Source: Planctomycetota bacterium (GTDB taxonomy: Bacteria; Planctomycetota; Brocadiia; Brocadiales; Bathyanammoxibiaceae). Taken from it: 64,000 bases of DNA. The translations under genes were made by a program, and so were the position numbers. Of the stretch, positions 1-64,000 are shown in pieces. The DNA is taken from the NCBI GenBank assembly GCA_016209685.1, contig JACQVQ010000005.1, forward strand, positions 24,655-88,654, written 5' to 3'. Below the pieces are notes generated by a model. It had not been told where the DNA came from. It searched no databases and saw only the letters and a list, made by a program, of their open reading frames with translations. The first letter of the stretch is position 1; the number at the start of each line of letters is the position of its first letter.

Positions 1-224
1 GCCCTGGCCAGCCCAGCCACGGTAACGCCCCGTATCTCTTTCGCAACGGCCTTTACCGCATCAAAATCCCCCTGGGAGGCAACGGGGAAGCCTGCCTCAA
101 TGACGTCCACCCCCAGACGGGCCAGTTGATGGGCTATCTGGAGTTTTTCGTGTATGTTGAGGCTTACCCCCGCAGACTGCTCCCCATCTCTGAGAGTGGT
201 ATCAAATACGATTACCTTTTTCAT
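1..224 (-). CDS. leuA: 2-isopropylmalate synthase, N-terminal part (gene runs off the window start)
   Basis: ATG at 224-222. Own translation is [54 protein letters not shown], which carries the DTTLRDGEQ / IEAGFP signature of LeuA-type HMGL enzymes. It lies downstream of ilvBNC. Citramalate synthase cannot be excluded. Confidence 0.8.
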
Positions 225-256
225 AAATCCATTTTACAAAAATACACCCCCCAAAA

Positions 257-344
257 CTAGGGGCCAGGGGCCAGGGGCCAGGGACCAGGGGACAGGGACC
301 AGGGAAATAAATTTTTTCTACTCCCTACCCCCTACTCCCTAACC
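257..344. repeat. Heptad-word inverted repeat (CAGGGGA/CAGGGAC arm, AAATAAATTTTTT centre, CTACTCC/CTACCCC arm)
   Basis: ctaggggccaggggccaggggccagggaccaggggacagggaccaggg-aaataaatttttt-ctactccctaccccctactccctaacc. Clear 7-nt periodicity. The core is near-identical to 3822-3865. Confidence 0.9.
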
Positions 345-348
345 ACTA

Positions 349-1344
349 TTACTTCGCCTCAATCCAGCCCATCTTCTGGCGGAGTTCCTTACCGACCTTT
401 TCAATGAGCAGGTCTTTCTCCCTGGCACGGAGGGCCTCAAAGGAGGGGGCCCCGGCCTTATTCTCCAGCACCCATTCCTTGGCGAACCTGCCCGTCTGGA
501 TTTCGGAGAGGATTTTCTTCATCTCCTTTTTGGTCTCTTCATTGACTATCCTCGGGCCTCTGGTCAGGTCGCCAAACTCGGCGGTGTTGCTTATGGATTT
601 GCGCATGTGGGCTAGACCGCCCTCGTAGAAGAGGTCTACGATGAGTTTGAGTTCGTGGAAACACTCAAAATAGGCCAGTTCTGGCTGGTAGCCAGCCTCC
701 ACCAGTGTCTCAAAACCTGCCTTGACCAGGGCACTGACGCCGCCGCACAGGACTGTCTGTTCACCAAAGAGGTCTGTCTCCGTCTCTTCTGCGAAGGTGG
801 TCTCAATGACCCCGGCCCTTGTGCCGCCAATGGACATGGCATAGGCAAGGGCCACGTCCTTGGCCTTGCCTGATACGTCCTGGTAGATGGCCAGGAGGCA
901 TGGGACACCCCCGCCTTTCTGGTATTCCGTCCTCACCAATCTCCCGGGGCCCTTGGGGGCGACCATCATGACGTCTATTTCTGGGGTGGGGACAACCTGA
1001 TGGTAGTGTATGTTGAAACCGTGGGAGAAGCCCAGGGTCTTTCCCTTTTTGAGATGGGGTCTTATCTGGTCGTTGTATATACCGGGCTGTACCTCGTCTG
1101 GGAGGAGTATGTGGATAATGCTCCCTTCCTGGGATGCCTCCGGGATATTGAGGACTTTGAAGCCGTCCTTTTTGGCCTGGGTAAAGCTGGCCCCTTCGGG
1201 CCGGAGGCCGATGAGTACCTCCACCCCGCTGTCCCTTGCGTTCTGGGCCTGGGCCCTGCCCTGACTGCCGTAGCCTATGACTGCCAGCTTCTTGCCCTTC
1301 AGGTGTTTAAGGTTTGCGTTTTTATCGTAGTACATTTTTGCCAT
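349..1344 (-). CDS. ilvC: Ketol-acid reductoisomerase
   Basis: 331 aa. [12 protein letters not shown]...[19 protein letters not shown] Rossmann motif, class I KARI length, and ilvB-ilvN-ilvC synteny. Confidence 0.97.
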
Positions 1345-1367
1345 TACCTGGTTGCTCCTTTGATTAA

Positions 1368-1442
1368 AGGTTACAGGGAACAGGTTACAGGTGGTAGGTA
1401 AAAGTCTTTTCCCTGTCTTCCTGTTACCTGTGGCCTGTTTCC
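1368..1442. repeat. Heptad-word inverted repeat (ACAGGTT/ACAGGGA family) between ilvN and ilvC
   Basis: aggttacagggaacaggttacaggtggtaggt-aaaagtctttt-ccctgtcttcctgttacctgtggcctgtttcc. Confidence 0.9.
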
Positions 1443-1931
1443 TTATTTGCTTCCCCTTGCCATTGCAATCTGGCCTGTGCGGGCCATCTCCTTGATGCCG
1501 TAGGTGTGGAGGAGCTTGATCATGGCCTCCAGTTTGTCCTCGGTTCCCGACAACTCTATAATCACGTCCTTCTGTCCCACGTCTATTATCTTTCCACGGA
1601 AGATGTCCACTACCTCCAGTATCTCTCCCCTCTTTCCTGGGGGGACGTTGACCTTTACCAGTAACAAGTCCCTCTCCACGTAGGGGGTATCTGTAAGGTC
1701 TATGACCTTGATGACGTCAATGACCTTCCCCAGTTGCTTGCGGACCTGTTCTATGGTGGCATCGTCTCCCTTGACCACTACTGTGAGCCTGGAGAGTTCG
1801 GGGTTTTCCGTCTCACCTACCGTGAGGCTGTCAATATTGAATCCCCTGCTGGTGAAGAGGCCCACAATCCTGGCCAGGACGCCGACCTTGTTCTCTACTA
1901 GGGCTGTAATGACGTGTCTCATGTCTTTCAA
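1443..1931 (-). CDS. ilvN: Acetolactate synthase small (regulatory) subunit
   Basis: 162 aa. ACT-domain start [33 protein letters not shown]. Located directly downstream of ilvB. Confidence 0.95.
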
Positions 1932-2005
1932 GGTTACAGGGGACAGGCTACAGGATACAGGGAAAAAGATTTTTACCTGTTACCTGTCTCCTTTTACCTG
2001 TTGCC
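1931..2005. repeat. Heptad-word inverted repeat (ACAGGNN family) between ilvB and ilvN
   Basis: aggttacaggggacaggctacaggatacaggg-aaaaagattttt-acctgttacctgtctccttttacctgttgcc. The core is near-identical to 63681-63722. Confidence 0.9.
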
Positions 2006-2008
2006 TTC

Positions 2009-3697
2009 CTATGCCATGCCTCCAAACGTGCCTTCCCTGATGGCATCCTTGACGGTCTTGCCTGCTGGTATCATGGGGAAGACGTTTTCTTCCTCCCCAA
2101 TCCTGAAGTCAATCACCACTGGACCTTTTATGGCCATGGCCTTCTCCAGCGTGGGCCTTACCTCCTCCTTGCGTTCCACCCGAAAGCCCTTAGCCCCATA
2201 GGCCTCGGCCACCTTGACAAAGTCCGGGTTGTCCTCCAGATGGGTCTGGGAGTACCTTTTCTTGTAAAAGAGTTCCTGCCACTGGCGGACCATCCCCAGA
2301 TAGCCGTTATTCATGATGGCTACCTTCACAGGGAGTTTGTGGTGGACCGCTGTGGCTAGTTCCTGGATGTTCATCTGGAAGCTGCCGTCTCCTGCAATGT
2401 CTATCACGGTCTTATCAGGGCAACCCAACTGTGCACCTATGGCGGCAGGGAAACCGAAGCCCATAGTGCCAAGCCCTCCTGAGGATATCAGGGTGCGCGG
2501 CCTGGTAAAGGTGTAATACTGGGCAGTCCACATCTGGTGCTGCCCCACCTCCGTGGTGATGATGGCGTCACCCTTGGTAACCTCCCAGATTTGCTCAATG
2601 ATGTATTGGGGTTTAGGCAGCACGCCAGAGTTGTCGTAGGAAAGGGGGTATTTTTCCTTCCATTCCCTTATCTTTTCTAGCCACTCTTTCCTCTCCGCGG
2701 GCTGTATCATGGGGAGGAGTTCAGCTAGTGTGTTCTTGGCGTCACCCACCACGGGGACGTCTACCTTGATGTTCTTGCTGATGGAGGCAGGGTCTATATC
2801 TATGTGAATAATCTTTGCACGTGGAGCAAACTCATCCAGCTTGCCGGTGATCCTGTCGTCAAATCTGGCCCCGATGGCAATAAGCAGGTCGCATTCCGTG
2901 ACGGCATGGTTGGCGTACAGGGTACCGTGCATGCCCAACATGCCCAGCGAGAGTTCGTGGTCTTCCGGAAAACCTCCAAGGCCCATGAGTGTGGTGGTAA
3001 CGGGGAAGTTACCTCTTTCTGCCATCTCCAGGAGTTCTTTGTGACAGCCCGAGTGGATGATGCCACCGCCGGTGTAGACCACCGGCCTCTTGGAGTGGTT
3101 GATGGCCTCGGCGGCGAGGCGTATCTGTCTCGGGTTACCCTGATAACGGGGTTTGTAGCCTGGCAGATTCACCTCTTCCGGGATTGCACCATCCCAGGTC
3201 TCCGTGGTGATGTCCACGGGCAGGTCTATCACCACCGGACCACACCTGCCGGTACTGGCGATGTGAAATGCCTCGTTAACCGCCCCGGGGAGGTCTCTGA
3301 TGTCTTTGATGAGGTAATTATGTTTGGTGATGGGACGGGTGATGCCTGTGACATCGGCCTCCTGGAAGGCGTCGCTTCCAATGAATTTGCGTTTCACCTG
3401 GCCCGTGATAGCCACCACAGGGATAGAGTCCATAAAGGCGGTGGCGAGGGCGGTAGTAAGGTTGGTAGCCCCTGGACCGGAGGTGACCAGGCAGACGCCC
3501 ACCTTTCCCGTGGCCCTGGCATAACCATCGGCGGCATGTCCTGCCCCCTGTTCGTGCCTGGTAAGGATGAACTTTATGGGGGAGTCGTAGAGGGTATCAA
3601 AGAGTGGCAGTACCGCACCCCCAGGGATGCCAAATACGTACTCCACCCCTTTCTTAATCAGCATGTCTACCAGGATTTGTGCACCTGTTTTTGCCAT
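2009..3697 (-). CDS. ilvB: Acetolactate synthase large (catalytic) subunit
   Basis: 562 aa TPP/FAD enzyme. Motifs GIPGGAVLPLFD, HEQGAGHAADGYAR, GGLGTMGFGFPAAIGA, GDGSFQMNIQEL. Confidence 0.97.
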   Translation of the reverse strand: MAKTGAQILVDMLIKKGVEYVFGIPGGAVLPLFDTLYDSPIKFILTRHEQGAGHAADGYARATGKVGVCLVTSGPGATNLTTALATAFMDSIPVVAITGQVKRKFIGSDAFQEADVTGITRPITKHNYLIKDIRDLPGAVNEAFHIASTGRCGPVVIDLPVDITTETWDGAIPEEVNLPGYKPRYQGNPRQIRLAAEAINHSKRPVVYTGGGIIHSGCHKELLEMAERGNFPVTTTLMGLGGFPEDHELSLGMLGMHGTLYANHAVTECDLLIAIGARFDDRITGKLDEFAPRAKIIHIDIDPASISKNIKVDVPVVGDAKNTLAELLPMIQPAERKEWLEKIREWKEKYPLSYDNSGVLPKPQYIIEQIWEVTKGDAIITTEVGQHQMWTAQYYTFTRPRTLISSGGLGTMGFGFPAAIGAQLGCPDKTVIDIAGDGSFQMNIQELATAVHHKLPVKVAIMNNGYLGMVRQWQELFYKKRYSQTHLEDNPDFVKVAEAYGAKGFRVERKEEVRPTLEKAMAIKGPVVIDFRIGEEENVFPMIPAGKTVKDAIREGTFGGMA

Positions 3698-3716
3698 AGC
3701 TCTCTATATTACTCAT

Positions 3717-3731
3717 TCCGCCAGAGGCGGA
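3717..3731. repeat. CCGCCNNAGGCGG-family palindrome (tccgccagaggcgga) in the ilvB leader
   Basis: Perfect 6-bp arms around a 3-nt centre. Same family as 6218, 15116, 18006, 22194, 26398, 35477, 42004 and 55477. Confidence 0.85.
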
Positions 3732-3773
3732 GATTTGAACAAAGGGTATTATACAAAAAGGAAAAGCAAATTG

Positions 3774-3902
3774 CAGGACTAGAAACAGGGATCAGGAGCC
3801 AGGGGCTAGGGGGCAGGGGACAGGGACCAGGGGACAGGGACCAGGGAAATAAATTTTTTTCTAATCCCTGACCCCTAATCCCTGGCCCCTAATCCCTGCT
3901 CC
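3774..3902. repeat. Heptad-word inverted repeat (CAGGGGA/CAGGGAC family), long copy
   Basis: A G-tract arm of about 73 nt, the centre aaataaattttttt, then the arm ctaatccctgacccctaatccctggcccctaatccctgctcc. Confidence 0.9.
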
Positions 3903-3931
3903 TTTTGACCCCGGGCCTTATTGGTACGGGG

Positions 3932-4417
3932 TTAGGGTAGGAGGCCTTCTCCAAGACGTCCTTCCCTCTTCTCTTCAGGGTACTCCGCTTCATAATATTC
4001 AATGTCGTCCAGATACTCCATTTTAGTAGGTTCGTAGCCTGGTTGAGTAGATTTCTCTAACTCCTCCTTAAAGGCAGTCAGCACCTTCTGCTGGATAAGC
4101 TCGCGGCATCCGGTGTTAATGGGATGTGCGGTGTCGGCGTAAAGTCTTACCTTTGCACCGGTGGCCAGAAACCGCTTTTCCGCAAGCCTTACTCCACAGT
4201 CATTACAATACTGGGCCCGAAGGTGATTCTTTCCCCTGCACTTGGGACACCTATCAGCTAACTTTCGGCTGGGCATGGCCACAAAGGCCCCATTCTGGCC
4301 CTCAATTATCTTTAGGTCTCTCACTACGAAGTCATTATCAATAGTAATGCTACAAAAGGCCTGCAGGCGATTCTTGTTGGGTCCGGTGAGCTTCACTCTC
4401 ACCTCTGTAATCTCCAC
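3932..4417 (-). CDS. spoVG: SpoVG-family protein with an embedded C4 zinc-ribbon insertion and an acidic C-terminal tail
   Basis: GTG start with an AGGGGG SD 7 nt upstream. The N-terminus MEITEVRVKL...FCSITIDNDFVVRDLKIIEGQNGAFVAMPSRK and the later AHPINTGCRELIQ match SpoVG. Between them lies CPKCRGKNHLRAQYCNDCG. Confidence 0.85.
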   Translation of the reverse strand: MEITEVRVKLTGPNKNRLQAFCSITIDNDFVVRDLKIIEGQNGAFVAMPSRKLADRCPKCRGKNHLRAQYCNDCGVRLAEKRFLATGAKVRLYADTAHPINTGCRELIQQKVLTAFKEELEKSTQPGYEPTKMEYLDDIEYYEAEYPEEKREGRLGEGLLP

Positions 4418-4435
4418 GGTAGAACCCCCTTTTTA

Positions 4436-4495
4436 GTAGTGGGCGTATTGTCCGCCAGAGACGGATCTGCCTCAGGTACGACAATACACCCCTAC
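4436..4495. repeat. Degenerate composite GTAGGGGC...CCCCTAC-family element in the spoVG leader
   Basis: gtagtgggcgtattgtc...gacaatacacccctac outer arms enclosing a ccgccagagacgg / gcctcagg segment. Confidence 0.7.
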
Positions 4496-4531
4496 GAGGC
4501 TGATGGGAAAATATCCAGGTCTCCACCTCTT

Positions 4532-5419
4532 CTAGGAGTGTGGGCGAGCAACGTATACCTTGTCAAACCCCTTCCTTTTAAGCTCTCGTCTAGTCTCTTC
4601 AGCCTCCCTTCCAGTATTGAAAAGACCGTATATGCAAGAACCGCTCCCTGAGAGCAATACCCCACAGGGACGGTAACTTTCAAGCAGGGTTTTTATCTCT
4701 TGAAGCTTCGGATACAGGCCAAAGGCCACTGCCTCTAATCTATTAAAGAGCAACTGCCCCAAAGACTTAGGACTTCCCGACTTAAGGACAGTGAGAAGGA
4801 GGCTAACATCTTTCCTGTCCTTTGTCAAGTCTATTTTCAGGTTCTGATAAATGGTGGCGGTAGGAATCTTTATGTTTGGGTAGAGGAGGGTATAATAAAG
4901 GTCCTTTCTCGCCGTTAGGGGTGGGCCGACCCTCTCTCCCCTTCCGCTACAAAGGGCGGTCCCGCCCTGGATGAAGAAGGGGACATCTGAGCCCAGCCTT
5001 GCGGCCATTTCCATAAGCCTTTCCCTCCCGATACCTGTCTGCCACAAGGCGTCTAACCCCTTTAATACCGTAGCGGCGTCTGAACTCCCCCCACCAAGCC
5101 CGGCCCCTACGGGAACCCTCTTCTCCAGACGTATTTTTAGGCCCCTGCTGATTCCAAGTTCTTCCTGGAAGAGTCTTGCGGCCTTCCATACCAGGTTATC
5201 TTCGTTGCAAGGGATTTCTGTATCAGTGCAGTGGAGTTCTATGCCTTTGTCGCCAGCGGTGCTACCGCTTTCTTCTATTTCCAGTGTGTCCGCCAGGTCT
5301 ATCTCCTGCATAACGGTCTCAATCTCATGATACCCGTCCGCCCTCTTGCCAAGGATTTCTAGAAAGAGGTTAATCTTGGCTGGGGACTGGAGACGGAGTT
5401 TTTTATAGACTTTAGACAT
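4532..5419 (-). CDS. ispE: 4-diphosphocytidyl-2-C-methyl-D-erythritol kinase
   Basis: 295 aa GHMP kinase. SPAKINLFLEILGKRADGYHEI and KRVPVGAGLGGGSSDAA motifs. Confidence 0.95.
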   Translation of the reverse strand: MSKVYKKLRLQSPAKINLFLEILGKRADGYHEIETVMQEIDLADTLEIEESGSTAGDKGIELHCTDTEIPCNEDNLVWKAARLFQEELGISRGLKIRLEKRVPVGAGLGGGSSDAATVLKGLDALWQTGIGRERLMEMAARLGSDVPFFIQGGTALCSGRGERVGPPLTARKDLYYTLLYPNIKIPTATIYQNLKIDLTKDRKDVSLLLTVLKSGSPKSLGQLLFNRLEAVAFGLYPKLQEIKTLLESYRPCGVLLSGSGSCIYGLFNTGREAEETRRELKRKGFDKVYVARPHS

Positions 5420-5492
5420 TGGACTATAGACTCTGGACTAAAGACCCTGCATTATAGATTAGTCTAAAGTCCAAAGTCTATAGTCTAAAGAA
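5404..5492. repeat. Heptad-word inverted repeat (TAGACTN/TGGACTA family) overlapping the ispE start and the rsmD stop
   Basis: gactatagactctggactaaagac (5422-5445) pairs with gtctaaagtccaaagtctatagtc (5463-5486), 21/24 complementary. The ispE codons MSKVYK and the rsmD stop lie inside the words. Confidence 0.85.
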
Positions 5493-6056
5493 GGCCAGTG
5501 TAGTATCACCGTAACTCCTTTTATCAAAGAGACAGAGATTGCCCAGACTCTCTGGCAGTTCAACCTTGTGGGTCCTATACCTTACCACTGCAATGGCATC
5601 CTTCTCCAGGAGGGACTCTCCTCCACTGCCCAATGCAGATACCAGGTCAAAGATCCCCTGTCCTTCCTTTGGTCTCTCCCACAGCACGTAGGGGGGGTCA
5701 ATAAAGACTAGTCCAAACCGCATCCCCCTTTTTTGGAGTTCTGGGAGGCATTTAAAGGCATCTCTTTTGAGTATAGTGCCTCTGGTAGCAAATCCAGTTG
5801 ACTCAAGATTTTTTCTTAGGGCCTGTACGGCCCTGGCGTCTCTTTCAATAAACACACACTGTCTGGCCCCCCGGCTCAGGGCCTCAATGCCCAGTGCCCC
5901 GGTGCCCGCAAAGAGGTCTAGTACAATACTCCCTTCCACCACGTTAGCCAGGATGTTAAAGACAGCCTCTCTTATCTTATCCTGGGCGGGCCTTACTTCA
6001 AGACCTCTGGGGCAGAAGAGTTGTCTACCTCTTGCCAGACCTCCGCTGATACGCAT
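5478..6056 (-). CDS. rsmD: 16S rRNA (guanine966-N2)-methyltransferase
   Basis: 192 aa. LDLFAGTGALGIEALSRGA SAM motif and FIDPPY catalytic motif. Confidence 0.9.
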   Translation of the reverse strand: MRISGGLARGRQLFCPRGLEVRPAQDKIREAVFNILANVVEGSIVLDLFAGTGALGIEALSRGARQCVFIERDARAVQALRKNLESTGFATRGTILKRDAFKCLPELQKRGMRFGLVFIDPPYVLWERPKEGQGIFDLVSALGSGGESLLEKDAIAVVRYRTHKVELPESLGNLCLFDKRSYGDTTLAFFRL

Positions 6057-6148
6057 GTCCTTAAATTATAACAATGTAATCGCACAGGACAAGTAGGTGT
6101 CCCCTAGCTTACTTGACCCCCACTGGGGTCCATGATAAGATTACTTCC

Positions 6149-6234
6149 GTAGGGACAGGTCCCGCCCAGAACATGGCGTCCTCCCAACAAAAGGCGGACT
6201 TTCAGGATTTTCAACTTGTCCGCCTCAGGCGGAC
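6149..6234. repeat. Composite repeat: GTAGGG...GGCGTCCTCC..AGGCGGACTTTC..GATTTTCAAC + gtccgcctcaggcggac
   Basis: Shares the strings catggcgtcctcc and aggcggactttc(ag) with 41866-41938 (reverse orientation). Shares ggcgtcctcc..aggcggactttc and gattttcaac with 42580-42673. Confidence 0.8.
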
Positions 6235-6722
6235 CCCTTAGTGAGGTAGACCAGGTGTCTAAATCTTGTAGTGAGCGAAGCGAATCTGCTGGAAGGGTTG
6301 TTGCAGTCTGTATAAGTGAGAGAAAGGGCACCCAGAAGAAAGACGTTGGGGAGGCCCGTCTCACAGAAGACTACGGCATAGAAAAGGATGCCCATGCCGG
6401 TCCTGGCCATCGCCAGGTCAGCCTGCTGGCCCTTGAGAGCGCCGATACCATGCGGGCCAAGGGACTTGATATAGACTCAGGAGATTTTGGGGAAAATGTC
6501 GTTACAGAGGGCATCCATCTCAAGGATTTGCAGCTGGGTACCAGATTAAAGGTCGGCAAAGAGTCCCTCCTGGAGATTACACAGATAGGTAAAGAGTGTC
6601 ATGACCGCTGTGCCATCTATTATAAGGCCGGGGACTGCATCATGCCACGAGAGGGCATCTTCGCCAGGGTGCTCAAGGGCGGTACCATCCATGTTGGGGA
6701 TAAAATAGAGATAATCTACTAA
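6216..6722 (+). CDS. MOSC-domain protein (Moco sulfurase C-terminal-type). Start uncertain.
   Basis: From GRVVAVCISERKGTQKKDVGEARL onward it looks like single-domain MOSC proteins (GENVVTEGI, KECHDRCAIY). The first ~25 codons are encoded by repeats (SASGG, CSERSES). A GTG near 6252 is an alternative start. Confidence 0.75.
   Translation: MSASGGPLSEVDQVSKSCSERSESAGRVVAVCISERKGTQKKDVGEARLTEDYGIEKDAHAGPGHRQVSLLALESADTMRAKGLDIDSGDFGENVVTEGIHLKDLQLGTRLKVGKESLLEITQIGKECHDRCAIYYKAGDCIMPREGIFARVLKGGTIHVGDKIEIIY
6267..6287 (+). repeat. TGTAGTGAGCGAAGCGAATCT(A) 22-mer repeat, copy 1
   Basis: Exact string match. Other copies at 30720, 35512, 56956 (reverse) and 57966. Confidence 0.9.
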
Positions 6723-6725
6723 AAA

Positions 6726-6852
6726 GGTAACAGGTGACAGGCAACAGGTAACGGGAGACAGGTAACAGGTAAAAATATTTTTCCCTGTATCCTGTAACCT
6801 GTCCCCTGTAACCTTGCTTTTCCCTGTCTCCTGTAAACTGTTACCTGTAACC
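6726..6852. repeat. Heptad-word inverted repeat (ACAGGTA family), long copy
   Basis: ggtaacaggtgacaggcaacaggtaacgggagacaggtaacaggt-aaaaatattttt-ccctgtatcctgtaacctgtcccctgtaacc...ctgttacctgtaacc. Confidence 0.9.
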
Positions 6853-6857
6853 TAATA

Positions 6858-7367
6858 ATGATAAAGGCGGCCATACTCACCATCAGTGACAAGGGTTCCC
6901 GCGGGGAGAGGGAAGATAAGAGCGGACAGGTCATAAAGGACATCCTCAAAGAGATAGGGGTTGAAGACCCCCTTTATGATATAGTGCCTGACGAGAGGGG
7001 ACTTATCGTAAAGAAACTCAGGGAATGGAAGGATAGGGTAGACCTCGTCCTTACTACTGGTGGCACGGGCGTGGCCCCCAGGGACGTTACCCCGGAGGCA
7101 ACCAGAGAGGTGATTGAAAAGGAACTGCCTGGTTACGGGGAGGCCATGAGGATGGAGGGTTTTAAGGTCACCCCCAGGGCCATTGGTTCCAGGGCATTGG
7201 CCGGTATTGCAGGGAGGTGTCTTATAGTCAACCTCCCAGGGAGTCCCAAGGGGGTAGAGGAATGTCTCAGGGTTGTCCTTGAGGTCATACCCCACACCAT
7301 AGAACTGATAAAGGGCGAGGGAGGGGAGTGTGCCCGGCCTCACGAGAGGCATCATCATTACGAATAA
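6858..7367 (+). CDS. mogA: Molybdopterin adenylyltransferase (MogA/MoaB family)
   Basis: 169 aa. AAILTISDKGSRGEREDKSG and LVLTTGGTGVAPRDVTPEAT motifs. Confidence 0.9.
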   Translation: MIKAAILTISDKGSRGEREDKSGQVIKDILKEIGVEDPLYDIVPDERGLIVKKLREWKDRVDLVLTTGGTGVAPRDVTPEATREVIEKELPGYGEAMRMEGFKVTPRAIGSRALAGIAGRCLIVNLPGSPKGVEECLRVVLEVIPHTIELIKGEGGECARPHERHHHYE

Positions 7368-7425
7368 CAGGTTACAGGAGACAGGAAACAGGTTAAAAAA
7401 AATCTTCACTGTGGCCTGTTCTTTG
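7366..7425. repeat. Heptad-word array (ACAGGNN family) with a short right arm
   Basis: aacaggttacaggagacaggaaacaggtt-aaaaaaaatc...gtggcctgttc. Confidence 0.75.
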
Positions 7426-7442
7426 TATCATTATCTTTAACT

Positions 7443-7470
7443 GAGATTCTTCGCTTCGCTCAGAATGACA
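7443..7470 (-). repeat. TGTCATTCTGAGCGAAGCGAAGAATCTC repeat (reverse orientation), 5 nt upstream of glyQ
   Basis: gagattcttcgcttcgctcagaatgaca. Same unit as 8722-8749. Confidence 0.9.
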
Positions 7471-7475
7471 AGTCC

Positions 7476-8381
7476 ATGGCAAAAGAAGACTTCCTAACCT
7501 TCCAGGAAATAATCCTCAGGCTCCAGAACTACTGGGCAAAGAGGGGCTGTGTCCTCATGCAACCCTACGATATTGAGGTAGGGGCCGGTACGTTTAACCC
7601 GTCCACCTTCCTCAAGGCCCTGGGACCGGAACCCTGGAGGGCGGCCTATATAGAGCCTTCCAGGAGACCCACGGACGGCCGCTACGGGGATAATCCCAAC
7701 CGCCTCCAGCATTATTACCAATTCCAGGTCATCCTCAAACCCGCCCCTGACGATTCCCAGCAGGTCTATCTGGATAGCCTCAGAGAACTGGGCATTGACC
7801 TGGTGTGCCACGACGTCCGCTTCGTGGAGGATGACTGGGAATCCCCCACCCTGGGCGCCACTGGACTGGGGTGGGAGGTATGGCTTGATGGACTGGAAAT
7901 CACCCAGTTCACCTACTTCCAGCAGGTAGGCGGGATAGAGCTGGAACCCATATCCCTGGAACTCACCTACGGGCTGGAGAGGATAGCCATGTTTATACAG
8001 AAGAAGGACTCCGTTTATGACCTGGTCTGGTCGGATGGTCTGACTTACGGTAACGTACACCACAGGGACGAGGTAGAATTCTCTACCTATAATTTCCAGG
8101 AGGCCGACGTCTCCATGCACCTCAGGCTCTTTGATATGTATGAGGCCGAATGTAAAAGGCTCCTGGAAAAGGAGCTAGTCCTCCCCGCCTACGATTACGT
8201 CCTCAAGTGCTCCCACACCTTTAACGTGCTTGACGCCCGCAAGGCAATAGGCGTAACCCAGCGGGTACGCTACATTGAAAGGGTAAGGAATCTTGCCAAA
8301 GCCTGTGCCGAGGGCTACCTGAAACTCAGGGAGAGCCTCGGTTGGCCCATGCTGAAACAGGGGCTAGGGACTAAGGATTAG
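7476..8381 (+). CDS. glyQ: Glycine--tRNA ligase alpha subunit
   Basis: 301 aa. [34 protein letters not shown]. No glyS follows. The C-terminal QGLGTKD is encoded by heptad words (caggggctagggactaaggattag). Confidence 0.97.
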
Positions 8382-8469
8382 AGGTTAACTGAAAAAAGGG
8401 TTGCTAAGGGGTGATAAGTATGAAGTTTAGGATAGAATCTTAAAAATATTGCAAGATGGGAGGCGAAAA

Positions 8470-8652
8470 ATGGGTAAGGTAATAGCAGGGAATACCGTAG
8501 CGATTCCAAAAAAAGAATATAAGTTCTTGAAGAAATTGTATAAAACTGTAAAGCGTCAGCAGTTTTTATTCAGGTTGGAAGAAGCTGAAAAGAACCTGAC
8601 GGCTGGCAAGACAAAAAAGGTTCCGGTTGATAAATTCATTGAAAGCATCTAA
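8470..8652 (+). CDS. Small antitoxin-like protein (60 aa)
   Basis: ATG preceded by GGGAGG. MGKVIAGNTVAIPKKEYKFLKKLYKTVKRQQFLFRLEEAEKNL... Small and basic, followed 5 nt later by a toxin-like stub. The family assignment is not verified. Confidence 0.45.
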   Translation: MGKVIAGNTVAIPKKEYKFLKKLYKTVKRQQFLFRLEEAEKNLTAGKTKKVPVDKFIESI

Positions 8653-8657
8653 TCCGC

Positions 8658-8732
8658 ATGAAGCCGAAATATATCAAGTATGATGCTACGAGACCTCTGA
8701 AAAAGTTACAGCAACGCAATGTGTCATTCTGA
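8658..8732 (+). pseudogene. Possible RelE/ParE-like toxin remnant (24 codons) truncated by a repeat insertion
   Basis: Own translation is MKPKYIKYDATRPLKKLQQRNVSF*. The last codons and the stop lie inside the TGTCATTCTGAGCGAAGCG repeat. The position and the N-terminal pattern (..A.R.LKKL) resemble RelE-type toxins. Confidence 0.3.
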
Positions 8733-8794
8733 GCGAAGCGAAGAATCTCGTCTTTTATGAGATTCTTCGGTCGCTTCGCTCCCTCAGAATGACA
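8722..8794. repeat. Inverted pair of TGTCATTCTGAGCGAAGCGAAGAATCTC units forming a hairpin
   Basis: 8722-8749 forward and 8759-8794 reverse (with small indels), loop gtcttttat. Confidence 0.9.
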
Positions 8795-8865
8795 GTGAGC
8801 GGGGTTTTTCAGAGGTCTCAAACTATTAAATCTGGGGTAATAACCCCAAGACCCCCTGTCTCTAC

Positions 8866-9741
8866 TTACTTCTTACTCCCCTCCGACTTGGGCTTGGCAG
8901 GGGTACGTTGTGACGCGCCCTTGCTCCCTGCCTTTTCCGTCGTTGCCGGAGGTGTTACTGTCGCTGGTGCGGATGCAGGTATCACCTCCGGGGCATAGAC
9001 GTAAAGGGTGCTGGTGGCCTCACAGATGATATAGAGATACCCCTCACTATCCTTGGTAATGCCCTCGGCCTTGTCAGCCTCTACAGGAAAGGTCTTTATG
9101 AGCCGACCCTTTCTGGTAAATTCCAGGAGGATATTCTGGTGGCTCAACACCAAGAGCCTATCGGTAGTAGCATCGTAATAGAGGTCCGAGATGTCGCTCG
9201 CCTCAATGACCTCAAAGGAGTTTACAACATTGCCATCTTCCTTAAGTTCCATTACCTGCCTTGGGTTCTTTTCATTAGCCACAAAGATATTCTTACTCTT
9301 GGGGTCGTAGGCTACGCCCTCTATACCATGATTTAAGTCCCGGTAGCCCCATTTTATGGGTACTTTGATGGTCCTGAGGGTCTTACCTGCCCTATCTATC
9401 TCCACCACCTCCCGATTCCTCTCCTCTGCCAGGAGGAAGGTGTCGGTATCAGCCCTGTAAGCAATGCCCTCCAGGTCATTAGAGGCCTTTAAGGGCATCT
9501 TCTTTAAGACCTTCCCCTTTTTGTCTATCTCAAATAAACCGCCCCCACCACCCATCAACTTCTCGGCTAAACCGCTCCCGTGGTCCCGCACCGTCCAGAG
9601 GGAATCGTGGACGGGGTCGTAGGTAAGCCCGGAGGGGTCTTTAACGGCCACATGAAACGTCCCTGAGAGCTTGTACTCTACCCCCTGGACAACGGGGCTA
9701 GAGATAGTAAGGGTTAACAGAAATAGGACAAGAAAGTGCAT
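8866..9741 (-). CDS. Secreted beta-propeller protein, SdiA-regulated-domain type, with a Pro/Ala/Lys-rich tail
   Basis: Signal peptide MHFLVLFLLTLTISSPVVQG. Repeated EGIAY / EGVAY / EGITKD blades. The tail is APEVIPASAPATVTPPATTEKAGSKG. Confidence 0.65.
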   Translation of the reverse strand: MHFLVLFLLTLTISSPVVQGVEYKLSGTFHVAVKDPSGLTYDPVHDSLWTVRDHGSGLAEKLMGGGGGLFEIDKKGKVLKKMPLKASNDLEGIAYRADTDTFLLAEERNREVVEIDRAGKTLRTIKVPIKWGYRDLNHGIEGVAYDPKSKNIFVANEKNPRQVMELKEDGNVVNSFEVIEASDISDLYYDATTDRLLVLSHQNILLEFTRKGRLIKTFPVEADKAEGITKDSEGYLYIICEATSTLYVYAPEVIPASAPATVTPPATTEKAGSKGASQRTPAKPKSEGSKK

Positions 9742-9755
9742 GGCGTCTCCTTTTT

Positions 9756-9816
9756 AAATTCCAATTACAAATTTCATATTACAAATTTAGAATTTGAAAT
9801 ATGTAATTTGTAATTC
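9756..9816. repeat. Heptad-word inverted repeat (ATTACAA/ATTTCAT family)
   Basis: aaattccaattacaaatttcatattacaaattt-aga-atttgaaatatgtaatttgtaatt. Confidence 0.85.
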
Positions 9817-9820
9817 GCTT

Positions 9821-11353
9821 CTAATGAAGTCCTCCGATATTCCCCTCCACACACCCTACCAGGGTACCCCTCTGTACAAGGCTGTAAAGGGTCTCTATAT
9901 CCTTAGAAAGAATCCTGTCCACCTCCATGTGGGAGACGTGTTGGCGTATGAGGTTATAGGCTTCCAGGGTGCCACGGCCGGGTTTGAGGTTGGTAAACAA
10001 ATCCATTGCCTGGGCTGCGCAGAGGAGTTCTATGGCGATAACGTACTGGGTATTCCTGAGTACCTCCCGGCACTTCCTGGCGGAGATAGTGCCCATACTT
10101 ACATGGTCCTCCTTGTTGGCCGAGGTGGGGATGGAGTCAACGCAGGCAGGGTGACAGAGGGTCTTGTTTTCTGAGACAAGGGAGGCGGCCGTGTATTGGG
10201 CCAGCATGAGGCCGGAGTTAAGCCCTGGGTCTTTTATCAGAAAGGCGGGCAGGCCGCTGAGGTAAGGGTTCACCAGCCGTTCCACCCTCCTCTCAGAGAT
10301 ATTGGCCAGCTCTGCCAGGGCCATGGAAAGGAAGTCCATGGCCAGGGCCACTGGTTGTCCGTGAAAGTTCCCGCCAGTGAGTATCTCCCCGCTCTCCGCA
10401 AAGAATAAGGGGTTATCGGTGGCAGAATTCATCTCCGTGGTTATCACCTTATGGGTGTACCCCAGGGCGTCTCTTGAGGCCCCGTGGACCTGGGGGATGC
10501 ACCTGATGCTGTAGGCGTCCTGTACCCTGGTGCAGTCCTTATGGGAGGAGATGATAGAGCTATCGGCAGTAAGCCTGCGGAGATTTTCGGCGGTGAGGGC
10601 CTGGCCCGGATGGGGCCTGACCGTATGGATCTTGGGGTTGAGCTGTGTATTGGAGCCCATGAGTACCTCCAGGCTCATGCCCGCCGCAATGTCAGCGGCC
10701 TTCATCAGCTGGACTGCCTCATGCACCACTAGTGCCCCTACGGCCGTCATCACCTGGGTACCGTTTATGAGGGCCAACCCCTCGGCCTCCTCCAACTGGA
10801 GGGTGGTCAAACCAGCGAGCCTCATAGCCTCCCTGCCGGAGAGACGTTCACCCTTGTAAAAAGCCTCGCCCTCCCCGATTAATACCAGCCCCATGTGGGC
10901 AAGGGGTGCAAGGTCACCGCTTGCACCCACGGAGCCCCTCTGCGGAATGACTGGATAGACGCCCTTGTTAATCATCTCTACCAGCAACTGCAGTGTCTCA
11001 GGTCTCACCCCGGAGTAACCCCTGGCCAGGCCATGGGCCCTCAAGGCCATTATAGCCCTGGTGGTCTCCTGGTCAAAGGGCGCGGCCACCCCTGCCGAAT
11101 GACTCAGCAGGATGTTCCTCTGGAGGTCTTTGGCCTGTTCTCTGGACAGGACTACCGTACTCAGGGCACCAAAGCCAGTGGTCACGCCGTAGATGACCTT
11201 TTGCCCAGAGACGGCCTCCTGTACGAGGTGCCTGACCTTGTTGAGCTTATCAAAGACAGATGGAGAGAGTCTGACCTCCAGTCCACCTGGGGTGGATTGG
11301 GCTATGGACGCCAGGGTTTCAACCGTTAGAGACTTCCCGTCTAGAAGTACCAT
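9821..11353 (-). CDS. hutH: Histidine ammonia-lyase family (MIO-dependent aromatic amino acid lyase/mutase)
   Basis: 510 aa. GSVGASGDLAPLAHM (Ala-Ser-Gly MIO triad) and YGVTTGFG. No hutU/hutI nearby, so the substrate is not certain. Confidence 0.85.
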   Translation of the reverse strand: MVLLDGKSLTVETLASIAQSTPGGLEVRLSPSVFDKLNKVRHLVQEAVSGQKVIYGVTTGFGALSTVVLSREQAKDLQRNILLSHSAGVAAPFDQETTRAIMALRAHGLARGYSGVRPETLQLLVEMINKGVYPVIPQRGSVGASGDLAPLAHMGLVLIGEGEAFYKGERLSGREAMRLAGLTTLQLEEAEGLALINGTQVMTAVGALVVHEAVQLMKAADIAAGMSLEVLMGSNTQLNPKIHTVRPHPGQALTAENLRRLTADSSIISSHKDCTRVQDAYSIRCIPQVHGASRDALGYTHKVITTEMNSATDNPLFFAESGEILTGGNFHGQPVALAMDFLSMALAELANISERRVERLVNPYLSGLPAFLIKDPGLNSGLMLAQYTAASLVSENKTLCHPACVDSIPTSANKEDHVSMGTISARKCREVLRNTQYVIAIELLCAAQAMDLFTNLKPGRGTLEAYNLIRQHVSHMEVDRILSKDIETLYSLVQRGTLVGCVEGNIGGLH

Positions 11354-11375
11354 TCTTACCTCAATTCAAGAGACA

Positions 11376-11464
11376 CAGTAAGCAGTAAGGAGTAGGCAGT
11401 AGGCAGAATACAGTAAACAAATATATGTTTCTGCTTACTACTTACTGCCTACTGCTTACTGCTG
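11376..11464. repeat. Heptad-word inverted repeat (CAGTAAG/CAGTAGG family)
   Basis: cagtaagcagtaaggagtaggcagtaggcagaatacagtaaac-aaatatat-gtttctgcttactacttactgcctactgcttactgctg. It encodes the last residues (AVSSRQ*) of the next gene. Confidence 0.9.
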
Positions 11465-12623
11465 TTGAACTGGCTATCTCCTTCAAGGCCAGGGCCACCT
11501 GGGCTATGTCATCTCCTGTGTTGAAGAAGCCCGGGCTTATCCGCACCGTACCCTGTGGGAATGAGCCTATCTCTTTGTGGGTGCCAGGCGCACAGTGTAA
11601 CCCGGAGCGGACGGCGATGCCAAAGGACTCATCCAGTATTGTCCCCACTACCTGGGGTTCCATGCCCCTTATGTTCAGGGAGAGGATGGGGGAGGTGGCA
11701 GGGCCACCCCCGACCTCTGCCTCTGGTGGTGGGCCGTAGAGGGTAAACCTCGTATCGTCTCCCAGGGCATGCAGTAACTGGCTGGTAAGGGCCTGACCAT
11801 GCCTTCTGATTTTATCCGTACCCGTGCGGGATACAAACTCTACCCCTGCCTTCAGGCCCGCCAGTCCCACAAAGTTAGGTGTCCCACCCTCCAGACGGAA
11901 GGGCATATCTTCAGGTTGCACGGGGTTCTGGGAATCCACCCCGGTCCCCCCCTCCCTCCATGGCCTTAGCTCCACCCTTCCTCCCACGTACAGCCCTCCC
12001 GTGCCAGGAGGGCCGAACAGGGACTTGTGACCGGTAAAGGCCAGGAGGTCTATGCACTGTTCTTCTACGTTTACGGGCCATAGCCCTGCCGACTGGGCGG
12101 CATCTACCAGAAACAGGAGGTCTCTCTCCCTGGCCAGCCGTCCAACGTCTCCAATGGGTTGTACCGTCCCCAGGACGTTAGAGGCGTGCACCAGGGCAAC
12201 GAGTCGGGTCTTGTGGGTTATAGCCCTTTTTATGTCGCCAGGGTCTAAGAAGCCTTGTGGAGAGGGCCTCACTCTGGTAACGGTAATGACACCCTGCCTT
12301 TCCAGGGAGTTCAATGGGCGCGTAACGGCATTGTGTTCCAACGTGGTGGTGATGACGTGGTCGCCTGGGTTGAGCAGTCCCTTTATGGCCATATTAATGG
12401 CATCGGTGGCATTAAGGGTGAAGACCAGGCGCTGGGGTTCACTGGCACCGAAGAGTCCTGCCAGGGCCTTTCGGGTCATTTCTATCCCTTTCTCCGCCTC
12501 AGTGGAGAGTCTGTAACCGGCACGTCCCGGGTTGGCGGCCCGTTCCCTGAAGAACTCGTCCATCTCCCCGTAGACCTCGGAGGGTTTAGGGAAACTGGTG
12601 GCTGCATTGTCCAAGTATATCAT
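11442..12623 (-). CDS. Class-V aminotransferase fold, cysteine desulfurase family protein
   Basis: 393 aa. MIYLDNAATSFPKP start and FTGHKSLFGPPGTGGL (PLP lysine). Confidence 0.85.
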   Translation of the reverse strand: MIYLDNAATSFPKPSEVYGEMDEFFRERAANPGRAGYRLSTEAEKGIEMTRKALAGLFGASEPQRLVFTLNATDAINMAIKGLLNPGDHVITTTLEHNAVTRPLNSLERQGVITVTRVRPSPQGFLDPGDIKRAITHKTRLVALVHASNVLGTVQPIGDVGRLARERDLLFLVDAAQSAGLWPVNVEEQCIDLLAFTGHKSLFGPPGTGGLYVGGRVELRPWREGGTGVDSQNPVQPEDMPFRLEGGTPNFVGLAGLKAGVEFVSRTGTDKIRRHGQALTSQLLHALGDDTRFTLYGPPPEAEVGGGPATSPILSLNIRGMEPQVVGTILDESFGIAVRSGLHCAPGTHKEIGSFPQGTVRISPGFFNTGDDIAQVALALKEIASSTAVSSRQ

Positions 12624-12654
12624 TTAGCCGTAAAGTATAAAGTATGCCTAGGAA

Positions 12655-12815
12655 AAATGTCAAAGTCCAAATGACAAATGAAATCCAAATTCCAAATTCC
12701 AAAGAAAACTAGAGGCCAGAAATATTTGGCATTTGAACTTTGACATTGACTTGACATTTGAGCTTTGGAATTTGGATTTCCCTGCCCCCTGGCCCCTAGC
12801 CCCTGACCCCTATTA
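12655..12815. repeat. Composite heptad-word array (CCAAATT/CAAATGA hairpin plus an unpaired CCCCTGN arm)
   Basis: tgtcaaagtccaaatgacaaatgaaatccaaattccaaattccaaag ... catttgagctttggaatttggatttcc, followed by ctgccccctggcccctagcccctgacccc. Confidence 0.85.
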
Positions 12816-13859
12816 CAGGCCCACATACTGAGAATAGAGGGTCCTGGCCAGTGAGGTATCCTGGGTGCCGAAGAGCAGGGCACGGCCATCCGGGAAAATA
12901 ACCATCTCTCGCCCCTTGAGTCTGAACTTGAGGAGGTAAGGGGACTGGCTGATATTATCTACGCCCAAAGCGGATTGAAGGCGTAGGGATAGGGCAACGA
13001 GGTCTATTTTAGCGCCGTTTTCGGCGTTACCGCCGGGGGTAATCTGTACGGCGTTAGAACCACAGAGGGTAGTAGTTAGACTAAAACCCTTTGCGTTGAG
13101 GAACTCATATTCTCCCTTCTGGCAGGCAGGGCAAGTGGGGGAGGGGGCGGTCTGGGTATCCACCTTCTGGAAGCTCCCCTTCCACAGGTCTATGTTCACC
13201 AGGCCAGAGATTAATGCCTCCGGGTGATTCGTAAGGATTTTCAGGGCCTCGGTGGTCTGGATAGAGGCTATCAGTTTGGCAGCGGGGGCAAGTATGCCGG
13301 CAGTCTCGCACGTGGGCAGACTGCCAGGGAGGGGGACGGAGTCTACCAGACAGCGGAGGCAAAGGGTCTTGCCTGGTAGTATGTCCATGAGTAGGGCCTG
13401 ACTGCCCAGACACGCAGAGTATATCCAGGGAGTCCCGGTCTTCAGGGCATAATCGTTGAGCAGTAACCTGGTCTCAAAGTTGTCGGTACCGTCCAGGATA
13501 ACCTGGGCGTCTCTCAGGAGGGTCTCCGCATTAGTGGGGTTGAGGTCGGCGGCAATGCCTTCTACACGGATGGCAGAATTGATACGGCGGAGTCTTTTTT
13601 CTGCGGCCAGGGCCTTTGGCAGGCCTTCCCTGAGGTCTTCTTCGTCAAAGAGTTCTTGTCTCTGGAGGTTACTCTCTTCCAGTACGTCCCGGTCAATAAC
13701 CCTGAGGTATCCTATTCCAGAGCGGACCAGGAGGCTGGCAGTAGTGCTACCTATGGCCCCGCATCCCACCACTACGGCGCTGGATTCAGCAAGGCGTCTC
13801 TGCCCCTCCTTGCCGATGGGGTGGAAGAGTATCTGGCGTAGGTAGCGTTCGGTTTTCAT
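12813..13859 (-). CDS. ThiF/MoeB-family E1-like adenylyltransferase with a C-terminal extension
   Basis: 348 aa. YLRQILFHPIGKEGQRRL, VVGCGAIGS, two CxxC pairs (CLRC, CPAC), and a long ThiF-type C-terminal domain ending FPDGRALLFGTQDTSLARTLYSQYVGL. Confidence 0.85.
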   Translation of the reverse strand: MKTERYLRQILFHPIGKEGQRRLAESSAVVVGCGAIGSTTASLLVRSGIGYLRVIDRDVLEESNLQRQELFDEEDLREGLPKALAAEKRLRRINSAIRVEGIAADLNPTNAETLLRDAQVILDGTDNFETRLLLNDYALKTGTPWIYSACLGSQALLMDILPGKTLCLRCLVDSVPLPGSLPTCETAGILAPAAKLIASIQTTEALKILTNHPEALISGLVNIDLWKGSFQKVDTQTAPSPTCPACQKGEYEFLNAKGFSLTTTLCGSNAVQITPGGNAENGAKIDLVALSLRLQSALGVDNISQSPYLLKFRLKGREMVIFPDGRALLFGTQDTSLARTLYSQYVGL

Positions 13860-13861
13860 GG

Positions 13862-14026
13862 AGGGGTCAGGGGACAGGGACTAGGGATCAGGGTTCAGGG
13901 AAAGAACACAGTAGTCAGAATTCAGAATCAGCAAGTTGACTGCTGACCCCTGACTACTGTCTTCTGACTTCTGAATTCTTAATTCTTGCCCCTAGCCCCT
14001 GGTCCCTAGCCCCTGTCCCCTGGCCT
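13862..14026. repeat. Nested heptad-word hairpins (outer CAGGGGA family, inner CAGAATT/CAGTAGT family)
   Basis: ggggtcaggggacagggactagggatcagggttcaggg [cacagtagtcagaattcagaatcagc aagttgac tgctgac..ctgactactgtcttctgacttctgaattc] cccctagcccctggtccctagcccctgtcccctgg. Confidence 0.9.
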
Positions 14027-14035
14027 CGTACGGAG

Positions 14036-14713
14036 TTAACCCACTTTATAGGTACTAACACAACTGTCATCGCCGTAGGCAATGCACTTCTGTCTCTCAT
14101 GGGCGATGGCGGAATTGAGCCCTTTCCCAAAGCCTGAGAGCCAGGCGGTTATGATGTCGCACATCGCCTTTGGGGGTGCTTCTGTCTCTTGCCAGTATCT
14201 GCCATGGATACAGACCGTATGGTCCCATACGATGTGCTGATTGTTCTCGTCCAGTACCTGGGCGCCACGGTCGCAGGGCATTCCATCGCAGAAGTTATCC
14301 AGGAGGAGTTCAAAGGCCCTACCTGGGTTAACCCCATTCTGGCCAAGGTTCTTCTCCTTTGCGGCCTGCTGGGCACAGCTTACGCCGTGGTTGTAAGCCG
14401 CCTTACATGCCACCTCCTTGGCCTCATCGCCGTATTTTTTATAGAAGGCCGCAACGGTGGCTGCCTCACGTGTCTCCACGTCGTCTATAAGTCCCTGTAT
14501 CCCGGCATGGATGGGCTTATCCTCCAGAAGTTCCTCTAGCGGCTTAACATCTGACTGGGCAGGGGGATACTTCTTATAGACCACTTGTAGAATTGCGTCA
14601 GCATCTTTGCCATACTTTTGCTTAAGGGCCTCTACAATGGCCTTCTCTCTAGCTTCAGCGATCTTTATCTTCTTATGCATCCAGTGATGGATGGGCCCTA
14701 AAACTAAACTCAC
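14036..14713 (-). CDS. Hypothetical protein. The C-terminal Cys pattern resembles ATC-hydrolase-like (PF14196-type) domains.
   Basis: 225 aa. The C-terminal CIHGRYWQE...MCDIITAWLSGFGKGLN...KCIAYGDDSCVSTYKV resembles that family from memory. Not verified. Confidence 0.4.
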   Translation of the reverse strand: MSLVLGPIHHWMHKKIKIAEAREKAIVEALKQKYGKDADAILQVVYKKYPPAQSDVKPLEELLEDKPIHAGIQGLIDDVETREAATVAAFYKKYGDEAKEVACKAAYNHGVSCAQQAAKEKNLGQNGVNPGRAFELLLDNFCDGMPCDRGAQVLDENNQHIVWDHTVCIHGRYWQETEAPPKAMCDIITAWLSGFGKGLNSAIAHERQKCIAYGDDSCVSTYKVG

Positions 14714-14773
14714 TGTCTTTACTCCTTTCCTTTGTAACTTATCAGCCTGCCTCAGGCAGGCCGTTATATTATG

Positions 14774-14801
14774 GTAGGGGCACGGCGCGCCGTGCCCCTA
14801 C
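14774..14801. repeat. GTAGGGGCACGGCG|CGCCGTGCCCCTAC perfect 28-bp palindrome
   Basis: Exact palindrome, identical to 63869-63896. Confidence 0.95.
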
Positions 14802-14820
14802 TGCCTTTAGTTTGGGAAGG

Positions 14821-15051
14821 TTAGACGGCCTCCACACACTCTACGTCAGGGATCTCTTCCTTGAGCCTTGCCTCTACTCCCATCTTCAAGGTGATGAGGG
14901 AACTGGGGCACGTACCGCAGGCCCCTTTCAGCCTGACCTTCACTACCCCGCCGTTTACCCCGACCAACTCTATATCTCCGCCATCTGCCTGCAAGGCAGG
15001 TCTTATCTCATTCAGGATTTCCTTCACTTTCTCTGGATTCAGGTTGGGCAT
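14821..15051 (-). CDS. NifU C-terminal-domain (Nfu-type) Fe-S cluster carrier
   Basis: 76 aa. [15 protein letters not shown] and GACGTCPSS motifs. Confidence 0.9.
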
Positions 15052-15140
15052 TTGTGCTCCTCCTTCTACTAAAAAAAATTCTCACCCTATTATTTATAAG
15101 GTACGGGTCCATCCACCCGCCTCAGGCGGGCAATTGGGGT

Positions 15141-15359
15141 TTAACCCTTCTTTTTTGCTATGGCCTCGTTAATTTCCTTTACTATTACCTCAGGGTCCAT
15201 GTTGTGCATCATGGCCCCGAAGGCAAGGTCTTCCATCTTGGAACCAGGACAGGTAAAACAGCCTGAACCAAAATACTTCTTTACCACTGACTCAGCTTCC
15301 GGGTAATTCTTGATTATTTCCCCGATGCTGGTCTTCTTCGTTATCTTGATTTCTGACAT
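15141..15359 (-). CDS. DUF1858 / hybrid-cluster-protein-associated redox disulfide domain protein
   Basis: 72 aa. IGEIIKNYPEAESVVKKYFGSGCFTCPGSKMEDL. Confidence 0.75.
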   Translation of the reverse strand: MSEIKITKKTSIGEIIKNYPEAESVVKKYFGSGCFTCPGSKMEDLAFGAMMHNMDPEVIVKEINEAIAKKKG

Positions 15360-15379
15360 AACGGTTTCCTCGTTACCTC

Positions 15380-15772
15380 CTAATGACTGCTCTCGGCAGG
15401 GGCTGTTCCTATACTCGCCATGATGTTGGCCACAAACATCCCCACTGCCGCCACTTGCAAAACGGCAAAGAGTTTGGTCAGTCCATCAGCATATCCCCAT
15501 ACGCCACACAATCCAACAAGGCTGATATTGGCCAGCCAGAAGTGCCACTTCATCAGGCCGGGATAGGCCACAGGGTTACCGCTAAACCTGGGGAGGATGT
15601 GATACCCCACCCCATAAATCATCATGGACATCCAGCCTAACAAATTAAAGTGCACGTGGGCAAACTTTAACAATGGTTCATCTTTGGTAAACAACTGAAG
15701 CAACCCCAGACATACTCCAATAAAAAAATATAAAAGACTTGCACGGACAAAATTCTTCGCAATTGGGTCCAC
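15380..15772 (-). CDS. Small 4-TM membrane protein with heme-copper-oxidase-subunit-I-like His motifs
   Basis: 130 aa. GTG start with a GGAGGAGGGG SD. Four hydrophobic helices. HVHFNLLGWMSMMIYGVGYHILPRF resembles HCO/cbb3 subunit I helices. Confidence 0.6.
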   Translation of the reverse strand: MDPIAKNFVRASLLYFFIGVCLGLLQLFTKDEPLLKFAHVHFNLLGWMSMMIYGVGYHILPRFSGNPVAYPGLMKWHFWLANISLVGLCGVWGYADGLTKLFAVLQVAAVGMFVANIMASIGTAPAESSH

Positions 15773-15904
15773 TAGTACCCCTCCTCCGCACTTTTTCTGT
15801 TATGGATAATCTGTGGCAGGGCCACTAATAAAGACAGCACTTCTTAAGGATATCTCATTTAGGTTATTCCGAAAACCCCATTTTGTCAACCAAAAAATAT
15901 GGCT

Positions 15905-15932
15905 GTAGGGGTTTGAATAATCAAACCCTTAC
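15905..15932. repeat. GTAGGGGTTTGA-ataa-TCAAACCCTTAC palindrome overlapping the Mo-oxidoreductase stop
   Basis: 10-bp arms. The last codons (VRV*) of the upstream gene lie in the right arm. Confidence 0.8.
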
Positions 15933-17891
15933 AATCTTTTCCACCTGGACATAGGTGGAGTTATAGGCGGCGTTGCCTCCGAAGGCCTGGACCTCGTCGG
16001 GTATTAGGGCACTCACCCCTTTCCCACCACAGAGCTTGGGCCAGAGCCCCCCGTAGGCCAGTACCACCCCCTTTTTTATGTCTCTCGTTAGTTTGGCCTT
16101 CATGGTCAACGTGTCCAGGGCACTCCTCAACCTCACCAGTTCCCCGTCTTCTATCTCCTTCTCCCTGGCCTCCTCCTCATTGATGAGCACTATCGGCTCT
16201 ATCTCCTCCTGCCAGACGTTATGGAACTGACTGCGGGTGATGTGCATGAGGTTGGCGGTTATGAGCTGGAACGGATAGCCATTCCTTTCTTCCTCGTAAT
16301 AGCCGGAGAGGGGTGGCAGACCGGCCTTTTCGGCCAGTTGAGAATAAAATTCTATCTTGCCCGAGGGCGTAGGGTAAACGTCCCTGGGCCTGGCCTTCAT
16401 CTTTAAGAAACCCTCCCGTTCAAGCTCCTCCAGTGTAAAGTCCACGGCCTTACTCCTGGCAAGGAACTCCTTGACTACCTCCCGCTCAGGAGGGAATATC
16501 TCGTCGGACTTTAGACCCATAGCCCCAGTTAACTCCCTGAAGACCTGATAATTAGGCTTCGCCTCCCCAAGGGGTCCAATCGCCTTCTGGTTTATGGACA
16601 TATAATTGTGGTAATAGCAGACATGGACATCAAAGGACTCAAGGAAGCTGGTAGCCGGTAGTACAATATCGGCATAGCTACAGGTGTCGTTTAAAAACAG
16701 GTCGTGCGCCACCACAAAGAGGTCTTCCCTCTCCAGCCCCTTTCTTACCAGGTTCTGGTTGGGGAGGTTTACCATGGGGTTGGTATTGAAGACGAAGAGA
16801 AATTTTATCTCGTCCGTCTGCAGTACCCTCCCCAGTTGTGCCATGTTGTAGGTCTTCCTACCTACTGTAGGGGCAGGTTTCAAACCTGCCCCTACCCCCT
16901 GGAGTAACCCCAGGTCTAGCTCCCTATCAGTATTGCTGTAATGCACTCTGTACCCCCCTACCAGGGGTGGCAGTAGGGCAATGGTCCTTACTGCCTCCCC
17001 CCCGTAGAGGTGTTTCTGCATGCCGAAGCCCAGGTGTATGAAGTGGGGCCTCAGACGGTACATGTCCTCGGCCAATCCTACTATATCCTCCCTGGGGAGT
17101 TCCGTAATCCTGGAGACCCTCTCAAGGTCAAACTCCTTCACCACTTCCAGGAATTTATCAAAACCATAGGCATACTTTTCAACGTGCTCACGTTCGTAAA
17201 GTCCTTTAGATATTAGGTAATTTGCAACCCCCAGGGCGAGGGCGCCATCGGTATTGGGCCTTATGGGGAGGTGTTTTCCAAGGTCGCAGGTCTTCAGGGG
17301 GTCTATGAGGTAGAATTTTGCCCCTTTGTGGACGGCCCGTTTGACGAGGTTGTAACCATGGAGATTAGACCACGGACCGTTCAGACCCCAGAAGATGATG
17401 AGTCTGGAGTCCTGTATCTCCTCCGGGTCAATGCCCCAGTAGCCTCCGTAGACGTATTGTAGGGCAGTCCTGCCTGCCAGGGAACAGACGGTAGGGGAGC
17501 ACTTGCTGGTACCCAGGACGTTGAAGAACCGTTGGGAGAACTGCTTGTTGAGGAGTCCCATGTGGCCGAAGTAATCAAAGGGCAGGATGGCCCCAGGGCC
17601 ATGCTTTGCCTGTACTTCTTCTATACGGCGTGCAATCTCACTGTAGGCCTCCTCCCAGGATATTCTCTTAAAATCATCCTTTCCCTTCTTTCCCACCCTT
17701 TTAAGGGGGTAAAATAGCCTCTGGGGTGAGTACACAAACTTCAGGGCATTCTGTATCTTCCAGCAGAGGAAGCCCTGGGTCATCGGGTGACTGGGGTTAC
17801 CCTGCAGCTTAACCGCCCTGCCACCCTCAGTGGTGGTGAGGATGGAACAGGTATCGTAGCAGTCCCTGGGACATGTATTGTATGTAGTCAT
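15921..17891 (-). CDS. Molybdopterin-dependent oxidoreductase (MopB/DMSO-reductase superfamily), cytoplasmic, substrate unknown
   Basis: Fe-S Cys cluster CPRDCYDTCS near the N-terminus and no Tat motif. The start is moved to MTTYNTCP (17891) because the upstream 14 codons are just the 17897-17924 palindrome. Neither start has a clear SD. Confidence 0.85.
   Translation of the reverse strand: MTTYNTCPRDCYDTCSILTTTEGGRAVKLQGNPSHPMTQGFLCWKIQNALKFVYSPQRLFYPLKRVGKKGKDDFKRISWEEAYSEIARRIEEVQAKHGPGAILPFDYFGHMGLLNKQFSQRFFNVLGTSKCSPTVCSLAGRTALQYVYGGYWGIDPEEIQDSRLIIFWGLNGPWSNLHGYNLVKRAVHKGAKFYLIDPLKTCDLGKHLPIRPNTDGALALGVANYLISKGLYEREHVEKYAYGFDKFLEVVKEFDLERVSRITELPREDIVGLAEDMYRLRPHFIHLGFGMQKHLYGGEAVRTIALLPPLVGGYRVHYSNTDRELDLGLLQGVGAGLKPAPTVGRKTYNMAQLGRVLQTDEIKFLFVFNTNPMVNLPNQNLVRKGLEREDLFVVAHDLFLNDTCSYADIVLPATSFLESFDVHVCYYHNYMSINQKAIGPLGEAKPNYQVFRELTGAMGLKSDEIFPPEREVVKEFLARSKAVDFTLEELEREGFLKMKARPRDVYPTPSGKIEFYSQLAEKAGLPPLSGYYEEERNGYPFQLITANLMHITRSQFHNVWQEEIEPIVLINEEEAREKEIEDGELVRLRSALDTLTMKAKLTRDIKKGVVLAYGGLWPKLCGGKGVSALIPDEVQAFGGNAAYNSTYVQVEKIVRV
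16867..16895. repeat. GTAGGGGCAGGTTT-c-AAACCTGCCCCTAC palindrome inside the Mo-oxidoreductase CDS
   Basis: Perfect 14-bp arms. Translated in frame as ..QGVGAGLKPAPTVG.. Confidence 0.95.
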
Positions 17892-17896
17892 AGGCA

Positions 17897-17924
17897 GTAG
17901 GGGCACGTTGCAACGTGCCCCTAC
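17897..17924. repeat. GTAGGGGCACGTTG|CAACGTGCCCCTAC perfect palindrome
   Basis: 28 bp. Same sequence as 42287-42314 (1 mismatch). Confidence 0.95.
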
Positions 17925-17988
17925 AAAAATCATGGTAGCAGAAAGGCGAAAGGGCTGTCAATGTTCGGATACGAGAGAACTCTCTTAT

Positions 17989-18121
17989 TGTCATTCTGAC
18001 CCTGATCCGCCTCAGGCGGAGAAGGGGAAGAATCTCGGAGTAAGATTGGGAAGGGGAAAGAGAAGACGCTACCCCAAGCGTAACAAAGGAACTGAGACCC
18101 TTCGCTACGCTCAGGGTGACA
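17989..18121. repeat. Inverted pair of TGTCA..CTGA...GAATCTC-type units, the left one carrying an internal tccgcctcaggcgga
   Basis: tgtcattctgaccctgatccgcctcaggcggagaaggggaagaatctcgg (17989-18038, with taagattg following to 18046) and gagacccttcgctacgctcagggtgaca (18094-18121). Confidence 0.8.
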
Positions 18122-18134
18122 AGAAGTGAGTGCC

Positions 18135-18197
18135 CTATTTGGAGTCCTTAGGCTTCTTCGGGCACCCGCAGACGCAGATACTCTTCCTGCCAGCCAT
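18135..18197 (-). CDS. 20-aa cysteine-rich micro-ORF (MAGRKSICVCGCPKKPKDSK)
   Basis: Found by hand, below the ORF-track cutoff. ATG preceded by GGAGGTGATAAAA. 94 nt downstream of arsR on the same strand. Its ICxCGC motif is shared with the ArsR C-terminus, including the codons tgc ggg tgc. Confidence 0.5.
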   Translation of the reverse strand: MAGRKSICVCGCPKKPKDSK

Positions 18198-18291
18198 TTT
18201 TATCACCTCCTTTCTGGATTACTGTATAGCAGAAACTAGAAAAGTAAATAAGCAACTACTTACATACGTTTTCAAAAAATTGTCTTCCCTT

Positions 18292-18693
18292 TTACCTTAT
18301 TTCTTTAATCCTTTCCCGGACAATCTTAAGCTCATTTCGCAGTTCCTTCTCGTATTTCTTCAATGATTCTAAACCCGACTCATTCAGATTCTTCTCTCTG
18401 AATTTGCCTGTTCCCCTGCACCCGCATGTGCAAATTTCGCTCAATGCCTGGCGGCAGTTTTCCAGAGCTTCTTCATCTATTGAATACGGTATCCAGTATC
18501 CCTTTCTCTCGCTCCTGACCATGCCTGCTTGCCTCAATATCTTCAGATGTTGTGATACAGCGGCAGGTGTTATACCAACCAACTCTGCAATATTTTTTGC
18601 GCCAAGTGGTCCCTTGGATTTTAAGAGGTTAATTATCCTAACCCGTGTCTCCACACCCAGCACTTTAAACATTTCTGAAGGCATAAACCTCAT
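18292..18693 (-). CDS. ArsR/SmtB-family transcriptional regulator with a C-terminal CxCGC motif and a coiled-coil tail
   Basis: 133 aa. wHTH NIAELVGITPAAVSQHLKILRQAGMVRSERKG, then SEICTCGCRGTG, then the heptad-like ESLKKYEKELRNELKIVRERIKEIR. Confidence 0.9.
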   Translation of the reverse strand: MRFMPSEMFKVLGVETRVRIINLLKSKGPLGAKNIAELVGITPAAVSQHLKILRQAGMVRSERKGYWIPYSIDEEALENCRQALSEICTCGCRGTGKFREKNLNESGLESLKKYEKELRNELKIVRERIKEIR

Positions 18694-18732
18694 GTCATCA
18701 AATCCTTTTTAACTATTTTAGTTTTCACTTAA

Positions 18733-18761
18733 ATAGTAAAACAATTTGGTAAAATTGTCAA
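18733..18761 (-). promoter_or_regulatory. Candidate sigma70 promoter of arsR with an overlapping 7-4-7 palindromic operator
   Basis: Minus strand reads TTGACA (18761-18756), a 17-nt spacer, then TACTAT (18738-18733). ACAATTT-tacc-AAATTGT (18741-18758) fills the spacer, as in autoregulated ArsR/SmtB operators. Confidence 0.45.
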
Positions 18762-18817
18762 TAGAATTTTTTAAAGAATTACTCGTAATACAATTGGAGT
18801 AAACAGGGCCAGGCAAA

Positions 18818-19801
18818 CTACCCAAAAACCCTCTTGCCCACCTGTTTCCTTAGGAACATAAAGAGTTCTCGTATCATGAGGTGTTTATCGCTTAGGGCCT
18901 TGAGGTGGAAGGGGAGGACGCAACCGCATCGTGAGCAATCGGCCTGGGGGCCCATCATGCAGGGTTTTTTGACACGTCCCTGGGGGTCAAAGCAGAAGGC
19001 CACCTGGCGGAAGAGGCAGTTACGGGTTATCTCCTGACAGCGGTCGGAACGCATGCTCTCCAGCACCTCTGGTGGTATGACAATAAAATCCCCGTGTCTC
19101 TCCTTCAACCGAAGAAGCACGTCAATGGTCTTGTCCCTAATCTCCCACCCGGGCCAGAGGGAATCGTTCTCTAACCCCCTTACAGGGGTATAAAACTGGA
19201 AGAGACACCCCCTTACCCCTCCCCTCTCGTGCCACTCATCCACGAAGGCCTCCGCCCCCTGGTAGTTCTCCCTGGTAATGACCATGGAGAGTAACACCCT
19301 GAGGTCGGGCCTTACGGCGTTGGCTAGTATCTTGTCGTAAGTGCCTTTGCCCCTCAGACCCTCATGCAGTTCCCTGGGGCCATCCACGGAGACATAGAAA
19401 TTGACGTCTTTCCAATCAGGAAGTTCCATCATGCCGTTGGTAGTCACCATGTTGGATTTAAAATACCCCATGCCCTTCTCTATGAGGCTCTTCCTCAAGA
19501 GAGGCTCTCCGCCTATCCATGAGCACTGGTAGAAGGGGAAGCCCTGCTTCTTTAATTCCTCAAACTTGAGGAGCCACTCCTCGTCGCTAAGCTCCCGCTC
19601 CGCCTCGTAGTCGTGGGCAAAGAAATAACAGTGTCTGCACCGGAGATTGCAACGGTTGGTAACGTCAATGGCGCCGATTGCCCCCTCCGGCTTGCCAAAG
19701 AGGTCAAAGGAGGCAAGGTCGTAGGCCTTGAAGAGGAACTTCGTCCTCTCCTTGCCCAGAATCTGACTGGAGAATTGAAACAGGTTATCTCTTATGGACA
19801 T
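18818..19801 (-). CDS. Radical SAM protein with a C-terminal auxiliary Cys cluster, function unknown
   Basis: CNLRCRHCY (CX3CX2C) and the C-terminal CMMGPQADCSRCGC. The start is moved to MSIRDNL (19801) because the upstream 23 codons are the 19813-19839 palindrome. Confidence 0.8.
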   Translation of the reverse strand: MSIRDNLFQFSSQILGKERTKFLFKAYDLASFDLFGKPEGAIGAIDVTNRCNLRCRHCYFFAHDYEAERELSDEEWLLKFEELKKQGFPFYQCSWIGGEPLLRKSLIEKGMGYFKSNMVTTNGMMELPDWKDVNFYVSVDGPRELHEGLRGKGTYDKILANAVRPDLRVLLSMVITRENYQGAEAFVDEWHERGGVRGCLFQFYTPVRGLENDSLWPGWEIRDKTIDVLLRLKERHGDFIVIPPEVLESMRSDRCQEITRNCLFRQVAFCFDPQGRVKKPCMMGPQADCSRCGCVLPFHLKALSDKHLMIRELFMFLRKQVGKRVFG

Positions 19802-19812
19802 TTCACATCCCT

Positions 19813-19839
19813 GTAGGGGCAGGGTAACCCTGCCCCTAC
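19813..19839. repeat. GTAGGGGCAGGGT-a-ACCCTGCCCCTAC palindrome
   Basis: Perfect 13-bp arms. Confidence 0.95.
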
Positions 19840-19900
19840 ATAAAAAATCAGATTTTCCTAGAAAAAGCAATACAAAAACTAAAGAATACAGAATTCCGTA

Positions 19901-19929
19901 TTCAAAATTTAGCCCTGTTCTGCTATAAT
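19901..19929 (+). promoter_or_regulatory. Candidate sigma70 promoter for queE-queC
   Basis: TTCAAA (19901-19906), 17-nt spacer, TATAAT (19924-19929), about 45 nt upstream of the TTG start. Confidence 0.4.
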
Positions 19930-19974
19930 CTACACACCCCTACCCCTCTTTTTAGAGGGGAGAAGAGGTAAGCC

Positions 19975-20664
19975 TTGAAACTAAAGGTAAATGAAATCTT
20001 TAAGAGCATACAGGGGGAGTCTACCTACGCCGGACTGCCCTGTAGTTTTATCAGGCTGACGGGGTGCAACCTCAGGTGCAGTTACTGCGATACGACCTAC
20101 GCCTACGAAAAGGGTGAAGACATGGGCCTTGAGGAGATCCTTACCGACATGGAACTCCTGGGGTGCAACCTGGTAGAAATCACAGGGGGTGAACCCCTCC
20201 TTCAAGAGGGTACGGGTGGACTCATCAAAAAACTGTTGGATGAAGGGTACAAGGTGCTGGTGGAGACTAACGGTTCCCTGAACATAGACGTGCTCCCTGA
20301 GGGGACCATAAGGATTGTGGACATCAAGTGCCCTGGTAGTGGCATGTCCGAGCGGATGGACTGGAAGAACATAGAGAGGCTCAGGGATACGGATGAGGTT
20401 AAATTTGTCCTCTCTTCCCAGGAGGATTATACCTGGGCCAGGGGGATTATAGATAAGTATGCCCTGCTGGATAAATCAAAGGTCCTCATGGGCGTGGCGT
20501 ATGGTAAACTGGACCCAAGGCCCCTGGCCGAGTGGATACTCCAGGACGGACTGGAGGTGCGTCTCCAACTCCAGCTACACCGTTACATCTGGCCTCCAGG
20601 TACACAGGAAGGGACACTGCTGAGAAGCACCTGCCGACATGATACACTAAGCACTAGGGACTAG
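19975..20664 (+). CDS. queE: 7-carboxy-7-deazaguanine synthase (radical SAM)
   Basis: TTG start. IFKSIQGESTYAGLPCSFIRLTGCNLRCSYCDT. The C-terminal ~25 aa run into heptad words. Confidence 0.92.
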   Translation: MKLKVNEIFKSIQGESTYAGLPCSFIRLTGCNLRCSYCDTTYAYEKGEDMGLEEILTDMELLGCNLVEITGGEPLLQEGTGGLIKKLLDEGYKVLVETNGSLNIDVLPEGTIRIVDIKCPGSGMSERMDWKNIERLRDTDEVKFVLSSQEDYTWARGIIDKYALLDKSKVLMGVAYGKLDPRPLAEWILQDGLEVRLQLQLHRYIWPPGTQEGTLLRSTCRHDTLSTRD

Positions 20665-20720
20665 GGACTAAGGACTGATGTCTGGTGTTTAGTGCGTAGT
20701 GCATAGTATTTGGTGCTTGT
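20641..20720. repeat. Heptad-word array (GCACTAG/GGACTAG ... TGCGTAG/TGCATAG)
   Basis: acactaa gcactag ggactag ggactaa ggactga tgtctgg tgtttag tgcgtag tgcatag. The arms are partly complementary. Confidence 0.75.
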
Positions 20721-20754
20721 TGAATTTTGTATTCTTCTATTCTCCTTAAATCTT

Positions 20755-21468
20755 ATGAAAAGTAAGTTGGCCGTAGTACTCCTTAGCGGGGGTATGGATA
20801 GCTGTGTGACCACAGCCATTGCCAGACAAGACCACGAGCTTGCCCTACTGCACGCCAACTACGGACAGAAGACCGAGCGGAGGGAACTCAAGGCCTTTAA
20901 TGATATTGCCCAATACTACCTCGTCCCCCCAGGCAGGAGGCTCGTGGTGGATATGCACTACCTGGGGGAGATGGGAGGGTCTAGTCTCACTGACCCTAAA
21001 CTGGATGTGCCGACTGCTGGGCAGACACATAGGTCTGCCCCTACCGCTACCGCAATCCCCTCCACTTACGTCCCCTTCAGGAACACCCACCTACTGGCCT
21101 CAGCAGTATCCTGGGCAGAGGTACTGGGCGCCAGAAAGGTCTTCATAGGGGCGGTAGAGAACGACAACCCCTGTTACCCCGACTGTAGAGAGGTCTACTA
21201 CAAGGCCATCAACCAATTGGTAAGGGTGGGCACCCGTCTGGATTCTCAGATAGTGGTGGAAACCCCCCTATTACATCTCAAGAAATCCCAGATTGTCCAG
21301 AAAGGTATGGCCCTCGGGGCGCCACTCCATCTGAGCTGGTCTTGTTACAAAAATGAAGATAGGGCCTGCGGTACGTGTCAGAGTTGTAGACTGCGGTTGG
21401 GGGCCTTTAAAGAGGCAGGGTACATAGACCCCGTCCCCTATGAGGCGGAAATAGTAGACAGAAAGTAG
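20755..21468 (+). CDS. queC: 7-cyano-7-deazaguanine synthase
   Basis: Start moved to MKSKLAVVLLSGGMDS (PP-loop SGGxDS). C-terminal zinc site CYKNEDRACGTCQSC. Confidence 0.93.
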   Translation: MKSKLAVVLLSGGMDSCVTTAIARQDHELALLHANYGQKTERRELKAFNDIAQYYLVPPGRRLVVDMHYLGEMGGSSLTDPKLDVPTAGQTHRSAPTATAIPSTYVPFRNTHLLASAVSWAEVLGARKVFIGAVENDNPCYPDCREVYYKAINQLVRVGTRLDSQIVVETPLLHLKKSQIVQKGMALGAPLHLSWSCYKNEDRACGTCQSCRLRLGAFKEAGYIDPVPYEAEIVDRK

Positions 21469-21491
21469 GGGCGGGGTTACCCCGCCCCTAC
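21465..21491. repeat. GTAGGGGCGGGGT-t-ACCCCGCCCCTAC palindrome containing the stop codons of both convergent genes
   Basis: The queC TAG is at 21466-21468, in the left arm. The rnc TAA is the complement of 21477-21479, spanning the palindrome centre (t78) and the first right-arm base. Confidence 0.95.
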
Positions 21492-22301
21492 AGGGCGTTC
21501 TTGCTGTGTGAGTTCCCTATAGGTAGCCTCGGCGGCGAGTTGTTCGGCCTGTTTCTTACTCTTGCCCTTCCCGTGACGGTACTCGGCATCCTTGATTATC
21601 ACTGCCACTTCAAAGGTCTTCCCGTGTTCCGGGCCGTGCTGGTGTATCAACCTGTAGTGCGGGGTAGTGCCCAGATGCTTCTGGCAGTGCTGTTGCAGGA
21701 GGGATTTGTAGTTGCCTTCATGTTCGCTGTGACAGACACGGGCAATCTCTTCTCCCAACTGTGAGACGACAAAATCCTTTGCGGCGGAGAGCCCGCCATC
21801 CAGATATATGGCGGCGATAATGGCCTCAAAGACGTTAGCGATGAGTGACCTGGGGAAGCTCTTACGCTCTGGCAGACCCTTGCCCACCACCACATATTCC
21901 CCCAGGTTCAACCTGTCTCCAACCCTGGCCAGGATGGTCTGGCTCACTACCACAGACTTTATCCTGGTCAACTCCCCCTCGCAGTACTCCGGGAAGGCCT
22001 TGTACAGGTGTTCTGAGATAACCATCCCCAGGATGGCGTCTCCCATAAACTCTAACCTCTCGTTACTCCCGTTGTACTCCAGTTTACAAGAGGTATGTAT
22101 CAGGGCACTCTCCAGGAAGGAGACGTCCTTAAAGGTGTAACCCAGGGCTATCTGGCACTTCTGGAGTTTACTTAAGGTAGTATCCGCCCCTTCTCCGCCT
22201 GAGGCGGATTCAAGGGCAGGCCCTGCGTTGCTTTTGGCTTCGCCTTCACAAGGGCCACTCTCCACAAAAGTGGATTGGCAATCAGTTTCCCGTAACTTCA
22301 T
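21477..22301 (-). CDS. rnc: Ribonuclease III with an N-terminal extension
   Basis: NERLEFMGDAILG signature and a C-terminal dsRBD (GPEHGKTFEVAVII...GKGKSKKQAEQLAA). The start is uncertain (ATG 22301 or GTG further in). The N-terminal ESASGGEG is encoded by a tccgcctgaggcgga repeat. Confidence 0.9.
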   Translation of the reverse strand: MKLRETDCQSTFVESGPCEGEAKSNAGPALESASGGEGADTTLSKLQKCQIALGYTFKDVSFLESALIHTSCKLEYNGSNERLEFMGDAILGMVISEHLYKAFPEYCEGELTRIKSVVVSQTILARVGDRLNLGEYVVVGKGLPERKSFPRSLIANVFEAIIAAIYLDGGLSAAKDFVVSQLGEEIARVCHSEHEGNYKSLLQQHCQKHLGTTPHYRLIHQHGPEHGKTFEVAVIIKDAEYRHGKGKSKKQAEQLAAEATYRELTQQERPVGAG

Positions 22302-22824
22302 CCTTCTGAAATTTTCTCTCCTTGAAGAGCATATCCTCATCCAGGGCAGTATATTTAGTTGCACACTGGATAAGGTCGTTGGAAGTACTCTTCCTGAAAG
22401 ATACCACCTCTACACGGCACCCGTGGGCCTTCAGCATCTCCACCAGTGGGACAAAGTCCCCGTCTCCAGAGACCAATACTACAGCGTCCAGCCGGGTGGC
22501 TATGGCTATTGTATCTATGGCAATGCCCATATCCCAGTCCCCCTTGGCAGTGCCATCTGGACGGAGGCGCAGCTCCTTGGACTTTATCTCGTAACCTAGC
22601 CGTTCCAGTGCCTCTATAAAGCTAGACTGGTCTACCTCGGGCTTCTGTACCACGTATGCAATGGCCCTCACCAATTGCCTATCCCCTACTATCTCTTGTA
22701 GTAGTTTACTGTAGTCTATCTTTGACTGGTGCAGGGCCTTGGCCGAGTAGAACATATTCTGCACGTCAACAAAAACCCCTACCCGCTGGTCCGAATTCTT
22801 TGAAATGTCTTTTCCCGACCCCAA
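22282..22824 (-). CDS. NYN/LabA-like domain protein (predicted RNase)
   Basis: 180 aa. VGVFVDVQNMFYSA and VVLVSGDGDFVPLV motifs. Overlaps the rnc start by about 20 nt. Confidence 0.8.
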   Translation of the reverse strand: MGSGKDISKNSDQRVGVFVDVQNMFYSAKALHQSKIDYSKLLQEIVGDRQLVRAIAYVVQKPEVDQSSFIEALERLGYEIKSKELRLRPDGTAKGDWDMGIAIDTIAIATRLDAVVLVSGDGDFVPLVEMLKAHGCRVEVVSFRKSTSNDLIQCATKYTALDEDMLFKERKFQKDEVTGN

Positions 22825-22987
22825 TATAATACTCCTTTATGCCGATTTATTTAATATAAGATTCCAATACAATCGTACAAATACTATTGTAACAAGACCT
22901 TAATAGGAGTCAATTAATATTTTATTGACACCCCTCTTAAATTCTGATAAATGTAGTAGTTAACGAAATTTGTACCTATTCCGCCTG

Positions 22988-23064
22988 CTATCGGCTTTCG
23001 GCCTTCAGCCCTCGGGTTTCGGCTATTGACCGACAGCCGAGGGCCAACACCGAAAGCCAAAGAG
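22988..23064. repeat. Heptad-word inverted repeat (CTTTCGG/CCCTCGG family) in the pheA leader
   Basis: ctatcgg ctttcgg ccttcag ccctcgg gtttcgg ct-attgac-cgacagccgagggccaacaccgaaagccaaaga. Confidence 0.85.
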
Positions 23065-23066
23065 AT

Positions 23067-24167
23067 ATGGAAAACCAGTCCTCTTTAGAGTCCTTAAGGG
23101 GGCAGATAGATGCCCTGGATACCCGCATAGTACACCTCCTTAACGACAGGGCCCGGATTGCACAACAGATAGGGGAGATAAAGAGACGTACCAATACAAG
23201 GGTTTACCACCCCGACAGGGAATCCCAAGTTTATAAGCGTATTGCCTCTGAAAACAAAGGCCCTCTCCCAAGCGCCTCTCTGACAGCTATTTACAGAGAA
23301 CTCATGGCCTGCTCCAGGGCACTTGAGAGACCTTTCAGGGTATCCTACCTGGGGCCTTCTGGCACGTTCAGCTACGTGGCAGCCAGGAAAAATTTTGGCC
23401 CTGCTGTGGACTACATATCCCAGAGGAGTATTGAGGCCGTGTTCAGAGAAGTGGCCACGAACAGGGCAGATTACGGCATGGTACCCGTAGAAAATTCCAC
23501 CGAAGGCGGTATTAGAGAGACTCTGCAGATGTTTCTAGAGTTTGATGTGCAGGTCTGTGCAGAGGTAGTGCTCCCGATACACCACAGCCTCCTGACCCGC
23601 AGTCTGGAGGAGTCTATACAGAAGATTTATTCCAAACCACAGGTCTTTGCCCAATGCAAGAACTGGCTGGCCACCCACTTTGCCCAGGCAGAACTCCTGG
23701 AAGTGGGAAGCACCACAGAGGCCGCAATGCTTGTAAAAAAAGAGGCCCATTCGGCCGCCATAGCGCACGAAGAAGTGGCAGAACTTTACGACCTCAACGT
23801 CCTGTATAAAAACATAGAGGACAGCCAGGCAAACGTTACCAGGTTCTTCGTCCTGGGGGAGAGCTACCCCGGCCCAAGCGGCCAGGATAAGACTGCTATC
23901 ATGTGCTACATAAAAAACCAGGTGGGTGCCCTATACGGACTCTTGCATCCCTTCAAAAAATACTGTATCAATCTTACCAGCATAGAGTCCCTCCCTTCTC
24001 GCAGGAAGGCCTGGGACTACAGTTTCTATATTGAATTTGAAGGGCATGTCTCAGAGCCCAGGGTCAGCAAGACCCTGGACAAGATGAAAAAGAGGTGCCT
24101 GGAACTCAAAACCCTGGGTTCATTCCCCAGGAGCGAACCTTTCCTAGAAGGAGCGGAGGCAGTTTGA
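23067..24167 (+). CDS. pheA: Bifunctional chorismate mutase / prephenate dehydratase (P-protein)
   Basis: 366 aa. CM helix LRGQIDALDTRIVHLLNDRARIAQQIGEIK, PDT domain (VSYLGPSGTFSY), and a C-terminal ACT domain (ESLPSR). Confidence 0.95.
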   Translation: MENQSSLESLRGQIDALDTRIVHLLNDRARIAQQIGEIKRRTNTRVYHPDRESQVYKRIASENKGPLPSASLTAIYRELMACSRALERPFRVSYLGPSGTFSYVAARKNFGPAVDYISQRSIEAVFREVATNRADYGMVPVENSTEGGIRETLQMFLEFDVQVCAEVVLPIHHSLLTRSLEESIQKIYSKPQVFAQCKNWLATHFAQAELLEVGSTTEAAMLVKKEAHSAAIAHEEVAELYDLNVLYKNIEDSQANVTRFFVLGESYPGPSGQDKTAIMCYIKNQVGALYGLLHPFKKYCINLTSIESLPSRRKAWDYSFYIEFEGHVSEPRVSKTLDKMKKRCLELKTLGSFPRSEPFLEGAEAV

Positions 24168-24937
24168 ACCCCTTTGTAGTGGGTAACTGGAAGATGAACC
24201 TGAGCCTGGAAGAGGCCAGCACCCTGGCCATGGACCTCAGGCAAGGGCTGGAGGGAGTGGATGGGGTAGAGGTAGGGGTCTGCCCCCCGTTTGTCTGGCT
24301 GCCTGGGGTGTGCTTCGTCCTGATGGGGACAAAAATACGGGTAGGGGCACAAAACATGCACTGGGAGAAAAAGGGGGCCTTCACGGGAGAGGTCTCAGGA
24401 CCCATGTTAAAAGACGTGGGTTGCACCCACGTCCTGCTGGGCCATTCCGAGAGGAGACACCTCTTCGGAGAGACCGACTCCATGATAAACAAAAAACTAA
24501 AGACCGCCCTCTCCCTGGGCCTGAAGGTTATCTTCTGTCTTGGGGAGAGACTGGAGGAGAGGGAGGGCGGCGAGACCTTCACCGTGGTGGAGAGGCAGTT
24601 TACTGCCGGCCTGGAGGGCGTAGGGCAAGAGGCCCTCCCTGAATTGACAATAGCCTATGAACCAGTATGGGCCATAGGAACGGGGAAGAATGCCACCCCT
24701 GAGCAGGCCCAGGAGGTCCACGGCCACCTCCGCAATCTACTGGAAAATAAATACGGAAACGAAACAGCCTCCCAGGTAAGGATACAGTACGGCGGAAGCG
24801 TCACCCCTGAGAACGCAGGGGAACTCCTCGCCCAACCCGATATTAATGGCCTCCTGGTAGGCGGTGCCAGCCTCAAAAAGGATTCTTTCTTGAAGATAGT
24901 TTTCACAACCCAGGAACGCATGAGGAGTCCAATATAA
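24164..24937 (+). CDS. tpiA: Triosephosphate isomerase
   Basis: GNWKMN, LLGHSERR and AYEPVWAIGTG motifs. The start is placed at a TTG overlapping the pheA stop (gTTTGA) behind GAAGGAGCGGAGG. The ORF-track ATG at 24095 would add 23 non-conserved residues. Confidence 0.93.
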   Translation: MNPFVVGNWKMNLSLEEASTLAMDLRQGLEGVDGVEVGVCPPFVWLPGVCFVLMGTKIRVGAQNMHWEKKGAFTGEVSGPMLKDVGCTHVLLGHSERRHLFGETDSMINKKLKTALSLGLKVIFCLGERLEEREGGETFTVVERQFTAGLEGVGQEALPELTIAYEPVWAIGTGKNATPEQAQEVHGHLRNLLENKYGNETASQVRIQYGGSVTPENAGELLAQPDINGLLVGGASLKKDSFLKIVFTTQERMRSPI

Positions 24938-25480
24938 ATGGAACTAAGGTCAGAAAAGTCTTTTCAATGGATTCTAGCCTCTGTGGCAGTATTTGGCATT
25001 ATAGGGGCCTTATACTATTTCAGGTGGGTCGCTTTATTAAAGGCCTTCCTGGTCTTGAACTGTCTAACCCTCTTAGGTACCATTCTCCTCCAGGCTGGTA
25101 AGGGCGGGGGACTGGCCGCCATAGGCGGGATAACAGACCAGTCGGCCTTCGGTACCAGGACCAGCACGTTCCTCAGCAAACTCACCTATTTTATAGGTGC
25201 GGCGTTTATCGTCAGCACCATCTGCCTCACCAAACTCTCCACTACCGTGGTAATAGAGAAGGCGACCATGAAAGAGCAGGCAGAGTCCCCTATACTGCCC
25301 CCGGAACACCCCCCTGTGGGAAAGCTCCCGGAGGGACATCCTCCCATGGCTCCCCATCCAGGGGCAGTAGCACCGCAGGCAAAGGAGGCCAGTCCTACCA
25401 TGGGATGGCAGGAAAAACAGCACGAGGAGACCGCTCCTCCGGCAACTCAGCAGAACCCGCCTAAGGCGGACCGTCAATGA
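24938..25480 (+). CDS. secG: Preprotein translocase subunit SecG with a long Pro-rich C-terminal extension
   Basis: tpiA-secG synteny. LLQAGKGGGLAAIGG...SAFG motif and a second TM helix. About 80 extra residues. The tail NPPKADRQ is encoded by ccgcctaaggcgg. Confidence 0.8.
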   Translation: MELRSEKSFQWILASVAVFGIIGALYYFRWVALLKAFLVLNCLTLLGTILLQAGKGGGLAAIGGITDQSAFGTRTSTFLSKLTYFIGAAFIVSTICLTKLSTTVVIEKATMKEQAESPILPPEHPPVGKLPEGHPPMAPHPGAVAPQAKEASPTMGWQEKQHEETAPPATQQNPPKADRQ

Positions 25481-25481
25481 G

Positions 25482-26366
25482 ATGCTAAAGAGCATGACCG
25501 GCTTCGGAAGGGCCGAACATAAGGACGATAAACTTCATCTACAGGTGGAGGTTCGTTCCGTTAACAACAAATACCTGAAGATTACCTCCGACGTCCCCAA
25601 TGCCCTTCTATCCTGTCAAGAACAACTTGAGAGACACCTCAAGGAGAAGGTACACAGGGGGAGCGTCCACCTGGACGTACGATGCCGCACTGCCGTAAAT
25701 TCTCTCCCTTACCACCTGAACCTGGAGGCCCTGAAGGGCTATTACCGCTCCCTCCAGGAACTACAGAAAGAACTGGGCCCGGAGGGGGAAGTCCCGCTGG
25801 CCGCCCTATTTTCCTTGCCGGGTATATGTGAGAAGGGGGACGGGACAGAAAGGGAGGTGGAGACCCAGATTCCCCTCGTGGAGTCCTTGATAAACTCGGC
25901 CATGGAAAGACTCCAGGAGATGCGTACCCAGGAAGGTAAGGCCCTGCAGGAAGAAATCCTGAGGTGCAAGAGACAGATTGAACGTATACTCACGCGCCTG
26001 ACCAAGAAGGCCCCTCAGGTGGTAGAAAACTACAGAGAGAGGCTCCACAAAAGGGTCTCCCAACTCCTGGAAGGTACAAAAGCCGAACTGGCCGAGAGTG
26101 ACCTTGCCAGGGAAGTGGCCTTCTTTGCGGAGCGCTCCGACATTACTGAAGAGATAGCCAGGCTAAAGAGCCATTTGCAACAGATGGACGAGACCGTACA
26201 AGTAGATGCCCCCGCTGGCCGCCGGATGGAGTTCATCGTACAAGAGATGTTCCGGGAGGCCAACACGATGGGCTCCAAGGTGGGGGATGGAGAGATGCTC
26301 AGGGACGTCATAGACATCAAGATGGAGATAGAAAAAATAAAAGAGCAGGTCTTCAATGTGGAATAA
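25482..26366 (+). CDS. yicC: YicC-family stress-induced protein
   Basis: 294 aa. MLKSMTGFGRAE start and the C-terminal DIKMEIEKIKEQVFNVE. Confidence 0.9.
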   Translation: MLKSMTGFGRAEHKDDKLHLQVEVRSVNNKYLKITSDVPNALLSCQEQLERHLKEKVHRGSVHLDVRCRTAVNSLPYHLNLEALKGYYRSLQELQKELGPEGEVPLAALFSLPGICEKGDGTEREVETQIPLVESLINSAMERLQEMRTQEGKALQEEILRCKRQIERILTRLTKKAPQVVENYRERLHKRVSQLLEGTKAELAESDLAREVAFFAERSDITEEIARLKSHLQQMDETVQVDAPAGRRMEFIVQEMFREANTMGSKVGDGEMLRDVIDIKMEIEKIKEQVFNVE

Positions 26367-26994
26367 ACAGGGCACAAACCACCCCACAAGGGTTCAATCC
26401 GCCTTGGGCGGAAAGGGTTCAAAGGTTCAAACGGTAAGTAGCCGTGGAAGGCTCTTAATTATCTCCGGTCCCTCGGGCAGTGGCAAGACCTCAATATGTG
26501 GAGAACTGGAGAAAGACCCAGGGGTCAGAAAATCCATCTCCGTTACGACCCGTCCCCCCCGTCCACAGGAGCAGGAGGGGAGGGATTATTATTTTGTCAG
26601 CGAGGAGGAGTTCAAAAAGAGGATTGAACGGGGAGAATTCGTAGAATACGCCAGCTACTCGGGACACCTCTACGGCACCCTTTTAGAACCCCTGGAGAAG
26701 GCCATAAAAGAGGGCATTATCTACCTGCTGGAGATAGACGTCCAGGGGGCCCAACAGGTATTGAAAAAATTCCCGGAGGCCATCTCCATCTTCATCCTCC
26801 CTCCGCATGAAGAGGAGTTAGCGATGCGCATAAAGGGGAGGAATCTCCAGCCCGACCTCCAGGGCCGCCTGGCTATAGCAAAAGAAGAAATTAAGTTTGC
26901 TAACAAATATAGGTATCAAGTGGTAAACGATACACTTGAAAAGGCCGTAGAGGAGATAAGGCAGATACTGGGGCTGGCTTCCTCGGAAGGGTAA
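26356..26994 (+). CDS. gmk: Guanylate kinase
   Basis: ISGPSGSGKTS P-loop, YYFVSEEEF, EIDVQGA. The ~30-aa N-terminal extension contains a translated tccgccttgggcgga repeat. No alternative in-frame start was found. Confidence 0.9.
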   Translation: MWNKQGTNHPTRVQSALGGKGSKVQTVSSRGRLLIISGPSGSGKTSICGELEKDPGVRKSISVTTRPPRPQEQEGRDYYFVSEEEFKKRIERGEFVEYASYSGHLYGTLLEPLEKAIKEGIIYLLEIDVQGAQQVLKKFPEAISIFILPPHEEELAMRIKGRNLQPDLQGRLAIAKEEIKFANKYRYQVVNDTLEKAVEEIRQILGLASSEG

Positions 26995-27019
26995 ATTGTA
27001 GATGAAAGGAGTTATTCAA

Positions 27020-27196
27020 ATGGGTTCGCTTAAAGAGGTAACGATAGAAACCATAAAAAAATTGCCTGATGGGTGTTCTCTTGAGGATATAATGTATGAG
27101 ATAAACTTTGTTGCCCAAGTCTTGGAAGGACTCAAAGATGCCGAAGCCGGAAGGCTGTTGACCACTGAGGAACTCCTTGAAAAGTCCAAAGTCTAA
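27020..27196 (+). CDS. Small antitoxin-like protein (58 aa) in the position where rpoZ usually sits
   Basis: AAGGAG 8 nt upstream of the ATG at 27020. MGSLKEVTIETIKKLPDGCSLEDIMYEINFVAQVLEGLKDAEAGRLLTTEELLE. No resemblance to the RpoZ core. Confidence 0.55.
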   Translation: MGSLKEVTIETIKKLPDGCSLEDIMYEINFVAQVLEGLKDAEAGRLLTTEELLEKSKV

Positions 27197-27208
27197 AGTC
27201 CAAATAGC

Positions 27209-27808
27209 ATGGCTTATACAGTAATACTTGGAGTTACAGGAAGCATAGCGGCCTACAAGGCCTGTGAGATAACCACAAGCCTTGTGAAATCCGGCATAGA
27301 GGTAGTGGTGGTGATGACCGACTGTGCCCAGCACTTCGTCACCCCCCTCACCTTCCAGACCCTATCCCGCAACAAGGTGGTAACAGGACTCTTTGGTCAG
27401 CAAGAGGTGCATGACCCCTACCACGTCTCCCTCTCCGACAGGGTAGACCTTATATTGATAGCCCCGGCCACCGCCAATATACTGGGCAAGCTGGCCTCCG
27501 GGATTGCAGATGACGTCCTTACCTGCACTGTGCTGGCCTCTAAGGCAAGGGTGCTTATTGCCCCTGCAATGGACGACAGGATGTACTCTCACCCAGTAGT
27601 GCAAGGGAATATCCAAAAACTAAAGGCTATGGGGTACCGTTTCGTTGGACCGGTAGAGGGACGGCTCTCCTCCGGCCGTATAGGGGTAGGAAGGATGGCT
27701 GACGTAGGAGACATAGTCCAGGCGGTACAGGAAGAACTCAAGGCACTCTCTTCCAAACCACAAAAGGAGGCAGGAGTAAAGGGACTCAGTGGAAAAAGTA
27801 AAGGTTAA
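27209..27808 (+). CDS. coaC: Phosphopantothenoylcysteine decarboxylase-type flavoprotein (CoaC domain only, HFCD family)
   Basis: 199 aa. ILGVTGSIAAYKA and PAMDDRMYSHP motifs. No CoaB domain is fused. Confidence 0.8.
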   Translation: MAYTVILGVTGSIAAYKACEITTSLVKSGIEVVVVMTDCAQHFVTPLTFQTLSRNKVVTGLFGQQEVHDPYHVSLSDRVDLILIAPATANILGKLASGIADDVLTCTVLASKARVLIAPAMDDRMYSHPVVQGNIQKLKAMGYRFVGPVEGRLSSGRIGVGRMADVGDIVQAVQEELKALSSKPQKEAGVKGLSGKSKG

Positions 27809-28238
27809 CATAAGACGAAAAGAGGGATGCAAAGACCTCCCACTGCCCCGCTACATGAGTGAAGGGGCAAGCGGGGTTGACCTCTATGCCGCCGTAGAAA
27901 CCGAGTTGGTGCTGGAGCCTCAGCAGATAAGGGCCATCCCTTCAGGGGTTTTTGTGGAAGTCCCCACTGGTTACGAGGCACAGGTGAGGGCCAGGAGCGG
28001 ACTGGCCCTGAAGAATGGCCTGGCAGTGGTTAACGCCCCCGGCACCATAGACAGCGATTACAGGGGGGAGATTTGCGTCATCCTCTGCAATCTGGGCAAG
28101 GAGCCCTTCAATATCCAGAGGGGGATGCGTATCGCCCAGCTCGTATTCCAGCCCGTAGTAAGGGCTGAACTGGAAGAGACAGAAGAACTTCAAAAGACAA
28201 AAAGAAACGAGGGTGGCTTTGGTCATACAGGAGTCTAA
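27789..28238 (+). CDS. dut: dUTP diphosphatase
   Basis: GTG start. GASGVDLYA and IDSDYRGEI motifs, and the C-terminal GGFGHTG. Confidence 0.95.
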   Translation: MEKVKVNIRRKEGCKDLPLPRYMSEGASGVDLYAAVETELVLEPQQIRAIPSGVFVEVPTGYEAQVRARSGLALKNGLAVVNAPGTIDSDYRGEICVILCNLGKEPFNIQRGMRIAQLVFQPVVRAELEETEELQKTKRNEGGFGHTGV

Positions 28239-28243
28239 GGGAC

Positions 28244-30370
28244 ATGGATAGAAAAAGGATCATAAACATTGTCCTGGCGGTATTTCTTGTAGCCTTTGCC
28301 CTCTTTGCTCTGATAAGCCTGGGAAGCTTTCACCCCACTGATCCCCCCTTCTCTAACTATCCCTCCAACGTCCAAATAAAAAATTATTGTGGACTGTTGG
28401 GGGCAGAACTATCAGGCTATACCCTATCTGGGCTGGGTCTTGCAGGTCTGGCGGTGATACTCCTGCTGGGCGCCTGGGGTGTAATATTCCTGTTGAAGGG
28501 AGAGATAGAAGACCTCTGGGTTAAGGCAGTAGGCGGGGCACTCCTTGTAGTCTCACTAAGTTTATTCCTGGGTCTCCTGGGCCCCATCCTACCCCCCAAA
28601 GGTCTCCTGGCATGGTCGGGAGGAATCCTTGGCACAACGGCCTCCGACCAATTAGTAAAGAACCTGGGCCTGGCCGGTACAGGGGTATTCCTGGCCTTCG
28701 GGTTCTTCATATCCACGGTACTCTTATTCAACATAAGCCTCGCAGAGGGCATCGTTGGCTGGGTCAGGGGGTTAAAAGCCCGTAGTGAATCCAAACGCCC
28801 CAGGAAGTCCAAGACACCTCCCCCTCTATCCACTGAGTCAGAGGAGGAGGCTGCCGCAGTACCTGCAGGCCCTCTGCAAGTACCCCTGGGGCTACTGGAC
28901 GAACCAGACCAGCGGGACGCCCAGGACGAGGAGTCCCTCCGCAAGGGAGCGGAGGTGCTTGAGTCCACCCTGGAGAAGTTTAACATAATCGCCCACGTAG
29001 TAGGCCATGAGACAGGCCCAGCCATAACCATGTACGAGGTAGAGTTATCCCCTGGCACAAAGGTATCTAAGGTCATCTCCCTGTCAGATGACATCGCCAT
29101 AGCCATGAAGGCCCCCAGTATAAGGGTGGTGGCCCCCCTCAAGGGGAGGTCCACCGTAGGGGTAGAGGTACCTAACGCACGCAGGGGAAACGTGAGGCTC
29201 AGGGAACTGCTGGAACTCACTGCCCAGGGCAAGATAGACGTCAGCGATGACTCCGTGCCCCTCCTCCTGGGGAGGGACATCACGGGTTATCCCATCTTTT
29301 GGGACCTGGCCTCCATGCCCCACCTCCTCATCGCGGGTACCACCGGCTCAGGAAAATCCGTGTGTTTGAACTCCATCATACTCAACATTTTATTCCTGAG
29401 GTCCCGCCGGGAGGTGAAGCTCCTCCTGGTGGACCCCAAGATGGTAGAGTTCTCTGCATTTAAGGACATCCCCCATCTAATAACCCCTGTGGTCACGGAC
29501 GTGAAGGAGGCCCAGGCGGTGCTGGAGTGGGCCGTTAACAAGATGGAAGAACGCTACAGCCTGCTGGCCAGGGTAGGGGTGAAAAATATCATTGAGTATA
29601 ATAAGTCTGGAGAAGAGAGCCTCAAGAAGAAACTGGGGCCCAGTGCAGAACTTGACCCCGAGGCCTTTTATCTCCCCCACGTGGTAATAATCATAGATGA
29701 ACTGGCAGACCTCATGATGGTGGCCTCAAGGAAGGTAGAGGATTACATCATAAGACTCTCCCAAAAGAGCCGTGCCGTGGGCATACACCTGATAGTCTCC
29801 ACCCAGAGGCCCTCGGTGGACGTGGTCACGGGGCTAATAAAATCCAACCTCCCTGCCCGCATATCCTTCCACGTGGCCTCCAAGGTGGACTCCAGGACCG
29901 TACTGGACCAGAACGGGGCAGAGAAGCTCCTGGGCAGTGGCGACATGCTCTTCATGCCCCCTGGCACCACAGAACTCCTGAGGGTCCAGGGCACTTATGT
30001 CAGTGATGAGGAGGTGCGGAAGGTGGTGGAGCACCTCAAGAAGCAGTCTACGCCTGAATTCTCCCCCGAACTCAAACAGTGGAAGCTCCAGGCCAAAAAG
30101 GAAGAAAGGGAAGACCCGCTCTACAAGGGGGCCGTACAGGTGACCCTTGGCAAGGGCAGGTGCAGTGAAAAACTGCTCCAGGAAGAACTCCAGGTCAGCT
30201 ATGCACGGGCAGTGTGCCTTATGGACCAGATGGTAGAGGATGGTATACTTGGAGAAGACAAAGGGGGAGGGTACAGGGAGGTGCTCCTGAAGCCTGAGGA
30301 GTGGAACCCCAGGCCTACGGTGGGCAAGGCGAAACTAAGGGAAAACCCTGAAGAGACCGTGAAGAAATGA
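28244..30370 (+). CDS. ftsK: DNA translocase FtsK/SpoIIIE
   Basis: 708 aa. N-terminal TM helices, GTTGSGKSV Walker A, IIIDELADLM Walker B, and a C-terminal gamma wHTH. Confidence 0.95.
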   Translation: MDRKRIINIVLAVFLVAFALFALISLGSFHPTDPPFSNYPSNVQIKNYCGLLGAELSGYTLSGLGLAGLAVILLLGAWGVIFLLKGEIEDLWVKAVGGALLVVSLSLFLGLLGPILPPKGLLAWSGGILGTTASDQLVKNLGLAGTGVFLAFGFFISTVLLFNISLAEGIVGWVRGLKARSESKRPRKSKTPPPLSTESEEEAAAVPAGPLQVPLGLLDEPDQRDAQDEESLRKGAEVLESTLEKFNIIAHVVGHETGPAITMYEVELSPGTKVSKVISLSDDIAIAMKAPSIRVVAPLKGRSTVGVEVPNARRGNVRLRELLELTAQGKIDVSDDSVPLLLGRDITGYPIFWDLASMPHLLIAGTTGSGKSVCLNSIILNILFLRSRREVKLLLVDPKMVEFSAFKDIPHLITPVVTDVKEAQAVLEWAVNKMEERYSLLARVGVKNIIEYNKSGEESLKKKLGPSAELDPEAFYLPHVVIIIDELADLMMVASRKVEDYIIRLSQKSRAVGIHLIVSTQRPSVDVVTGLIKSNLPARISFHVASKVDSRTVLDQNGAEKLLGSGDMLFMPPGTTELLRVQGTYVSDEEVRKVVEHLKKQSTPEFSPELKQWKLQAKKEEREDPLYKGAVQVTLGKGRCSEKLLQEELQVSYARAVCLMDQMVEDGILGEDKGGGYREVLLKPEEWNPRPTVGKAKLRENPEETVKK

Positions 30371-31737
30371 AGAACCCAAAGATTGCCCTTATCAGCCTCG
30401 GATGCACGAAGAACCTGGTGGACTCTGAAAAGATACTCGGCAGGCTGGCCCAGGGGGGGGCCTCCTTTTGTCAGGAACCAGAGGCGGCGGACGTACTCAT
30501 AATTAACACCTGTGGTTTTATAAAGGAGGCCAAAGAGGAGTCTGTGGAGACCATACTCCAGATGGTAAGACTTAAAGAGGCCCGCCTGAAAAAACTCATA
30601 GTCACGGGATGTCTGGCTGAGAGGTATCAGGAGGAGCTGACCAGGGACATCCCCGAAATAGACCATGTAGTGGGATTAGAGAATTTTAATCTGGTGGCAG
30701 AATTTTCAGGTCTTAAACATGTAGTGAGCGAAGCGAATCTAAAGGGTGGTAAAAACGGGTGTCAGGAGGATTTCAGGGTACGCCTTACCCCCAGACACTA
30801 TTCATATCTGAAGGTATCAGAAGGTTGTAATAACCCTTGCAGCTATTGTTCCATCCCATCCATAAGAGGCCCCTTCAAGAGCCGCAGTATGGAGGAGGTA
30901 CTAGGGGAGGCAAGGGAACTTGTCTCAAGCGGGACCAAAGAGATAAACCTCATCGCCCAGGATAGCACCCTTTACGGTATAGACCTCTACGGCAGGAAAT
31001 GTCTCCACGAACTCCTCCAGAGGCTTTCGGAGATTGATGACCTTAGATGGATTAGGCTCCTCTATACCCACCCGGCCCACTTCTACCCTGCCCTCATTAA
31101 TGAGATTGCCAGTAATGAGAAGGTGGTGAAGTATCTGGACCTCCCCACCCAGCATATTAATGACAAAATCCTGGCAAGGATGGGCAGGGGAGTAAACAGG
31201 GGCGATATTGAGGGCCTCATAAAGAGACTGCGCGAGGAGGTGTCAGGCCTCTTCTTGAGGAGCACCGTAATCGTGGGTTTCCCCGGGGAGGGGGAGGAGG
31301 AGTTTCAGGAGCTCCTGGACTTCCTGGAAGAAACGGCCTTTGAAAGGCTGGGGGCCTTTACGTATTCTAAGGAAGAGGGGACCGCTGCGGCGGGCCTTCG
31401 GGGTCACGTCTCTGAAAAGATAAAGAAGAAGAGACTGGGAGAGGTAATGTCACTGCAACAGGGGCTTGCCTTCAGGGAAAACGCCCGCCGGGTGGGTAAA
31501 GAAATAGAGGTACTGGTAGAGGAAGTAGGGGCAACCCTTGCGGTTGCCCAAAATAAAAGGGCAGGTGCAAGACCTGCCCCTACACTGCGACGGGGGTATG
31601 GAAGGTCCTATGGCGATGCGCCAGAGGTGGATGGTAACGTCAAGCTTGAGGGTTCCAACCTGATGACAGGAGAGTTCCGCAGGGCCCTCGTAACAACGTG
31701 GGAGGGTTACAACCTTGTTGCCCGCTGTCTGGACTGA
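30367..31737 (+). CDS. rimO: Ribosomal protein S12 methylthiotransferase RimO carrying two in-frame repeat insertions
   Basis: IALISLGCTKNLVDSE, CNNPCSYCSIP, and a TRAM end with DAPEVDG. The 22-mer repeat lies in the domain linker and a double-hairpin palindrome lies in TRAM. Confidence 0.92.
   Translation: MKNPKIALISLGCTKNLVDSEKILGRLAQGGASFCQEPEAADVLIINTCGFIKEAKEESVETILQMVRLKEARLKKLIVTGCLAERYQEELTRDIPEIDHVVGLENFNLVAEFSGLKHVVSEANLKGGKNGCQEDFRVRLTPRHYSYLKVSEGCNNPCSYCSIPSIRGPFKSRSMEEVLGEARELVSSGTKEINLIAQDSTLYGIDLYGRKCLHELLQRLSEIDDLRWIRLLYTHPAHFYPALINEIASNEKVVKYLDLPTQHINDKILARMGRGVNRGDIEGLIKRLREEVSGLFLRSTVIVGFPGEGEEEFQELLDFLEETAFERLGAFTYSKEEGTAAAGLRGHVSEKIKKKRLGEVMSLQQGLAFRENARRVGKEIEVLVEEVGATLAVAQNKRAGARPAPTLRRGYGRSYGDAPEVDGNVKLEGSNLMTGEFRRALVTTWEGYNLVARCLD
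30720..30741 (+). repeat. TGTAGTGAGCGAAGCGAATCTA 22-mer, copy 2 (inside rimO)
   Basis: Exact match. Translated as HVVSEANLK. Confidence 0.95.
31525..31583. repeat. GTAGGGGCAACC-cttgc-GGTTGCCC...GGGCAGGT-gcaag-ACCTGCCCCTAC double-hairpin element inside rimO
   Basis: Two adjacent perfect 8-bp-stem hairpins framed by GTAGGGG / CCCCTAC. Translated as VGATLAVAQNKRAGARPAPTL. Confidence 0.95.
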
Positions 31738-32392
31738 CCAACACGTAAAATGGGTGGGTAAGGGTCTTAAAAAGTTCCTGTGGCCCCTTCGCTACATATC
31801 TGACACGGGTGGATGGAGCAGGTCTGAGAACCTGCCTAACCAGCTAACTGTCCTGAGACTCTTCATGGGCCTGTTCTTTCTCCTTATCCTTTCCCTTGGT
31901 TTCTTTGGCCTGGCACTGACGGTCTACATCCCGGCCATGACTACGGACGTCCTGGACGGCTACCTGGCCAGGCGCAATGGCCAAATCAGCAATTTTGGGA
32001 GGATACTGGACCCTCTGGCAGACAAGTTAATCATCTGCGGTGGCCTCTCCCTCCTTATCTTCCATCTCCCCATATTGAGACCATGGATGGTAATAACGAT
32101 AATCGCAAGAGAATTGCTGGTAAGCCTCCTGAGGGGATACGCCGAGCTAAATGGGGTCGCCTTCCCCAGCAACATCTTGGGCAAGGTCAAGATGTCCCTT
32201 CAATCGTTCGTCGTCGGGTTACTAGTCTTCGTTGCCGGCCCTGCCCAGGGATATTACTGGGTCCTCACGGTCTCAGAGGCGTTACTCTGGTTTACCGTTA
32301 TGCTCACCCTCCTTTCCGGCCTTGCCTACTTCCTGCAGGCCTGGCAGTTCCTCCGGGCAAGGACGAGTAAGAAACCCTATGGAGTTCTGTAA
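31715..32392 (+). CDS. pgsA: CDP-diacylglycerol--glycerol-3-phosphate 3-phosphatidyltransferase
   Basis: DVLDGYLARRNGQISNFGRILDPLADK CDP-alcohol motif. TTG start behind GGGAGGG. GTG 31754 is an alternative start. Confidence 0.85.
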   Translation: MLPAVWTDQHVKWVGKGLKKFLWPLRYISDTGGWSRSENLPNQLTVLRLFMGLFFLLILSLGFFGLALTVYIPAMTTDVLDGYLARRNGQISNFGRILDPLADKLIICGGLSLLIFHLPILRPWMVITIIARELLVSLLRGYAELNGVAFPSNILGKVKMSLQSFVVGLLVFVAGPAQGYYWVLTVSEALLWFTVMLTLLSGLAYFLQAWQFLRARTSKKPYGVL

Positions 32393-33119
32393 GACCTTAG
32401 CCGTAACCCTTAACAGGGTAGACTACAGCAACACTAGCCAGATAGCTACCTTCTACACCCTCAACTATGGAAAGCTACGGGCCCTGGCCAGGGGCTCTAA
32501 GCGTATGGGGAAAAAAGCCCCCGGCTCTATTGACTTGTTCTCTTACAATGAGATAATCTTTCTTAAAAAGGAACCCGGCAACTTGCATCTCCTGACTGAA
32601 TGGGAGCTACTTGAAGACTTCCCGGCCTTCAGAAAAGAGATAGAAAGGTTTTATTCGGCCTGTTACGTGGTGGAGTTATTAAACAAACTTAGCGAAGAAG
32701 GAGAGACCGACAAACCCCTCTTCCATCTCCTCCTGGACACTTTGCACAGTCTATCAAGAGATAACAATAAGGATTTGAGTCTTCTAACCTTTGAACTCCA
32801 ACTACTCAAACACCTGGGTTACCTCCCCGGACTAGGGGAATGTACCCAGTGCGGGAAAAAGTTCCCCAGGAACTCAGGGGCAGTGTTCAGCTCCTTCCAA
32901 AGGGGTCTGGTATGTAAGACTTGCCATGGGCATAGCGAAGGAGGAGACGGCCTTGGTCTCTCCCCACCTGCCCTCTCTACTGCTAATTTCCTGGCTGGCT
33001 GTAAGCTATCTGCCATCAACCGCCTCCACGTACCCCAAAAAGTACGTGAGGAGTTGAAGAGGCTGAGTACGGAGTACCTCTCCCAAATCTGGGGCAGACC
33101 GGTAGGGACATGGAGATGA
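32379..33119 (+). CDS. recO: DNA repair protein RecO
   Basis: Start moved to MEFCKTLAVTLNRVDYSNTSQI (OB fold). Zn finger CTQCGKK...CKTCHG. Confidence 0.88.
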   Translation: MEFCKTLAVTLNRVDYSNTSQIATFYTLNYGKLRALARGSKRMGKKAPGSIDLFSYNEIIFLKKEPGNLHLLTEWELLEDFPAFRKEIERFYSACYVVELLNKLSEEGETDKPLFHLLLDTLHSLSRDNNKDLSLLTFELQLLKHLGYLPGLGECTQCGKKFPRNSGAVFSSFQRGLVCKTCHGHSEGGDGLGLSPPALSTANFLAGCKLSAINRLHVPQKVREELKRLSTEYLSQIWGRPVGTWR

Positions 33120-34069
33120 TTAGAGACTCCTGTAGACTGGCAGGCTCAATTACAAGAATTCTAGCCCTTATTGCAGGAATAATACTCCTCTCCCCTTCAC
33201 CCAGTCTTTACGGCAAGCTGATATGGAATAAGGATACGGGATGGGTAGACCCTATCACCCTAAACCCCCGTATTCCAGACCAGCATTTTAAACTGGCCAT
33301 GTCCATGATGGTGGACCAACAGTACGAGAGTGCCGTAAAGGAATTCAAGGCCGTAATGAAGGCGGATAAAGATGGAACCCTGCTGGAACCCTGTTTATAC
33401 AGCATTGCCCAGGCCTACCTTCTGGCAGGCAAGTATATGAGGGCATTTGATGCCTACGAAGACTTCCTGGAGAGGCTTCCGGGGACAAGGCTGTCAGGCG
33501 TAATCTTAGAAAAGGAATACCAGGCAGGGGTGGCCCTCATGGAGTCCAAACCCACGAGTGCGGTGGAAATCTTTGAAAAGGTAATAGAACATAACCCCAA
33601 GGGACCGCTGGCACCCGAGAGTCAGGTGAAACTGGCCGACGCCTATTTTATGGCCATGGAATACGAGTCGGCCGAAGAGGCCTACAGGAAACTGTTAGAG
33701 AATTACCCCAAGAGCGAGTGGGGCCCCTATGCCATGTTCCGTATCCCCCTCAGCAAGCTCACCCTGGAGACCCTGAGGGAAAGGGACCTCGGCAGGCTCT
33801 GGAAGGCAAGAGAGGGTTTTGAGGAGTATCTGGCCAATTATCCAGCAGGGAACTTTGCTGAAGAGGCCAAAAAGAAGATCCACGAGACGGAGGAATCTAT
33901 TGCCCGCAGACAGTACGATATTGCAGAACTCTACCTCAGGAAGAAACACCCCCAGGCAGCCATGGTCCACTTTGAAGGCGTAGTAAACCATTTCCCCAAT
34001 ACCTCCTGGGCCGAAAAGTCCAGAGAACAGATAGAATTCTTGAAAAAGATTAACGCAACCAGAAAATGA
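33110..34069 (+). CDS. bamD: Outer membrane protein assembly factor BamD-like TPR protein
   Basis: 319 aa. TPR repeats. YPKSEWGPYAMFRI and NHFPNTSWAEKSRE are typical of BamD/YfiO. Confidence 0.8.
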   Translation: MEMIRDSCRLAGSITRILALIAGIILLSPSPSLYGKLIWNKDTGWVDPITLNPRIPDQHFKLAMSMMVDQQYESAVKEFKAVMKADKDGTLLEPCLYSIAQAYLLAGKYMRAFDAYEDFLERLPGTRLSGVILEKEYQAGVALMESKPTSAVEIFEKVIEHNPKGPLAPESQVKLADAYFMAMEYESAEEAYRKLLENYPKSEWGPYAMFRIPLSKLTLETLRERDLGRLWKAREGFEEYLANYPAGNFAEEAKKKIHETEESIARRQYDIAELYLRKKHPQAAMVHFEGVVNHFPNTSWAEKSREQIEFLKKINATRK

Positions 34070-34554
34070 GACTACTATGGCTAGGGCTGTTCACGGTGAG
34101 CCTTCTACTGGTGGCCTGCGGGTACACCTCCAGGTCCCAATTGCGGCAAAACGTGAACACCATTTATGTGCCCATATTTGATAATCTTACCTACCGGCGG
34201 GGGCTGGAGTTTGACCTAACCAATGCCCTTAAGAATGAGATACTCTTCAGGACCCGCTTAAAGATAGTAGATAAGGACCACGCAGACTCTATCCTCTACG
34301 GCACGATAACTGACGTAAAGAAACTCATCCTCTTAGAGGACACCAGGGCCAACATAGCAGAGGCGGCAATGACCATTATTATAGATTTCTCCTGGGTAGA
34401 CCTCCGTACCGGCAGGACCATAGTAGATAAGAAAAACATTACCCAGCAGGCCGAGTTTATAGTAAAGAAGAAAGAAGATGAAGGAACTGCCGAGAGGGAG
34501 GCCTTTGTAGACCTGGCAGAGAAGGTTATAAACCTCATGGAAGAGAATTGGTAG
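34066..34554 (+). CDS. lptE: LPS-assembly lipoprotein LptE-like
   Basis: Lipobox LLLVACGY, then IYVPIFDNLTYRRGLEFDLTNALKNEI. Confidence 0.75.
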   Translation: MRLLWLGLFTVSLLLVACGYTSRSQLRQNVNTIYVPIFDNLTYRRGLEFDLTNALKNEILFRTRLKIVDKDHADSILYGTITDVKKLILLEDTRANIAEAAMTIIIDFSWVDLRTGRTIVDKKNITQQAEFIVKKKEDEGTAEREAFVDLAEKVINLMEENW

Positions 34555-34567
34555 AACCTTGAGAAGT

Positions 34568-34597
34568 GGACAACAGACAGTAGACAATAGACAGACC
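34568..34597 (+). repeat. Single-arm heptad array (GACAACA GACAGTA GACAATA GACAGAC)
   Basis: Four tandem 7-mers. No complementary arm was found nearby. Confidence 0.8.
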
Positions 34598-34609
34598 ACC
34601 CACTATCCT

Positions 34610-35464
34610 ATGACTACCATTCACGGGACAAGGATGCGGCGTATTGCAAACCCACTGCCAAAATCAGGAGGGAAGACCCTGGTAATGGGTATCCTGAACG
34701 TAACCCCTGATTCCTTCTACGATGGGGGGCGTTATCTGAAGGTTAAAGACGCCGTGAGAAGGGGGCTCAAGATGATAGACGAAGGGGCAGGACTGGTGGA
34801 CATAGGAGGGGTCTCTACCCGCCCAGGCTCGGAGACTATCCCTCTGGAAGAAGAACTAAAGAGGGTAATCCCCGTAGTAAAGGAGCTAGCCTCCCTGACA
34901 GAAATACCCCTCTCCGTAGACACCTACCGGGCCAGTGTAGCAGAAAAGGCCCTGGAGGCTGGGGCCGCCATGGTTAATGACATTAGTGGCCTGAGCGATA
35001 AAGACATGACACGGGTGGCAGCCTCCCACGGGGCCACCCTGGTTATAATGCACATAAGGGGAAAACCCCACCGCTACCCTAAAAACCCCGTCTACCACAA
35101 CATTATAGCGGAAGTTAGTTCCTTCTTAGAAAGAAGGGTTGAAATGGCACTAAAAATGGGGGTAAAATCATCTAACATTATCATTGACCCGGGGCTAGGC
35201 TTCGGTAAGACTGCAAGCCAGTCTCTGGAACTCTTGAGAAGGCTGGGAGAGCTAAGGGTCTTAGGGCAACCCATAATGGTGGGTCCTTCCAGGAAAAGTT
35301 TTATAGGAAAAATATTGGGGGGGGATGCTGGAGACAGACTCCCCGGTACGCTGGCCGTCATTGCCCTGGCTATACTCCAGGGTGCCAGTATAATAAGGGT
35401 CCACGACGTTAAGGAGGCAGTGCAGGTGGCCTCCCTGTGCAGTGCCTTCAAAGGCCTGTCCTGA
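34610..35464 (+). CDS. folP: Dihydropteroate synthase
   Basis: LVMGILNVTPDSFYDGG and DIGGVSTRPG motifs. The start is set at MTTIHG (34610); 34634 is an alternative. The ORF-track start lies in the heptad array. Confidence 0.92.
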   Translation: MTTIHGTRMRRIANPLPKSGGKTLVMGILNVTPDSFYDGGRYLKVKDAVRRGLKMIDEGAGLVDIGGVSTRPGSETIPLEEELKRVIPVVKELASLTEIPLSVDTYRASVAEKALEAGAAMVNDISGLSDKDMTRVAASHGATLVIMHIRGKPHRYPKNPVYHNIIAEVSSFLERRVEMALKMGVKSSNIIIDPGLGFGKTASQSLELLRRLGELRVLGQPIMVGPSRKSFIGKILGGDAGDRLPGTLAVIALAILQGASIIRVHDVKEAVQVASLCSAFKGLS

Positions 35465-35476
35465 GCAAAGCCTTTT

Positions 35477-35533
35477 TCCGCCTCAGGCGGAGAAGTGGAA
35501 GGGAAAGGGCCTGTAGTGAGCGGAGCGAATCTA
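35477..35533. repeat. tccgcctcaggcgga palindrome plus TGTAGTGAGCGGAGCGAATCTA (22-mer copy 3, 1 mismatch) abutting the cdaA ATG
   Basis: 35477-35491 and 35512-35533. The 22-mer ends at the base before ATG 35534. Confidence 0.9.
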
Positions 35534-36343
35534 ATGGAAAGGATTATAGGAGAGTTAAATTTTTGGGGCCTCCTGCGGGCCTCTATAGAGATTTTCATCA
35601 TATTCCTGATGCTATATTTTGTCCTTGGCTTTATGCAAGGCACTAGAGGAGTGGGCATCATAAGGGGACTGGTCTTCTCACTGGTCATTGCCACCGTAGC
35701 CCTCCTTTTCATCATAAGGAAATTCCAACTCTACACAGTGGACTGGCTACTAACCGAGTTCCTGCCCTGGGTCACCATCCCCTTCATCATCCTCTTCCAA
35801 CCAGAACTCAGGCGGGCGCTGGTAAGGCTGGGGCAAAACCCCTTACTCGGGGCCTTCTTCAGGACAGAAACCCCTGCAATAGAGGAAGTGGTAAAGGCGG
35901 CCGCCGCCCTATCCAAAAACCGTCTGGGCGGAATAATCGCCATAGAGAGGAAGGTCGGGTTAGATAACTTCATTGAGGGGGGAAACCGCATCAACGCCGA
36001 CCTCTCCAGCGACCTTATAAACACCATCTTCTGGCCCGGTTCCCCCATGCACGATGGGGCAGTAATTGTACAGGGACAGAAGCTGGCCGCCGCCGGATGC
36101 CTCCTGCCCCTCAGCGATAGCCCTGACGTAGACAAGGCACTGGGCACCCGACACAGGGCCGGTCTCGGCCTCACGGAAGAGACGGACGCCATCTCCATCA
36201 TAGTCTCGGAACGTACGGGCAACGTCTCCCTGGCCGTAAGGGGACAGCTTACCAGCGGCTACGACGCCCAGGGGCTGAGGAAGGCTCTGGAGCAACTACT
36301 AGGCCCCACAGACCACGACAATAAGGAGACCAGTCTTGATTAG
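35534..36343 (+). CDS. cdaA: Diadenylate cyclase CdaA (DisA_N, membrane-anchored)
   Basis: Three N-terminal TM helices. DGAVIV and GTRHRAGLGLTEETDA motifs. The start at MERIIGE has no clear SD. Confidence 0.9.
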   Translation: MERIIGELNFWGLLRASIEIFIIFLMLYFVLGFMQGTRGVGIIRGLVFSLVIATVALLFIIRKFQLYTVDWLLTEFLPWVTIPFIILFQPELRRALVRLGQNPLLGAFFRTETPAIEEVVKAAAALSKNRLGGIIAIERKVGLDNFIEGGNRINADLSSDLINTIFWPGSPMHDGAVIVQGQKLAAAGCLLPLSDSPDVDKALGTRHRAGLGLTEETDAISIIVSERTGNVSLAVRGQLTSGYDAQGLRKALEQLLGPTDHDNKETSLD

Positions 36344-37328
36344 AGAGGCCCTCCTCGGCAACTGGGGGGCCAAACTCATGGCCCTCTCTATGGCCTTGGC
36401 CCTGTGGTCCTATGCCACCGGTAAGTACACCGGAGAGCTTACCTGCGAAATCCCACTGCGGATAATCCACCCCACAGACTATACCCTGCTCCAACAATCC
36501 GCCAGCGAGATAAAGGTCAAACTCACAGGACCCAAACAGGGCATTGACTACGTCTCCGAACTCCTCAGGACCAAAGAACTGGTAGCCAGATGCGAGATTA
36601 CCGGCGAAGGCCGCCCGGCCATAGACCTCCTGGAAGAAGTGGTAACGTTGGACAAAAAGAATTTTAACTTCCCCCCGGAGATAAAACTGGAATCACTGAA
36701 TCCGGATAAGGTAAGTATAACCCTGGGGAAGCTGGAGGAAAAGACCCTCCCGGTCAGTCTCCAAAAAAAGGGTGAACCAGCCGCAGGATACGTCCTGACA
36801 GGGGAGTTCTTCTATCCCTCCCAGGTCCAGGTAACAGGCCCCACCAGCCTACTCAAGGAGGCAAAGGGCATCTCTACTATTACCATAGACGTATCTAACC
36901 TCACCACCGACCAGAACCGCACCTTCCCCTGGAGGGTGCCACTAGAACAAAGGGTAACATTACGTCGCAATGGCGAGACCGTAGAGGTCCCGGTAAAATG
37001 TGATAAACAAATTAACGTCTGGTTACAGCTCACCGAACAACCCGGCAGCAAGACCTTCCAGAAGGTCAAGATTAAACTGCTCCAACCCCCCGATTCCCCT
37101 CGCAAGATAAAACTGCAGGCGGAAGACATAGATATTAAAGTAAGGGGGCCCAAATTGACCCTCGACAAGCTTGGTCCCCCAGAGGTCTACATAGACGTAA
37201 GCGGGCTGGAACCACCAGGGCCTTACAAACGCCCCCTCAGGTGCATCCTTCCCCCTCAGGTGGAACTAGAAGAGGCACTGCCAGAGGTACACCTTGATTT
37301 CCAGGAACAAGAAGAGGTCAAGAAATGA
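36336..37328 (+). CDS. cdaR: CdaA regulatory protein CdaR (YbbR-domain repeats)
   Basis: 330 aa. N-terminal TM helix and repeated YbbR-like beta domains. Overlaps the cdaA end. Confidence 0.8.
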
Positions 37329-38083
37329 CCAAACTCGGCGTGAACGTTGACCACATTGCCACCCTGAGACAGGCAAGGAAGACCTGCGAGCCAGACCCCG
37401 TCACCGCCGCACTCCTGGCAGAGCAAGGCGGCGCCGACGTCATCACCGTCCACCTCAGGGAAGACAGAAGGCACGTCCAGGAAAGAGACCTGAGACTACT
37501 AAAAGAGACCGTCTTTACCAAACTGAACCTGGAAATGTCTACAGCCTCTGATATAGTAGAAATAGCCATCTCTACTAGACCTCACCAGGTAACACTGGTA
37601 CCCGAGAGACGACAGGAGGTCACCACCGAAGGAGGACTAGACGTGGTACTTCAGGAGGAGACTTTGAAAGACCTGATAAAGAGACTTAAGGACAACGGCA
37701 TCCTGGTAAGCCTCTTTATAGACCCCGAAGCCGGCCAGATTCGGAGCTCCAGTGAGGCAGGTGCAGAATTAGTGGAACTCCATACAGGGGCTTACGCCAA
37801 TGCCCCCTCGGAGGGACTCCGCCTTGCTCAATTAGCCAGGCTCCGCCAGGGAGCCCTCCTGGCCAGAGAGGTAGGTCTACGGGTAAACGCCGGCCACGGC
37901 CTCAACTACCACAACGTAGGCCCCATCGTTGAGGAACTGGGCGCAGAGGAACTCCATATCGGCCACAGCATCGTCTCCAGGGCCGTGTTCGTGGGGATAA
38001 AAAGGGCCGTAGAGGAGATGAAGGAACTCATTTACAGGCACGGCCTGCCGGCCGAAAGGACTACCCGGAAACTAGATAAGTAA
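37325..38083 (+). CDS. pdxJ: Pyridoxine 5'-phosphate synthase
   Basis: [18 protein letters not shown] and ELHTGAYA motifs. Confidence 0.95.
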
Positions 38084-38120
38084 TATGGTTACAAGGGTCT
38101 CAATTATATATAGGAGGTAT

Positions 38121-38990
38121 ATGATGCTAGGTGGTTCCGTAGTGGCCTTGGTTACACCCTTCCGGAATGGTGAAGTAGACCTCGGGAAATTAAAAGAACT
38201 GGTTGAATTCCATATAAAGGAGGGCACCAACGCCATCTCTCCCTGTGGCACCACTGGAGAATCTGCCACCCTCACCCACGAGGAGCACGAAAGGGTCATC
38301 TCGGAAGTAGTCCAGCAGGTCAGGGGCCGTATCCCCGTGGTCGCCGGTACAGGCTCTAACAGCACCAGGGAGGCCCTCAGGCTCACCCACTACGCCAAAA
38401 AGGCAGGGGCCAATGCGGCCCTAATCATCACCCCCTACTACAACAAACCTACACAGGAGGGGCTTTATCGCCACTACAAGGCCCTGGCCGAGGGGGTAGA
38501 TATACCCATAGTGGTTTACAACGTGCCTTCCAGGACGGCGGTATCCATCTCTCCAGAAACGGTAGCCAGGCTGGGAGAGTTCAAGAACGTAATCGCCATA
38601 AAAGAGGCCAGCGGAAGCCTTGACCAGGTCAGCGACATCCTCAGGTTGTGCAAGATTACGGTACTCTCAGGGGATGACTCACTTACCCTCCCCATCCTCT
38701 CCCTTGGAGGGAAAGGGGTAGTCTCCGTCGCGGCCAACATAGTCCCCGGGGATACTGCCCGGCTGGTGGATAGTTTCCTGAAGGGAGACACCTCAGAGGC
38801 CGCCAGGCTGCATCACAAACTCTTCCCCCTGTGTAAGGCAATGTTTATTGAGACTAACCCCATCCCAGTGAAGACAGCCATGCGTCTCCTGGGGCGGCTC
38901 AACGGAGAGTTACGGATGCCACTCTGCGAGATGAGTAAAGAAAATGAGGCCAGGCTTGGCAAGGCCCTGAGAGACTACGGACTATTGTAA
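38121..38990 (+). CDS. dapA: 4-hydroxy-tetrahydrodipicolinate synthase
   Basis: ALVTPF, GTTGESATLT, and IKEASG (catalytic Lys). AGGAGG at 38112-38117. ATG 38124 is equally possible. Confidence 0.95.
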   Translation: MMLGGSVVALVTPFRNGEVDLGKLKELVEFHIKEGTNAISPCGTTGESATLTHEEHERVISEVVQQVRGRIPVVAGTGSNSTREALRLTHYAKKAGANAALIITPYYNKPTQEGLYRHYKALAEGVDIPIVVYNVPSRTAVSISPETVARLGEFKNVIAIKEASGSLDQVSDILRLCKITVLSGDDSLTLPILSLGGKGVVSVAANIVPGDTARLVDSFLKGDTSEAARLHHKLFPLCKAMFIETNPIPVKTAMRLLGRLNGELRMPLCEMSKENEARLGKALRDYGLL

Positions 38991-39050
38991 CCACGTCCAC
39001 AATTCTTAACGGATTGCCTGTCCGCCTTAGGTGGAAAGGGAAAACAAGGA

Positions 39051-39617
39051 ATGGACACTAAGAAGATAATCCAGGCAGTACGACTCCTCCTGGAGGGTAT
39101 AGGAGAGGACCCTGACCGACCCGGCCTGAAAGACACCCCCAGAAGGGTGGCCTCCATGTGTGAGGAGATATACTCCGGCATCGGAAAGGATGCCAAACAA
39201 GAGATAAAGGTACTGAAATCGGAGGACCACGATGAGATTGTACTATTAAAGGACATCCCCTTCTACTCCGTATGTGAACACCATCTTCTGCCGTTCATCG
39301 GTGTGGCCCACGTGGCCTATATACCCCACGGCGGGAGGGTCACTGGAATCAGTAAACTGGCAAGGGTGGTGGAGAGCCATGCCAAAAGGCCCCAGGTTCA
39401 GGAAAGATTAACCTCCGCAATTGCCGATAGCATTATGGAGGCCCTCCGCCCTAAAGGAGTGCTGGTCATTGTCCAGGCCGAACACCTCTGTATGACGATG
39501 CGGGGGGTAAAGAAACCAGGCAGTAAGGTACAGACCTCGGTGGTAAGGGGCATCTTCAGGAAGAACCCCGCCACTAGAGCTGAGGCCCTGTCTTTGATAC
39601 AATCTACCAGACAGTAG
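39051..39617 (+). CDS. folE: GTP cyclohydrolase I
   Basis: 188 aa. [11 protein letters not shown] and HLCMTMRGV motifs. Confidence 0.96.
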
Positions 39618-39699
39618 GGAGTATGCAGTAGGCACTAGGCAGTAGGGAGTAAGCAGAATTCTATTCTTCTGCCTACTGCATACTGCTTACTGCCTACTG
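39612..39699. repeat. Heptad-word inverted repeat (CAGTAGG/CAGTAAG family)
   Basis: cagtagggagtatgcagtaggcactaggcagtagggagtaagcag-aattctattctt-ctgcctactgcatactgcttactgcctactg. Confidence 0.9.
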
Positions 39700-39720
39700 T
39701 TCAGAAGGGAGGAGAAAGAC

Positions 39721-41262
39721 ATGAGAAGACTTTCACTACTTACCGCCTACTGCCTACTGCATATTGTCTACTGCATACTACCTACTACCCTCCATGCAGA
39801 GGGCGTAGAGTTCCACTCCCAGATGGGCTTCTTGAGGCTGTCCCTTACGGACTGCATAGAAATGGCCTTTAAGAACAACCTGGACGTGGAGGTTGCCAGG
39901 CTCAACCCGAGAATAGGAGATAAAGACATATCAATCGCCAGGGCCAGGTTTGACCCGGTATTCAAGAGTACGGGGGAGATACGCAAGGACGAAACCCCTC
40001 TGAATTCTATCTTCATCACTGGCTCTGCCCCGGGAGAGTACACTGAACACAGAAAGCTAATGGACGCCACCTTAACCTCCCTCATCCCTACTGGGGCCAC
40101 CATCAGCATCCAGTACAATAACCTCCGGAATAGGCGAAAGCCTGTGAGTAAGAGCACCGTCCCTATTAACCCCTCCTGGAACACCTTCTTTGAGGCCAAA
40201 CTCACCCAGCCCCTCCTGAAAGGCGGCGGGATATTCTACAACATGAGCCCCATGTACATTGCCAGGAACGATAAGAGGAAATCCATCTACGCCTTCAGGC
40301 GCACCCTCGGCGACGTGGCCAACTCCACCCAGAAGGCCTACTGGAACCTGGTAAAGGCCATTGAAGACCTTAAGGCGGCCCATAAATCACTCCAGAGGGC
40401 GGAGGAATTCCTCCGCCGAAACAAGCTCCAGGTAGAGGCAGGACTACTGGCCCCCATTGAGATAGTGGCCGCAGAGGAAGAAGTATCTGCCCGACGAGAG
40501 GACATTATAGTGGCAGAAAACGCGGTAAGGAATAGAGAGGACAACCTCAAACAACTCATGAACCTCCTCAGCCTGGAGGCCGACCCTGTACTGATGGATA
40601 TTACCATCGCCCCTCTGGACACACCCCAATTCCTCCCCAAGAAGATAAGCCTGGAAAACTCCTTGCAGGTGGCCCAGGAACGCAGGCCAGAGTTGTTTGA
40701 GAACCGCCTTGCACTGGAAAATGCAGGGATTACTGAAAAACAGAAAAAGAACGAACTCCTGCCCAAGCTTGACCTGGAAGGTGGGGTAAACTACAGCGGC
40801 CTTGGCAGTAATTGGCGTGATGCACAGGATTCTACCTGGGCATATCAATTCCAGGGCGAGTACGCCAAACTCACCCTTGAGGTGCCCATCGGCCTCAGGG
40901 CAGAGAGGGCCAATTATAACAAGGCCAAGCTCTCAAGACGTCAGGCAGAATTGGCCCTCAGAAAGACAGAACAAGATATATTAGTCCAGGTAAGGGCCGC
41001 CGTCAGACAGGTTCATACTAACGTAGAACTGGTAGAGGCCACAAAGAAGACCAGAGTACTGGCCGAAAAGAGACTGGAGGCAGAGGAGCGGAAATTCGCC
41101 GTGGGCAGGTCCACCAGCCTGGAGGTACTCAGGGCCCAGGAAGAACTCACCAAGGCAGAGGTCCTTGAAATCAAGGCTATTACAGATTATCAAAGCTCCC
41201 TGGGAGAGCTTGAGGCTTCCAAGGGTACTATACTGGACTTTTTTGGTGTTGTAATTGACTGA
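39721..41262 (+). CDS. tolC: TolC-family outer membrane efflux protein
   Basis: 513 aa. Signal peptide ending LHA|EG. Two OEP repeats with long coiled helices. Confidence 0.88.
39739..39790 (+). repeat. CCTACTG-family heptad array lying inside the tolC signal-peptide coding region
   Basis: cttaccg cctactg cctactg catattg tctactg catacta cctacta ccc encodes [18 protein letters not shown]. Confidence 0.85.
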
Positions 41263-41376
41263 GGGTTGTGATATATTTCTCGCACAATGGGAATATGTCT
41301 AGAGTCGGTGCAGGGGTTCTTGGTTCAGGGTGGCGTTAAGACACTAACAAGTCCCGTTCTATAGAAAGGAGCCAGC

Positions 41377-41472
41377 ATGACTAAAGCTATGAGGGTTATG
41401 ATACCAATTCTCGCCGCCTTCGGAGCAACAGCAATCGGCATAAACGTCTACTTATACATCTTCGCCAGATAA
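41377..41472 (+). CDS. Mini single-TM peptide, paralog 1 (31 aa)
   Basis: Found by hand. AAAGGAG SD 6 nt upstream. MTKAMRVMIPILAAFGATAIGINVYLYIFAR. Confidence 0.55.
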   Translation: MTKAMRVMIPILAAFGATAIGINVYLYIFAR

Positions 41473-41482
41473 CACTCATAAA

Positions 41483-41605
41483 CTAGGGGGTAGGGAGTAG
41501 GGGGTGGGGAATTAGGTTTTCTACTGACTACTGTCTACTTGCTAAAAGGGAGTAAGGAGTAGATATTGCTTATTGTTTACTCCCTACTGCTTACTGCCTA
41601 CTGTT
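41483..41605. repeat. Composite heptad-word arrays (TAGGGAG and CTACTGC families) between convergent peptide genes
   Basis: ctagggggtagggagtagggggtgggg...ctactgactactgtctactt...gggagtaaggagtag-atattgcttattg-tttactccctactgcttactgcctactg. Confidence 0.85.
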
Positions 41606-41768
41606 ATCTGGACACGTGTCGTGCCTGACCGCTAACCATGTCTAAGCCCGTGGTGTTGGGTTGGACCTGCTTCTTAGAAAAATTCAGATAAATGTTGGCC
41701 CCTATAGCACCCCAGCCCACTACTACCACCGCAATAAGCAGGGCCTTCAATCCCTTATTTGTCTCCAT
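41604..41768 (-). CDS. Mini single-TM protein, paralog 2 (54 aa from the internal ATG, 62 aa from the ORF-track start)
   Basis: METNKGLKALLIAVVVVGWGAIGANIYLNFSKKQ... GGAG motifs lie upstream of ATG 41768. Shares the G-x-x-A-I-G-x-N-(V/I)-Y-L core with paralog 1. Confidence 0.5.
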   Translation of the reverse strand: METNKGLKALLIAVVVVGWGAIGANIYLNFSKKQVQPNTTGLDMVSGQARHVSR

Positions 41769-41790
41769 CTCTCCAACTCCATTCTCCACC

Positions 41791-41863
41791 ATGGACTGAA
41801 AAGACCATAGACAATAGACTATGGACTAAAAAAACCCACAGTCTAAAGTCTATAGTCCATAAC
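41791..41863. repeat. Heptad-word inverted repeat (TAGACTA/TGGACTA family)
   Basis: atggactgaaaagaccatagacaatagactatggact-aaaaaaaccc-acagtctaaagtctatagtccat. Confidence 0.85.
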
Positions 41864-41865
41864 TC

Positions 41866-42018
41866 CCTAGTTGGGCGACCCACCGGCTGAAAGTCCGCCT
41901 CTGGAGGACGCCATGTCTTGGGCGAACTGTGCCCCTACTCCACTTTTGGAGTCCCCGCCCGAGGCGGATTTTCAACATTGACTGTGTCAATGGACCAGCC
42001 ACATCCGCCTGAGGCGGA
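41866..42018. repeat. Cluster of composite repeats (reverse copy of the GTAGGGGCAC...GGCGTCCTCC..AGGCGGACTTTC element, plus ccgcccgaggcgg-attttcaac and tccgcctgaggcgga)
   Basis: String matches to 6149-6234 and 42580-42673. Confidence 0.8.
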
Positions 42019-42063
42019 CTGGACTCCATATCAAAATGGCAGTGACGGTCGTCCTCCACAGGC

Positions 42064-42153
42064 TTAGATAAGAAATAACACAATGTTTACTGCAATAACT
42101 GCCACACCTAGGGTTGCCGCAGCAATTATCAAGGCTCTCAGTCTCTTTGACAT
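42064..42153 (-). CDS. Mini single-TM peptide, paralog 3 (29 aa)
   Basis: Found by hand. GGAGG SD 10 nt upstream. MSKRLRALIIAAATLGVAVIAVNIVLFLI. Confidence 0.5.
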   Translation of the reverse strand: MSKRLRALIIAAATLGVAVIAVNIVLFLI

Positions 42154-42186
42154 CTTCTTTCAACCTCCATTTTGGTTAATGAGCCA

Positions 42187-42214
42187 GTAGGGGCGTATTG
42201 CAATACGCCCCTAC
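42187..42214. repeat. GTAGGGGCGTATTG|CAATACGCCCCTAC perfect palindrome
   Basis: 28 bp. Confidence 0.95.
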
Positions 42215-42286
42215 AACCGCTTAACTGTCCTTTATGGGGCCCCGGTCCGCCTGAGGTATCCACCGCAGGTGGATCACTAATACAAC

Positions 42287-42314
42287 GTAGGGGCACGTTG
42301 CAACGTGCCTCTAC
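42287..42314. repeat. GTAGGGGCACGTTG|CAACGTGCCTCTAC palindrome (1 mismatch)
   Basis: Copy of 17897-17924. Confidence 0.9.
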
Positions 42315-42579
42315 AGGCTTTTATCTTGCTACGCCATATCCATCAAAAATAGTGCCGTTTGCTACTTATACGTTAATTGTTTTATAATACAACATGTGTG
42401 TCTATGATAGATTGTTCCAAGTTTATGCAATAAATTAACTTAAGACAGTTTAATAATTAGCTTAAACCCGCCTCCAGCAATCCAGGACATTGTTAGGGGC
42501 TAAAAGGCGGGGCGAGGGGGGCTACATTTTACGTTGCAAGCCCGTAATTTGTAGCCATTAAACCACCCCAGATGCGGCT

Positions 42580-42673
42580 GTAGGGGCGATTCCCGTCTGA
42601 GGCGTCCTCCCGAGGCGGACTTTCCCGCCTGAGGCGGATTTTCAACAGGATTTTCAACATGAATTGCCCCTAC
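42580..42673. repeat. Composite element: GTAGGGGCGA...TTGCCCCTAC framing GGCGTCCTCCCGAGGCGGACTTTC, ccgcctgaggcgg and 2x GATTTTCAAC
   Basis: Direct reading. Lies 9 nt downstream of the pseudopilin stop. Confidence 0.85.
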
Positions 42674-42681
42674 CCCACAGC

Positions 42682-43311
42682 CTACTTTATACGGTAGGCT
42701 ATATCGTCCGCACCTATGACCATATTCGGGCCTGTCTGGTCAAAGTTTGTGTCCACCACCCTGTTAGGACCTGAGGAAAGGACATAGACGGGCTTATTCC
42801 CCTGCTCGTTTGCTGGCCAGAGGAACTTCACATTGACCAGATAGGCATGTCCCCAGGGGTCTGCACGGAATTGTTCAATGTAGGGGCCCCTCCAGGCATA
42901 CTCTAGGGTGGGGTCACCGACATTAGTAGGGTAGGCAGGGGTATTGATGCCTAGCTGGTTCAACAGGGTATCGGCAGTGTCTCCAGAGGGTGGACCACCC
43001 TGGCCGGGTAGGTTCCCTGGCCCGATCAGGAGGGCGGCCTTAGCGTCGCCAGACTGCCGGGCAGTCCCTACCTGCCAGACAGGCCAGTCCCCCAGGTCAT
43101 TATAAAAGGCGCCGAGGGCACCCCCGATAAGCTTTACGTCCTGGGTGGCCCTCCTGAGTTTGGAACTCTGGACGTACCTGGCCATCGCAGGAGCAATGAT
43201 GGACGCCAGGAGGCCGATGATAGCGAGGACTATGACTACTTCAATCAGGGTGAAACCACTGCCAGAGTTCTTACACTCAAGATAGTGTGGGACCTCACTC
43301 CTGAACCCCAT
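42682..43311 (-). CDS. Type II secretion GspG-like pseudopilin / type IV pilin-like protein, paralog A
   Basis: 209 aa. Prepilin motif G|FTLIEVVIVLAIIG after a 19-aa leader. C-terminal WRGPYIEQFRADPWGHAY (GspG-like DPWG motif). Confidence 0.85.
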   Translation of the reverse strand: MGFRSEVPHYLECKNSGSGFTLIEVVIVLAIIGLLASIIAPAMARYVQSSKLRRATQDVKLIGGALGAFYNDLGDWPVWQVGTARQSGDAKAALLIGPGNLPGQGGPPSGDTADTLLNQLGINTPAYPTNVGDPTLEYAWRGPYIEQFRADPWGHAYLVNVKFLWPANEQGNKPVYVLSSGPNRVVDTNFDQTGPNMVIGADDIAYRIK

Positions 43312-43331
43312 GGGTAATCTCCCCTTTCAGG

Positions 43332-43423
43332 GTAGGGGCGACCCGGCCCTGTACCAATCAGGTACAGGGTTTTGTTCCGCACCTTGTCCTGTACCCTTGT
43401 GGTGCAGGGCGGGTCGCCCCTAC
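43332..43423. repeat. Composite palindrome GTAGGGGCGACCCG...CGGGTCGCCCCTAC with inner CCCTGTACC-aatca-GGTACAGGG hairpin, in the pseudopilin A leader
   Basis: Outer 14-bp arms, with the inner hairpin at 43347-43369. Confidence 0.9.
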
Positions 43424-43459
43424 AGTGTAACAAACTATTACGTGACTATTTGGCGGGCA

Positions 43460-43843
43460 CTAATCATCGTGGTGCTCGTGACCCTTTCCTTTTCCTTTCT
43501 CGTGGCCCTTACCCTTCTTCTTGCCCTTCCCTTTTCCATCATCGTCGTCACCATCATCAACATCCCCACCGCCCGAAGGTGCGGGGGACGGCGTTACTTC
43601 TATTGGCGCAGGAGAAGGTGCGGGGGACGGGTTTACTGAAGGTGCAGGAGGAGGGCTGACAGCAGGCGGTGCCGAGGAATCAGGAAGGGACGGCCAACCT
43701 GCTCCCTGCTGTGCCAAAGAAAGATTTGAGAGGGCAAACAATAACCCTATTGACAGGACCACAACTCCAGGTAGCACCAGGCTACCTAATACCCTAGATA
43801 CCTTATTCATATCCATTTTCTCCACTGATGAAAAGGTTTGCAT
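43460..43843 (-). CDS. Secreted or anchored intrinsically disordered protein (Pro-rich linker, poly-Asp block, Gly-Lys/His tail)
   Basis: 127 aa. Hydrophobic signal/anchor LGSLVLPGVVVLSIGLLFALSNLSLA, then SSAPPAVSPPPAPSVNPSPAPSPAP, then GGGDVDDGDDDDGKGKGKKKGKGHEKGKGKGHEHHDD. The start could be the M10/M12 ATGs. Confidence 0.55.
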   Translation of the reverse strand: MQTFSSVEKMDMNKVSRVLGSLVLPGVVVLSIGLLFALSNLSLAQQGAGWPSLPDSSAPPAVSPPPAPSVNPSPAPSPAPIEVTPSPAPSGGGDVDDGDDDDGKGKGKKKGKGHEKGKGKGHEHHDD

Positions 43844-43850
43844 GGGCTAG

Positions 43851-43878
43851 CTAGGGGCACTGCGTGCCATGCCCCTAC
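43851..43878. repeat. Degenerate CTAGGGGCAC-tgcg-TGCCATGCCCCTAC palindrome
   Basis: Imperfect member of the GTAGGGGC family. Confidence 0.75.
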
Positions 43879-43883
43879 TCATG

Positions 43884-43918
43884 CGAAAATCCTGGGGCAG
43901 GTAGTTGCCTGCCCCAGG
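43884..43918 (-). terminator. Rho-independent terminator candidate downstream of pseudopilin B
   Basis: Minus strand reads CCTGGGGCAGG-caacta-CCTGCCCCAGG followed by ATTTTCG. 11-bp GC-rich stem with a short U-tract. Confidence 0.55.
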
Positions 43919-43955
43919 ATACGGGCCTAACTATAGGTGCATCTGATACACCCCA

Positions 43956-43985
43956 GTGAGGGCGAACACATAGGTTCGCCCCTAC
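43956..43985. repeat. GTGAGGGCGAAC-acatag-GTTCGCCCCTAC palindrome
   Basis: Member of the GTAGGGGC family (1-2 mismatches), 8 nt downstream of the pseudopilin B stop. Confidence 0.8.
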
Positions 43986-43992
43986 AGGGAGA

Positions 43993-44694
43993 CTACTTTA
44001 TGCGGAAGACTATGTCGTCTCCGGCCACTACCATGTTCGGACCAGCCTGGGCGTAGGTCGTTGCCAACACCTTGTCGGGGCCGGCAGAGATGACATAGCA
44101 CACACCATTCCCCTGCTCCCTGCCTGGCCATAGCTCTATTACATTGACCAGGTAGTTATTTCCCCATGGGTCTGCACGGAACTGTTCAATGTAGGGACCC
44201 CTCCATGCGTACTTCAGAGTAGGGTCATTTATAGTGGTAGGATAGTCAGTGGCGGCGGCATTAAAGGCGCCATCGATGTTGGGGTCGTTCACCCAGAGAT
44301 GCTGGGCCCCACTGCACTGGTCCGTCCCGGTAAGCAGGGCAGCGGTCCACCCAGCGCCTGCGGTTGCATCCTTATTGCTAGGATCGAGAGCACCGGTAGC
44401 TGTATCAACAGGGCCGAACTTAAGGATACTGTAGGCAGTGCCAGTAGTACCAGCGCCTACCATGCTATCCGCACTACCATCCTTCCAGATGGGCCACTCA
44501 CCCAGGTCGTTGTAGAAGTTGCCCATGGCGGTACCAATCATCTTCACGTCTTCCGTCGCCCTCCGCAGTTTAGCACTCTGTACGTACTTAACCATGGTAG
44601 GGGCCAGGATGCCCGCCAACATCCCTATGATGGCCAACACGATGATTATCTCTATCAGCGTGAAGCCACCGCTCTTACTCAGCTTCTTAATCAT
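43993..44694 (-). CDS. GspG-like pseudopilin / pilin-like protein, paralog B
   Basis: 233 aa. MIKKLSKSG G|FTLIEIIIVLAIIG. Same C-terminal block as paralog A (WRGPYIEQFRADPWGNNY ... GPNMVVAGDDIVFRIK). The central ~90 aa diverge. Confidence 0.85.
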   Translation of the reverse strand: MIKKLSKSGGFTLIEIIIVLAIIGMLAGILAPTMVKYVQSAKLRRATEDVKMIGTAMGNFYNDLGEWPIWKDGSADSMVGAGTTGTAYSILKFGPVDTATGALDPSNKDATAGAGWTAALLTGTDQCSGAQHLWVNDPNIDGAFNAAATDYPTTINDPTLKYAWRGPYIEQFRADPWGNNYLVNVIELWPGREQGNGVCYVISAGPDKVLATTYAQAGPNMVVAGDDIVFRIK

Positions 44695-44769
44695 GACATT
44701 CTCCTTTTTCTAAACGTTTCTAAACGGAAACCAACCACCTTGAGACAAAATACTGTACCAGGTACACTG

Positions 44770-44846
44770 AAGGCAGTAGGCAGAAGAATAAAATTTTGCT
44801 TACTCCCTACTGCCTACTACCTACTGCATATCAATCCCTACTCCCT
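44770..44846. repeat. Heptad-word inverted repeat (CAGTAGG family) with an extended CTACTNC arm
   Basis: aaggcagtaggcagaag-aataaaatttt-gcttactccctactgcctactacctactgcata..ccctactccc. Confidence 0.85.
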
Positions 44847-45151
44847 GGGCGACCCACCGGGTCGCCCCTACTAAGGGCTATCTTGACATGGGAGACGGCC
44901 TCGTCTGATCCGCATATCCACACATTTTCTTCTTCCCGCAGATTATTGTAGAAGGCACCTATGACAGTACCAGCCATTGAGTTGTCTCTCATCTCCCACC
45001 CTGACAATCCATTTTTTCCACCTGTCATATACTTATTAATGGTAAGGGTAATGGTGCTTGCGGCCAACCCAACGATTGTTACAAGGACGACTATCTCCCA
45101 CCGCCCAAAAACCACTGTTGTTTTTTTGGCATTCTCTCTTGAGAGACCCAT
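44831..45151 (-). pseudogene. Truncated, degenerate third pseudopilin copy
   Basis: 106 aa. VVFGRWEIVVLVTIVGLAAS...MAGTVIGAFYNNL aligns to GFTLIEIIIVLAIIGMLAG...MIGTAMGNFYNDL of paralog B. The Gly(-1)/Phe(+1) cleavage motif is lost and the DPWG domain is missing. The reading frame ends in the 44847-44871 palindrome (..GDPVGRPGSRD*). Confidence 0.45.
44847..44871. repeat. GGGCGACCC-acc-GGGTCGCCCCTAC palindrome (left end degenerate)
   Basis: 9-bp arms. Right end is CCCCTAC. Confidence 0.8.
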
Positions 45152-45195
45152 TCAGGCCATCCTTTCCAAGATATACACCGTATTGGGCGGACACT

Positions 45196-45253
45196 GTAGG
45201 GGCAGATCGTGCCAGAGGCAGACCCGCCTCGGGCGGGCCTATGTGTCTGCCCC
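45196..45253. repeat. Composite GTAGGGGCAGA...TCTGCCCC element enclosing cccgcctcgggcggg
   Basis: Direct reading. Confidence 0.8.
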
Positions 45254-45426
45254 AAACCCTGAGAAGGCTTATCTCAATAATCGTGCCATTTCTACCCAAA
45301 AAATTCTGTACTGGTCTAACATTTGCAAAATAATGACTTACAAAAGAATAACCCCTTACACGGCCGTCCCCCTCACAGATAGAAAGGCTACAAATCTTGT
45401 AGCCTTCCAACGGGATTTGCTGTCAT

Positions 45427-45491
45427 AGGTCTGGAGTAGGGGGTAGGGAGTAGGAAGTAGGAAGTAGGGGCACGGCACGCCGTGCCCCTAC
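45427..45491. repeat. Single TAGGGAG/TAGGAAG heptad arm fused to the palindrome GTAGGGGCACGGCACGCCGTGCCCCTAC
   Basis: aggtctggagtagggggtagggagtaggaagtaggaa + 45464-45491 (1 central mismatch vs 14774-14801). Confidence 0.9.
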
Positions 45492-45564
45492 TTCAAAAGG
45501 GGTTAAGTTTTGTCCGAAGTTCAGAACACTAATATTTGAAGTAGCTTGAGTATTACGGCAGAAT

Positions 45565-45580
45565 TGGCACGAGATTAGCT
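45565..45580 (+). promoter_or_regulatory. Candidate sigma54 (-24/-12) promoter upstream of pilT
   Basis: TGGCACG-agat-TAGCT vs the consensus TGGCACG-N4-TTGCW. The -24 heptamer is perfect, the spacing is exact, the -12 GC is conserved, and there is one mismatch. About 125 nt upstream of ATG 45705. Confidence 0.4.
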
Positions 45581-45704
45581 AATGCGTTAAGCTTTTAAGA
45601 CTCTAGAAAGGTGCGGTCTTCCGCCCCGGCCTCGCTACCTTGAAGGCAAATAAAATATTTTGGTACGGGACCGGCGTATCCAGGAGCAAAAAAGAGGTGA
45701 GAAA

Positions 45705-46781
45705 ATGTCCATAGATATAAGCGAATTGCTACTGTTTGCCAGGAAAGAAGGGGCCTCAGACCTCCACCTGAGCTCGGGGGAGCCCCCCATAATCAGGGTG
45801 GACGGAGACATAAGAAAGGTGGATGCGCCGTCGATGGTGAAAGAGGATGTGCATACCCTTCTGTACGACATCTTGAACGACCGCCAGCGCAAGATTTTTG
45901 AAGAAAAGCACGAGCTAGACCTTTCCTTTAACTTTAAAGGGGTGGGTCGCTTCAGGGTGAACGTCTTCGTACAGTCCAGAGGGGAGGCCATAGTCTTCAG
46001 GGTCATTCCAGACAAGATACCGGCCCTGGAGTCTCTAGGACTGCCGCCCATAGTAAAGGAACTTACCAACCGCCTCAGGGGGCTAATACTGGTCACTGGC
46101 CCCACGGGCAGTGGGAAGTCTACCACCCTGGCTTCCATGCTAGAACACCTCAACCAACGGGAGAGGCTTCACATCATAACCATTGAGGACCCTATAGAAT
46201 TCACGTATGAACCCAAGAACTGTCTGATTAACCAGCGGGAATTGGGTCCCCACACCTACAGTTTCGCTGCGGCCCTGAGGGCGGCCATGAGGGAGGACCC
46301 GGACGTCATACTGGTAGGAGAGATGCGCGACCTGGAGACTATAAGCCTGGCCATGACGGCGGTGGAGACGGGTCACCTGGTCTTTGCCACCCTCCACACC
46401 TCAGGGGCCGCCAGGTCTGTGAACCGTATCGTGGACGTCTTCCCGCCTTCTCAACAGGCCCAGATAAGGACTGTCTTTTCCGAGGCAGTTACGGCCGTAA
46501 TCTCCCAGCTCCTCCTCAAGCGCAAGGGGGCCAGGGGAAGGGTGTCGGCGGTGGAGGTAATGGTGGGTATACCTGCTATAAGAAACCTCATCAGGGAGGG
46601 CAAAGGCAGTCAGATTACTGCAACCATGCAGACCAGCAGGCAATTGGGGATGCAGACCATGGACTTCTCCCTGGTGGAACTCTACAAGAAGGACCTGGTG
46701 GAGAAAGAGACCATACTCCCCTACCTGAGCAGTCCGGAGGTAATAAGTAGCTTGATGGAACCTGTGGAGGAATTAGACTGA
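45705..46781 (+). CDS. pilT: Type IV pilus retraction ATPase PilT
   Basis: Start moved to MSIDISELLLFARKEGASDLHL (SD AGAGGTGAG). GPTGSGKST Walker A and the AIRNLIREGK motif. Confidence 0.92.
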   Translation: MSIDISELLLFARKEGASDLHLSSGEPPIIRVDGDIRKVDAPSMVKEDVHTLLYDILNDRQRKIFEEKHELDLSFNFKGVGRFRVNVFVQSRGEAIVFRVIPDKIPALESLGLPPIVKELTNRLRGLILVTGPTGSGKSTTLASMLEHLNQRERLHIITIEDPIEFTYEPKNCLINQRELGPHTYSFAAALRAAMREDPDVILVGEMRDLETISLAMTAVETGHLVFATLHTSGAARSVNRIVDVFPPSQQAQIRTVFSEAVTAVISQLLLKRKGARGRVSAVEVMVGIPAIRNLIREGKGSQITATMQTSRQLGMQTMDFSLVELYKKDLVEKETILPYLSSPEVISSLMEPVEELD

Positions 46782-46786
46782 AATTT

Positions 46787-48022
46787 ATGGAGTCCATTGA
46801 CTATGTCAATGGACAGCAGGCGGGCTGGAATAGTACGAAAGGACATACATTGAAGCTTGAACCCCTTTTGGAAGATATGGTGCGGAGGGACGCCTCAGAC
46901 CTTTACCTGATAGCCGGGGCCCCCGTAACCTACAGGGTAATGGGCAAGACGGAACCCGTGGGAGAACCCCTCCAGCCGGAGGACACCAAAGCCCTGGCAC
47001 TATCCCTCCTCAGCGAGAAACAGCAGGCCGAATTCCTCCAGAAGCACGAGATGAACCTCTCCTATAGTATCTCTCAGGTGGGGCGATTCAGGGTAAATTG
47101 CTTCTTCCAGAGGGGGTCCATGGGCGTGGTAATAAGGCAGATAAAATTCCTTATAAAGAGTATAGATGAGCTGGGTCTCCCCAGCCTCCTGAAAGACATT
47201 GTCATGACCAAAAGGGGACTGGTCATGGTAGTAGGGGCATCAGGCTCAGGAAAATCTACCACCCTGGCCGCCATGATTGACCATAGGAACAGTAACGCCT
47301 CAGGACACATCATCACCATTGAGGACCCCATAGAGTTTATTTACGCCCATAAACGGTCCATAGTAACCCAGAGGGAGTTAAGCCTTGATACGGAGTCTTA
47401 CGGTGAGGCCCTTAAGAACGCCTTCAGGCAGTCACCGGACGTGATACTGGTAGGAGAAATAAGGGATAAGGAGACCATGGAATCAGCCCTGGCCTTTGCA
47501 GACACGGGACACCTCTGCCTATCCACCCTCCATGGCACCAATGCCAACCAGGCCATAGAACGGATAATAACCTTCTTCCCTGCTAACCAACAAGACCAGA
47601 TACATCTCCTCCTGTCCCTCAACCTGAAGGCAGTTATCTCCCAGAGGTTGGTCCCCTGCATTGACGGTAAGCGGATAGCAGCCATGGAGATACTCCTGGG
47701 CACCGCAAGGGTGAGAGACCTTATACTGAAGAAAGAGATTGACCTGCTAAAGGACACCATGGCCCGTAGTACACAGGAGGGTATGCAGACCTTTGACCAG
47801 GCCATTTTGGAACTCTTCAAGAAAGGCCTTATAACTATTGAAACGGCGGTGGCCTACGCTGATAGCCCCAACGACCTCAGGCTGAAGATAAAGATGGAGG
47901 GTCTGCTGAAAGAACCTGAGACGAAAGCGCCCGCCTTGAAGCTCAGGAAATCTACGGAGCCATCTGCCGAATCAATAGAAAAGGCAAAGAAAGGGGAAGA
48001 GAAGAAGGCAAATGGCGGATAG
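46787..48022 (+). CDS. pilU: PilT/PilU-family ATPase with a Lys-rich C-terminal extension
   Basis: 411 aa. ASDLYLIAGAP, GASGSGKST, TLHGTNANQA. Extra ~50-aa tail ending KAKKGEEKKANGG. Confidence 0.8.
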   Translation: MESIDYVNGQQAGWNSTKGHTLKLEPLLEDMVRRDASDLYLIAGAPVTYRVMGKTEPVGEPLQPEDTKALALSLLSEKQQAEFLQKHEMNLSYSISQVGRFRVNCFFQRGSMGVVIRQIKFLIKSIDELGLPSLLKDIVMTKRGLVMVVGASGSGKSTTLAAMIDHRNSNASGHIITIEDPIEFIYAHKRSIVTQRELSLDTESYGEALKNAFRQSPDVILVGEIRDKETMESALAFADTGHLCLSTLHGTNANQAIERIITFFPANQQDQIHLLLSLNLKAVISQRLVPCIDGKRIAAMEILLGTARVRDLILKKEIDLLKDTMARSTQEGMQTFDQAILELFKKGLITIETAVAYADSPNDLRLKIKMEGLLKEPETKAPALKLRKSTEPSAESIEKAKKGEEKKANGG

Positions 48023-48027
48023 TGTCG

Positions 48028-49053
48028 TCACGGCTTTTTCAGAGTTCTCTTTATTGTGTTTGTACTATAAACTGTCTGCCAATATTTGTTGAGATAACCA
48101 AGCTTACTATCTACCCAGGCCATATTATCTATATACCACTCTACGGTATTCTTTATGCCTTCACTAAAGGGCATCTCCCCATTCCAACCAGTTTGTTCCC
48201 TCACCTTGTTTGAATTTAAAGAATATCTGAAATCGTGCCCCAATCTGTCTTTTGTAAACTCTATTAAATCTTCCGGCTTCCCTAATAACTTCAAAATGGC
48301 TTTCACTACTTCTATATTCCTCTTCTCTTCCCCACTCCCTACATTATATGTTTCTCCAACTTTACCCTTTTCTAATATCCCGAAGACACCATCGGCACAA
48401 ACGGAAACAAACAACCATTCCCTGATATTTTGTCCGGTTCCATAAACGGGTATCTTTTCATTATTCAATGCCTTTAATATTACTACTGGAATAAGTTTTT
48501 CCGGATACTGCCAGAAACCATAGGTATTTGAGGGTCTCACTGTTATTACAGGCACTCCATACGTCCTATGATATGCCCTTCCAAGCATATCGGCAGAGGC
48601 CTTGCTAACCGAATAAGGAGAATTTGGGTTTAAGGGTGTTGTTTCCAGAAATTGTCCTTCTTCTTTAAGTTCGCCATACACTTCATCGGTTGATATATTT
48701 ATAAATCTCTCTATTTCGTGCTGTTTTGAAACGTCCAGCAAGACATAGGTCCCCTTTACATTAGTGTCTAAAAAAGGGGAAGCCTCCAGTATGCTCCTGT
48801 CAACGTGGCTTTCGGCTGCAAAGTGAACAACAACCTCAGGTCTTTCTGTTTTAAAAACACCTTTTACAGATTCTCTATCTGCTATATCTACCCTGTAAAA
48901 AGTGACCTCTTTTTCTACTGCTTTTATTCTTTCAACATCACCAGCATAGGTGAGATTATCAATCAAAACTATTTTATACCCCCTCTTTACGCCCTGCCTA
49001 ACAAACTCACTCCCAATAAAACCAGCCCCACCTGTAACCAAAAGTTTTTTCAT
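48028..49053 (-). CDS. rfbB: dTDP-glucose 4,6-dehydratase
   Basis: 341 aa. VTGGAGFIGSEF, YSVSKASAD, and the extended SDR fold. Visibly AT-richer than the flanking genes. Confidence 0.93.
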   Translation of the reverse strand: MKKLLVTGGAGFIGSEFVRQGVKRGYKIVLIDNLTYAGDVERIKAVEKEVTFYRVDIADRESVKGVFKTERPEVVVHFAAESHVDRSILEASPFLDTNVKGTYVLLDVSKQHEIERFINISTDEVYGELKEEGQFLETTPLNPNSPYSVSKASADMLGRAYHRTYGVPVITVRPSNTYGFWQYPEKLIPVVILKALNNEKIPVYGTGQNIREWLFVSVCADGVFGILEKGKVGETYNVGSGEEKRNIEVVKAILKLLGKPEDLIEFTKDRLGHDFRYSLNSNKVREQTGWNGEMPFSEGIKNTVEWYIDNMAWVDSKLGYLNKYWQTVYSTNTIKRTLKKP

Positions 49054-49102
49054 TTAATCACCTTAAAAATATCTTTAAAAAGGTCTTTTTCTTGAATTTA
49101 TA

Positions 49103-49978
49103 CTAGGTCAATAAACCCAAAAGATATTGCCCATATCCATTCTTTTTAAAAGGTTCTGCAAGCTTCAATAGTTGGTCTTTATCTATGTACCCCAATCTGT
49201 ACGCAATTTCTTCTATGCATGCTACTTTCAGGCCCTGTCTTTTTTCTATAGTTGCTATAAACTCCCCAGCTTCCAGCAGACTTTCGTGTGTTCCCGTATC
49301 AAGCCACGCAAAACCTCTTCCAAGGAGTTCAACCCTAATCTTGCCATTTTTGAGATATTCTTTACTTACCTCCGTTATCTCAAGTTCCTTCCTTTCTGAG
49401 GGTTTAATACCCCTGGCAATTTTTACAACCTTGTTGTCATAAAAATATAAGCCGGTTACCGCATAATGGGATTTGGGGTCCTTGGGCTTTTCCTCCAGGG
49501 ATAAAACGTTTCTATTATCATCAAATTCAACTACACCATATCTTTCAGGGTCATTGACATAATACCCAAATATCGTTGCACCGCCCTTTGTTTTCACATC
49601 GTGCACAGATTTCTTTAATATCTCCACAAAACCATGACCATAAAAAGTATTATCTCCGAGTATAAGACAAACATCATCCGTGCCTATAAAATGCTCACCA
49701 ATTATAAATGCCTCTGCAATACCATTTGGATGGGGCTGTTCCTTATAGGTGAAATTAAGCCCTAAATGAGACCCACCACCAAATAAGTCTTTGAATCGCG
49801 GCAAATCGTGAGGAGTAGAAATTATGAGGATATCTCGTATGCCGGCAAGCATAAGCACAGATAGCGGATAATAAATCATTGGCTTGTCATAAATGGGCAA
49901 TAACTGTTTACAGACGGCCATTGTTATTGGATAAAGCCTTGTGCCACTCCCGCCCGCTAATATGATACCTTTCATCAA
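49103..49978 (-). CDS. rfbA: Glucose-1-phosphate thymidylyltransferase
   Basis: 291 aa. [17 protein letters not shown] and [10 protein letters not shown] motifs. AT-rich. Confidence 0.95.
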
Positions 49979-50294
49979 CTACCCCTCCCGATTTGATAAC
50001 ATCCAGACATACGGCAGTCTCGTCCGTCGCCAGCAAGTATGCCCATTCCAACTGGCACGCTCCTGGGTTACGATTTCTTTAAATCTTCCAGGTTGAGTAT
50101 TGATTGGCAGTATTGAAATACTGTGCATCATCACTGGGGTCTTGCCGGGAAGAGCGCAGGGAAGAATGTCTGAAGGCCGTAGTAAATGTCTTGTAGTACT
50201 GTCCCCTCTTGATAAGGCCTCTCTTCTCGTAATCCTCAAACATTGCAAATTATTGCAAATAACGGCATGCAAATCAACATTTCGTATTTACTTA

Positions 50295-51053
50295 CTAGGT
50301 TAGCTGCCCCACGATCCGTCTAGGCTTATTCCTAAATTTGCCCCGCTCCCAGACATATATCTCTAAAAATAATAAGAAGATTGTCTTTGCAACGACAATG
50401 CTGTTGAACACGGTTATCGCCTTTGAAGAACCATGCTTGCGCTCCTCCAGGGGGATGCCAACCTCTATGAAACTGTGTCCCATCTTCAACATCCTTATCA
50501 AATTGGAGGCAAGATAAGCAAAACCACCCGTTGTCACGGGTATTCTTTGGACCGCCGTACACCTGTAAACGAAAGGGCCGTTGTAATACTTCATGTCCAA
50601 CCCAAAGATGAGATTAAGGGCTGTGGTGTATAAACGAGAGACTATCTGCCTGTGGAATGGGCGAATCTCCTGGTTGGTGAAATAGGAGACCACTATGTCG
50701 GCGGGCCCAGTATGTTTAAACAACTGTTCAATAGAACCAGCCGGTATCTCATTGTCCCCGGGAACCATAGTAACATACTCATGTCTTGCCCGCTCTATAC
50801 CCGCACGGATGTTATATCCGAACCCCATGGTCCTGGGATTGTGTATGACCTTTACGTTACTGTCCTTTGTTGCGAGAGTCTCAGCAATCCTCCCGGTGGT
50901 ATCTGCACTGCCATCATTGAATATCAGGATCTCATACGCACTGAACCTCTGGTCCATCGCCTGATAGACAGCTCTCACCGTATTTTCCAGATTTCCTTCT
51001 TCGTTGAGGGCAGGGATGACGACGGACAAGGAGGGCTTTTTATCCTTGCCCAT
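50295..51053 (-). CDS. Family-2 glycosyltransferase (polyprenyl-phosphate sugar transferase-like)
   Basis: 252 aa. LSVVIPALNEEGNL and IFNDGSADTT (DxD region). One C-terminal hydrophobic segment. Confidence 0.8.
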   Translation of the reverse strand: MGKDKKPSLSVVIPALNEEGNLENTVRAVYQAMDQRFSAYEILIFNDGSADTTGRIAETLATKDSNVKVIHNPRTMGFGYNIRAGIERARHEYVTMVPGDNEIPAGSIEQLFKHTGPADIVVSYFTNQEIRPFHRQIVSRLYTTALNLIFGLDMKYYNGPFVYRCTAVQRIPVTTGGFAYLASNLIRMLKMGHSFIEVGIPLEERKHGSSKAITVFNSIVVAKTIFLLFLEIYVWERGKFRNKPRRIVGQLT

Positions 51054-51054
51054 A

Positions 51055-52044
51055 CTAGTAAACGTCCTTTAACAGTTCGTCCTCGTCGGGAAATGGGCTT
51101 TCTTTTGCAAATCTAACTGCCTCCTCCATCTCTTCACTGACCTCTTTTGCAATAGTGCTCACGTCTTTCTGGGATAAGATGCCGTTTTCTAGTAGCACCT
51201 TTTCGTAGATGCTGACTGGACATCTAGCCATCCATTTCTCCAGTTCCTCCTTACTGCGGTACCCCAAATCATAGTCGTAATACGGTCCTACGTGCTCCCT
51301 CCAGCGATACGTCTTGCATTCTATAAGGAACGGGCCTTGCCCGCGGCGACAGCGGTCTACGGCCTCTTTTGCTGCCTGGTAGACTGCAAGCAGGTCGTTT
51401 CCATCCACGCATACGCCCGGTACACGGTGGCTCTCCCCGCGTTCAAATATATTGTCTGCGGGCTGGCGTGATAATAAATGTGCGTGCGTGGCATAAAGGT
51501 TGTTTTCACACACAAAGATTACCGGCAAGTTTTTGAGTGAGGCGAAGTTGAGTGTCTCGTGAAAGGTACCCTCTTCTACCCCGGCATCACCAAAAAAGGC
51601 AACCGACACCCGGTCTGAACCCTGCATTACCGACGCCAGGGCCGTGCCCGTGGCAATGGGGATGGTACCTGCCACGATAGACGAGGCACCCATAAATCCC
51701 ACATCAGGCGCTACCAGGTGCATAGAGCCACCCACACCCCCGGCACACCCGGTCTTTTTACCGTACAATTCTGCTACCAGGCGTCTCAGCTCGCCGCCCT
51801 TGGCTAGATAGTGGGCGTGACAGCGATGGAAACTGAAGACATAATCATCCTTACGGAGGTTGGCACATACCCCTACGGCTACGGCCTCCTGCCCTATTGA
51901 CAGATGGGTGGGGCATCGCATCTCTTGCTCAGGGTAGAGTTCCGCAATCCGTTCCCCCTCCTTACGAATTTTTACTATCATATAGTACATGTCCCGCAAG
52001 ACGTTGGCTGGGACGGATTTCAGGCTGGGGGTCTTTTTCTTCAT
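51055..52044 (-). CDS. TPP-dependent 2-oxoacid dehydrogenase E1 alpha-subunit-like protein (no beta subunit adjacent)
   Basis: 329 aa. FFGDAGVEEGTFHETLNFASLKNLPVIFVCENNLYA (TPP motif). 1-nt gap to the GT2 gene. Confidence 0.8.
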   Translation of the reverse strand: MKKKTPSLKSVPANVLRDMYYMIVKIRKEGERIAELYPEQEMRCPTHLSIGQEAVAVGVCANLRKDDYVFSFHRCHAHYLAKGGELRRLVAELYGKKTGCAGGVGGSMHLVAPDVGFMGASSIVAGTIPIATGTALASVMQGSDRVSVAFFGDAGVEEGTFHETLNFASLKNLPVIFVCENNLYATHAHLLSRQPADNIFERGESHRVPGVCVDGNDLLAVYQAAKEAVDRCRRGQGPFLIECKTYRWREHVGPYYDYDLGYRSKEELEKWMARCPVSIYEKVLLENGILSQKDVSTIAKEVSEEMEEAVRFAKESPFPDEDELLKDVY

Positions 52045-52062
52045 AGCTCGCTTATCAGTGAC

Positions 52063-53130
52063 CTAGATGAAGTTTACGTGCTCTGTGGGATTCTTCAGGT
52101 CCCACAGGTATCTGTTTATTTCGTCCAGACGACAGTTCTTCCTGCACGACGTAGTGTCCAGGCTTTTAGCTACCATCTCCAGGGACTTCCTCCTGCGTTC
52201 ACCCGTCCATATCTCCTCAAAGGTGTTTTCGTAAATATTTCCATAGAGGAACCTCTCGTCGCCCAGGTAGGCGCTACAGCCCCAGACATTGCCCCCGGCA
52301 TCTATATACACCCAGAAAGGAAGCGCCTGGCAGCGGTCATAATATCTGCCGTTTTCGTCCAGCTTTTTCATAGTGTACCCACGGAAGATTATCTTAAAAT
52401 TCTTGTCTTCGTACTTTTTGACCTCTCTCTCCATATCATAGTAGCCACCGTAACGTAAATCCTCATATCTCCTGCCATGGCTCATAGGATGTTGGGAGAA
52501 GGGCTTTATTACCAGATAGTCCAGCCCAATGTCTTTGGCCCTCCTGGCCAATATGGCCGGCTCGCTGGCATTTTCTTCAAGGAGGACCATTTGTGCCCCC
52601 AGTGTACAACTGTAACCCTCCCTTTTTTTGAGTTCTACCGCATAGGAAAGATTCTTCAGGACTCGTTCAAAGGCTGAGGGGCTAGCCCTGTGTATCTTTG
52701 CGTACGTCTCTTTGGTGCCGGCGTTTATGCTTGTCTTGATCCAGGTGGTATATCCTAATATTTGTTCTGCCAATGCCTTATGTAAGTTTACGCCGTTTGT
52801 GGTTATCGCCACATCTATACCGGCCTTCTTTGTGCCCACAACGATGTCGCCAATCTGTTTATGGATTAGCGGTTCTCCCTCTCCGGCGTACATGACACTT
52901 TTGAGCCCCAGCTTGGCCATTTCGGACAACCTTTTTAGTAAGACGTCTTTGTCCTGGGACTTGTTTTCGTAACCCATGTAATCAAGGGCGCAAAAGGTGC
53001 ATCTTTGATTGCACTGGCCTGTAGCCGCAATCTCGGCGTATATGGGGTAGATGAGCTTTCCATCCAGCCAGTCCTTGACCCTTGAAACATGATAAAACAA
53101 CTTGTGGCTGTCTATTCTGTATCTATCCAT
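52063..53130 (-). CDS. Radical SAM / SPASM-like protein in the sugar cassette
   Basis: 355 aa. GQCNQRCTFC (CX3CX2C). C-terminal Cys-rich region CQALPFWVYIDAGGNVWGC ... CRKNC. Confidence 0.8.
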   Translation of the reverse strand: MDRYRIDSHKLFYHVSRVKDWLDGKLIYPIYAEIAATGQCNQRCTFCALDYMGYENKSQDKDVLLKRLSEMAKLGLKSVMYAGEGEPLIHKQIGDIVVGTKKAGIDVAITTNGVNLHKALAEQILGYTTWIKTSINAGTKETYAKIHRASPSAFERVLKNLSYAVELKKREGYSCTLGAQMVLLEENASEPAILARRAKDIGLDYLVIKPFSQHPMSHGRRYEDLRYGGYYDMEREVKKYEDKNFKIIFRGYTMKKLDENGRYYDRCQALPFWVYIDAGGNVWGCSAYLGDERFLYGNIYENTFEEIWTGERRRKSLEMVAKSLDTTSCRKNCRLDEINRYLWDLKNPTEHVNFI

Positions 53131-53308
53131 TCAAATAACAGCTAACAGCAGTCCCCTTTTAATGGCCTGTTTTGGTTCAAAATATTGAGAGTTAATAATA
53201 ATCGTTTTTGGAAAGGATTTCAATATTTTTCATTGATAATGAGACTTCTGCAAAATACTCAAAGGACATGCCAAGAAAAAAAGTACTCACTAACTCCGTA
53301 CTTTTCTC

Positions 53309-53923
53309 CTATCTCTCCTGGTATTGCCCTTTCTCAACCAGCATATCAACCATGCAGTGGCAGATAGTGAGGTGAGAGATCTCCACATGCCCGTAGGAGT
53401 TAGATGGGACAAAGAAATTGAGCCTGCCGCCTTTCCGCAGGGGATTATCGGCGGTGAACCCAGACATGGTAATAATCTCGCAGGCCTTATCCTTTGCGGC
53501 ACTGACCCCCCTTAAGATATTCTCTGAGCGGCCAGAACTGCTTATTGCAAAAAGGACATCGCCACTGTCGGCATGGAGTTCTATTGACTTCTCAAACACA
53601 TAGGGATAACCAATATCGTTACTGAGGCAGGTCAAGAGGGAGGCATCAGTAAAGGCAATGGCACGTATCCCCCCATTCTTACAAAAATCAGTCACCTGGT
53701 GGCTGGCTATGGAACTACTGCCCCCATTACCTATGAAGATTAGCTTCTTACCCAGGGCACTCTGTTTTTGGATTAAGTCTATAGCCTCCTGCATCCCCCG
53801 GGAGAACTCTAGAGGCGTACCTTTTGCATCTGTAACTTGAGTCTCCTTGAAAAGCGACCCAAGCTGGGAGAAATACCGGGTTATGTCCTCTGCCGATGTC
53901 CTTTTCTTACTCAAGGCCTTCAT
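53309..53923 (-). CDS. gmhA: SIS-domain sugar-phosphate isomerase (phosphoheptose isomerase-like)
   Basis: 204 aa. LIFIGNGGSSSIASH and FAISSSGRSENI motifs. Confidence 0.75.
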   Translation of the reverse strand: MKALSKKRTSAEDITRYFSQLGSLFKETQVTDAKGTPLEFSRGMQEAIDLIQKQSALGKKLIFIGNGGSSSIASHQVTDFCKNGGIRAIAFTDASLLTCLSNDIGYPYVFEKSIELHADSGDVLFAISSSGRSENILRGVSAAKDKACEIITMSGFTADNPLRKGGRLNFFVPSNSYGHVEISHLTICHCMVDMLVEKGQYQER

Positions 53924-55455
53924 TTAAGGAGGGTGGTGATGAATTTAAATAGCTGGACGGATTCTACTGGGGTCCTGTTACAAACCGTTGCCACCTTTAT
54001 TGCCCCAGCGACGTTACCCACGAAGCCCAGGATTTCTTTGTCCAAATCCCTGGCGGCACATGGGGCAGTCACTGCTAGATAGGCATCCCCTGCCCCAACC
54101 CTATCTACAACTTTGCTAGAGAAAATGGGTGTCTCACTAAATCCACTCCCCGGCTCATAGGCTACGGAGCCATAGTGCCCACGGGTAACCACAGCCCTCT
54201 TACACTTCATCCTGTTGACAACCTCTTCTGCCAATTCCTTCACCGGACTGAATCTATCAGCCATAGCAACACGTATCTCGTTTTCATCTATGCAGATATA
54301 ATCCGCCCTGGGATATTTGGTTATGGGATTAAAACCAAAATTCATGCTATTTGTCTGGGCGTTGACCGCTAAAAATTTGGACTTTCGGCACAAGAGTTCT
54401 ACTAGCTCCCCTCCGATGAATCCGTGCCCGTAGTCGGTTACCAGGACAAGGTCATAATCAGGGAGAGTAGACTCTAAGTAACCATATATCTGCTGGCTCA
54501 AATCACCAGGGAGGTCATGCCCACTAAGGTATGAGAGCTCAAACATCTTGGAAAGAAAGTCTGGGTCAACAAACCGTTTTTTTACTATCGTGTAGGCATT
54601 ATCCTGGTAGAAAAATTTTGGCCTCACGTTGGGCTTAAGGTGTTTAAGTATGAAGTCTTCCCTTGAATCCAGTGTGCCCAGGCAACTAACTAAATGCACA
54701 TCGTCGCATAATCCGGCAAGGTGGTTTGCAATGGCCAGCACACCTCCGGCAAAGGTCTCGGTGGAGACGTATCGGGTGGAGAGGATTGCCTCCTTCGGGG
54801 GCTTTCCCACTGCCTTGCAGTAGAGATACTCGTCTATAATGGTCTCTCCGACAACCAGCACCTTCAAGTCCCTAAGGCCTTTAAGCAGTTCAATAATCTC
54901 GGAGGCTGAGTGCCTCCGCTTAAACCCGTCCAGGAACTGCCGCACCTCATCGGTGAATACGTTAAAATGTTTATTCAGGAGTTCCGTAGAACTAAAGGTG
55001 ATTTCGTTAGTAAAGACTAGACGGCCTCCTACCCTTTGTATGGTCTCCTCTTCCTCAACAATTCCCCCCGTAAGGTCTTCCTCCGGGGCGGCGTACTCGC
55101 TCCCTTTTACGTATATATGGGGACGGAGAAGTTCTATGGTATTTACCGCCGTGGGCCATTTGTTTATCGCCACATAATCCACATGCTGGATGGCCCCCAG
55201 GGTTTCGGCCCTTAGGTGCTGATTAAAGACTGGCCTACCAGGGCCCTTACCCACGTAAATATCCGGGGTTAAAGTAACCACAAGGACGTCGCCTTGTTCC
55301 TTTGCCGCCGCCAGATGGTGGATGTGCCCGGGGTGAAGCAAGTCAAAGACCCCATGGCAGTGCACAACGGTCTTCCCCTTCTCCTTTAGACCTTTTATAA
55401 TCTCAGCAAGTTCTTCCAGAGACTTGACCTTCTTGTGAAAGTCACGCACCTTCAT
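53920..55455 (-). CDS. Bifunctional nucleotidyltransferase + PfkB sugar kinase (HldE-like, but with domain order reversed)
   Basis: 511 aa. N-terminal HCHGVFDLLHPGHIHHL (HxGH cytidylyl/adenylyltransferase). C-terminal PfkB kinase (VVDRVGAGDAYLA). Confidence 0.8.
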   Translation of the reverse strand: MKVRDFHKKVKSLEELAEIIKGLKEKGKTVVHCHGVFDLLHPGHIHHLAAAKEQGDVLVVTLTPDIYVGKGPGRPVFNQHLRAETLGAIQHVDYVAINKWPTAVNTIELLRPHIYVKGSEYAAPEEDLTGGIVEEEETIQRVGGRLVFTNEITFSSTELLNKHFNVFTDEVRQFLDGFKRRHSASEIIELLKGLRDLKVLVVGETIIDEYLYCKAVGKPPKEAILSTRYVSTETFAGGVLAIANHLAGLCDDVHLVSCLGTLDSREDFILKHLKPNVRPKFFYQDNAYTIVKKRFVDPDFLSKMFELSYLSGHDLPGDLSQQIYGYLESTLPDYDLVLVTDYGHGFIGGELVELLCRKSKFLAVNAQTNSMNFGFNPITKYPRADYICIDENEIRVAMADRFSPVKELAEEVVNRMKCKRAVVTRGHYGSVAYEPGSGFSETPIFSSKVVDRVGAGDAYLAVTAPCAARDLDKEILGFVGNVAGAIKVATVCNRTPVESVQLFKFITTLLK

Positions 55456-55476
55456 ATACGCAATGCCTCCCGACCT

Positions 55477-55493
55477 GTCCGCCTTAGGCGGAC
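55477..55493. repeat. gtccgccttaggcggac palindrome between the hldE-like gene and the epimerase
   Basis: 7-bp arms. CCGCCTNAGGCGG family. Confidence 0.9.
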
Positions 55494-55494
55494 T

Positions 55495-56481
55495 CTATTT
55501 GGAAAGGTATTCAAACCACTCCCTCGTTGCCTCAGAGATAGTCTCAGGCGTCCACACAGGTGCCTCACGCCAGTAATCTATATTCTCTAATAAAATCTTC
55601 ACGCCCCTTTCTAACGTTACCTTGGGGTTCCAACCCAATAAACTTTTTATCCTGGTAATATCCGCCTGGGTGCAGCGGGGTTCACCAGGGCGTTCCGGTA
55701 TATATACCACGTTACCACCCAGTAGTTCTACCAGGCAGTTAACACTATAGGCCTTGCCGTAACCTACATTCAAGACCAGCCCCGCATGTTCAGACCCTGC
55801 GGCCATGACTATGGCTTCCACCACATCTGTAACAAAGGTGAAATCCCTGGTCTGGTTGCCGTCACCTACCACAGTAAATGGCTTTCCTTTGAGCTTCTGG
55901 GCAAGAAATACCCCAAAGACCGCCCCATAAGTCCCAGAGGTCCTGGACCTGGGGCCATATACGTTAAAGAAACGGAGGGAGAGCACCGGGAGTTTATATA
56001 CCTTTCCCCAGTGCAATACGCACTCTTCCCCCAGGTACTTAGTAAGGGCATAGGGGTATTGAGGGCTTATGGGGGCCGTCTCGGGGGTTGGATATATATC
56101 AGGGATCCCGTAACAAGAAGAGGAGGCCGCATATACGAATCGCTTTACACCTGCCTGACGGGAGGCCTCAAGAACCGCCACCGTCCCGTCTAGATTTGAC
56201 CTATAATATTCCAGGGGGCGTACAATTGAAGGGACTATATCGGCCAGGGCTGCTAGATGAAATACCCAGTCTACCCCCTCAAAAAGTGGCTGAATTGCCT
56301 TCAGGAGGGCCACATCCCCCTCATGGACGGTTAGCCCCGGATGCCTCCCATGCTGTAAAAGATTCTGGCGACGGCCAGTAGAAAAATTATCCAGAACAAC
56401 CACTTCATGGCCGCCCCCTAGCAGCCTATCTACCAGGTGGCTGCCAATAAACCCTGCTCCGCCAGTAACCAGACACCTCAA
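55495..56481 (-). CDS. NAD-dependent nucleotide-sugar epimerase/dehydratase (extended SDR)
   Basis: 328 aa. TTG start. VTGGAGFIGSHLVDRL and YALTK catalytic motifs. Confidence 0.85.
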   Translation of the reverse strand: MRCLVTGGAGFIGSHLVDRLLGGGHEVVVLDNFSTGRRQNLLQHGRHPGLTVHEGDVALLKAIQPLFEGVDWVFHLAALADIVPSIVRPLEYYRSNLDGTVAVLEASRQAGVKRFVYAASSSCYGIPDIYPTPETAPISPQYPYALTKYLGEECVLHWGKVYKLPVLSLRFFNVYGPRSRTSGTYGAVFGVFLAQKLKGKPFTVVGDGNQTRDFTFVTDVVEAIVMAAGSEHAGLVLNVGYGKAYSVNCLVELLGGNVVYIPERPGEPRCTQADITRIKSLLGWNPKVTLERGVKILLENIDYWREAPVWTPETISEATREWFEYLSK

Positions 56482-56608
56482 ACAACAATTCTCCTATACA
56501 AAAATCTAACAAGCAAAAACAAGAATACATAATACTAACTCTATATTAGAATTTTTCAATAAAATTTTTCCAAGAACTTGTGGGGTATATGGACATGGGT
56601 TGCAATAG

Positions 56609-56895
56609 CCAGGGACTAGAATTAAGAATTCAGAAGTCAGAATTCAGCAGTAGGTTATGGACTATAGACTTTAGCCTATAGACTTTGGACTTTTTTTAGT
56701 CCGTAGTCCACAGTCTGTTTTTTAGTCCAAAGTCTTCAGTAATTAGTATTCTGAATTCTGACTACTGCATTCTTTATTCTTTCCCTACTCCCTACTCCTG
56801 AAAACATTGTAAATTGGAAATTTCAAAATTTCTAATTTACAACTTACAATTTCCAATTCTTTTCCCTCCCTACTCCCTCCCCCCTACTCCCTAAG
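56609..56895. repeat. About 290-bp nested array of four heptad-word families
   Basis: CAGAATT arms (56618-56653 / 56738-56782) enclose a TAGACTT/TGGACTA hairpin (56655-56737). This is followed by CCCTACT words, an ATTGGAA/ATTTACA hairpin (56805-56859), and CCCTACTCC words. Confidence 0.9.
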
Positions 56896-56947
56896 ACTGA
56901 CAACCCGTCCTTTCCAAAGGATTGTGTTTTTGTTATACTTCCCGACC

Positions 56948-57895
56948 ATGGCCGATAGATTCGCTTCGCTCACTACAAGGGTTGACCTATCCACAGAGCT
57001 TTGTGGTGTAAGGCTTCAAAACCCCACAGTCCTGGCCTCTGGCATCCTGGGCACAAGCAAAGGTCTGCTGAAGGGTGTAGCCCTGGCAGGTGCCGGGGCC
57101 GTAACGATAAAGTCCTTGAGCCTGGAACCCCTTCCCGGCCACAATAACCCCATAGTGGTAGGGTTTGAGGCCGGAATGCTTAATGCCGTGGGATACGCCA
57201 ACCCTGGCATCAAAGAAGGGGCTAAAGAGTTTAGCAACCTCAAAGAAGTGGGGGTGCCTGTAATTGCCAGCATAATAGGTAGAGGTGTGGGGGATTTTAT
57301 GAAGGTGCTGGAGGGGCTCTGGGGGCTGGACTTTGCCGCAGTAGAGGTGTCCCTCTCGTGCCCTCACACGCCCGGTTACGGGATGCTGGCAGGGCAGAAT
57401 ACCCCAGAGGCCACTAAAGAGATTGTCTCCGTTGTACGTAAAGGTACAGAACTACCCCTCCTGGTGAAGCTCTCCCCCAACATTCCAGAGATAGGTCGGG
57501 TGGCCAGGGCCGCAGAGGAGGCCGGGGCCGATGGCATCACGGCCGTTAATACCCTGGGCCCCGGTATGTTAATCAACATTGAGGCCCGCCAACCCATACT
57601 GGACTTCAAAGTGGGTGGCGTCTCAGGGCCAGCCCTCAGGCCCATTGCCCTCAGGTGTGTTTATGACATTTATAAGTCGGTAAAAATCCCTATCCTGGGG
57701 GTGGGGGGCATATCCACCGGGCGTCATGCCATAGAGATGCTCATGGCCGGCGCCTCTGCCGTAGGCATTGGCACTGCCGTCTATTCCCGAGGGATAGAGG
57801 TCTTTGGCAAGGTATGCCAGGAGATGGAGGAATGGATGGAGATCAACGGCTGTACCTCAGTAAAGGAGTTGATAGGGGCTGCCCATGCACCTTGA
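56948..57895 (+). CDS. pyrD: Dihydroorotate dehydrogenase, class 1B catalytic subunit
   Basis: LQNPTVLASG and the PyrD fold, followed by pyrK. The start is set at MADRFASLTT. Codons 3-10 are the reverse 22-mer repeat. Confidence 0.9.
   Translation: MADRFASLTTRVDLSTELCGVRLQNPTVLASGILGTSKGLLKGVALAGAGAVTIKSLSLEPLPGHNNPIVVGFEAGMLNAVGYANPGIKEGAKEFSNLKEVGVPVIASIIGRGVGDFMKVLEGLWGLDFAAVEVSLSCPHTPGYGMLAGQNTPEATKEIVSVVRKGTELPLLVKLSPNIPEIGRVARAAEEAGADGITAVNTLGPGMLINIEARQPILDFKVGGVSGPALRPIALRCVYDIYKSVKIPILGVGGISTGRHAIEMLMAGASAVGIGTAVYSRGIEVFGKVCQEMEEWMEINGCTSVKELIGAAHAP
56956..56977 (-). repeat. TGTAGTGAGCGAAGCGAATCTA 22-mer, copy 4 (reverse orientation, in the pyrD 5' end)
   Basis: tagattcgcttcgctcactaca, the exact reverse complement. 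Confidence 0.95.
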
Positions 57896-57902
57896 GCCGG
57901 TA

Positions 57903-58694
57903 ATGATGAAGATTGAGGAGGTAATCCTGGAATCCAACCTGGCCAGGAGTTTTATCTTCAAGACTTGTAGTGAGCGAAGCGAATCTAAATCCCTGGAATA
58001 CCAACCCGGACAGTTCATTATGCTCTGGATACCCAGGCTGGACGAAAAGCCCTTCAGTATCTCTTATCATGGCAAAGACTTCTTTGGCGTAACCGTTGCC
58101 CTCAAGGGCAGATTCACCCAGAGGCTGCACGAGATGAAGGTGGGTGAGTGGGTGGGCATCAGGGGGCCCTTCGGCACGGCCTTCAACCTGAACGTGGGAA
58201 AGGCATGTGTGGTAGGGGGCGGGGTGGGCATGGCCTCCCTGGCGGTACTCATTGAGAGGTTGGAGGATTCTGTGGTGGTGCAAGGGGCAAGGACGGCCTC
58301 GGAACTGCTTTACCGCAACCGCTTCAAGGACATGCTCCTCTGTACAGAGGACGGCTCTGCGGGGACGAAGGGTGTACCCACAGACCTGCTGGAAGATTTA
58401 TACAGACACTACAGATTTGACGCCATCTATACCTGCGGCCCGGAGGCCATGATGGTAAAGGTATCGGAATTCGCAAGGGAATACAACATCTGCATGCAGG
58501 CCTCCCTGGAGCGGTACATAAAATGTGCCGTGGGTGTGTGCGGACAGTGTTGTTGTAATGGACTGAGGTTGTGCGTAGAGGGGCCGGTGCTGGATGGCGG
58601 GACGCTAGAGAAACTGGAAGACTTCGGCAGATACGCCCGACGCGGAAACGGGCGCAGGGTACCTATTGGAACATATTTAGGTAAGAAAACTTAA
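57903..58694 (+). CDS. pyrK: Dihydroorotate dehydrogenase electron-transfer subunit
   Basis: FAD/NAD-binding domains (PGQFIMLWIP, VVGGGVGMA) and a C-terminal 2Fe-2S motif CAVGVCGQCC. ATG 57885 is an alternative start. The 22-mer is translated as TCSERSESK. Confidence 0.88.
   Translation: MMKIEEVILESNLARSFIFKTCSERSESKSLEYQPGQFIMLWIPRLDEKPFSISYHGKDFFGVTVALKGRFTQRLHEMKVGEWVGIRGPFGTAFNLNVGKACVVGGGVGMASLAVLIERLEDSVVVQGARTASELLYRNRFKDMLLCTEDGSAGTKGVPTDLLEDLYRHYRFDAIYTCGPEAMMVKVSEFAREYNICMQASLERYIKCAVGVCGQCCCNGLRLCVEGPVLDGGTLEKLEDFGRYARRGNGRRVPIGTYLGKKT
57966..57987 (+). repeat. TGTAGTGAGCGAAGCGAATCTA 22-mer, copy 5 (inside pyrK)
   Basis: Exact match. Forms an inverted pair with 56956-56977. Confidence 0.95.
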
Positions 58695-58731
58695 CCATCT
58701 TTAAATGCCCTACAATCCATCTAAAATCTTC

Positions 58732-58759
58732 TTGACAATATACCCCCATCACTTAAAAT
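58732..58759 (+). promoter_or_regulatory. Candidate sigma70 promoter for the ppiC-type gene
   Basis: TTGACA (58732-58737), 16-nt spacer, TAAAAT (58754-58759). Confidence 0.45.
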
Positions 58760-58855
58760 TGTCTTTTAGTGGCAGTCCCACATGTCAAATAATGCCATTC
58801 TAGCTAAAGGATACGGATATTATTTTTGTGTTTTCTATACAGAAAGGAATTCCTC

Positions 58856-59791
58856 GTGAAAAAGGCCTTTTGTGTCGTCGGGTTATTAGTAGCAATAATC
58901 ACTTCTGTCGGCCTCTCCGGCAGTGTCTGTGGGCAGACCGCAAAGAAGACCATTGCCATAGTTAATGGCGAAAAGATACCTCCCCAGGAAATAGAAAAGA
59001 GATTACAACAGTACAAAGACCTGGACCCCAACGTTTTCCCCGCCGTTAAGAAGGAGATAATTGACGAAATGGTTACGCAACTCTTGATTGGGCAGTTCTT
59101 AAAAAAGGAAGGGGTTAATATAACTGCCCAGGAGGTGGAAGGGGCCGTAAACAACGTAAGGGAACGTATGAAGGCCAACCCCAAAACTGCAACCTTCACG
59201 CTGGAGGAACTACTTGAGTCCTCAGGTTCAAACCTGGAGGAACTGAAAGGTGAGATAAAGACCTCCCTGGGACTCAAGACCTACTTTGAAAAGAAAACAG
59301 ACGATAAAACCCTGCTTAATTACTTCCTTGCCAACAAAGACATATACGGGGGAGAGATGGTAAAGGCCAGCCATATCCTGGTGGATACAAGGCTAATGAA
59401 ATCCCCGGAAGAGTTGGACAAGGCCAAACAAAAGATAGAAGGTATAAAGAAAGAACTAAATAACGGGGCGGATTTTGCTGAGTTAGCCAAGAAATACTCC
59501 AACTGTCCCTCTTCTGAAAAGGGGGGTGACATAGGGTTCTTCCCCAGGAAGGGAGCAGTGGTGGAGACCTTCGCAGTGACGGCCTTCCAGCTAAAACCAG
59601 GACAGGTCAGCGACCCGGTTAAGACGGAGTTCGGTTACCATATAATAAAAGTAACCGAAAGGAAAGAGGCTAAGAAGGTAGAGTACGCCGACGTTAAGGA
59701 GCAGGTGAAAGAGAATTACATTGAAGAGGAGACCGGCAAGCTGGTCCAAAAGCTCAAACAAGACGCTAAGATAGAAATTACTGAGCAATAG
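58856..59791 (+). CDS. PpiC/parvulin-type peptidyl-prolyl isomerase (SurA/PrsA-like), secreted
   Basis: GTG start behind AAAGGA. Signal peptide VKKAFCVVGLLVAIITSVGLSGSVCG. Parvulin domain ASHILV...GGDIGFF...FGYHIIKV. Confidence 0.85.
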   Translation: MKKAFCVVGLLVAIITSVGLSGSVCGQTAKKTIAIVNGEKIPPQEIEKRLQQYKDLDPNVFPAVKKEIIDEMVTQLLIGQFLKKEGVNITAQEVEGAVNNVRERMKANPKTATFTLEELLESSGSNLEELKGEIKTSLGLKTYFEKKTDDKTLLNYFLANKDIYGGEMVKASHILVDTRLMKSPEELDKAKQKIEGIKKELNNGADFAELAKKYSNCPSSEKGGDIGFFPRKGAVVETFAVTAFQLKPGQVSDPVKTEFGYHIIKVTERKEAKKVEYADVKEQVKENYIEEETGKLVQKLKQDAKIEITEQ

Positions 59792-59793
59792 CA

Positions 59794-62409
59794 TTAATCG
59801 TCCGTGTCCCTCTTCACTCCAGGGGCACCGGGTGTAGGGGCAGGCTTTACGCCTGCCCTTTTAGTTGTCCTACCCCTCTCCACTTCGGGGGCACAGGGTA
59901 AGTATCCATCAGGCTCTATAACTCCCCCTTCTATAGTAAAGCTAATGGCCCCTAATTCAGAGGTGGGGAGTAGCCTCGCCATGGCAAATCTATCTAAGGT
60001 ATGACCTGACCCCGAATCCACCTGAGGTGAAGGGGGGGAAGTACGGGAATAGTAGTAATCCAGATTCTTTCTTTCCGTACTCACCGCCACATACTCAGGG
60101 GAAACCCTCTCCAGAAACTTATCCAGATTTGGGCTATAACTCCCGTGATGAGGGGCCACCACTATCTCGGCCCCTATCTCAGCCCCAGAGGCAATAAGCC
60201 TGCCTATGGCCTGGCCCTCTATATCACCGCACAGCAGTACGGAGCGCCCTTGATAATCTACACGCAACACACAGGAGGCATCATTCGCAGAGAACCTGTT
60301 GCTATCCTGTGGGGGATTCAATACCTTCACCCCTGCCCCACCGAGCCCGTTTAATCTCACACCCTCCTGGATTACCTCCACCGTCATCCCCCTGGACTTA
60401 ATAAAATCAACCAGGGGACTACCCTCCTCTGAAGAGAGGAGGTGATCATTTACCAGTACCCTCCCCATACGAAACCTCTCCGTAAGAAAAGGCAGGGCAT
60501 TAAAGTGGTCTGCATCCTCATGAGACACTACCACGAGGTCAATCTCCTTGACCCCTTCTTGCCAGAGGAAGGGTGCTATCACGTGACGGCCCGCATCAAA
60601 ATAACCCCTGGTCCCGGCATCGTAAAGCATTGTCCTCCCATCAGGAAACCTTACAAAGACACAACTTCCATGTCCCACGTCCAATACGACAACCTTCATA
60701 GAATCCCTGCCCCAGAGGGGTATTTCACCGTAGACATAGACGTTTCCCGCCAGGAGGAGTGCACCTGCTATGTAAGACAACCTCACACCGATACCCTTCA
60801 CCAGTAAGGCCAGGGCTCCCGAAATATAAAAAACCATAAGCCATGGCCAGGAGGGAGAGGGGCCATAAACATAGGTAAAGGGCACGGATGCGACCCAGGA
60901 GATTATGCCCTTCATAAAGATATCCACCGCCTCTGCAAGATGGGCAATGGGAAAGGCCGCCGTAACTGACAGTTGCCCTAAAATAGAGAGGCAAAAGCCG
61001 CTGATGGTAAGTATCCACACAAGGGGGAAAATTAATAGGGTTAGTATGGCCCCCCATGGAGAAAAGAGGTGGAAATAATACAAGACCAGGGGGGAGATGG
61101 CCGCCCATGCACCTATAGACCCGCAAAGGGCCTTTCTGAGGTAAACCCAGACCGTCCGGAACCTCCGGCGTTCCTCAGGGACCTGAAGTCTCTCCACCAG
61201 GAGAGAAGGCCCCCAGAACAGTGATTCTATACGGGCCTCCAGATAAACCAGGCCCAGAAACCCCACCAGAGAGAGTTGAAATCCTGGATTAAACAGGTCT
61301 GCGGGATTAAAAAGGAGTGTCGCCAGCACCGCAGCAGAAATCCCGCTAGGCAGGTCCCACTCCCTCTTCACCAGCAAGGAACCATAACAAAAGACCGCCA
61401 AGAAGGTGGCCCTGAGTACCGGTGGCTCAAAACCCGTTAGGAGGGCGTACAGCATTGCCGCCGCCATTATTATAGGGGCAATATGCCTCCTGGGGATTCT
61501 TAAGAGGAAGAGAAAGAAATGGATGGTAATCACTATCATCCCCACCTGCGTACCGCTAATGGCCAGGAAGTGATAGGTGCCCGTCTTGCGAAACTCATCC
61601 AGCACCTCCCTGGGCATCTCCTCTCTCTCCCCCCATACTAACCCAGCCATGGTAGCGGCACTGCCAGGCAGGGCTGAGCGGGCTATCCCTGCCTCCAGCC
61701 TCTCCTTCAGAAAATATACGGTACGAAAGAAGGCATTTCCTTGCCCGCTGGCAAGAATTTTTACGTTCTGTCCCTCCTCCACACTGGCAATGGCCCTTAT
61801 GGGAGGCATCTTTCCCTGGAGATAGCCCCTATAATCCATCTGCCCAGGGTTCCTGGACCCTGGAGGGGCATAGACCTTCCCCAGGAACTCCACCTCCTGA
61901 CCATATCTAAACATGGTATCCAGTGGATTGTATACCCGCACCTGCACCACTCCCCTTGCCCTGTGCCATCCGGATCGTCCTTCTACCGCCTTTACCTTCA
62001 GGAGGAACTGACACTGCTTCATGTCCTCCCTTGCACCCTTCCATGGAAGGATAGATGAAGTCGCAGTCTGGGTAAAGGAGGGCTCAATTACCACCCCCTT
62101 TAGCCGCATAAGGATCCTCTCCTCACTAACCAGGCGCCCAATGTCTGCATCGCTAAAAGAATAAAAGCGGATATGGTGGTAGACCGCCCCTGACGACAAG
62201 GAAAGGAATAGACAGCAAGACATATATACTGTGCCCCTGTGGAGATGACCAGTACCGCCCTCACCCAGGAGGAATACTATGGCCCAACACCCCACTAATG
62301 CCCCAAGGACAAGACCTAGAAGAAGTGGCAGGCCGGGTACAAGTAGACCATCCAGGAATATGCCACTGGCAAAGGCAAGGACAATCAAGAGGAGTGGACG
62401 GTGTCTCAT
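59794..62409 (-). CDS. comEC: ComEC/Rec2 DNA internalisation channel with a C-terminal metallo-beta-lactamase domain
   Basis: Start moved to MRHRPLLLIVLAF; the upstream 37 codons are heptad words. Multi-TM competence domain. MBL motif VVSHEDADH. The C-terminal tail RAGVKPAPTPG is encoded by the 59834 palindrome. Confidence 0.88.
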   Translation of the reverse strand: MRHRPLLLIVLAFASGIFLDGLLVPGLPLLLGLVLGALVGCWAIVFLLGEGGTGHLHRGTVYMSCCLFLSLSSGAVYHHIRFYSFSDADIGRLVSEERILMRLKGVVIEPSFTQTATSSILPWKGAREDMKQCQFLLKVKAVEGRSGWHRARGVVQVRVYNPLDTMFRYGQEVEFLGKVYAPPGSRNPGQMDYRGYLQGKMPPIRAIASVEEGQNVKILASGQGNAFFRTVYFLKERLEAGIARSALPGSAATMAGLVWGEREEMPREVLDEFRKTGTYHFLAISGTQVGMIVITIHFFLFLLRIPRRHIAPIIMAAAMLYALLTGFEPPVLRATFLAVFCYGSLLVKREWDLPSGISAAVLATLLFNPADLFNPGFQLSLVGFLGLVYLEARIESLFWGPSLLVERLQVPEERRRFRTVWVYLRKALCGSIGAWAAISPLVLYYFHLFSPWGAILTLLIFPLVWILTISGFCLSILGQLSVTAAFPIAHLAEAVDIFMKGIISWVASVPFTYVYGPSPSWPWLMVFYISGALALLVKGIGVRLSYIAGALLLAGNVYVYGEIPLWGRDSMKVVVLDVGHGSCVFVRFPDGRTMLYDAGTRGYFDAGRHVIAPFLWQEGVKEIDLVVVSHEDADHFNALPFLTERFRMGRVLVNDHLLSSEEGSPLVDFIKSRGMTVEVIQEGVRLNGLGGAGVKVLNPPQDSNRFSANDASCVLRVDYQGRSVLLCGDIEGQAIGRLIASGAEIGAEIVVAPHHGSYSPNLDKFLERVSPEYVAVSTERKNLDYYYSRTSPPSPQVDSGSGHTLDRFAMARLLPTSELGAISFTIEGGVIEPDGYLPCAPEVERGRTTKRAGVKPAPTPGAPGVKRDTDD
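59834..59858. repeat. GTAGGGGCAGGC-tttac-GCCTGCCC element (right end degenerate) in the comEC 3' end
   Basis: 8-bp stem. Left end is GTAGGGG. Confidence 0.8.
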
Positions 62410-62436
62410 TGAACGATTATTATTAGGAGTTATATT

Positions 62437-62574
62437 CTGGGGACAGGGGCTGGGGATTGGGATTAAAGGAATTGGAAGTTGTAAATTGGAAATTTTAAAT
62501 TTAAAATTTTCAATTTCCAACTTACAATTTAATGTGTTTCCACTCCCTACTCCCTACTCCCTAGCCCCTATCCT
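62437..62574. repeat. Nested heptad-word hairpins (outer GGGGACA/GGGATTG vs CCCTACT words, inner ATTGGAA/ATTTAAA hairpin)
   Basis: ctggggacaggggctggggattgggatt [ggaattggaagttgtaaattggaaattttaaatttaaaattttcaatttccaacttacaattt] ccactccctactccctactccctagcccctatcc. Confidence 0.9.
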
Positions 62575-63626
62575 TCCTGCCCCCACACCACAACGCAATT
62601 CCTCTCCTGCTTGGCCTTGTAGAGGGCAGAATCAGTGGTCTTTATAAGGTCCTGATAGCTGTGTACCCCTTTGTCTGGGGTACTTGATATCCCGATACTT
62701 AGAGAGACTTTATAGCTGGCCGATTGATAATGGAAATGGTACTGTGCCACTTTTTCTTGCAGACGTCGGCAGGCCAGGCTGGTGGCAGTAGAATTGGTCC
62801 CTGGTAAGAGTACCATAAACTCGTCCCCACCGTAGCGGAATATTAGATCCGTCATACGAAGATGCCCCTGCATAATCAGGGCAAGCTCCTTAAGGACGTA
62901 ATCCCCAAAGGGGTGACCATAGGTATCGTTTATTGACTTGAAGTGATCAACGTCTATCATAACGCAGGAAAAGGGGTGATTGTATCGCCTGGTACGTTCA
63001 AACTCCCGGTGGATAGTATCTATGCAATGTCTGTGGTTATATAGGTTTGTAAGTCCATCTCTTATGGAGAGTTCTTCTAGCCTGCTATTTAACTCCTTGA
63101 GTTTCTGAAGGGCATCCATCAGGTTTGCCTTATGCTCTAACTCATACACCTCGGCCATATACTGGTAATCAAAATTCAACATCTTCTCCACGGCCCTCAT
63201 AATCTTGCCCAGTTTCTCTCTATCCTCACCATAATACTCCTTAAGAATATCGCGGAGGAGATGATAAAAGACGTTCAAGGCCCCCAGATACCACCTTGGG
63301 GCAAGCCCCAGTCTGAAATGCACTGCACCGGCGTTTACCCGCTTTTTTACGTAAGAAGGTCCGTAATCCCCTGAGAACAACTCCATTACATACTGAGGGA
63401 GGGCGCTCTTGAACCTTCCCACCTTTTGTTCATCCTTTAGTATCTCTTTCGTCTCTGCAAACCTCATCAGGTGAGACCAGAAACCCTCCACAAGCCTCCC
63501 CATATTCTCCTCAACAACGGGCCGTACCTCCCGCAAGAGGGCCTCGTCCTCACTGGAAATCCAGGAATAATCTTTACGGAGCTGGATGTCCTTTGGATCG
63601 GTGAGTTCAGAGTATTTATCTTGCAT
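62568..63626 (-). CDS. Globin-coupled sensor diguanylate cyclase (protoglobin-like N-domain + GGDEF)
   Basis: 352 aa. N-terminal sensor-globin pattern GAVHFRLGLAPRWYLGALNVF. C-terminal RYGGDEF with GLTNLYNHRH. Confidence 0.85.
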   Translation of the reverse strand: MQDKYSELTDPKDIQLRKDYSWISSEDEALLREVRPVVEENMGRLVEGFWSHLMRFAETKEILKDEQKVGRFKSALPQYVMELFSGDYGPSYVKKRVNAGAVHFRLGLAPRWYLGALNVFYHLLRDILKEYYGEDREKLGKIMRAVEKMLNFDYQYMAEVYELEHKANLMDALQKLKELNSRLEELSIRDGLTNLYNHRHCIDTIHREFERTRRYNHPFSCVMIDVDHFKSINDTYGHPFGDYVLKELALIMQGHLRMTDLIFRYGGDEFMVLLPGTNSTATSLACRRLQEKVAQYHFHYQSASYKVSLSIGISSTPDKGVHSYQDLIKTTDSALYKAKQERNCVVVWGQEG

Positions 63627-63646
63627 AGTGGTACTAGCTCTTAATA

Positions 63647-63770
63647 CAGGGATTGGGCAAGGTCACAGGGGACAGGGCACAGGATACAGGGGAAAAGATT
63701 TTTTACCTGTTACCTGCCTCCTGTTACCTGCTTGCCTGGCCCCTGACCCCTAATCCCTATCCCCTAAACC
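63647..63770. repeat. Nested heptad-word inverted repeat (outer GGGATTG/CCCTAAT words, inner ACAGGNN hairpin)
   Basis: cagggattgggcaaggtcacaggggacagggcacaggatacagggg-aaaagatttttt-acctgttacctgcctcctgttacctgcttgcctggcccctgacccctaatccctatcccc. Confidence 0.9.
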
Positions 63771-63775
63771 AGGAC

Positions 63776-63852
63776 TGGCACCCCCAGCAGGGCTCAAACC
63801 TGCGACCTCTGGCTCCGGAGGCCAGCGCTCTGTTCAACTGAGCTATGGGGGC
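63776..63852 (-). tRNA. tRNA-Arg (anticodon CCG), CCA encoded
   Basis: Hand-folded 77 nt: GCCCCCA UA GCUC AGUUGAACA GAGC G CUGGC CUCCGGA GCCAG AGGUC GCAGG UUUGAGC CCUGC UGGGGGU G CCA. Close in layout to E. coli tRNA-Arg(CCG) as recalled from memory. Confidence 0.9.
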
Positions 63853-63868
63853 GCATTTCTCAAGTAAT

Positions 63869-63896
63869 GTAGGGGCACGGCGCGCCGTGCCCCTAC
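63869..63896. repeat. GTAGGGGCACGGCG|CGCCGTGCCCCTAC perfect palindrome in the tRNA-Arg leader
   Basis: Identical to 14774-14801. Lies between the candidate promoter and the tRNA 5' end. Confidence 0.95.
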
Positions 63897-63916
63897 ACTA
63901 TTTTTCCCTTTACGCA

Positions 63917-63945
63917 TTTATAAGACGGTGACTTCCCCAAGTCAA
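63917..63945 (-). promoter_or_regulatory. Candidate sigma70 promoter of tRNA-Arg
   Basis: Minus strand reads TTGACT (63945-63940), a 17-nt spacer, then TATAAA (63922-63917), about 65 nt upstream of the mature 5' end. Confidence 0.5.
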
Positions 63946-64000
63946 GCCTTTACCAGGCCGTAAAATACTAGCCAAAAAGGGCAAGGACAAGTATACTGTG

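Follow-up and report, generated by a model that had tools for sequence, protein, structure and literature searches.

The window analysed here is a 64-kb stretch of DNA from a genome named Candidatus Tripitaka californicus in its source record. On its forward strand, at positions 30367 to 31737, lies an open reading frame of 456 codons plus a stop, which encodes the ribosomal protein S12 methylthiotransferase RimO. The product scores 474.2 bits against NCBIfam TIGR01125, above the curated equivalog cut-off of 356.95, and the Pfam domains UPF0004 (N-terminal MTTase), Radical_SAM and TRAM_2 are all found. The cluster cysteines C13, C49, C82, C154, C158 and C161, with the CxxxCxxC motif at 154 to 161, are intact and invariant in 102 orthologs. 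The original prediction placed two different repeat sequences inside this gene, with the frame open for 456 codons, and both were found in place.

The first of these, insert 1, is a mini-hairpin repeat of 24 nt, CATGTAGTGAGCGAAGCGAATCTA, at positions 30718 to 30741 on the forward strand; the consensus of its family is CTTGTAGTGAGCGAAGCGAATCTA. Its translation, HVVSEANL, falls within the linker that joins the N-terminal domain to the radical SAM core. All seven relatives aligned as DNA lack it, alleles approximately 96% identical included, and carry instead the empty site CTTAA/AAAGGG (the slash marks the point of insertion), relative to which rimO is longer by exactly 24 nt. It is also absent from the other 20 orthologs in a protein alignment. 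No target duplication is seen, and placement is ambiguous by one base, with 30717 to 30740 fitting equally well. A 22-mer insertion had been proposed here; the insertion and its location in the linker are real, but the mobile unit is 24 nt long, comprising the 22-mer and the two preceding bases. With at most one mismatch allowed, the window contains five copies of the 22-mer, whereas none appeared in 100 shuffles.

The 24-nt unit has a tail of 4 nt (CTTG) and a stem of 3 bp (TAG/CTA), above which the top, TGA-GC-GNA-GC-GAA(T), is conserved. Nearest-neighbour folding gives 0 kcal/mol for the 24-mer as DNA or RNA, with no stable hairpin predicted. Support for a hairpin comes from covariation of the stem across copies, together with non-canonical pairs that folding models do not score. 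Tandem G·A pairs and GNA triloops are known to stabilise DNA mini-hairpins. A second family member, 18/24 identical, sits 12 nt downstream of the insert 1 site in two relatives (L003 and L026), and carries a compensatory stem change from TAG/CTA to TCC/GGA. Among the matches listed in a wider scan, the last two bases of GTAG change together with bases downstream of them (AG-CT, CC-GG, GG-CC), and because of this covariation they are read as part of the stem and not as a fixed tag. As the unit is 24 nt long and generates no target duplication, its insertion always keeps the reading frame, and four of its six frames are free of stop codons.

Copies of the 24-nt unit occur elsewhere in the window. 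One coincides with or lies close to the N-terminus encoded by a MOSC-domain gene with a putative start (6265 to 6288, forward strand), and another directly precedes the start codon of cdaA at 35534 (35510 to 35533, forward strand; absent in L124). Within pyrD, a copy in reverse orientation follows codon 2 in frame (56956 to 56979, reverse strand; DRFASLTT), adding exactly 24 nt, with unambiguous boundaries, relative to the empty alleles of L125, L126 and L131. A further in-frame copy lies in pyrK (57964 to 57987, forward strand; TCSERSES), where L125 has an empty site at the DNA level and more distant PyrK proteins do not have the eight residues. The three clearly intragenic copies are read in three different frames, all open, and occur in both orientations to transcription (RimO and PyrK opposite to PyrD). 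At the four sites where an empty-site comparison could be made (two in rimO, pyrD and pyrK) there is no target duplication, no conserved target tetranucleotide and no visible flanking homology.

Insert 2 (31525 to 31583, forward strand) is a dimer 59 nt long, made up of two GTAG-headed palindromic repeats joined so that their GTAG/CTAC ends point outward. In the DNA fold it comprises hairpin 1, GGGCAACC-CTTGC-GGTTGCCC, with an 8-bp stem (31529 to 31549), the A-rich spacer AAAATAAAA (31550 to 31558) and hairpin 2, GGGCAGGT-GCAAG-ACCTGCCC, also with an 8-bp stem (31559 to 31579). The 59-mer folds with -18.9 kcal/mol as DNA (z = -5.4) and -36.7 kcal/mol as RNA (z = -6.2); the RNA minimum-energy fold is one long hairpin, whereas the DNA fold favours two separate ones. 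Of the strong mRNA hairpins in the original prediction, folding thus predicts that of insert 2 but not one for the 24-mer. The TRAM_2 match in RimO begins only at residue 411, downstream of this insert. The peptide segments derived from inserts in RimO are HVVSEANL for insert 1, and VGATLAVAQNKRAGARPAPT.

The original prediction also described insert 2 as a 59-bp double-hairpin insertion adding roughly 18 residues. The element is real and the residue count is correct, but there is no clean insertion of 59 nt. In the DNA alignment the 59-mer and the adjoining junction ACTGCGACGG (31584 to 31593) together stand for an ancestral 15 nt, CTTTCAGCCCAAGGA, and the outgroup L124 retains CTTTCAGGT...CAATGG at this site. 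The 69 nt from 31525 to 31593 thus replace the 15 nt of empty alleles, a net gain of 54 nt or 18 codons. The dimer, whose units are 27-29 nt long, is in frame only because the junction was altered as well.

Insert 2 is a head-out dimer of a repeat family, GTAGGGGC...GCCCCTAC, that is abundant in the window. The GTAGGGGC sequence occurs 37 times, compared with 4.0 +/- 2.1 expected, and there are eight full palindromes of 27-29 nt in the 64 kb, mostly outside genes. Their inner stems vary between copies yet remain perfectly complementary, and GTAG pairs with CTAC at the opposite end in the DNA fold. A single palindrome of this family lies in frame in a molybdopterin oxidoreductase gene (16867 to 16895, reverse strand; VGAGLKPAPT), read in the phase that insert 2 also uses. 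This gene has three equal-length alleles, each with a different palindrome within one 42-nt block. Identical repeat subfamilies are common to lineages only approximately 78-80% identical in RimO protein. The equal-length block suits patch replacement more than simple transposition.

Both rimO inserts vary among close relatives. Insert 2 is absent from L001 and L004, whose alleles are approximately 96% identical to this one, from P0004 and P0005 (96-97% amino acid identity), and from P0122 and P0124. Alleles sharing at least 95% identity display every one of the four combinations of the two inserts (neither, each one alone, both), and those with a single insert were assembled independently from other samples. 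Because all four combinations exist, the two inserts represent independent events, as had been proposed; both are dispersed repeats missing from near-identical alleles. Neither the presence of insert 2 nor that of the pyrD 24-nt copy tracks allele relatedness. The five close rimO alleles are mosaic, and the order of gain and loss of insert 2, like its original junction, did not emerge from the allele tree.

The sites of insertion are loops of naturally variable length. Across the 102 RimO orthologs the linker spans 23-60 residues and the TRAM loop 12-58, and the ortholog alignment has length differences at both insert positions. In an AlphaFold (AF2) model of RimO, with a pLDDT of 91.5, the inserts fall in loops, and confidence is low solely at the inserts (residues 121-134 and 392-397).

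It had been suggested that such repeats can enter coding DNA without killing the gene, and the sequence comparisons and the predicted structure speak in favour of this. The dN/dS of rimO is 0.10-0.19 against each of seven relatives, the cysteines are intact, and the same 456-aa protein is found, identical, on three contigs in three separate MAG accessions. The model also matches Thermotoga maritima RimO (4JC0; TM 0.85/0.91). Purifying selection thus acts on rimO, and we infer that it is a working gene, its product probably an active enzyme. An intein, an intron and a programmed frameshift were ruled out: the reading frame runs on without a break, the inserts measure 24 and 59 nt, and their translation stays in register with the conserved residues on either side.

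Our preferred reading, to which we give a probability of about 0.75, is that a working rimO acquired two hairpin repeats of the REP (repetitive extragenic palindrome) kind, both non-autonomous, which are tolerated in variable loops and segregate as polymorphisms. The insertions themselves, their boundaries (exact for insert 1, without a clean junction for insert 2), the polymorphism, the purifying selection and the location in loops are all established here. Both elements may have moved as single-stranded DNA hairpins, with a REP-associated tyrosine transposase (RAYT, a Y1 HUH transposase) acting in trans. On our reading the inserts are translated into disordered surface segments of 8 and approximately 20 residues, carried as passengers, and have survived where loops already vary in length among RimO orthologs. 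Recombination, or repeated gain and loss, could have shuffled the presence and absence states.

RAYT genes are present in the sister strains L125 (NF047646, 98.6 bits, cut-off 80), L207 and L208. All three are flanked by GTAG-headed hairpins of a third type, GGGTAG-YTGYRGGTCTCCNGACCYRCAAA, which is neither of the rimO elements; for this reason mobilisation of both rimO elements by RAYT is put forward here as probable only. No RAYT was found within the window by tblastn with the L125 RAYT and an approximate E. coli RAYT sequence.

The repeats might instead have entered coding DNA by short-patch recombination or template switching from another repeat copy, which we consider unlikely. This route would suit the molybdopterin oxidoreductase alleles, where different palindromes occupy one block with no change in length, the 69-for-15 nt replacement at insert 2, and the mosaic rimO haplotypes with all four gametes present. 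It does not readily account for the 24-nt unit, which has exact, identical boundaries at its four compared sites, all unrelated, and no flanking homology there, as expected of a strand-transfer enzyme that acts independently of site.

Domestication of the hairpins for a role at the nucleic acid level (pausing of translation between domains, message stability or protein binding), in place of carriage as passengers, is quite improbable. In L005 and L006, insert 2 is 68 nt long and differs from that of the window at only 5-7 of 54 nt, in a gene where dS is approximately 0.8 across the lineages that retain the insert. The differences lie in the loops and spacer and not in the stems, that of hairpin 2 being identical in the window, L005 and L006; the RNA fold is strong, and both inserts are located at domain boundaries, all of which would favour such a role. 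Against this, both inserts are presence/absence polymorphisms in one population, substitutions break the stems of insert 2 in L002 and L003, and half of insert 2 has been lost in L007. The 24-mer is also found in both orientations to transcription. Moreover, since identical subfamilies are shared by lineages as distant as 78-80% in RimO protein, slow change characterises the whole family and is not specific to the rimO site.

That the locus is a decaying pseudogene, disrupted by repeats and with its open frame a leftover, is very hard to maintain. Two insertions in one gene might suggest decay, but the low dN/dS holds in all comparisons, including those with insert-bearing lineages at dS of approximately 0.8, and every length change within insert 2 since the lineages split is a multiple of 3 nt. 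The invariance of all cluster cysteines and the confidently predicted fold also oppose it, and no second rimO paralog is present within the 64-kb window. Repeat-induced chimeras, a concern with multi-copy elements in a MAG, can be dismissed almost entirely as the source of the inserts, given the identical protein on three contigs from three accessions, the independent assembly of single-insert alleles from other samples and insert lengths far below that of sequencing reads.

Both the insertion of REPs within genes and the palindromic elements of Rickettsia were known already, and the addition of protein loops by selfish DNA is a known route. Most REPs tagged with GTAG or CGTC, palindromes of 20-40 bp, lie between genes, and a smaller number lie within genes whose proteins are known (Di Nocera, De Gregorio and Rocco, 2013; PMC3733652). 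In the majority of intragenic cases the insert is a dimer that encodes 20-30 amino acids, some genes, uvrA and uvrB among them, have two inserts, and 24 families were described, with families of this kind reported in Planctomycetes (PMC3733652). The same authors propose flexible linkers and loops as sites of insertion. The rimO elements are likewise small, palindromic and dispersed, with two in one gene and one of them a dimer. The GTAGGGGC family resembles REPs in having a short palindromic unit, many dispersed and mostly intergenic copies, subfamilies with compensatory stem changes, and a dimer with GTAG ends outward. It differs in that its GTAG is part of the palindrome and is not unpaired. 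The host gene rimO and the organism are new, the comparison with the 24 families being by description and not by consensus, and the insertions are here dated by empty alleles in one population.

Rickettsia palindromic elements (RPE) are in-frame palindromic selfish DNA in unrelated housekeeping genes, compatible with fold and function (PMC10969869). The rimO elements work like RPE but neither is a member: RPE are approximately 100-150 bp long, fall into ten families in Rickettsia and encode a conserved peptide module, whereas those in rimO have lengths of 24 and 59 nt, and the 24-mer is read in three frames. Insert 2, like the REPINs of REPIN/RAYT systems, consists of two inverted REP-like units and a short spacer (Bertels and Rainey, 2011, PMC3116915; Nunvar et al., 2010, PMC2817692). 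A REPIN folds into a single long hairpin and moves as one piece; for insert 2 the RNA fold agrees with such a hairpin and the DNA fold does not. The sister-strain RAYTs with their GTAG-headed hairpin flanks recall these systems, but the flanking repeat differs from the rimO elements. The 24-nt unit resembles single-strand 'peel and paste' elements of the IS200/IS605 kind in having a short tail 5' of its hairpin, in the absence of target duplication and in its seamless empty sites; it has no conserved target tetranucleotide at its four sites, and the resemblance is one of sequence. MITEs are also short, non-autonomous and dispersed, and are sometimes fused in frame to open reading frames. They are 70-300 bp long, carry terminal inverted repeats and duplicate their target sites, and the 24-nt unit, which has no duplication at the four compared sites, is not one of them. 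Neither rimO element was matched in Rfam, either across the whole window at the gathering threshold, where one tRNA was the only hit, or at E <= 10 over positions 30600 to 31700. Literature searches on the organism name, the repeat-derived peptides and the core sequence returned nothing useful, and no description of the 24-nt family was found.

This locus provides a natural experiment, in which one population has rimO alleles bearing neither, either or both inserts, and these four natural alleles permit direct comparison of activity, translation and mRNA stability. The near-identical empty alleles document unusually cleanly the addition of loops to an essential-class enzyme by selfish hairpins. 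With exact junctions before and after insertion, and the frame kept by its own length, the 24-nt element is usable for testing mobilisation by RAYT. There is also a warning for annotation: where a conserved protein from a genome rich in repeats contains a short and unusual peptide insert, that insert may derive from a repeat and not be a functional motif. HVVSEANL, CSERSES, RFASLTT and VGA...PAPT are the examples from this window.

A more speculative idea, and a doubtful one, is that the 24-nt unit belongs to an ancient hairpin family spread over many phyla, with TGA-GC-GNA-GC-GAA as its top, and is the smallest representative of that family, having evolved in this lineage a frame-neutral design for routine colonisation of coding DNA. 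The tandem G·A pairs and GNA triloop would form the shared structure, and the length of 3n, the lack of target duplication and the four open frames out of six would fit such a design. Conservation of the top would in turn imply a conserved putative partner protein. A genome collection was scanned with TGTNNTGAGCGNAGCGAAT, a loose pattern for which approximately 280 chance matches are estimated in 596 Gb, so that the informative features are flank covariation and recurrent flanks among the matches listed. Beside the hairpins listed from different phyla, no recurrent neighbour gene was found. In a Terriglobia MAG, one truncated RAYT-like open reading frame lies 67 nt from a copy of the hairpin.

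The original prediction of a 456-codon open reading frame for RimO was borne out at 30367..31737 on the forward (+) strand, and both repeats lie exactly where it had placed them (a 22-mer at 30720-30741 and a 59-mer at 31525-31583). The product is identified as RimO by its match to NCBIfam TIGR01125 (474 bits, cut-off 357), and has the UPF0004 N-terminal, radical SAM core and TRAM domains of Pfam, with the TRAM match beginning only at residue 411. Among solved structures T. maritima RimO (4JC0) is its best sequence match, and an identical protein is on deposit as RimO of the planctomycete Candidatus Tripitaka californicus. The two repeats are real insertions, being dispersed elements that are missing from near-identical alleles.

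A protein search returned close rimO alleles of 430, 438, 448 and 456 residues, and the DNA of seven was aligned with the window. At the linker site all seven relatives have the empty sequence CTTAA|AAAGGG, and the window is longer by exactly 24 bases (CATGTAGTGAGCGAAGCGAATCTA, position ambiguous by one base), with no target duplication in this alignment. The insertion reported in the linker is therefore genuine, but its unit is 24 nt rather than 22; the 22-mer itself has five copies in the window at ≤1 mismatch, and none in shuffled sequence. Two relatives, L003 and L026 (the latter from the MAG 'Planctomycetes bacterium RIFCSPHIGHO2_12_FULL_52_36'), lack this insert 1 but carry another 24-nt unit, CTTGTCCTGAGCGTAGCGAATGGA, 12 nt downstream, which is identical at 18/24 positions and altered on both sides of the stem (TAG/CTA to TCC/GGA). 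Judging from these alleles, members of one element family have entered the linker on two independent occasions.

Insert 2 (31525-31583, GTAGGGGC...GCCCCTAC) consists of two of the window's GTAGGGGC palindromes, joined as a dimer whose GTAG/CTAC ends point outward. Together with ten junction bases it makes up 69 nt, replacing 15 nt (CTTTCAGCCCAAGGA) of the L001 and L004 alleles (~96% identical to the window), a net gain of 18 codons. The predicted gain of about 18 residues in the TRAM domain thus stands, as a 69-for-15 nt replacement and not as a clean insertion. From the sequences compared, the 15-nt version is the ancestral one, because L124, a relative with a RimO protein identity of about 78-80%, keeps CTTTCAGGT...CAATGG around its own different insert, and distant orthologs read ELSxQWGYGR. 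L005 and L006 (~82% identical) have a 68-nt version with the same junction and a nested CCGCCTGAGGCGG hairpin inside the first hairpin, and L007 has lost 30 nt of the element; in the DNA alignment all length differences among these versions are multiples of three.

Insert 2 is predicted to fold into two 8-bp hairpins as DNA (-18.9 kcal/mol, z = -5.4) and into a single long hairpin as RNA (-36.7 kcal/mol, z = -6.2). Strong mRNA hairpins had been proposed for both inserts, which agrees with insert 2 but not with the 24-nt unit, for which standard energy rules predict no fold in DNA or RNA. Insert 2 diverges at only 5-7/54 nt at a gene dS of ~0.8, far more slowly than neutral sites, and the changes fall in the loops and spacer. 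Since identical palindrome subfamilies are common to lineages with only about 78-80% RimO protein identity, this slow change appears to belong to the palindrome family as such, and is not proof of function at the rimO site. The window also contains nine copies of a third hairpin repeat, CCGCCYSRGGCGG (6220, 15117, 18007, 22195, 35478, 41955, 42005, 42625 and 45224), which occurs at L124:10224 and L005:4146 as well. It is nested within the older version of insert 2 (L005-L007), and in L124 rimO it lies in frame at about codon 75, encoding ASGG; P0024 has a comparable insert, SASGG, in that place.

Among alleles at least 95% identical in protein, all four presence/absence combinations of the two inserts are found: both in the window and P0121, insert 1 only in P0122 and P0124, insert 2 only in P0002, and neither in P0004 and P0005. 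A fifth type, P0003, combines the other-site 24-nt unit with insert 2. Five alleles compared as DNA are mosaic, with pairwise identities of 95-97%, and the presence of insert 2 does not track overall allele similarity; either recombination within rimO or repeated gain and loss would account for this pattern. An assembly artefact was rejected because the same doubly decorated protein is found, unchanged, in three MAG accessions.

We consider it probable (roughly 85%) that rimO is functional and that the inserts are tolerated surface loops. The dN/dS of the window against each of the seven relatives is 0.10-0.19, including lineages which share insert 2 at dS ~0.8, and the six cluster cysteines, invariant in 102 orthologs, are all present. 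An AlphaFold2 model built on the 102-ortholog alignment has a mean pLDDT of 91.5 and a pTM of 0.89, with pLDDT below 50 only at residues 121-134 (the linker round insert 1) and 392-397 (the insert 2 tip); strands 379-391 and 407-414, which flank this tip, form a lengthened beta hairpin in the model, which superposes on 4JC0 (TM 0.85/0.91). By alignment both sites are loops of naturally variable length (linker G103-R139, 23-60 residues among orthologs; TRAM loop V382-R413, 12-58, mode 14). No second MTTase gene was found within the window. The proposal that such repeats can enter coding DNA without killing the gene is supported by the low dN/dS, the intact cysteines and the predicted fold.

The octamer GTAGGGGC occurs 37 times in the window (expected 4.0 +/- 2.1); copies of this second family are mostly perfect palindromes of 27-29 nt whose inner stems vary between copies while complementarity is kept. 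GTAGGGGC half-sites are unusually many at 41900-45500, where some form long dimers (92-94 nt) that contain nested hairpins, and are interspersed with small genes for pilin-like proteins (N_methyl and T2SSG domains); a tRNA gene (63779-63852) has another palindrome (63869-63896) 17 nt away.

The 24-nt unit is laid out as a stem, T-GA, GC-GNA-GC and GA-A; tandem G·A pairs and GNA triloops stabilise DNA mini-hairpins. A loose genome-collection scan listed copies of its core, TGAGCGNAGCGAAT, from many phyla, with ~280 chance matches expected by estimate, so that roughly half of the listed matches are possibly noise. In the listed copies the two bases 5' of the core pair with the two bases 3' (AG-CT, GG-CC, CC-GG and others), and the flanking stem averages 3.0 pairs, compared with 1.78 +/- 0.13 with 3' flanks swapped among loci. 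The stem therefore covaries, to judge from these copies, despite having no predicted fold. Longer-stem relatives, e.g. TGTCATTCTGAGCGAAGCGAAGAATCTC, are found in intergenic DNA of the window, and Rfam has no family that matches either rimO element. Among the listed matches L008-L123 (CPR groups, Chloroflexota, Planctomycetota, Zixibacteria, cyanobacteria, Thioalkalivibrio and others) and at window positions 7451, 8731, 8771 and 18102, the hairpin top TGAGCGNAGCGAA(T) is seen again on stems that covary. Some clades show conserved flanks of their own (for example ATAAACCA...TCCGCG in Dehalococcoidia and AGAATC...GATTCTTGACCC in CPR bacteria); Rfam lacks a family for these hairpins, and no gene was found to recur beside them among the listed matches.

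Other genes carry the same elements. In pyrD the 24-nt unit lies in reverse orientation directly after codon 2, with exact 24-nt empty sites and unambiguous boundaries in L125, L126 and L131, and in pyrK it is inserted where L125 DNA has an empty site and distant PyrK proteins are without the eight residues. A further copy adjoins the cdaA start codon (35510-35536 with the ATG), and one is at the start of a MOSC-domain gene. Four of the six frames of the unit are open, and the three copies that are clearly intragenic are each read in a different one of them. Being 24 nt long and inserting without duplication, the unit keeps frame by construction; GTAGGGGC units (27-29 nt) do not, in keeping with the junction change at insert 2. 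A decayed unit (~17/24 identical, ~135-160) occupies the exact pyrD site in L127 (PyrD 89% identical), where closer relatives (94% and 90-91%) have an empty site; presence at pyrD thus does not track relatedness either. The cdaA-adjoining copy has the variant core GCGGAGC, placing GGAG ~8-12 nt upstream of the ATG, and may be a source of a ribosome-binding site; the same variant lies directly 5' of an ATG in three other MAGs (L011, L077 and L021).

The molybdopterin oxidoreductase gene (15921-17933, minus strand) contains one GTAGGGGC palindrome in frame, encoding VGAGLKPAPT in the same phase as insert 2. Three close alleles (93-94% amino acid identity) are of equal length and have a different palindrome each in one 42-nt loop-coding block: GTAGGGGCAGGTTTGAAACCTGCCCCTAC in the window (16867-16895), GTAGGGGCACGTTGCAACGTGCCCCTAC in L205 (2497-2538), shifted by 13 nt and in another reading frame, and TCCAGCGACACAGTCGCTGGA in L206 (~485-526), an unrelated 9-bp hairpin. 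Such equal-length block substitution is, on these alleles, unlike what simple transposition would predict. Another GTAGGGGC palindrome (17897-17924) lies a few bases 5' of the likely true start of this gene, as orthologs start at Met15 of the called ORF. Two orthologs, P0129 and P0132, carry one more insert (...KIQNPNSEFRNP...) in the loop that the 42-nt block encodes, which looks like the translated AAAATCC-type simple repeats flanking 24-mer-like hairpins in other genomes.

Elements of this kind are already known, both intragenic REPs and RPEs having been described before. RPEs are the classic in-frame palindromic inserts in Rickettsia (PMC10969869); the rimO elements act alike, but membership was rejected as they differ in size and taxon and encode no fixed peptide. 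MITEs were rejected on the lack of target duplication. The features of REPs are shared in size, copy number, palindromy, compensatory subfamilies and dimer form. Two other REP features, an unpaired GTAG tag and a cognate RAYT, give a mixed picture: both elements contain GTAG, but it pairs with CTAC in the GTAGGGGC family and its AG belongs to the covarying stem in the 24-nt unit, and the RAYTs of relatives stand beside another repeat type. GTAG- and CGTC-tagged REP superfamilies occur in more than 80 species, Planctomycetes among them, and their intragenic copies in known genes, suggested to lie in flexible loops, are in more than half of the cases dimers encoding 20-30 amino acids, sometimes two per gene (Di Nocera et al., PMC3733652), a description to which the rimO case is close. 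What this case adds are the four natural rimO haplotypes and exact junctions for a unit whose length of 24 nt in itself preserves the frame, with a hint that the hairpin top of this unit is common to many phyla.

Enzymes of the class believed to move REPs occur in the lineage, as annotated by homology: RAYTs (REP-associated tyrosine transposases) are present in L125, L207 and L208. In the sister strain L125 (PyrD 94% identical) a 178-residue ORF between pyrD and pyrK is a RAYT (NF047646, 98.6 bits, cut-off 80; Pfam Y1_Tnp), and homologues occupy that position in L207 and a different one in L208 (L125:1040-1830; L207:3330-4180; L208:3501-3887). The GTAG-headed hairpins that flank all three belong to a third type, GGGTAG-YTGYRGGTCTCCNGACCYRCAAA; neither the RAYT nor this repeat type is in the window, and none of the three copies is linked to either rimO element. 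That such an enzyme mobilises the elements as single-stranded hairpins is possible if somewhat doubtful; movement of the 24-nt unit in this form by a RAYT-type enzyme would fit its seamless, duplication-free junctions. At the position of the L125 and L207 RAYTs, pyrD and pyrK overlap in the window, and in L125 the 17 nt ATGCACCTTGAGCCGGT, containing the pyrD stop and pyrK start, are duplicated on either side of the inserted RAYT block.

Follow-up and report, generated by a model that had tools for sequence, protein, structure and literature searches.

Small predicted membrane proteins of a paralogous family encoded between an orphan OEP gene and a pseudopilin cluster in an anammox order

Several bacterial membrane machines have small proteins with one TM helix encoded beside their genes. 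AcrZ (AcrB), KdpF (KdpABC), CydX (cytochrome bd) and the MgtS/MgrB-type proteins belong to this group, and they are confined to narrow taxa and usually missed by annotation. PilN, PilO, GspM and the C-terminal part of GspL are encoded in pilus or secretion clusters and combine a short basic cytoplasmic N-terminus with one TM helix and a following periplasmic helix. The PilN/PilO/GspM-type proteins are roughly 160-200 aa long and contain a ferredoxin-like domain. Prepilins and Flp pilins are likewise small, carry an N-terminal hydrophobic helix and are encoded with pilin genes. Finally, the Hok/Gef, Ldr, Ibs, TisB and Fst toxins are short hydrophobic peptides with a charged terminus that occur in regional multiple copies flanked by structured RNA. 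The three genes described here share features with each of these groups. They resemble the AcrZ group in size, in having one TM helix and in their narrow distribution, but they show no sequence relationship to it. Their neighbours are a pseudopilin cluster and an orphan OEP gene rather than a pump or an oxidase, three paralogues lie at one locus, and long relatives carry an ectodomain consisting of a beta-hairpin and a helix.

We analyzed a 64,000-nucleotide stretch of DNA (the window) from the MAG 'Ca. Tripitaka californicus', a groundwater anammox bacterium. An earlier note on this DNA had placed three small ORFs between a tolC-like gene and the pseudopilin genes, and a check of the ORFs bore out their positions and translations (genes A, B and C, Table 1). 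The SD sequences it had reported for all three (AAAGGAG, GGAG..GGAG and GGAGG) are present, and their position is kept in the orthologues described below, with a weaker SD for B in L003 than in the window, L007, L008 and L009. The conserved start of B is 41768 and not the upstream ATG at 41792; in L009 a stop codon immediately precedes the inner ATG. Two other descriptions needed amending. The ORFs had been called unannotated, which holds for A and C in the deposited MAG but not for B, a GenBank hypothetical protein. C is called as a gene in a Logan assembly, and C and A-type genes are called in other assemblies. The ORFs had also been described as embedded in a patch of repeats; the repeats do lie between the ORFs, but none lies within them. 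Annotation systematically misses small membrane proteins, and in the deposited MAG it captured just one of these three genes.

Table 1. Features of the A/B/C locus, in window coordinates.
Feature	Position	Strand	Remarks
OEP/TolC-family outer-membrane protein gene	39721-41262	+	Pfam OEP, E 9e-47; A lies downstream, co-oriented
Promoter-like site TTGTAA-17-TATATT with TG	41249-41277	+	Upstream of A, overlapping the OEP stop codon
5'-leader block GGGTGGCGTTAAGACACTAACAAGT	41328-41352	+	Upstream of A; kept in four lineages
SD of A, AAAGGAG	41365-41371	+	AAGGAG or GGGAGG at equal distance in 5/5 lineages
Gene A	41377-41472	+	31 aa, MTKAMRVMIPILAAFGATAIGINVYLYIFAR; A-type paralogue, truncated TM-only form
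Long imperfect hairpin	41466-41610		Between convergent A and B; fold -61.1 kcal/mol, z = -6.6 (+ strand)
Gene B	41604-41768	-	54 aa, METNKGLKALLIAVVVVGWGAIGANIYLNFSKKQVQPNTTGLDMVSGQARHVSR; B-type paralogue, last gene in the pseudopilin direction
SD region of B, GGAGTTGGAG (GGAG..GGAG)	41771-41780	-	Purine-rich in window, L007, L008, L009
Gene C	42064-42153	-	29 aa, MSKRLRALIIAAATLGVAVIAVNIVLFLI; C-type paralogue, TM-only; between pseudopilin genes and B
SD of C, GGAGG	42164-42168	-	Kept in 5/5 lineages
Two non-coding blocks upstream of C	42330-42560		AT-rich, ~42330-42450; GGCTACAAATTACGGGCTTGCAACGTAAAATGTAG, ~42520-42560 (minus-strand reading)
Pseudopilin cluster	42682-44694	-	N_methyl and T2SSG matches; C and B follow in the same direction

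The three peptides are paralogous. They align without gaps across 29 residues, of which M1, K3, G16, I20, N23 and L26 are invariant, and their pairwise identity is 8-11/29. When each peptide was searched with phmmer against the 1787 six-frame stop-to-stop segments of the window, its two best non-self matches were the other two peptides (E 0.007-0.18). HMMs built with one peptide left out recovered the omitted peptide at E 1e-4 to 2e-3, with the next segment at E ~0.5 or worse. These leave-one-out models are the independent test: a 14-sequence core HMM gives the three peptides scores of 49-58 bits (E 3e-14 to 4e-17), but this model contains their own sequences. HMM scans of all six-frame segments found no fourth paralogue in the window. 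The alignment and the HMMs support the G..AI(G/A)xN(I/V)(Y/V)L core that had been proposed as common to the three peptides. Their similarity does not derive from repeated DNA, because nucleotide identity in the core is only 41-52%, and no DNA-level repeat is common to the three loci.

Five sequence-distinct lineages (window/L001, L003-6, L007, L009 and L008) have orthologues of A, B and C in an unchanged order, and L028 and L029 likewise carry them. Down to 74% OEP identity, all related loci that we recovered have the three genes in frame and in order, including the compact locus L008, which keeps all three without the repeat patch. More distant family members were found in L020-L027 and L034, whose OEPs are as little as 66% identical to the OEP of the window. 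A orthologues are present in L003, L007, L009, L008, L027, L026, L020 and L022, and C orthologues of 29-30 aa in L003-6, L007, L008, L009, L020 and L029. Each genome carries three to four paralogues. All members come from the anammox order Ca. Hypogeohydatales. A scan of genome contigs with the OEP sequence returned only two close relatives, and a metagenome scan with a B-type alignment returned only 3 loci. No search recovered a family copy outside the OEP/pseudopilin locus, and none was found in viral-contig and plasmid collections. Family members were also not found in the distant OEP loci L011-L019, in L031 (the proximal part of the pseudopilin cluster) or near a pseudopilin relative of 41% identity from another organism (L032). 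A literature search found no paper on these genes and only a preprint naming the genus. A, B and C share a basic N-terminus, a single TM helix with an A-I-(G/A)-x-N-(V/I)-(Y) core and a position at the OEP/pseudopilin junction, features by which we delimit the family. It is a well-supported, order-specific family that was previously undescribed. Few small proteins have been catalogued for uncultured anammox bacteria, and the family enlarges this set; it has no bearing on any long-standing open question.

Substitution patterns carry a coding signature in all three genes. Between divergent pairs, dN/dS (NG86) is 0.08-0.34 for A (P=0.0005 for window versus L007, by simulation), 0.14-0.5 for B (P<=0.005) and 0.19-0.55 for C (P ~0.02), and permutation P values span 0.0005-0.02 overall. 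The annotated frame of each gene is the only stop-free frame of the six and has the lowest fraction of amino-acid-changing codons. Summed over pairs, third codon positions are the most substituted in A (87) and B (180), and in C the first and third positions are nearly equal (112 versus 114). The one internal indel, in B of L008, is a single codon and thus a multiple of three. The earlier note had proposed a search for the family in relatives and a dN/dS test, and had named unconserved frames and repeat-derived similarity as the outcome that would speak against it. Orthologues were found, the frames are kept, dN/dS is below 1 and no repeat is shared. By these comparative measures A, B and C are real genes, with frames, starts and SD sequences under purifying selection.

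The family has a simple layout, with a basic N-terminus and one hydrophobic helix. An Asn within this helix (N23 in A) is invariant in 18/18 distinct members, and Ile20, Ala19 and Gly16 are nearly so. A polar Asn in a TM helix reportedly drives helix association in model peptides (Choma et al. 2000; Zhou et al. 2000), and the invariant membrane-embedded Asn offers a motif that can be mutated. We dropped the idea of a single interaction face on the helix, as conservation follows no clean 100-degree periodicity. The positive-inside rule suggests an N-in/C-out topology, most clearly for C; the topology of B is ambiguous because basic residues lie on both flanks. Longer relatives extend the TM helix with a predicted beta-hairpin (V-T-A-I-D-L-x-T-G-E-V-K) and a charged helix. 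The tail of B keeps a remnant of an LDxxTGQ hairpin motif, and relatives of A have a Pro-rich tail of 20-30 aa that is missing from A of this genome. AF2 predicted a helix at residues 3-35 of B, confident over 10-30. For P0017, a long-type member, it predicted a TM helix (3-29), a beta-hairpin (36-49) and a second helix (51-86) with a pLDDT of 79.

Comparisons with known families returned little. The family has no meaningful match in Pfam, NCBIfam, PHROGs, PADLOC or a PDB sequence-profile search, no match in Rfam at the gathering score or at E<=1, and a Foldseek search against the PDB gave no match. P0017 and another long member, P0026, share the outline of the PilN/PilO/GspM-type proteins, but the likeness is one of layout only: family members are 29-110 aa long without a ferredoxin-like domain, and no PilN, PilO or GspM Pfam match was found at E<=1 in the window or the long-type members. 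A contains the sequence G-A-T-A-I, which recalls the Flp G/ATAIEY site. However, A, B and C have no N_methyl (PF07963 / TIGR02532) or Flp match, whereas the neighboring pseudopilins match N_methyl, and inspection of the three peptides showed neither a G↓F/M-x-x-x-E nor a G↓xxxxEY motif. We rejected a signal peptide or Flp prepilin on the grounds that the hydrophobic stretch spans 22-23 residues, that an AxA site is not consistently present and that the Gly lies mid-helix. Because this Gly sits in the middle of the sole hydrophobic helix, prepilin cleavage would leave too short a segment. A microcin or bacteriocin exported via TolC was also rejected, given that the peptides have no double-glycine leader and no ABC/C39 exporter is encoded nearby.

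The genomic neighborhood of the family is conserved. A-type genes always follow the orphan OEP gene, 41-202 nt after it and co-oriented, and B-, C- and long-type genes invariably share the orientation of the pseudopilin genes. The genes folE, dapA and pdxJ lie just upstream of the OEP gene, and the pseudopilin cluster of the window contains GspG-like genes at 42682-43311 and 43993-44694 with a gene for a 127-aa membrane protein in between. Some members are tightly packed. In L022, P0026 starts 3 nt past a pseudopilin stop codon; in L034, gene calls have the P0075 gene overlapping the upstream partial ORF by 4 nt (start 346, upstream end 349); and P0021 sits between pseudopilin genes in L023-25. 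Linkage to the pseudopilins and linkage to the OEP gene are inseparable, since nearly all recovered loci have both clusters side by side and converging; only the short contigs L023-25 differ, showing pseudopilin genes alone. In Tripitaka, co-transcription of C with the pseudopilin genes is uncertain because long spacers with conserved promoter-like blocks separate them. This conserved and unexplained neighborhood, in which an orphan OEP gene converges with a pseudopilin / PilT-like cluster, deserves to be flagged in its own right.

Gene linkage points to a pilus-like machinery rather than to toxins or drug-efflux helpers. On balance, we favor the explanation that A, B and C are translated paralogues of a new Hypogeohydatales family of bitopic proteins that is accessory to the pseudopilin apparatus and possibly to the OEP. 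The proteins would sit in the cytoplasmic membrane as subunits or modulators of this apparatus, which resembles a type IV pilus or type II secretion system, and the neighboring OEP is possibly a further partner. Binding to a partner helix or to fellow family members could involve the buried Asn and its small neighboring residues. The TM-only A and C of this genome may be derived truncations that keep the interaction helix. If the peptides are subunits of the apparatus, they provide a handle on how these bacteria build a surface filament or secretion route.

A different possibility is that the genes encode real but functionally independent micro-proteins, with membrane or stress functions or a relation to the ladderane membrane, and that their linkage to the pseudopilin and OEP genes is historical. 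We consider this unlikely, though worth keeping in mind. The genes always lie at the junction of two convergent units, a setting that tolerates gene birth and duplication; in Tripitaka, conserved blocks of their own lie upstream of them, and the family is absent beside the more distant pseudopilin homologue. A historical linkage does not fit well with the three separate lineages in which a member abuts a pseudopilin gene, overlaps the gene that precedes it in the pseudopilin direction or lies between pseudopilin genes (L022, L034 and L023-25), nor with the lack of any copy outside the locus in our searches. Should the peptides not be subunits, they would still exemplify micro-protein gene duplication with tail loss.

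The earlier note had favored AcrZ-like modulators, which would adjust the substrate range of an inner-membrane transporter by binding to it, with the neighboring TolC-family channel as the transporter's partner. AcrZ resembles A, B and C in size and single-TM layout. Moreover, every lineage has its A-type gene immediately after the OEP gene and in the same orientation, and the A-type tails of relatives are Pro-rich, like periplasm-spanning linkers. The proposal fared poorly beyond these points, and we regard it as quite improbable. There was no AcrZ (PF10766) match at E<=1 in Pfam and none in NCBIfam. Pfam scans of 28 window ORFs, in a window with ~40 further ORFs of >=150 aa, turned up no RND, MFP or ABC exporter, and none was called in related loci; upstream of the OEP gene lie folE, dapA and pdxJ. 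Only the A-type members are linked to the OEP gene; the other types (B, C and long) go with the pseudopilin genes. Finally, the A tail was lost in Tripitaka without relaxed selection on the TM part.

The note's other suggestion was type I toxins with antisense RNAs. In such a system each peptide would depolarize the membrane, and antisense RNA from the adjacent conserved non-coding blocks would repress its mRNA. In favor of this, several clustered paralogues encode short hydrophobic peptides that begin with basic residues, promoter-like sites on both strands occur in conserved non-coding blocks beside C and A, and a long stable hairpin follows A. A, B and C nevertheless differ from Hok/Gef, Ldr, Ibs, TisB and Fst in several respects. 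A, B and C match no Pfam or NCBIfam toxin family (E<=1), and Rfam contained no matching antisense or toxin-mRNA family at either threshold. Unlike tandem type I arrays, the three loci have no repeated DNA module (41-52% identity). In related members, soluble hydrophilic tails of 30-80 aa follow, for which a fold is predicted. Synteny beside core genes is fixed across the order, and plasmid and viral-contig copies were not found. L008, L020-22 and L034 lack the conserved non-coding blocks, and the compact relatives leave no room for an antisense module because their genes are separated from the upstream gene by a 3-nt gap or overlap it by 4 nt. We consider a toxin function very unlikely.

A more specific version of the accessory-protein explanation deserves mention as a long shot. 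The family might consist of membrane adaptors that couple a secretin-less pseudopilus machine (the pseudopilins and two PilT-like ATPases) to the orphan TolC-like channel. The B-, C- and long-type members would dock the pseudopilins in the inner membrane, and the A-type would reach the OEP by its Pro-rich tail. If true, this would represent a previously unknown build of a piston-type secretion route in anammox Planctomycetota. At the far end of the scale, chance or repeat-derived ORFs might be suspected in a spacer rich in REP-like palindromes, as hydrophobic ORFs easily arise by chance and A, B and C are only ~30% identical in pairs, but this reading is refuted by the conservation and coding tests: frames, starts, SD sequences and lengths are kept across lineages with unrelated spacers, dN/dS is below 1, every other frame contains stops and no repeat overlaps an ORF.

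The DNA around the genes evolves differently from the genes themselves. Spacers between A, B and C are non-homologous among lineages and contain lineage-specific REP-like insertions. The window, L003, L007 and L009 all keep the promoter-like site upstream of A. L008 lacks it, and its A gene begins 41 nt past the OEP stop codon. Just upstream of the A leader block, the sequence has been replaced by differing REP-like insertions. The blocks upstream of C are kept in L005, L007, L009, L028 and L029 and are absent from L008. Promoter-like sites occur on both strands near C, including a 10/12 sigma-70 match at 42359-42388 (+), directed away from C. These blocks may be the promoter or leader of C-B, or a small RNA. 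The hairpin between A and B has as its base the final 8 nt of both genes, including the stop codons (CCAGATAA / TTATCTGG). Its interior is non-homologous among lineages, and in the compact version in L008 only 4 nt separate the two stop codons. The hairpin is probably a bidirectional terminator shared by A and B and enlarged by an inserted element.

Three small ORFs, which we call A, B and C (31, 54 and 29 aa), lie exactly where the earlier note had placed them, between a TolC-family outer-membrane protein (OEP) gene and two GspG-like pseudopilin genes. As it had also claimed, each of the three has a Shine-Dalgarno (SD) site; all are purine-rich and stand at normal distance. A follows the OEP gene on the plus strand, and C and then B follow the pseudopilin genes on the minus strand, so that A and B converge. 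The start of B is the inner ATG at 41768, which is conserved among relatives; a stop codon lies immediately 5' of it in the related locus L009, and the upstream Met is missing in L007 and L008. L003, L004, L005 and L006 carry a partial duplication of the B 5' end (METNKILKHYAMDVSTFKRAVG-METSKRLK...), so gene callers give a 76-aa product, and a weak SD site precedes the inner start. The ORFs had been described as unannotated, which is incorrect for B (a GenBank hypothetical protein); C and A-type genes (orthologues of A) are called only in some other assemblies.

Coordinates of the three genes, their neighbors and nearby non-coding elements in the window
Feature	Position	Strand	Description
Gene A	41377-41472	+	MTKAMRVMIPILAAFGATAIGINVYLYIFAR
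Gene B	41604-41768	-	METNKGLKALLIAVVVVGWGAIGANIYLNFSKKQVQPNTTGLDMVSGQARHVSR
Gene C	42064-42153	-	MSKRLRALIIAAATLGVAVIAVNIVLFLI
TolC-family OEP gene	39721-41262	+	Pfam OEP, E 9e-47; A downstream on same strand
GspG-like pseudopilin genes	43993-44694 and 42682-43311	-	C, then B, downstream
127-aa ORF between the two pseudopilin genes	43460-43843	-	N-terminal hydrophobic segment; Pro/Ser/Ala-rich stretch; Gly/Lys/His/Asp-rich tail (...GKGKGKKKGKGHEKGKGKGHEHHDD)
Two PilT-like ATPases in pseudopilin cluster	45660-46781 and 46787-48022		
Palindrome CCGCCTGAGGCGGA	6219, 18006, 22194, 35477, 41894-42020, 42592-42640, 55478 and others		
Perfect 28-nt hairpins	42187-42214 and 42287-42314		GTAGGGGCGTATTGCAATACGCCCCTAC and variant GTAGGGGCACGTTGCAACGTGCCTCTAC
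Conserved non-coding blocks between pseudopilin gene and C	~42330-42450 and ~42520-42560		First block AT-rich

The proposal that the three ORFs are paralogues with a common layout was borne out by alignment and by profile searches. A gap-free alignment of A, B and C spans 29 residues; M1, K3, G16, I20, N23 and L26 are invariant, and pairwise identity is low (8-11/29). Among 1787 six-frame stop-to-stop segments of the window, the best two non-self matches of each peptide were the other two (E 0.007-0.18). Leave-one-out HMMs each detected the peptide left out, at E 1e-4 to 2e-3, with the next-best segment at ~0.5 or worse, and HMM scans of the six-frame segments found no fourth copy in the window. 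Core DNA identity is 41-52%, and only 17-48% at third codon positions, indicating that the paralogy is old and does not reflect a DNA repeat.

We retrieved orthologues of each type with a profile of the three peptides and examined their contigs. The order OEP -> A <- B <- C <- pseudopilins occurs in five sequence-distinct lineages (window/L001, L003-6, L007, L009 and L008) and also in L028 and L029; across loci sharing it, OEP identity to the window ranges from 94% down to 74%. Both in-frame orthologues and Nei-Gojobori dN/dS below 1 in divergent pairs, for which the earlier note had suggested looking, were found for A (0.08-0.34), B (0.14-0.5) and C (0.19-0.55), with dS reaching 0.6-1.5. Of the six frames, the annotated one alone is stop-free in every lineage and shows the smallest share of codon differences that alter the amino acid. 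Substitutions are most frequent at third codon positions in A and B, and about equal at first and third positions in C (112 vs 114). When substitutions were redistributed at random, as few amino-acid changes arose with P = 0.0005 for A (window vs L007), P <= 0.005 for B and P ~0.02 for C. The sole internal indel seen is one extra codon in B of L008, a multiple of three, and the SD sites of all three genes are conserved in position. These results firmly support A, B and C as real genes for small single-pass membrane proteins, whose translation we infer from sequence.

The genes had also been described as embedded in the densest repeat patch. Repeats are indeed present in the region, but all lie between the ORFs and none inside. 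Clearly, neither a lack of frame conservation nor similarity derived from repeats applies here, and a chance or repeat-derived origin of the ORFs is refuted by the frames conserved in relatives and the position of the repeats. Compact L008 keeps all three genes and lacks the repeat patch; its A-B spacer is 4 nt, and those elsewhere are 115-159 nt and mutually unrelated. REP-like insertions in the OEP-A and pseudopilin-C spacers differ by lineage. The repeats comprise CCGCCTGAGGCGGA-type palindromes and GTAGGGGCG...CGCCCCTAC hairpins. With up to 2 mismatches, the palindrome gives 31 strand-matches at ~17 sites in the 64 kb, where 0.47 would be expected; the patch at 41.9-42.6 kb holds five of these sites. 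Spacers in L007 and L009 carry related copies at differing insertion points, and the palindrome behaves as a dispersed REP-like element. The 28-nt hairpin also occurs in L003, in a different spacer (OEP-A), and appears to represent a second mobile, hairpin-type intergenic repeat family.

The two non-coding blocks upstream of C are conserved in six lineages despite variable flanking repeat insertions and have no Rfam match. The AT-rich block carries a 10/12 sigma-70-like site directed away from C (42359-42388, plus strand) and weaker sites on the minus strand; it could serve C-B as promoter or leader, or encode a small RNA that is not annotated. Conserved promoter-like blocks upstream of A and C in the window's own Tripitaka lineage suggest that these genes may have gained promoters of their own. 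Convergent A and B are complementary to each other over their final 8-9 nt, which include the stop codons, and these ends close a hairpin (CCAGATAA/TTATCTGG in the window; CCAGGTAAA/TTTACCTGG at 5160-5180 of L008, where 4 nt separate the stops). The window version (41466-41610) is lengthened by a 131-nt insert and reaches -61 kcal/mol (z = -6.6).

Searched exhaustively with HMMER, 1.84 billion cluster representatives gave 14 matches at E<=0.001: ~10 short proteins with the same N-terminal helix, the remainder being multi-stretch matches in long proteins. A-type members carry a Pro at position 10 and end in Pro-rich tails (e.g. ...APEPKRGVITIEIPVPQGTPPPQESPTTK); in L008, L020-22, L026 and L027 their genes come immediately after the OEP gene. 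L027 has two in tandem (5600-5758, 6001-6159) and L020 has four paralogues, so copy number varies from 1 to 4 family members per locus. The Tripitaka A lacks the tail, which L027 and L008 A-types retain; its TM part is strongly constrained despite this loss (dN/dS 0.08 vs L007). B-, C- and long-type members (those with an extended tail) are co-oriented with pseudopilin genes. The long-type tail, V-T-A-(I/V)-D-(L/M)-x-T-G-E-(V/I)-K-x-L-T-P-E-E-A-x-x-I-R-(D/E), occurs in only six proteins among 5.8 billion, and the B tail (TTGLDMVSGQ) reads as its remnant. A 468-aa ENA protein, P0028, shares a 90% cluster with the 54-aa B orthologue P0012 and probably arose as an artefact of gene calling or read-through.

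We found members in no order other than Ca. Hypogeohydatales (NCBI: Planctomycetota, class Ca. Brocadiia), to which the source of the window, MAG GCA_052361005.1 ('Candidatus Tripitaka californicus'), belongs; its genus was named in a preprint on anammox bacteria from aquifers (10.1101/2023.04.27.538623). A JGI metagenome scan yielded 3 loci. No member was found on viral contigs or plasmids, or beside distant OEP or pseudopilin homologues, and we found no database family or paper covering A/B/C-type proteins. Sequence comparison firmly supports a new, narrowly distributed family, which falls in a known general kind, the operon-linked bacterial micro-membrane proteins.

AlphaFold2 predicted B as one long helix (residues 3-35; pLDDT 85-91 over 11-30) with an uncertain tail, and the long-type P0017 as a TM helix (3-29), a beta-hairpin (36-49) and a second helix (51-86), with mean pLDDT 79. 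Foldseek against the PDB returned nothing below E=3. Across 18 distinct members, Asn23 is invariant (18/18), and Ile20, Ala19, Val14, Gly16 and an aromatic residue at position 25 are nearly so. Conservation showed no clean alpha-helical periodicity, so we do not claim a single interaction face. In model TM peptides, helix-helix association is classically driven by an Asn placed, like this invariant one, inside the TM helix.

From gene linkage, the one line of functional evidence, we infer a role. A-type genes are constantly linked to the orphan OEP; several lineages have B-, C- and long-type genes that adjoin or overlap genes of the pseudopilin direction or lie between them. In L022, 3 nt separate the start of P0026 from the stop of the preceding pseudopilin gene; L023-25 ('Ca. 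Bathyanammoxibius') have P0021 flanked by pseudopilin genes; and by the gene calls in L034, the P0075 gene (start 346) overlaps by 4 nt a partial, unidentified ORF upstream of it (end 349). Since almost all loci have the two clusters side by side, pseudopilin and OEP linkage are inseparable. Given the conserved Asn, we consider it simplest to propose that the proteins are accessory or modulator subunits in the inner membrane, which would bind a partner helix in the pseudopilus apparatus, the OEP-linked machinery or other paralogues; the TM-only A and C would retain just this binding. The AcrZ-type efflux partner suggested earlier fits only the position of A: the peptides lack AcrZ similarity, no RND or MFP gene was found among the 28 window ORFs scanned, no MFP, RND or ABC gene adjoins the orphan OEP gene, and the genes just upstream of it are folE, dapA and pdxJ. 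Type I toxins, also suggested, would match in peptide size and clustering; this idea is made unlikely by order-wide synteny, soluble tails, members that abut or overlap pseudopilin genes, and the lack of a repeated module among the A, B and C loci and of any toxin- or antisense-family match. The case for real genes is strong and their conserved OEP-pseudopilin setting intriguing, within a narrow, uncultured taxon.

The convergent arrangement of the orphan OEP gene and the adjacent GspG-like pseudopilin/two PilT-like ATPase cluster (window 39721-48022) is conserved throughout the order. Among the ORFs scanned and the gene calls around the locus, we found no secretin, PilC/GspF or prepilin peptidase. 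The 127-aa ORF has no Pfam match; gene calls in the relatives L008 (138 aa) and L005 (158 aa) include a counterpart of similar size and position. Elsewhere in the window, and unrelated to A, B and C, a protoglobin-GGDEF diguanylate cyclase gene (62568-63626, minus strand) adjoins a ComEC-type competence channel gene (59794-62520, minus strand).
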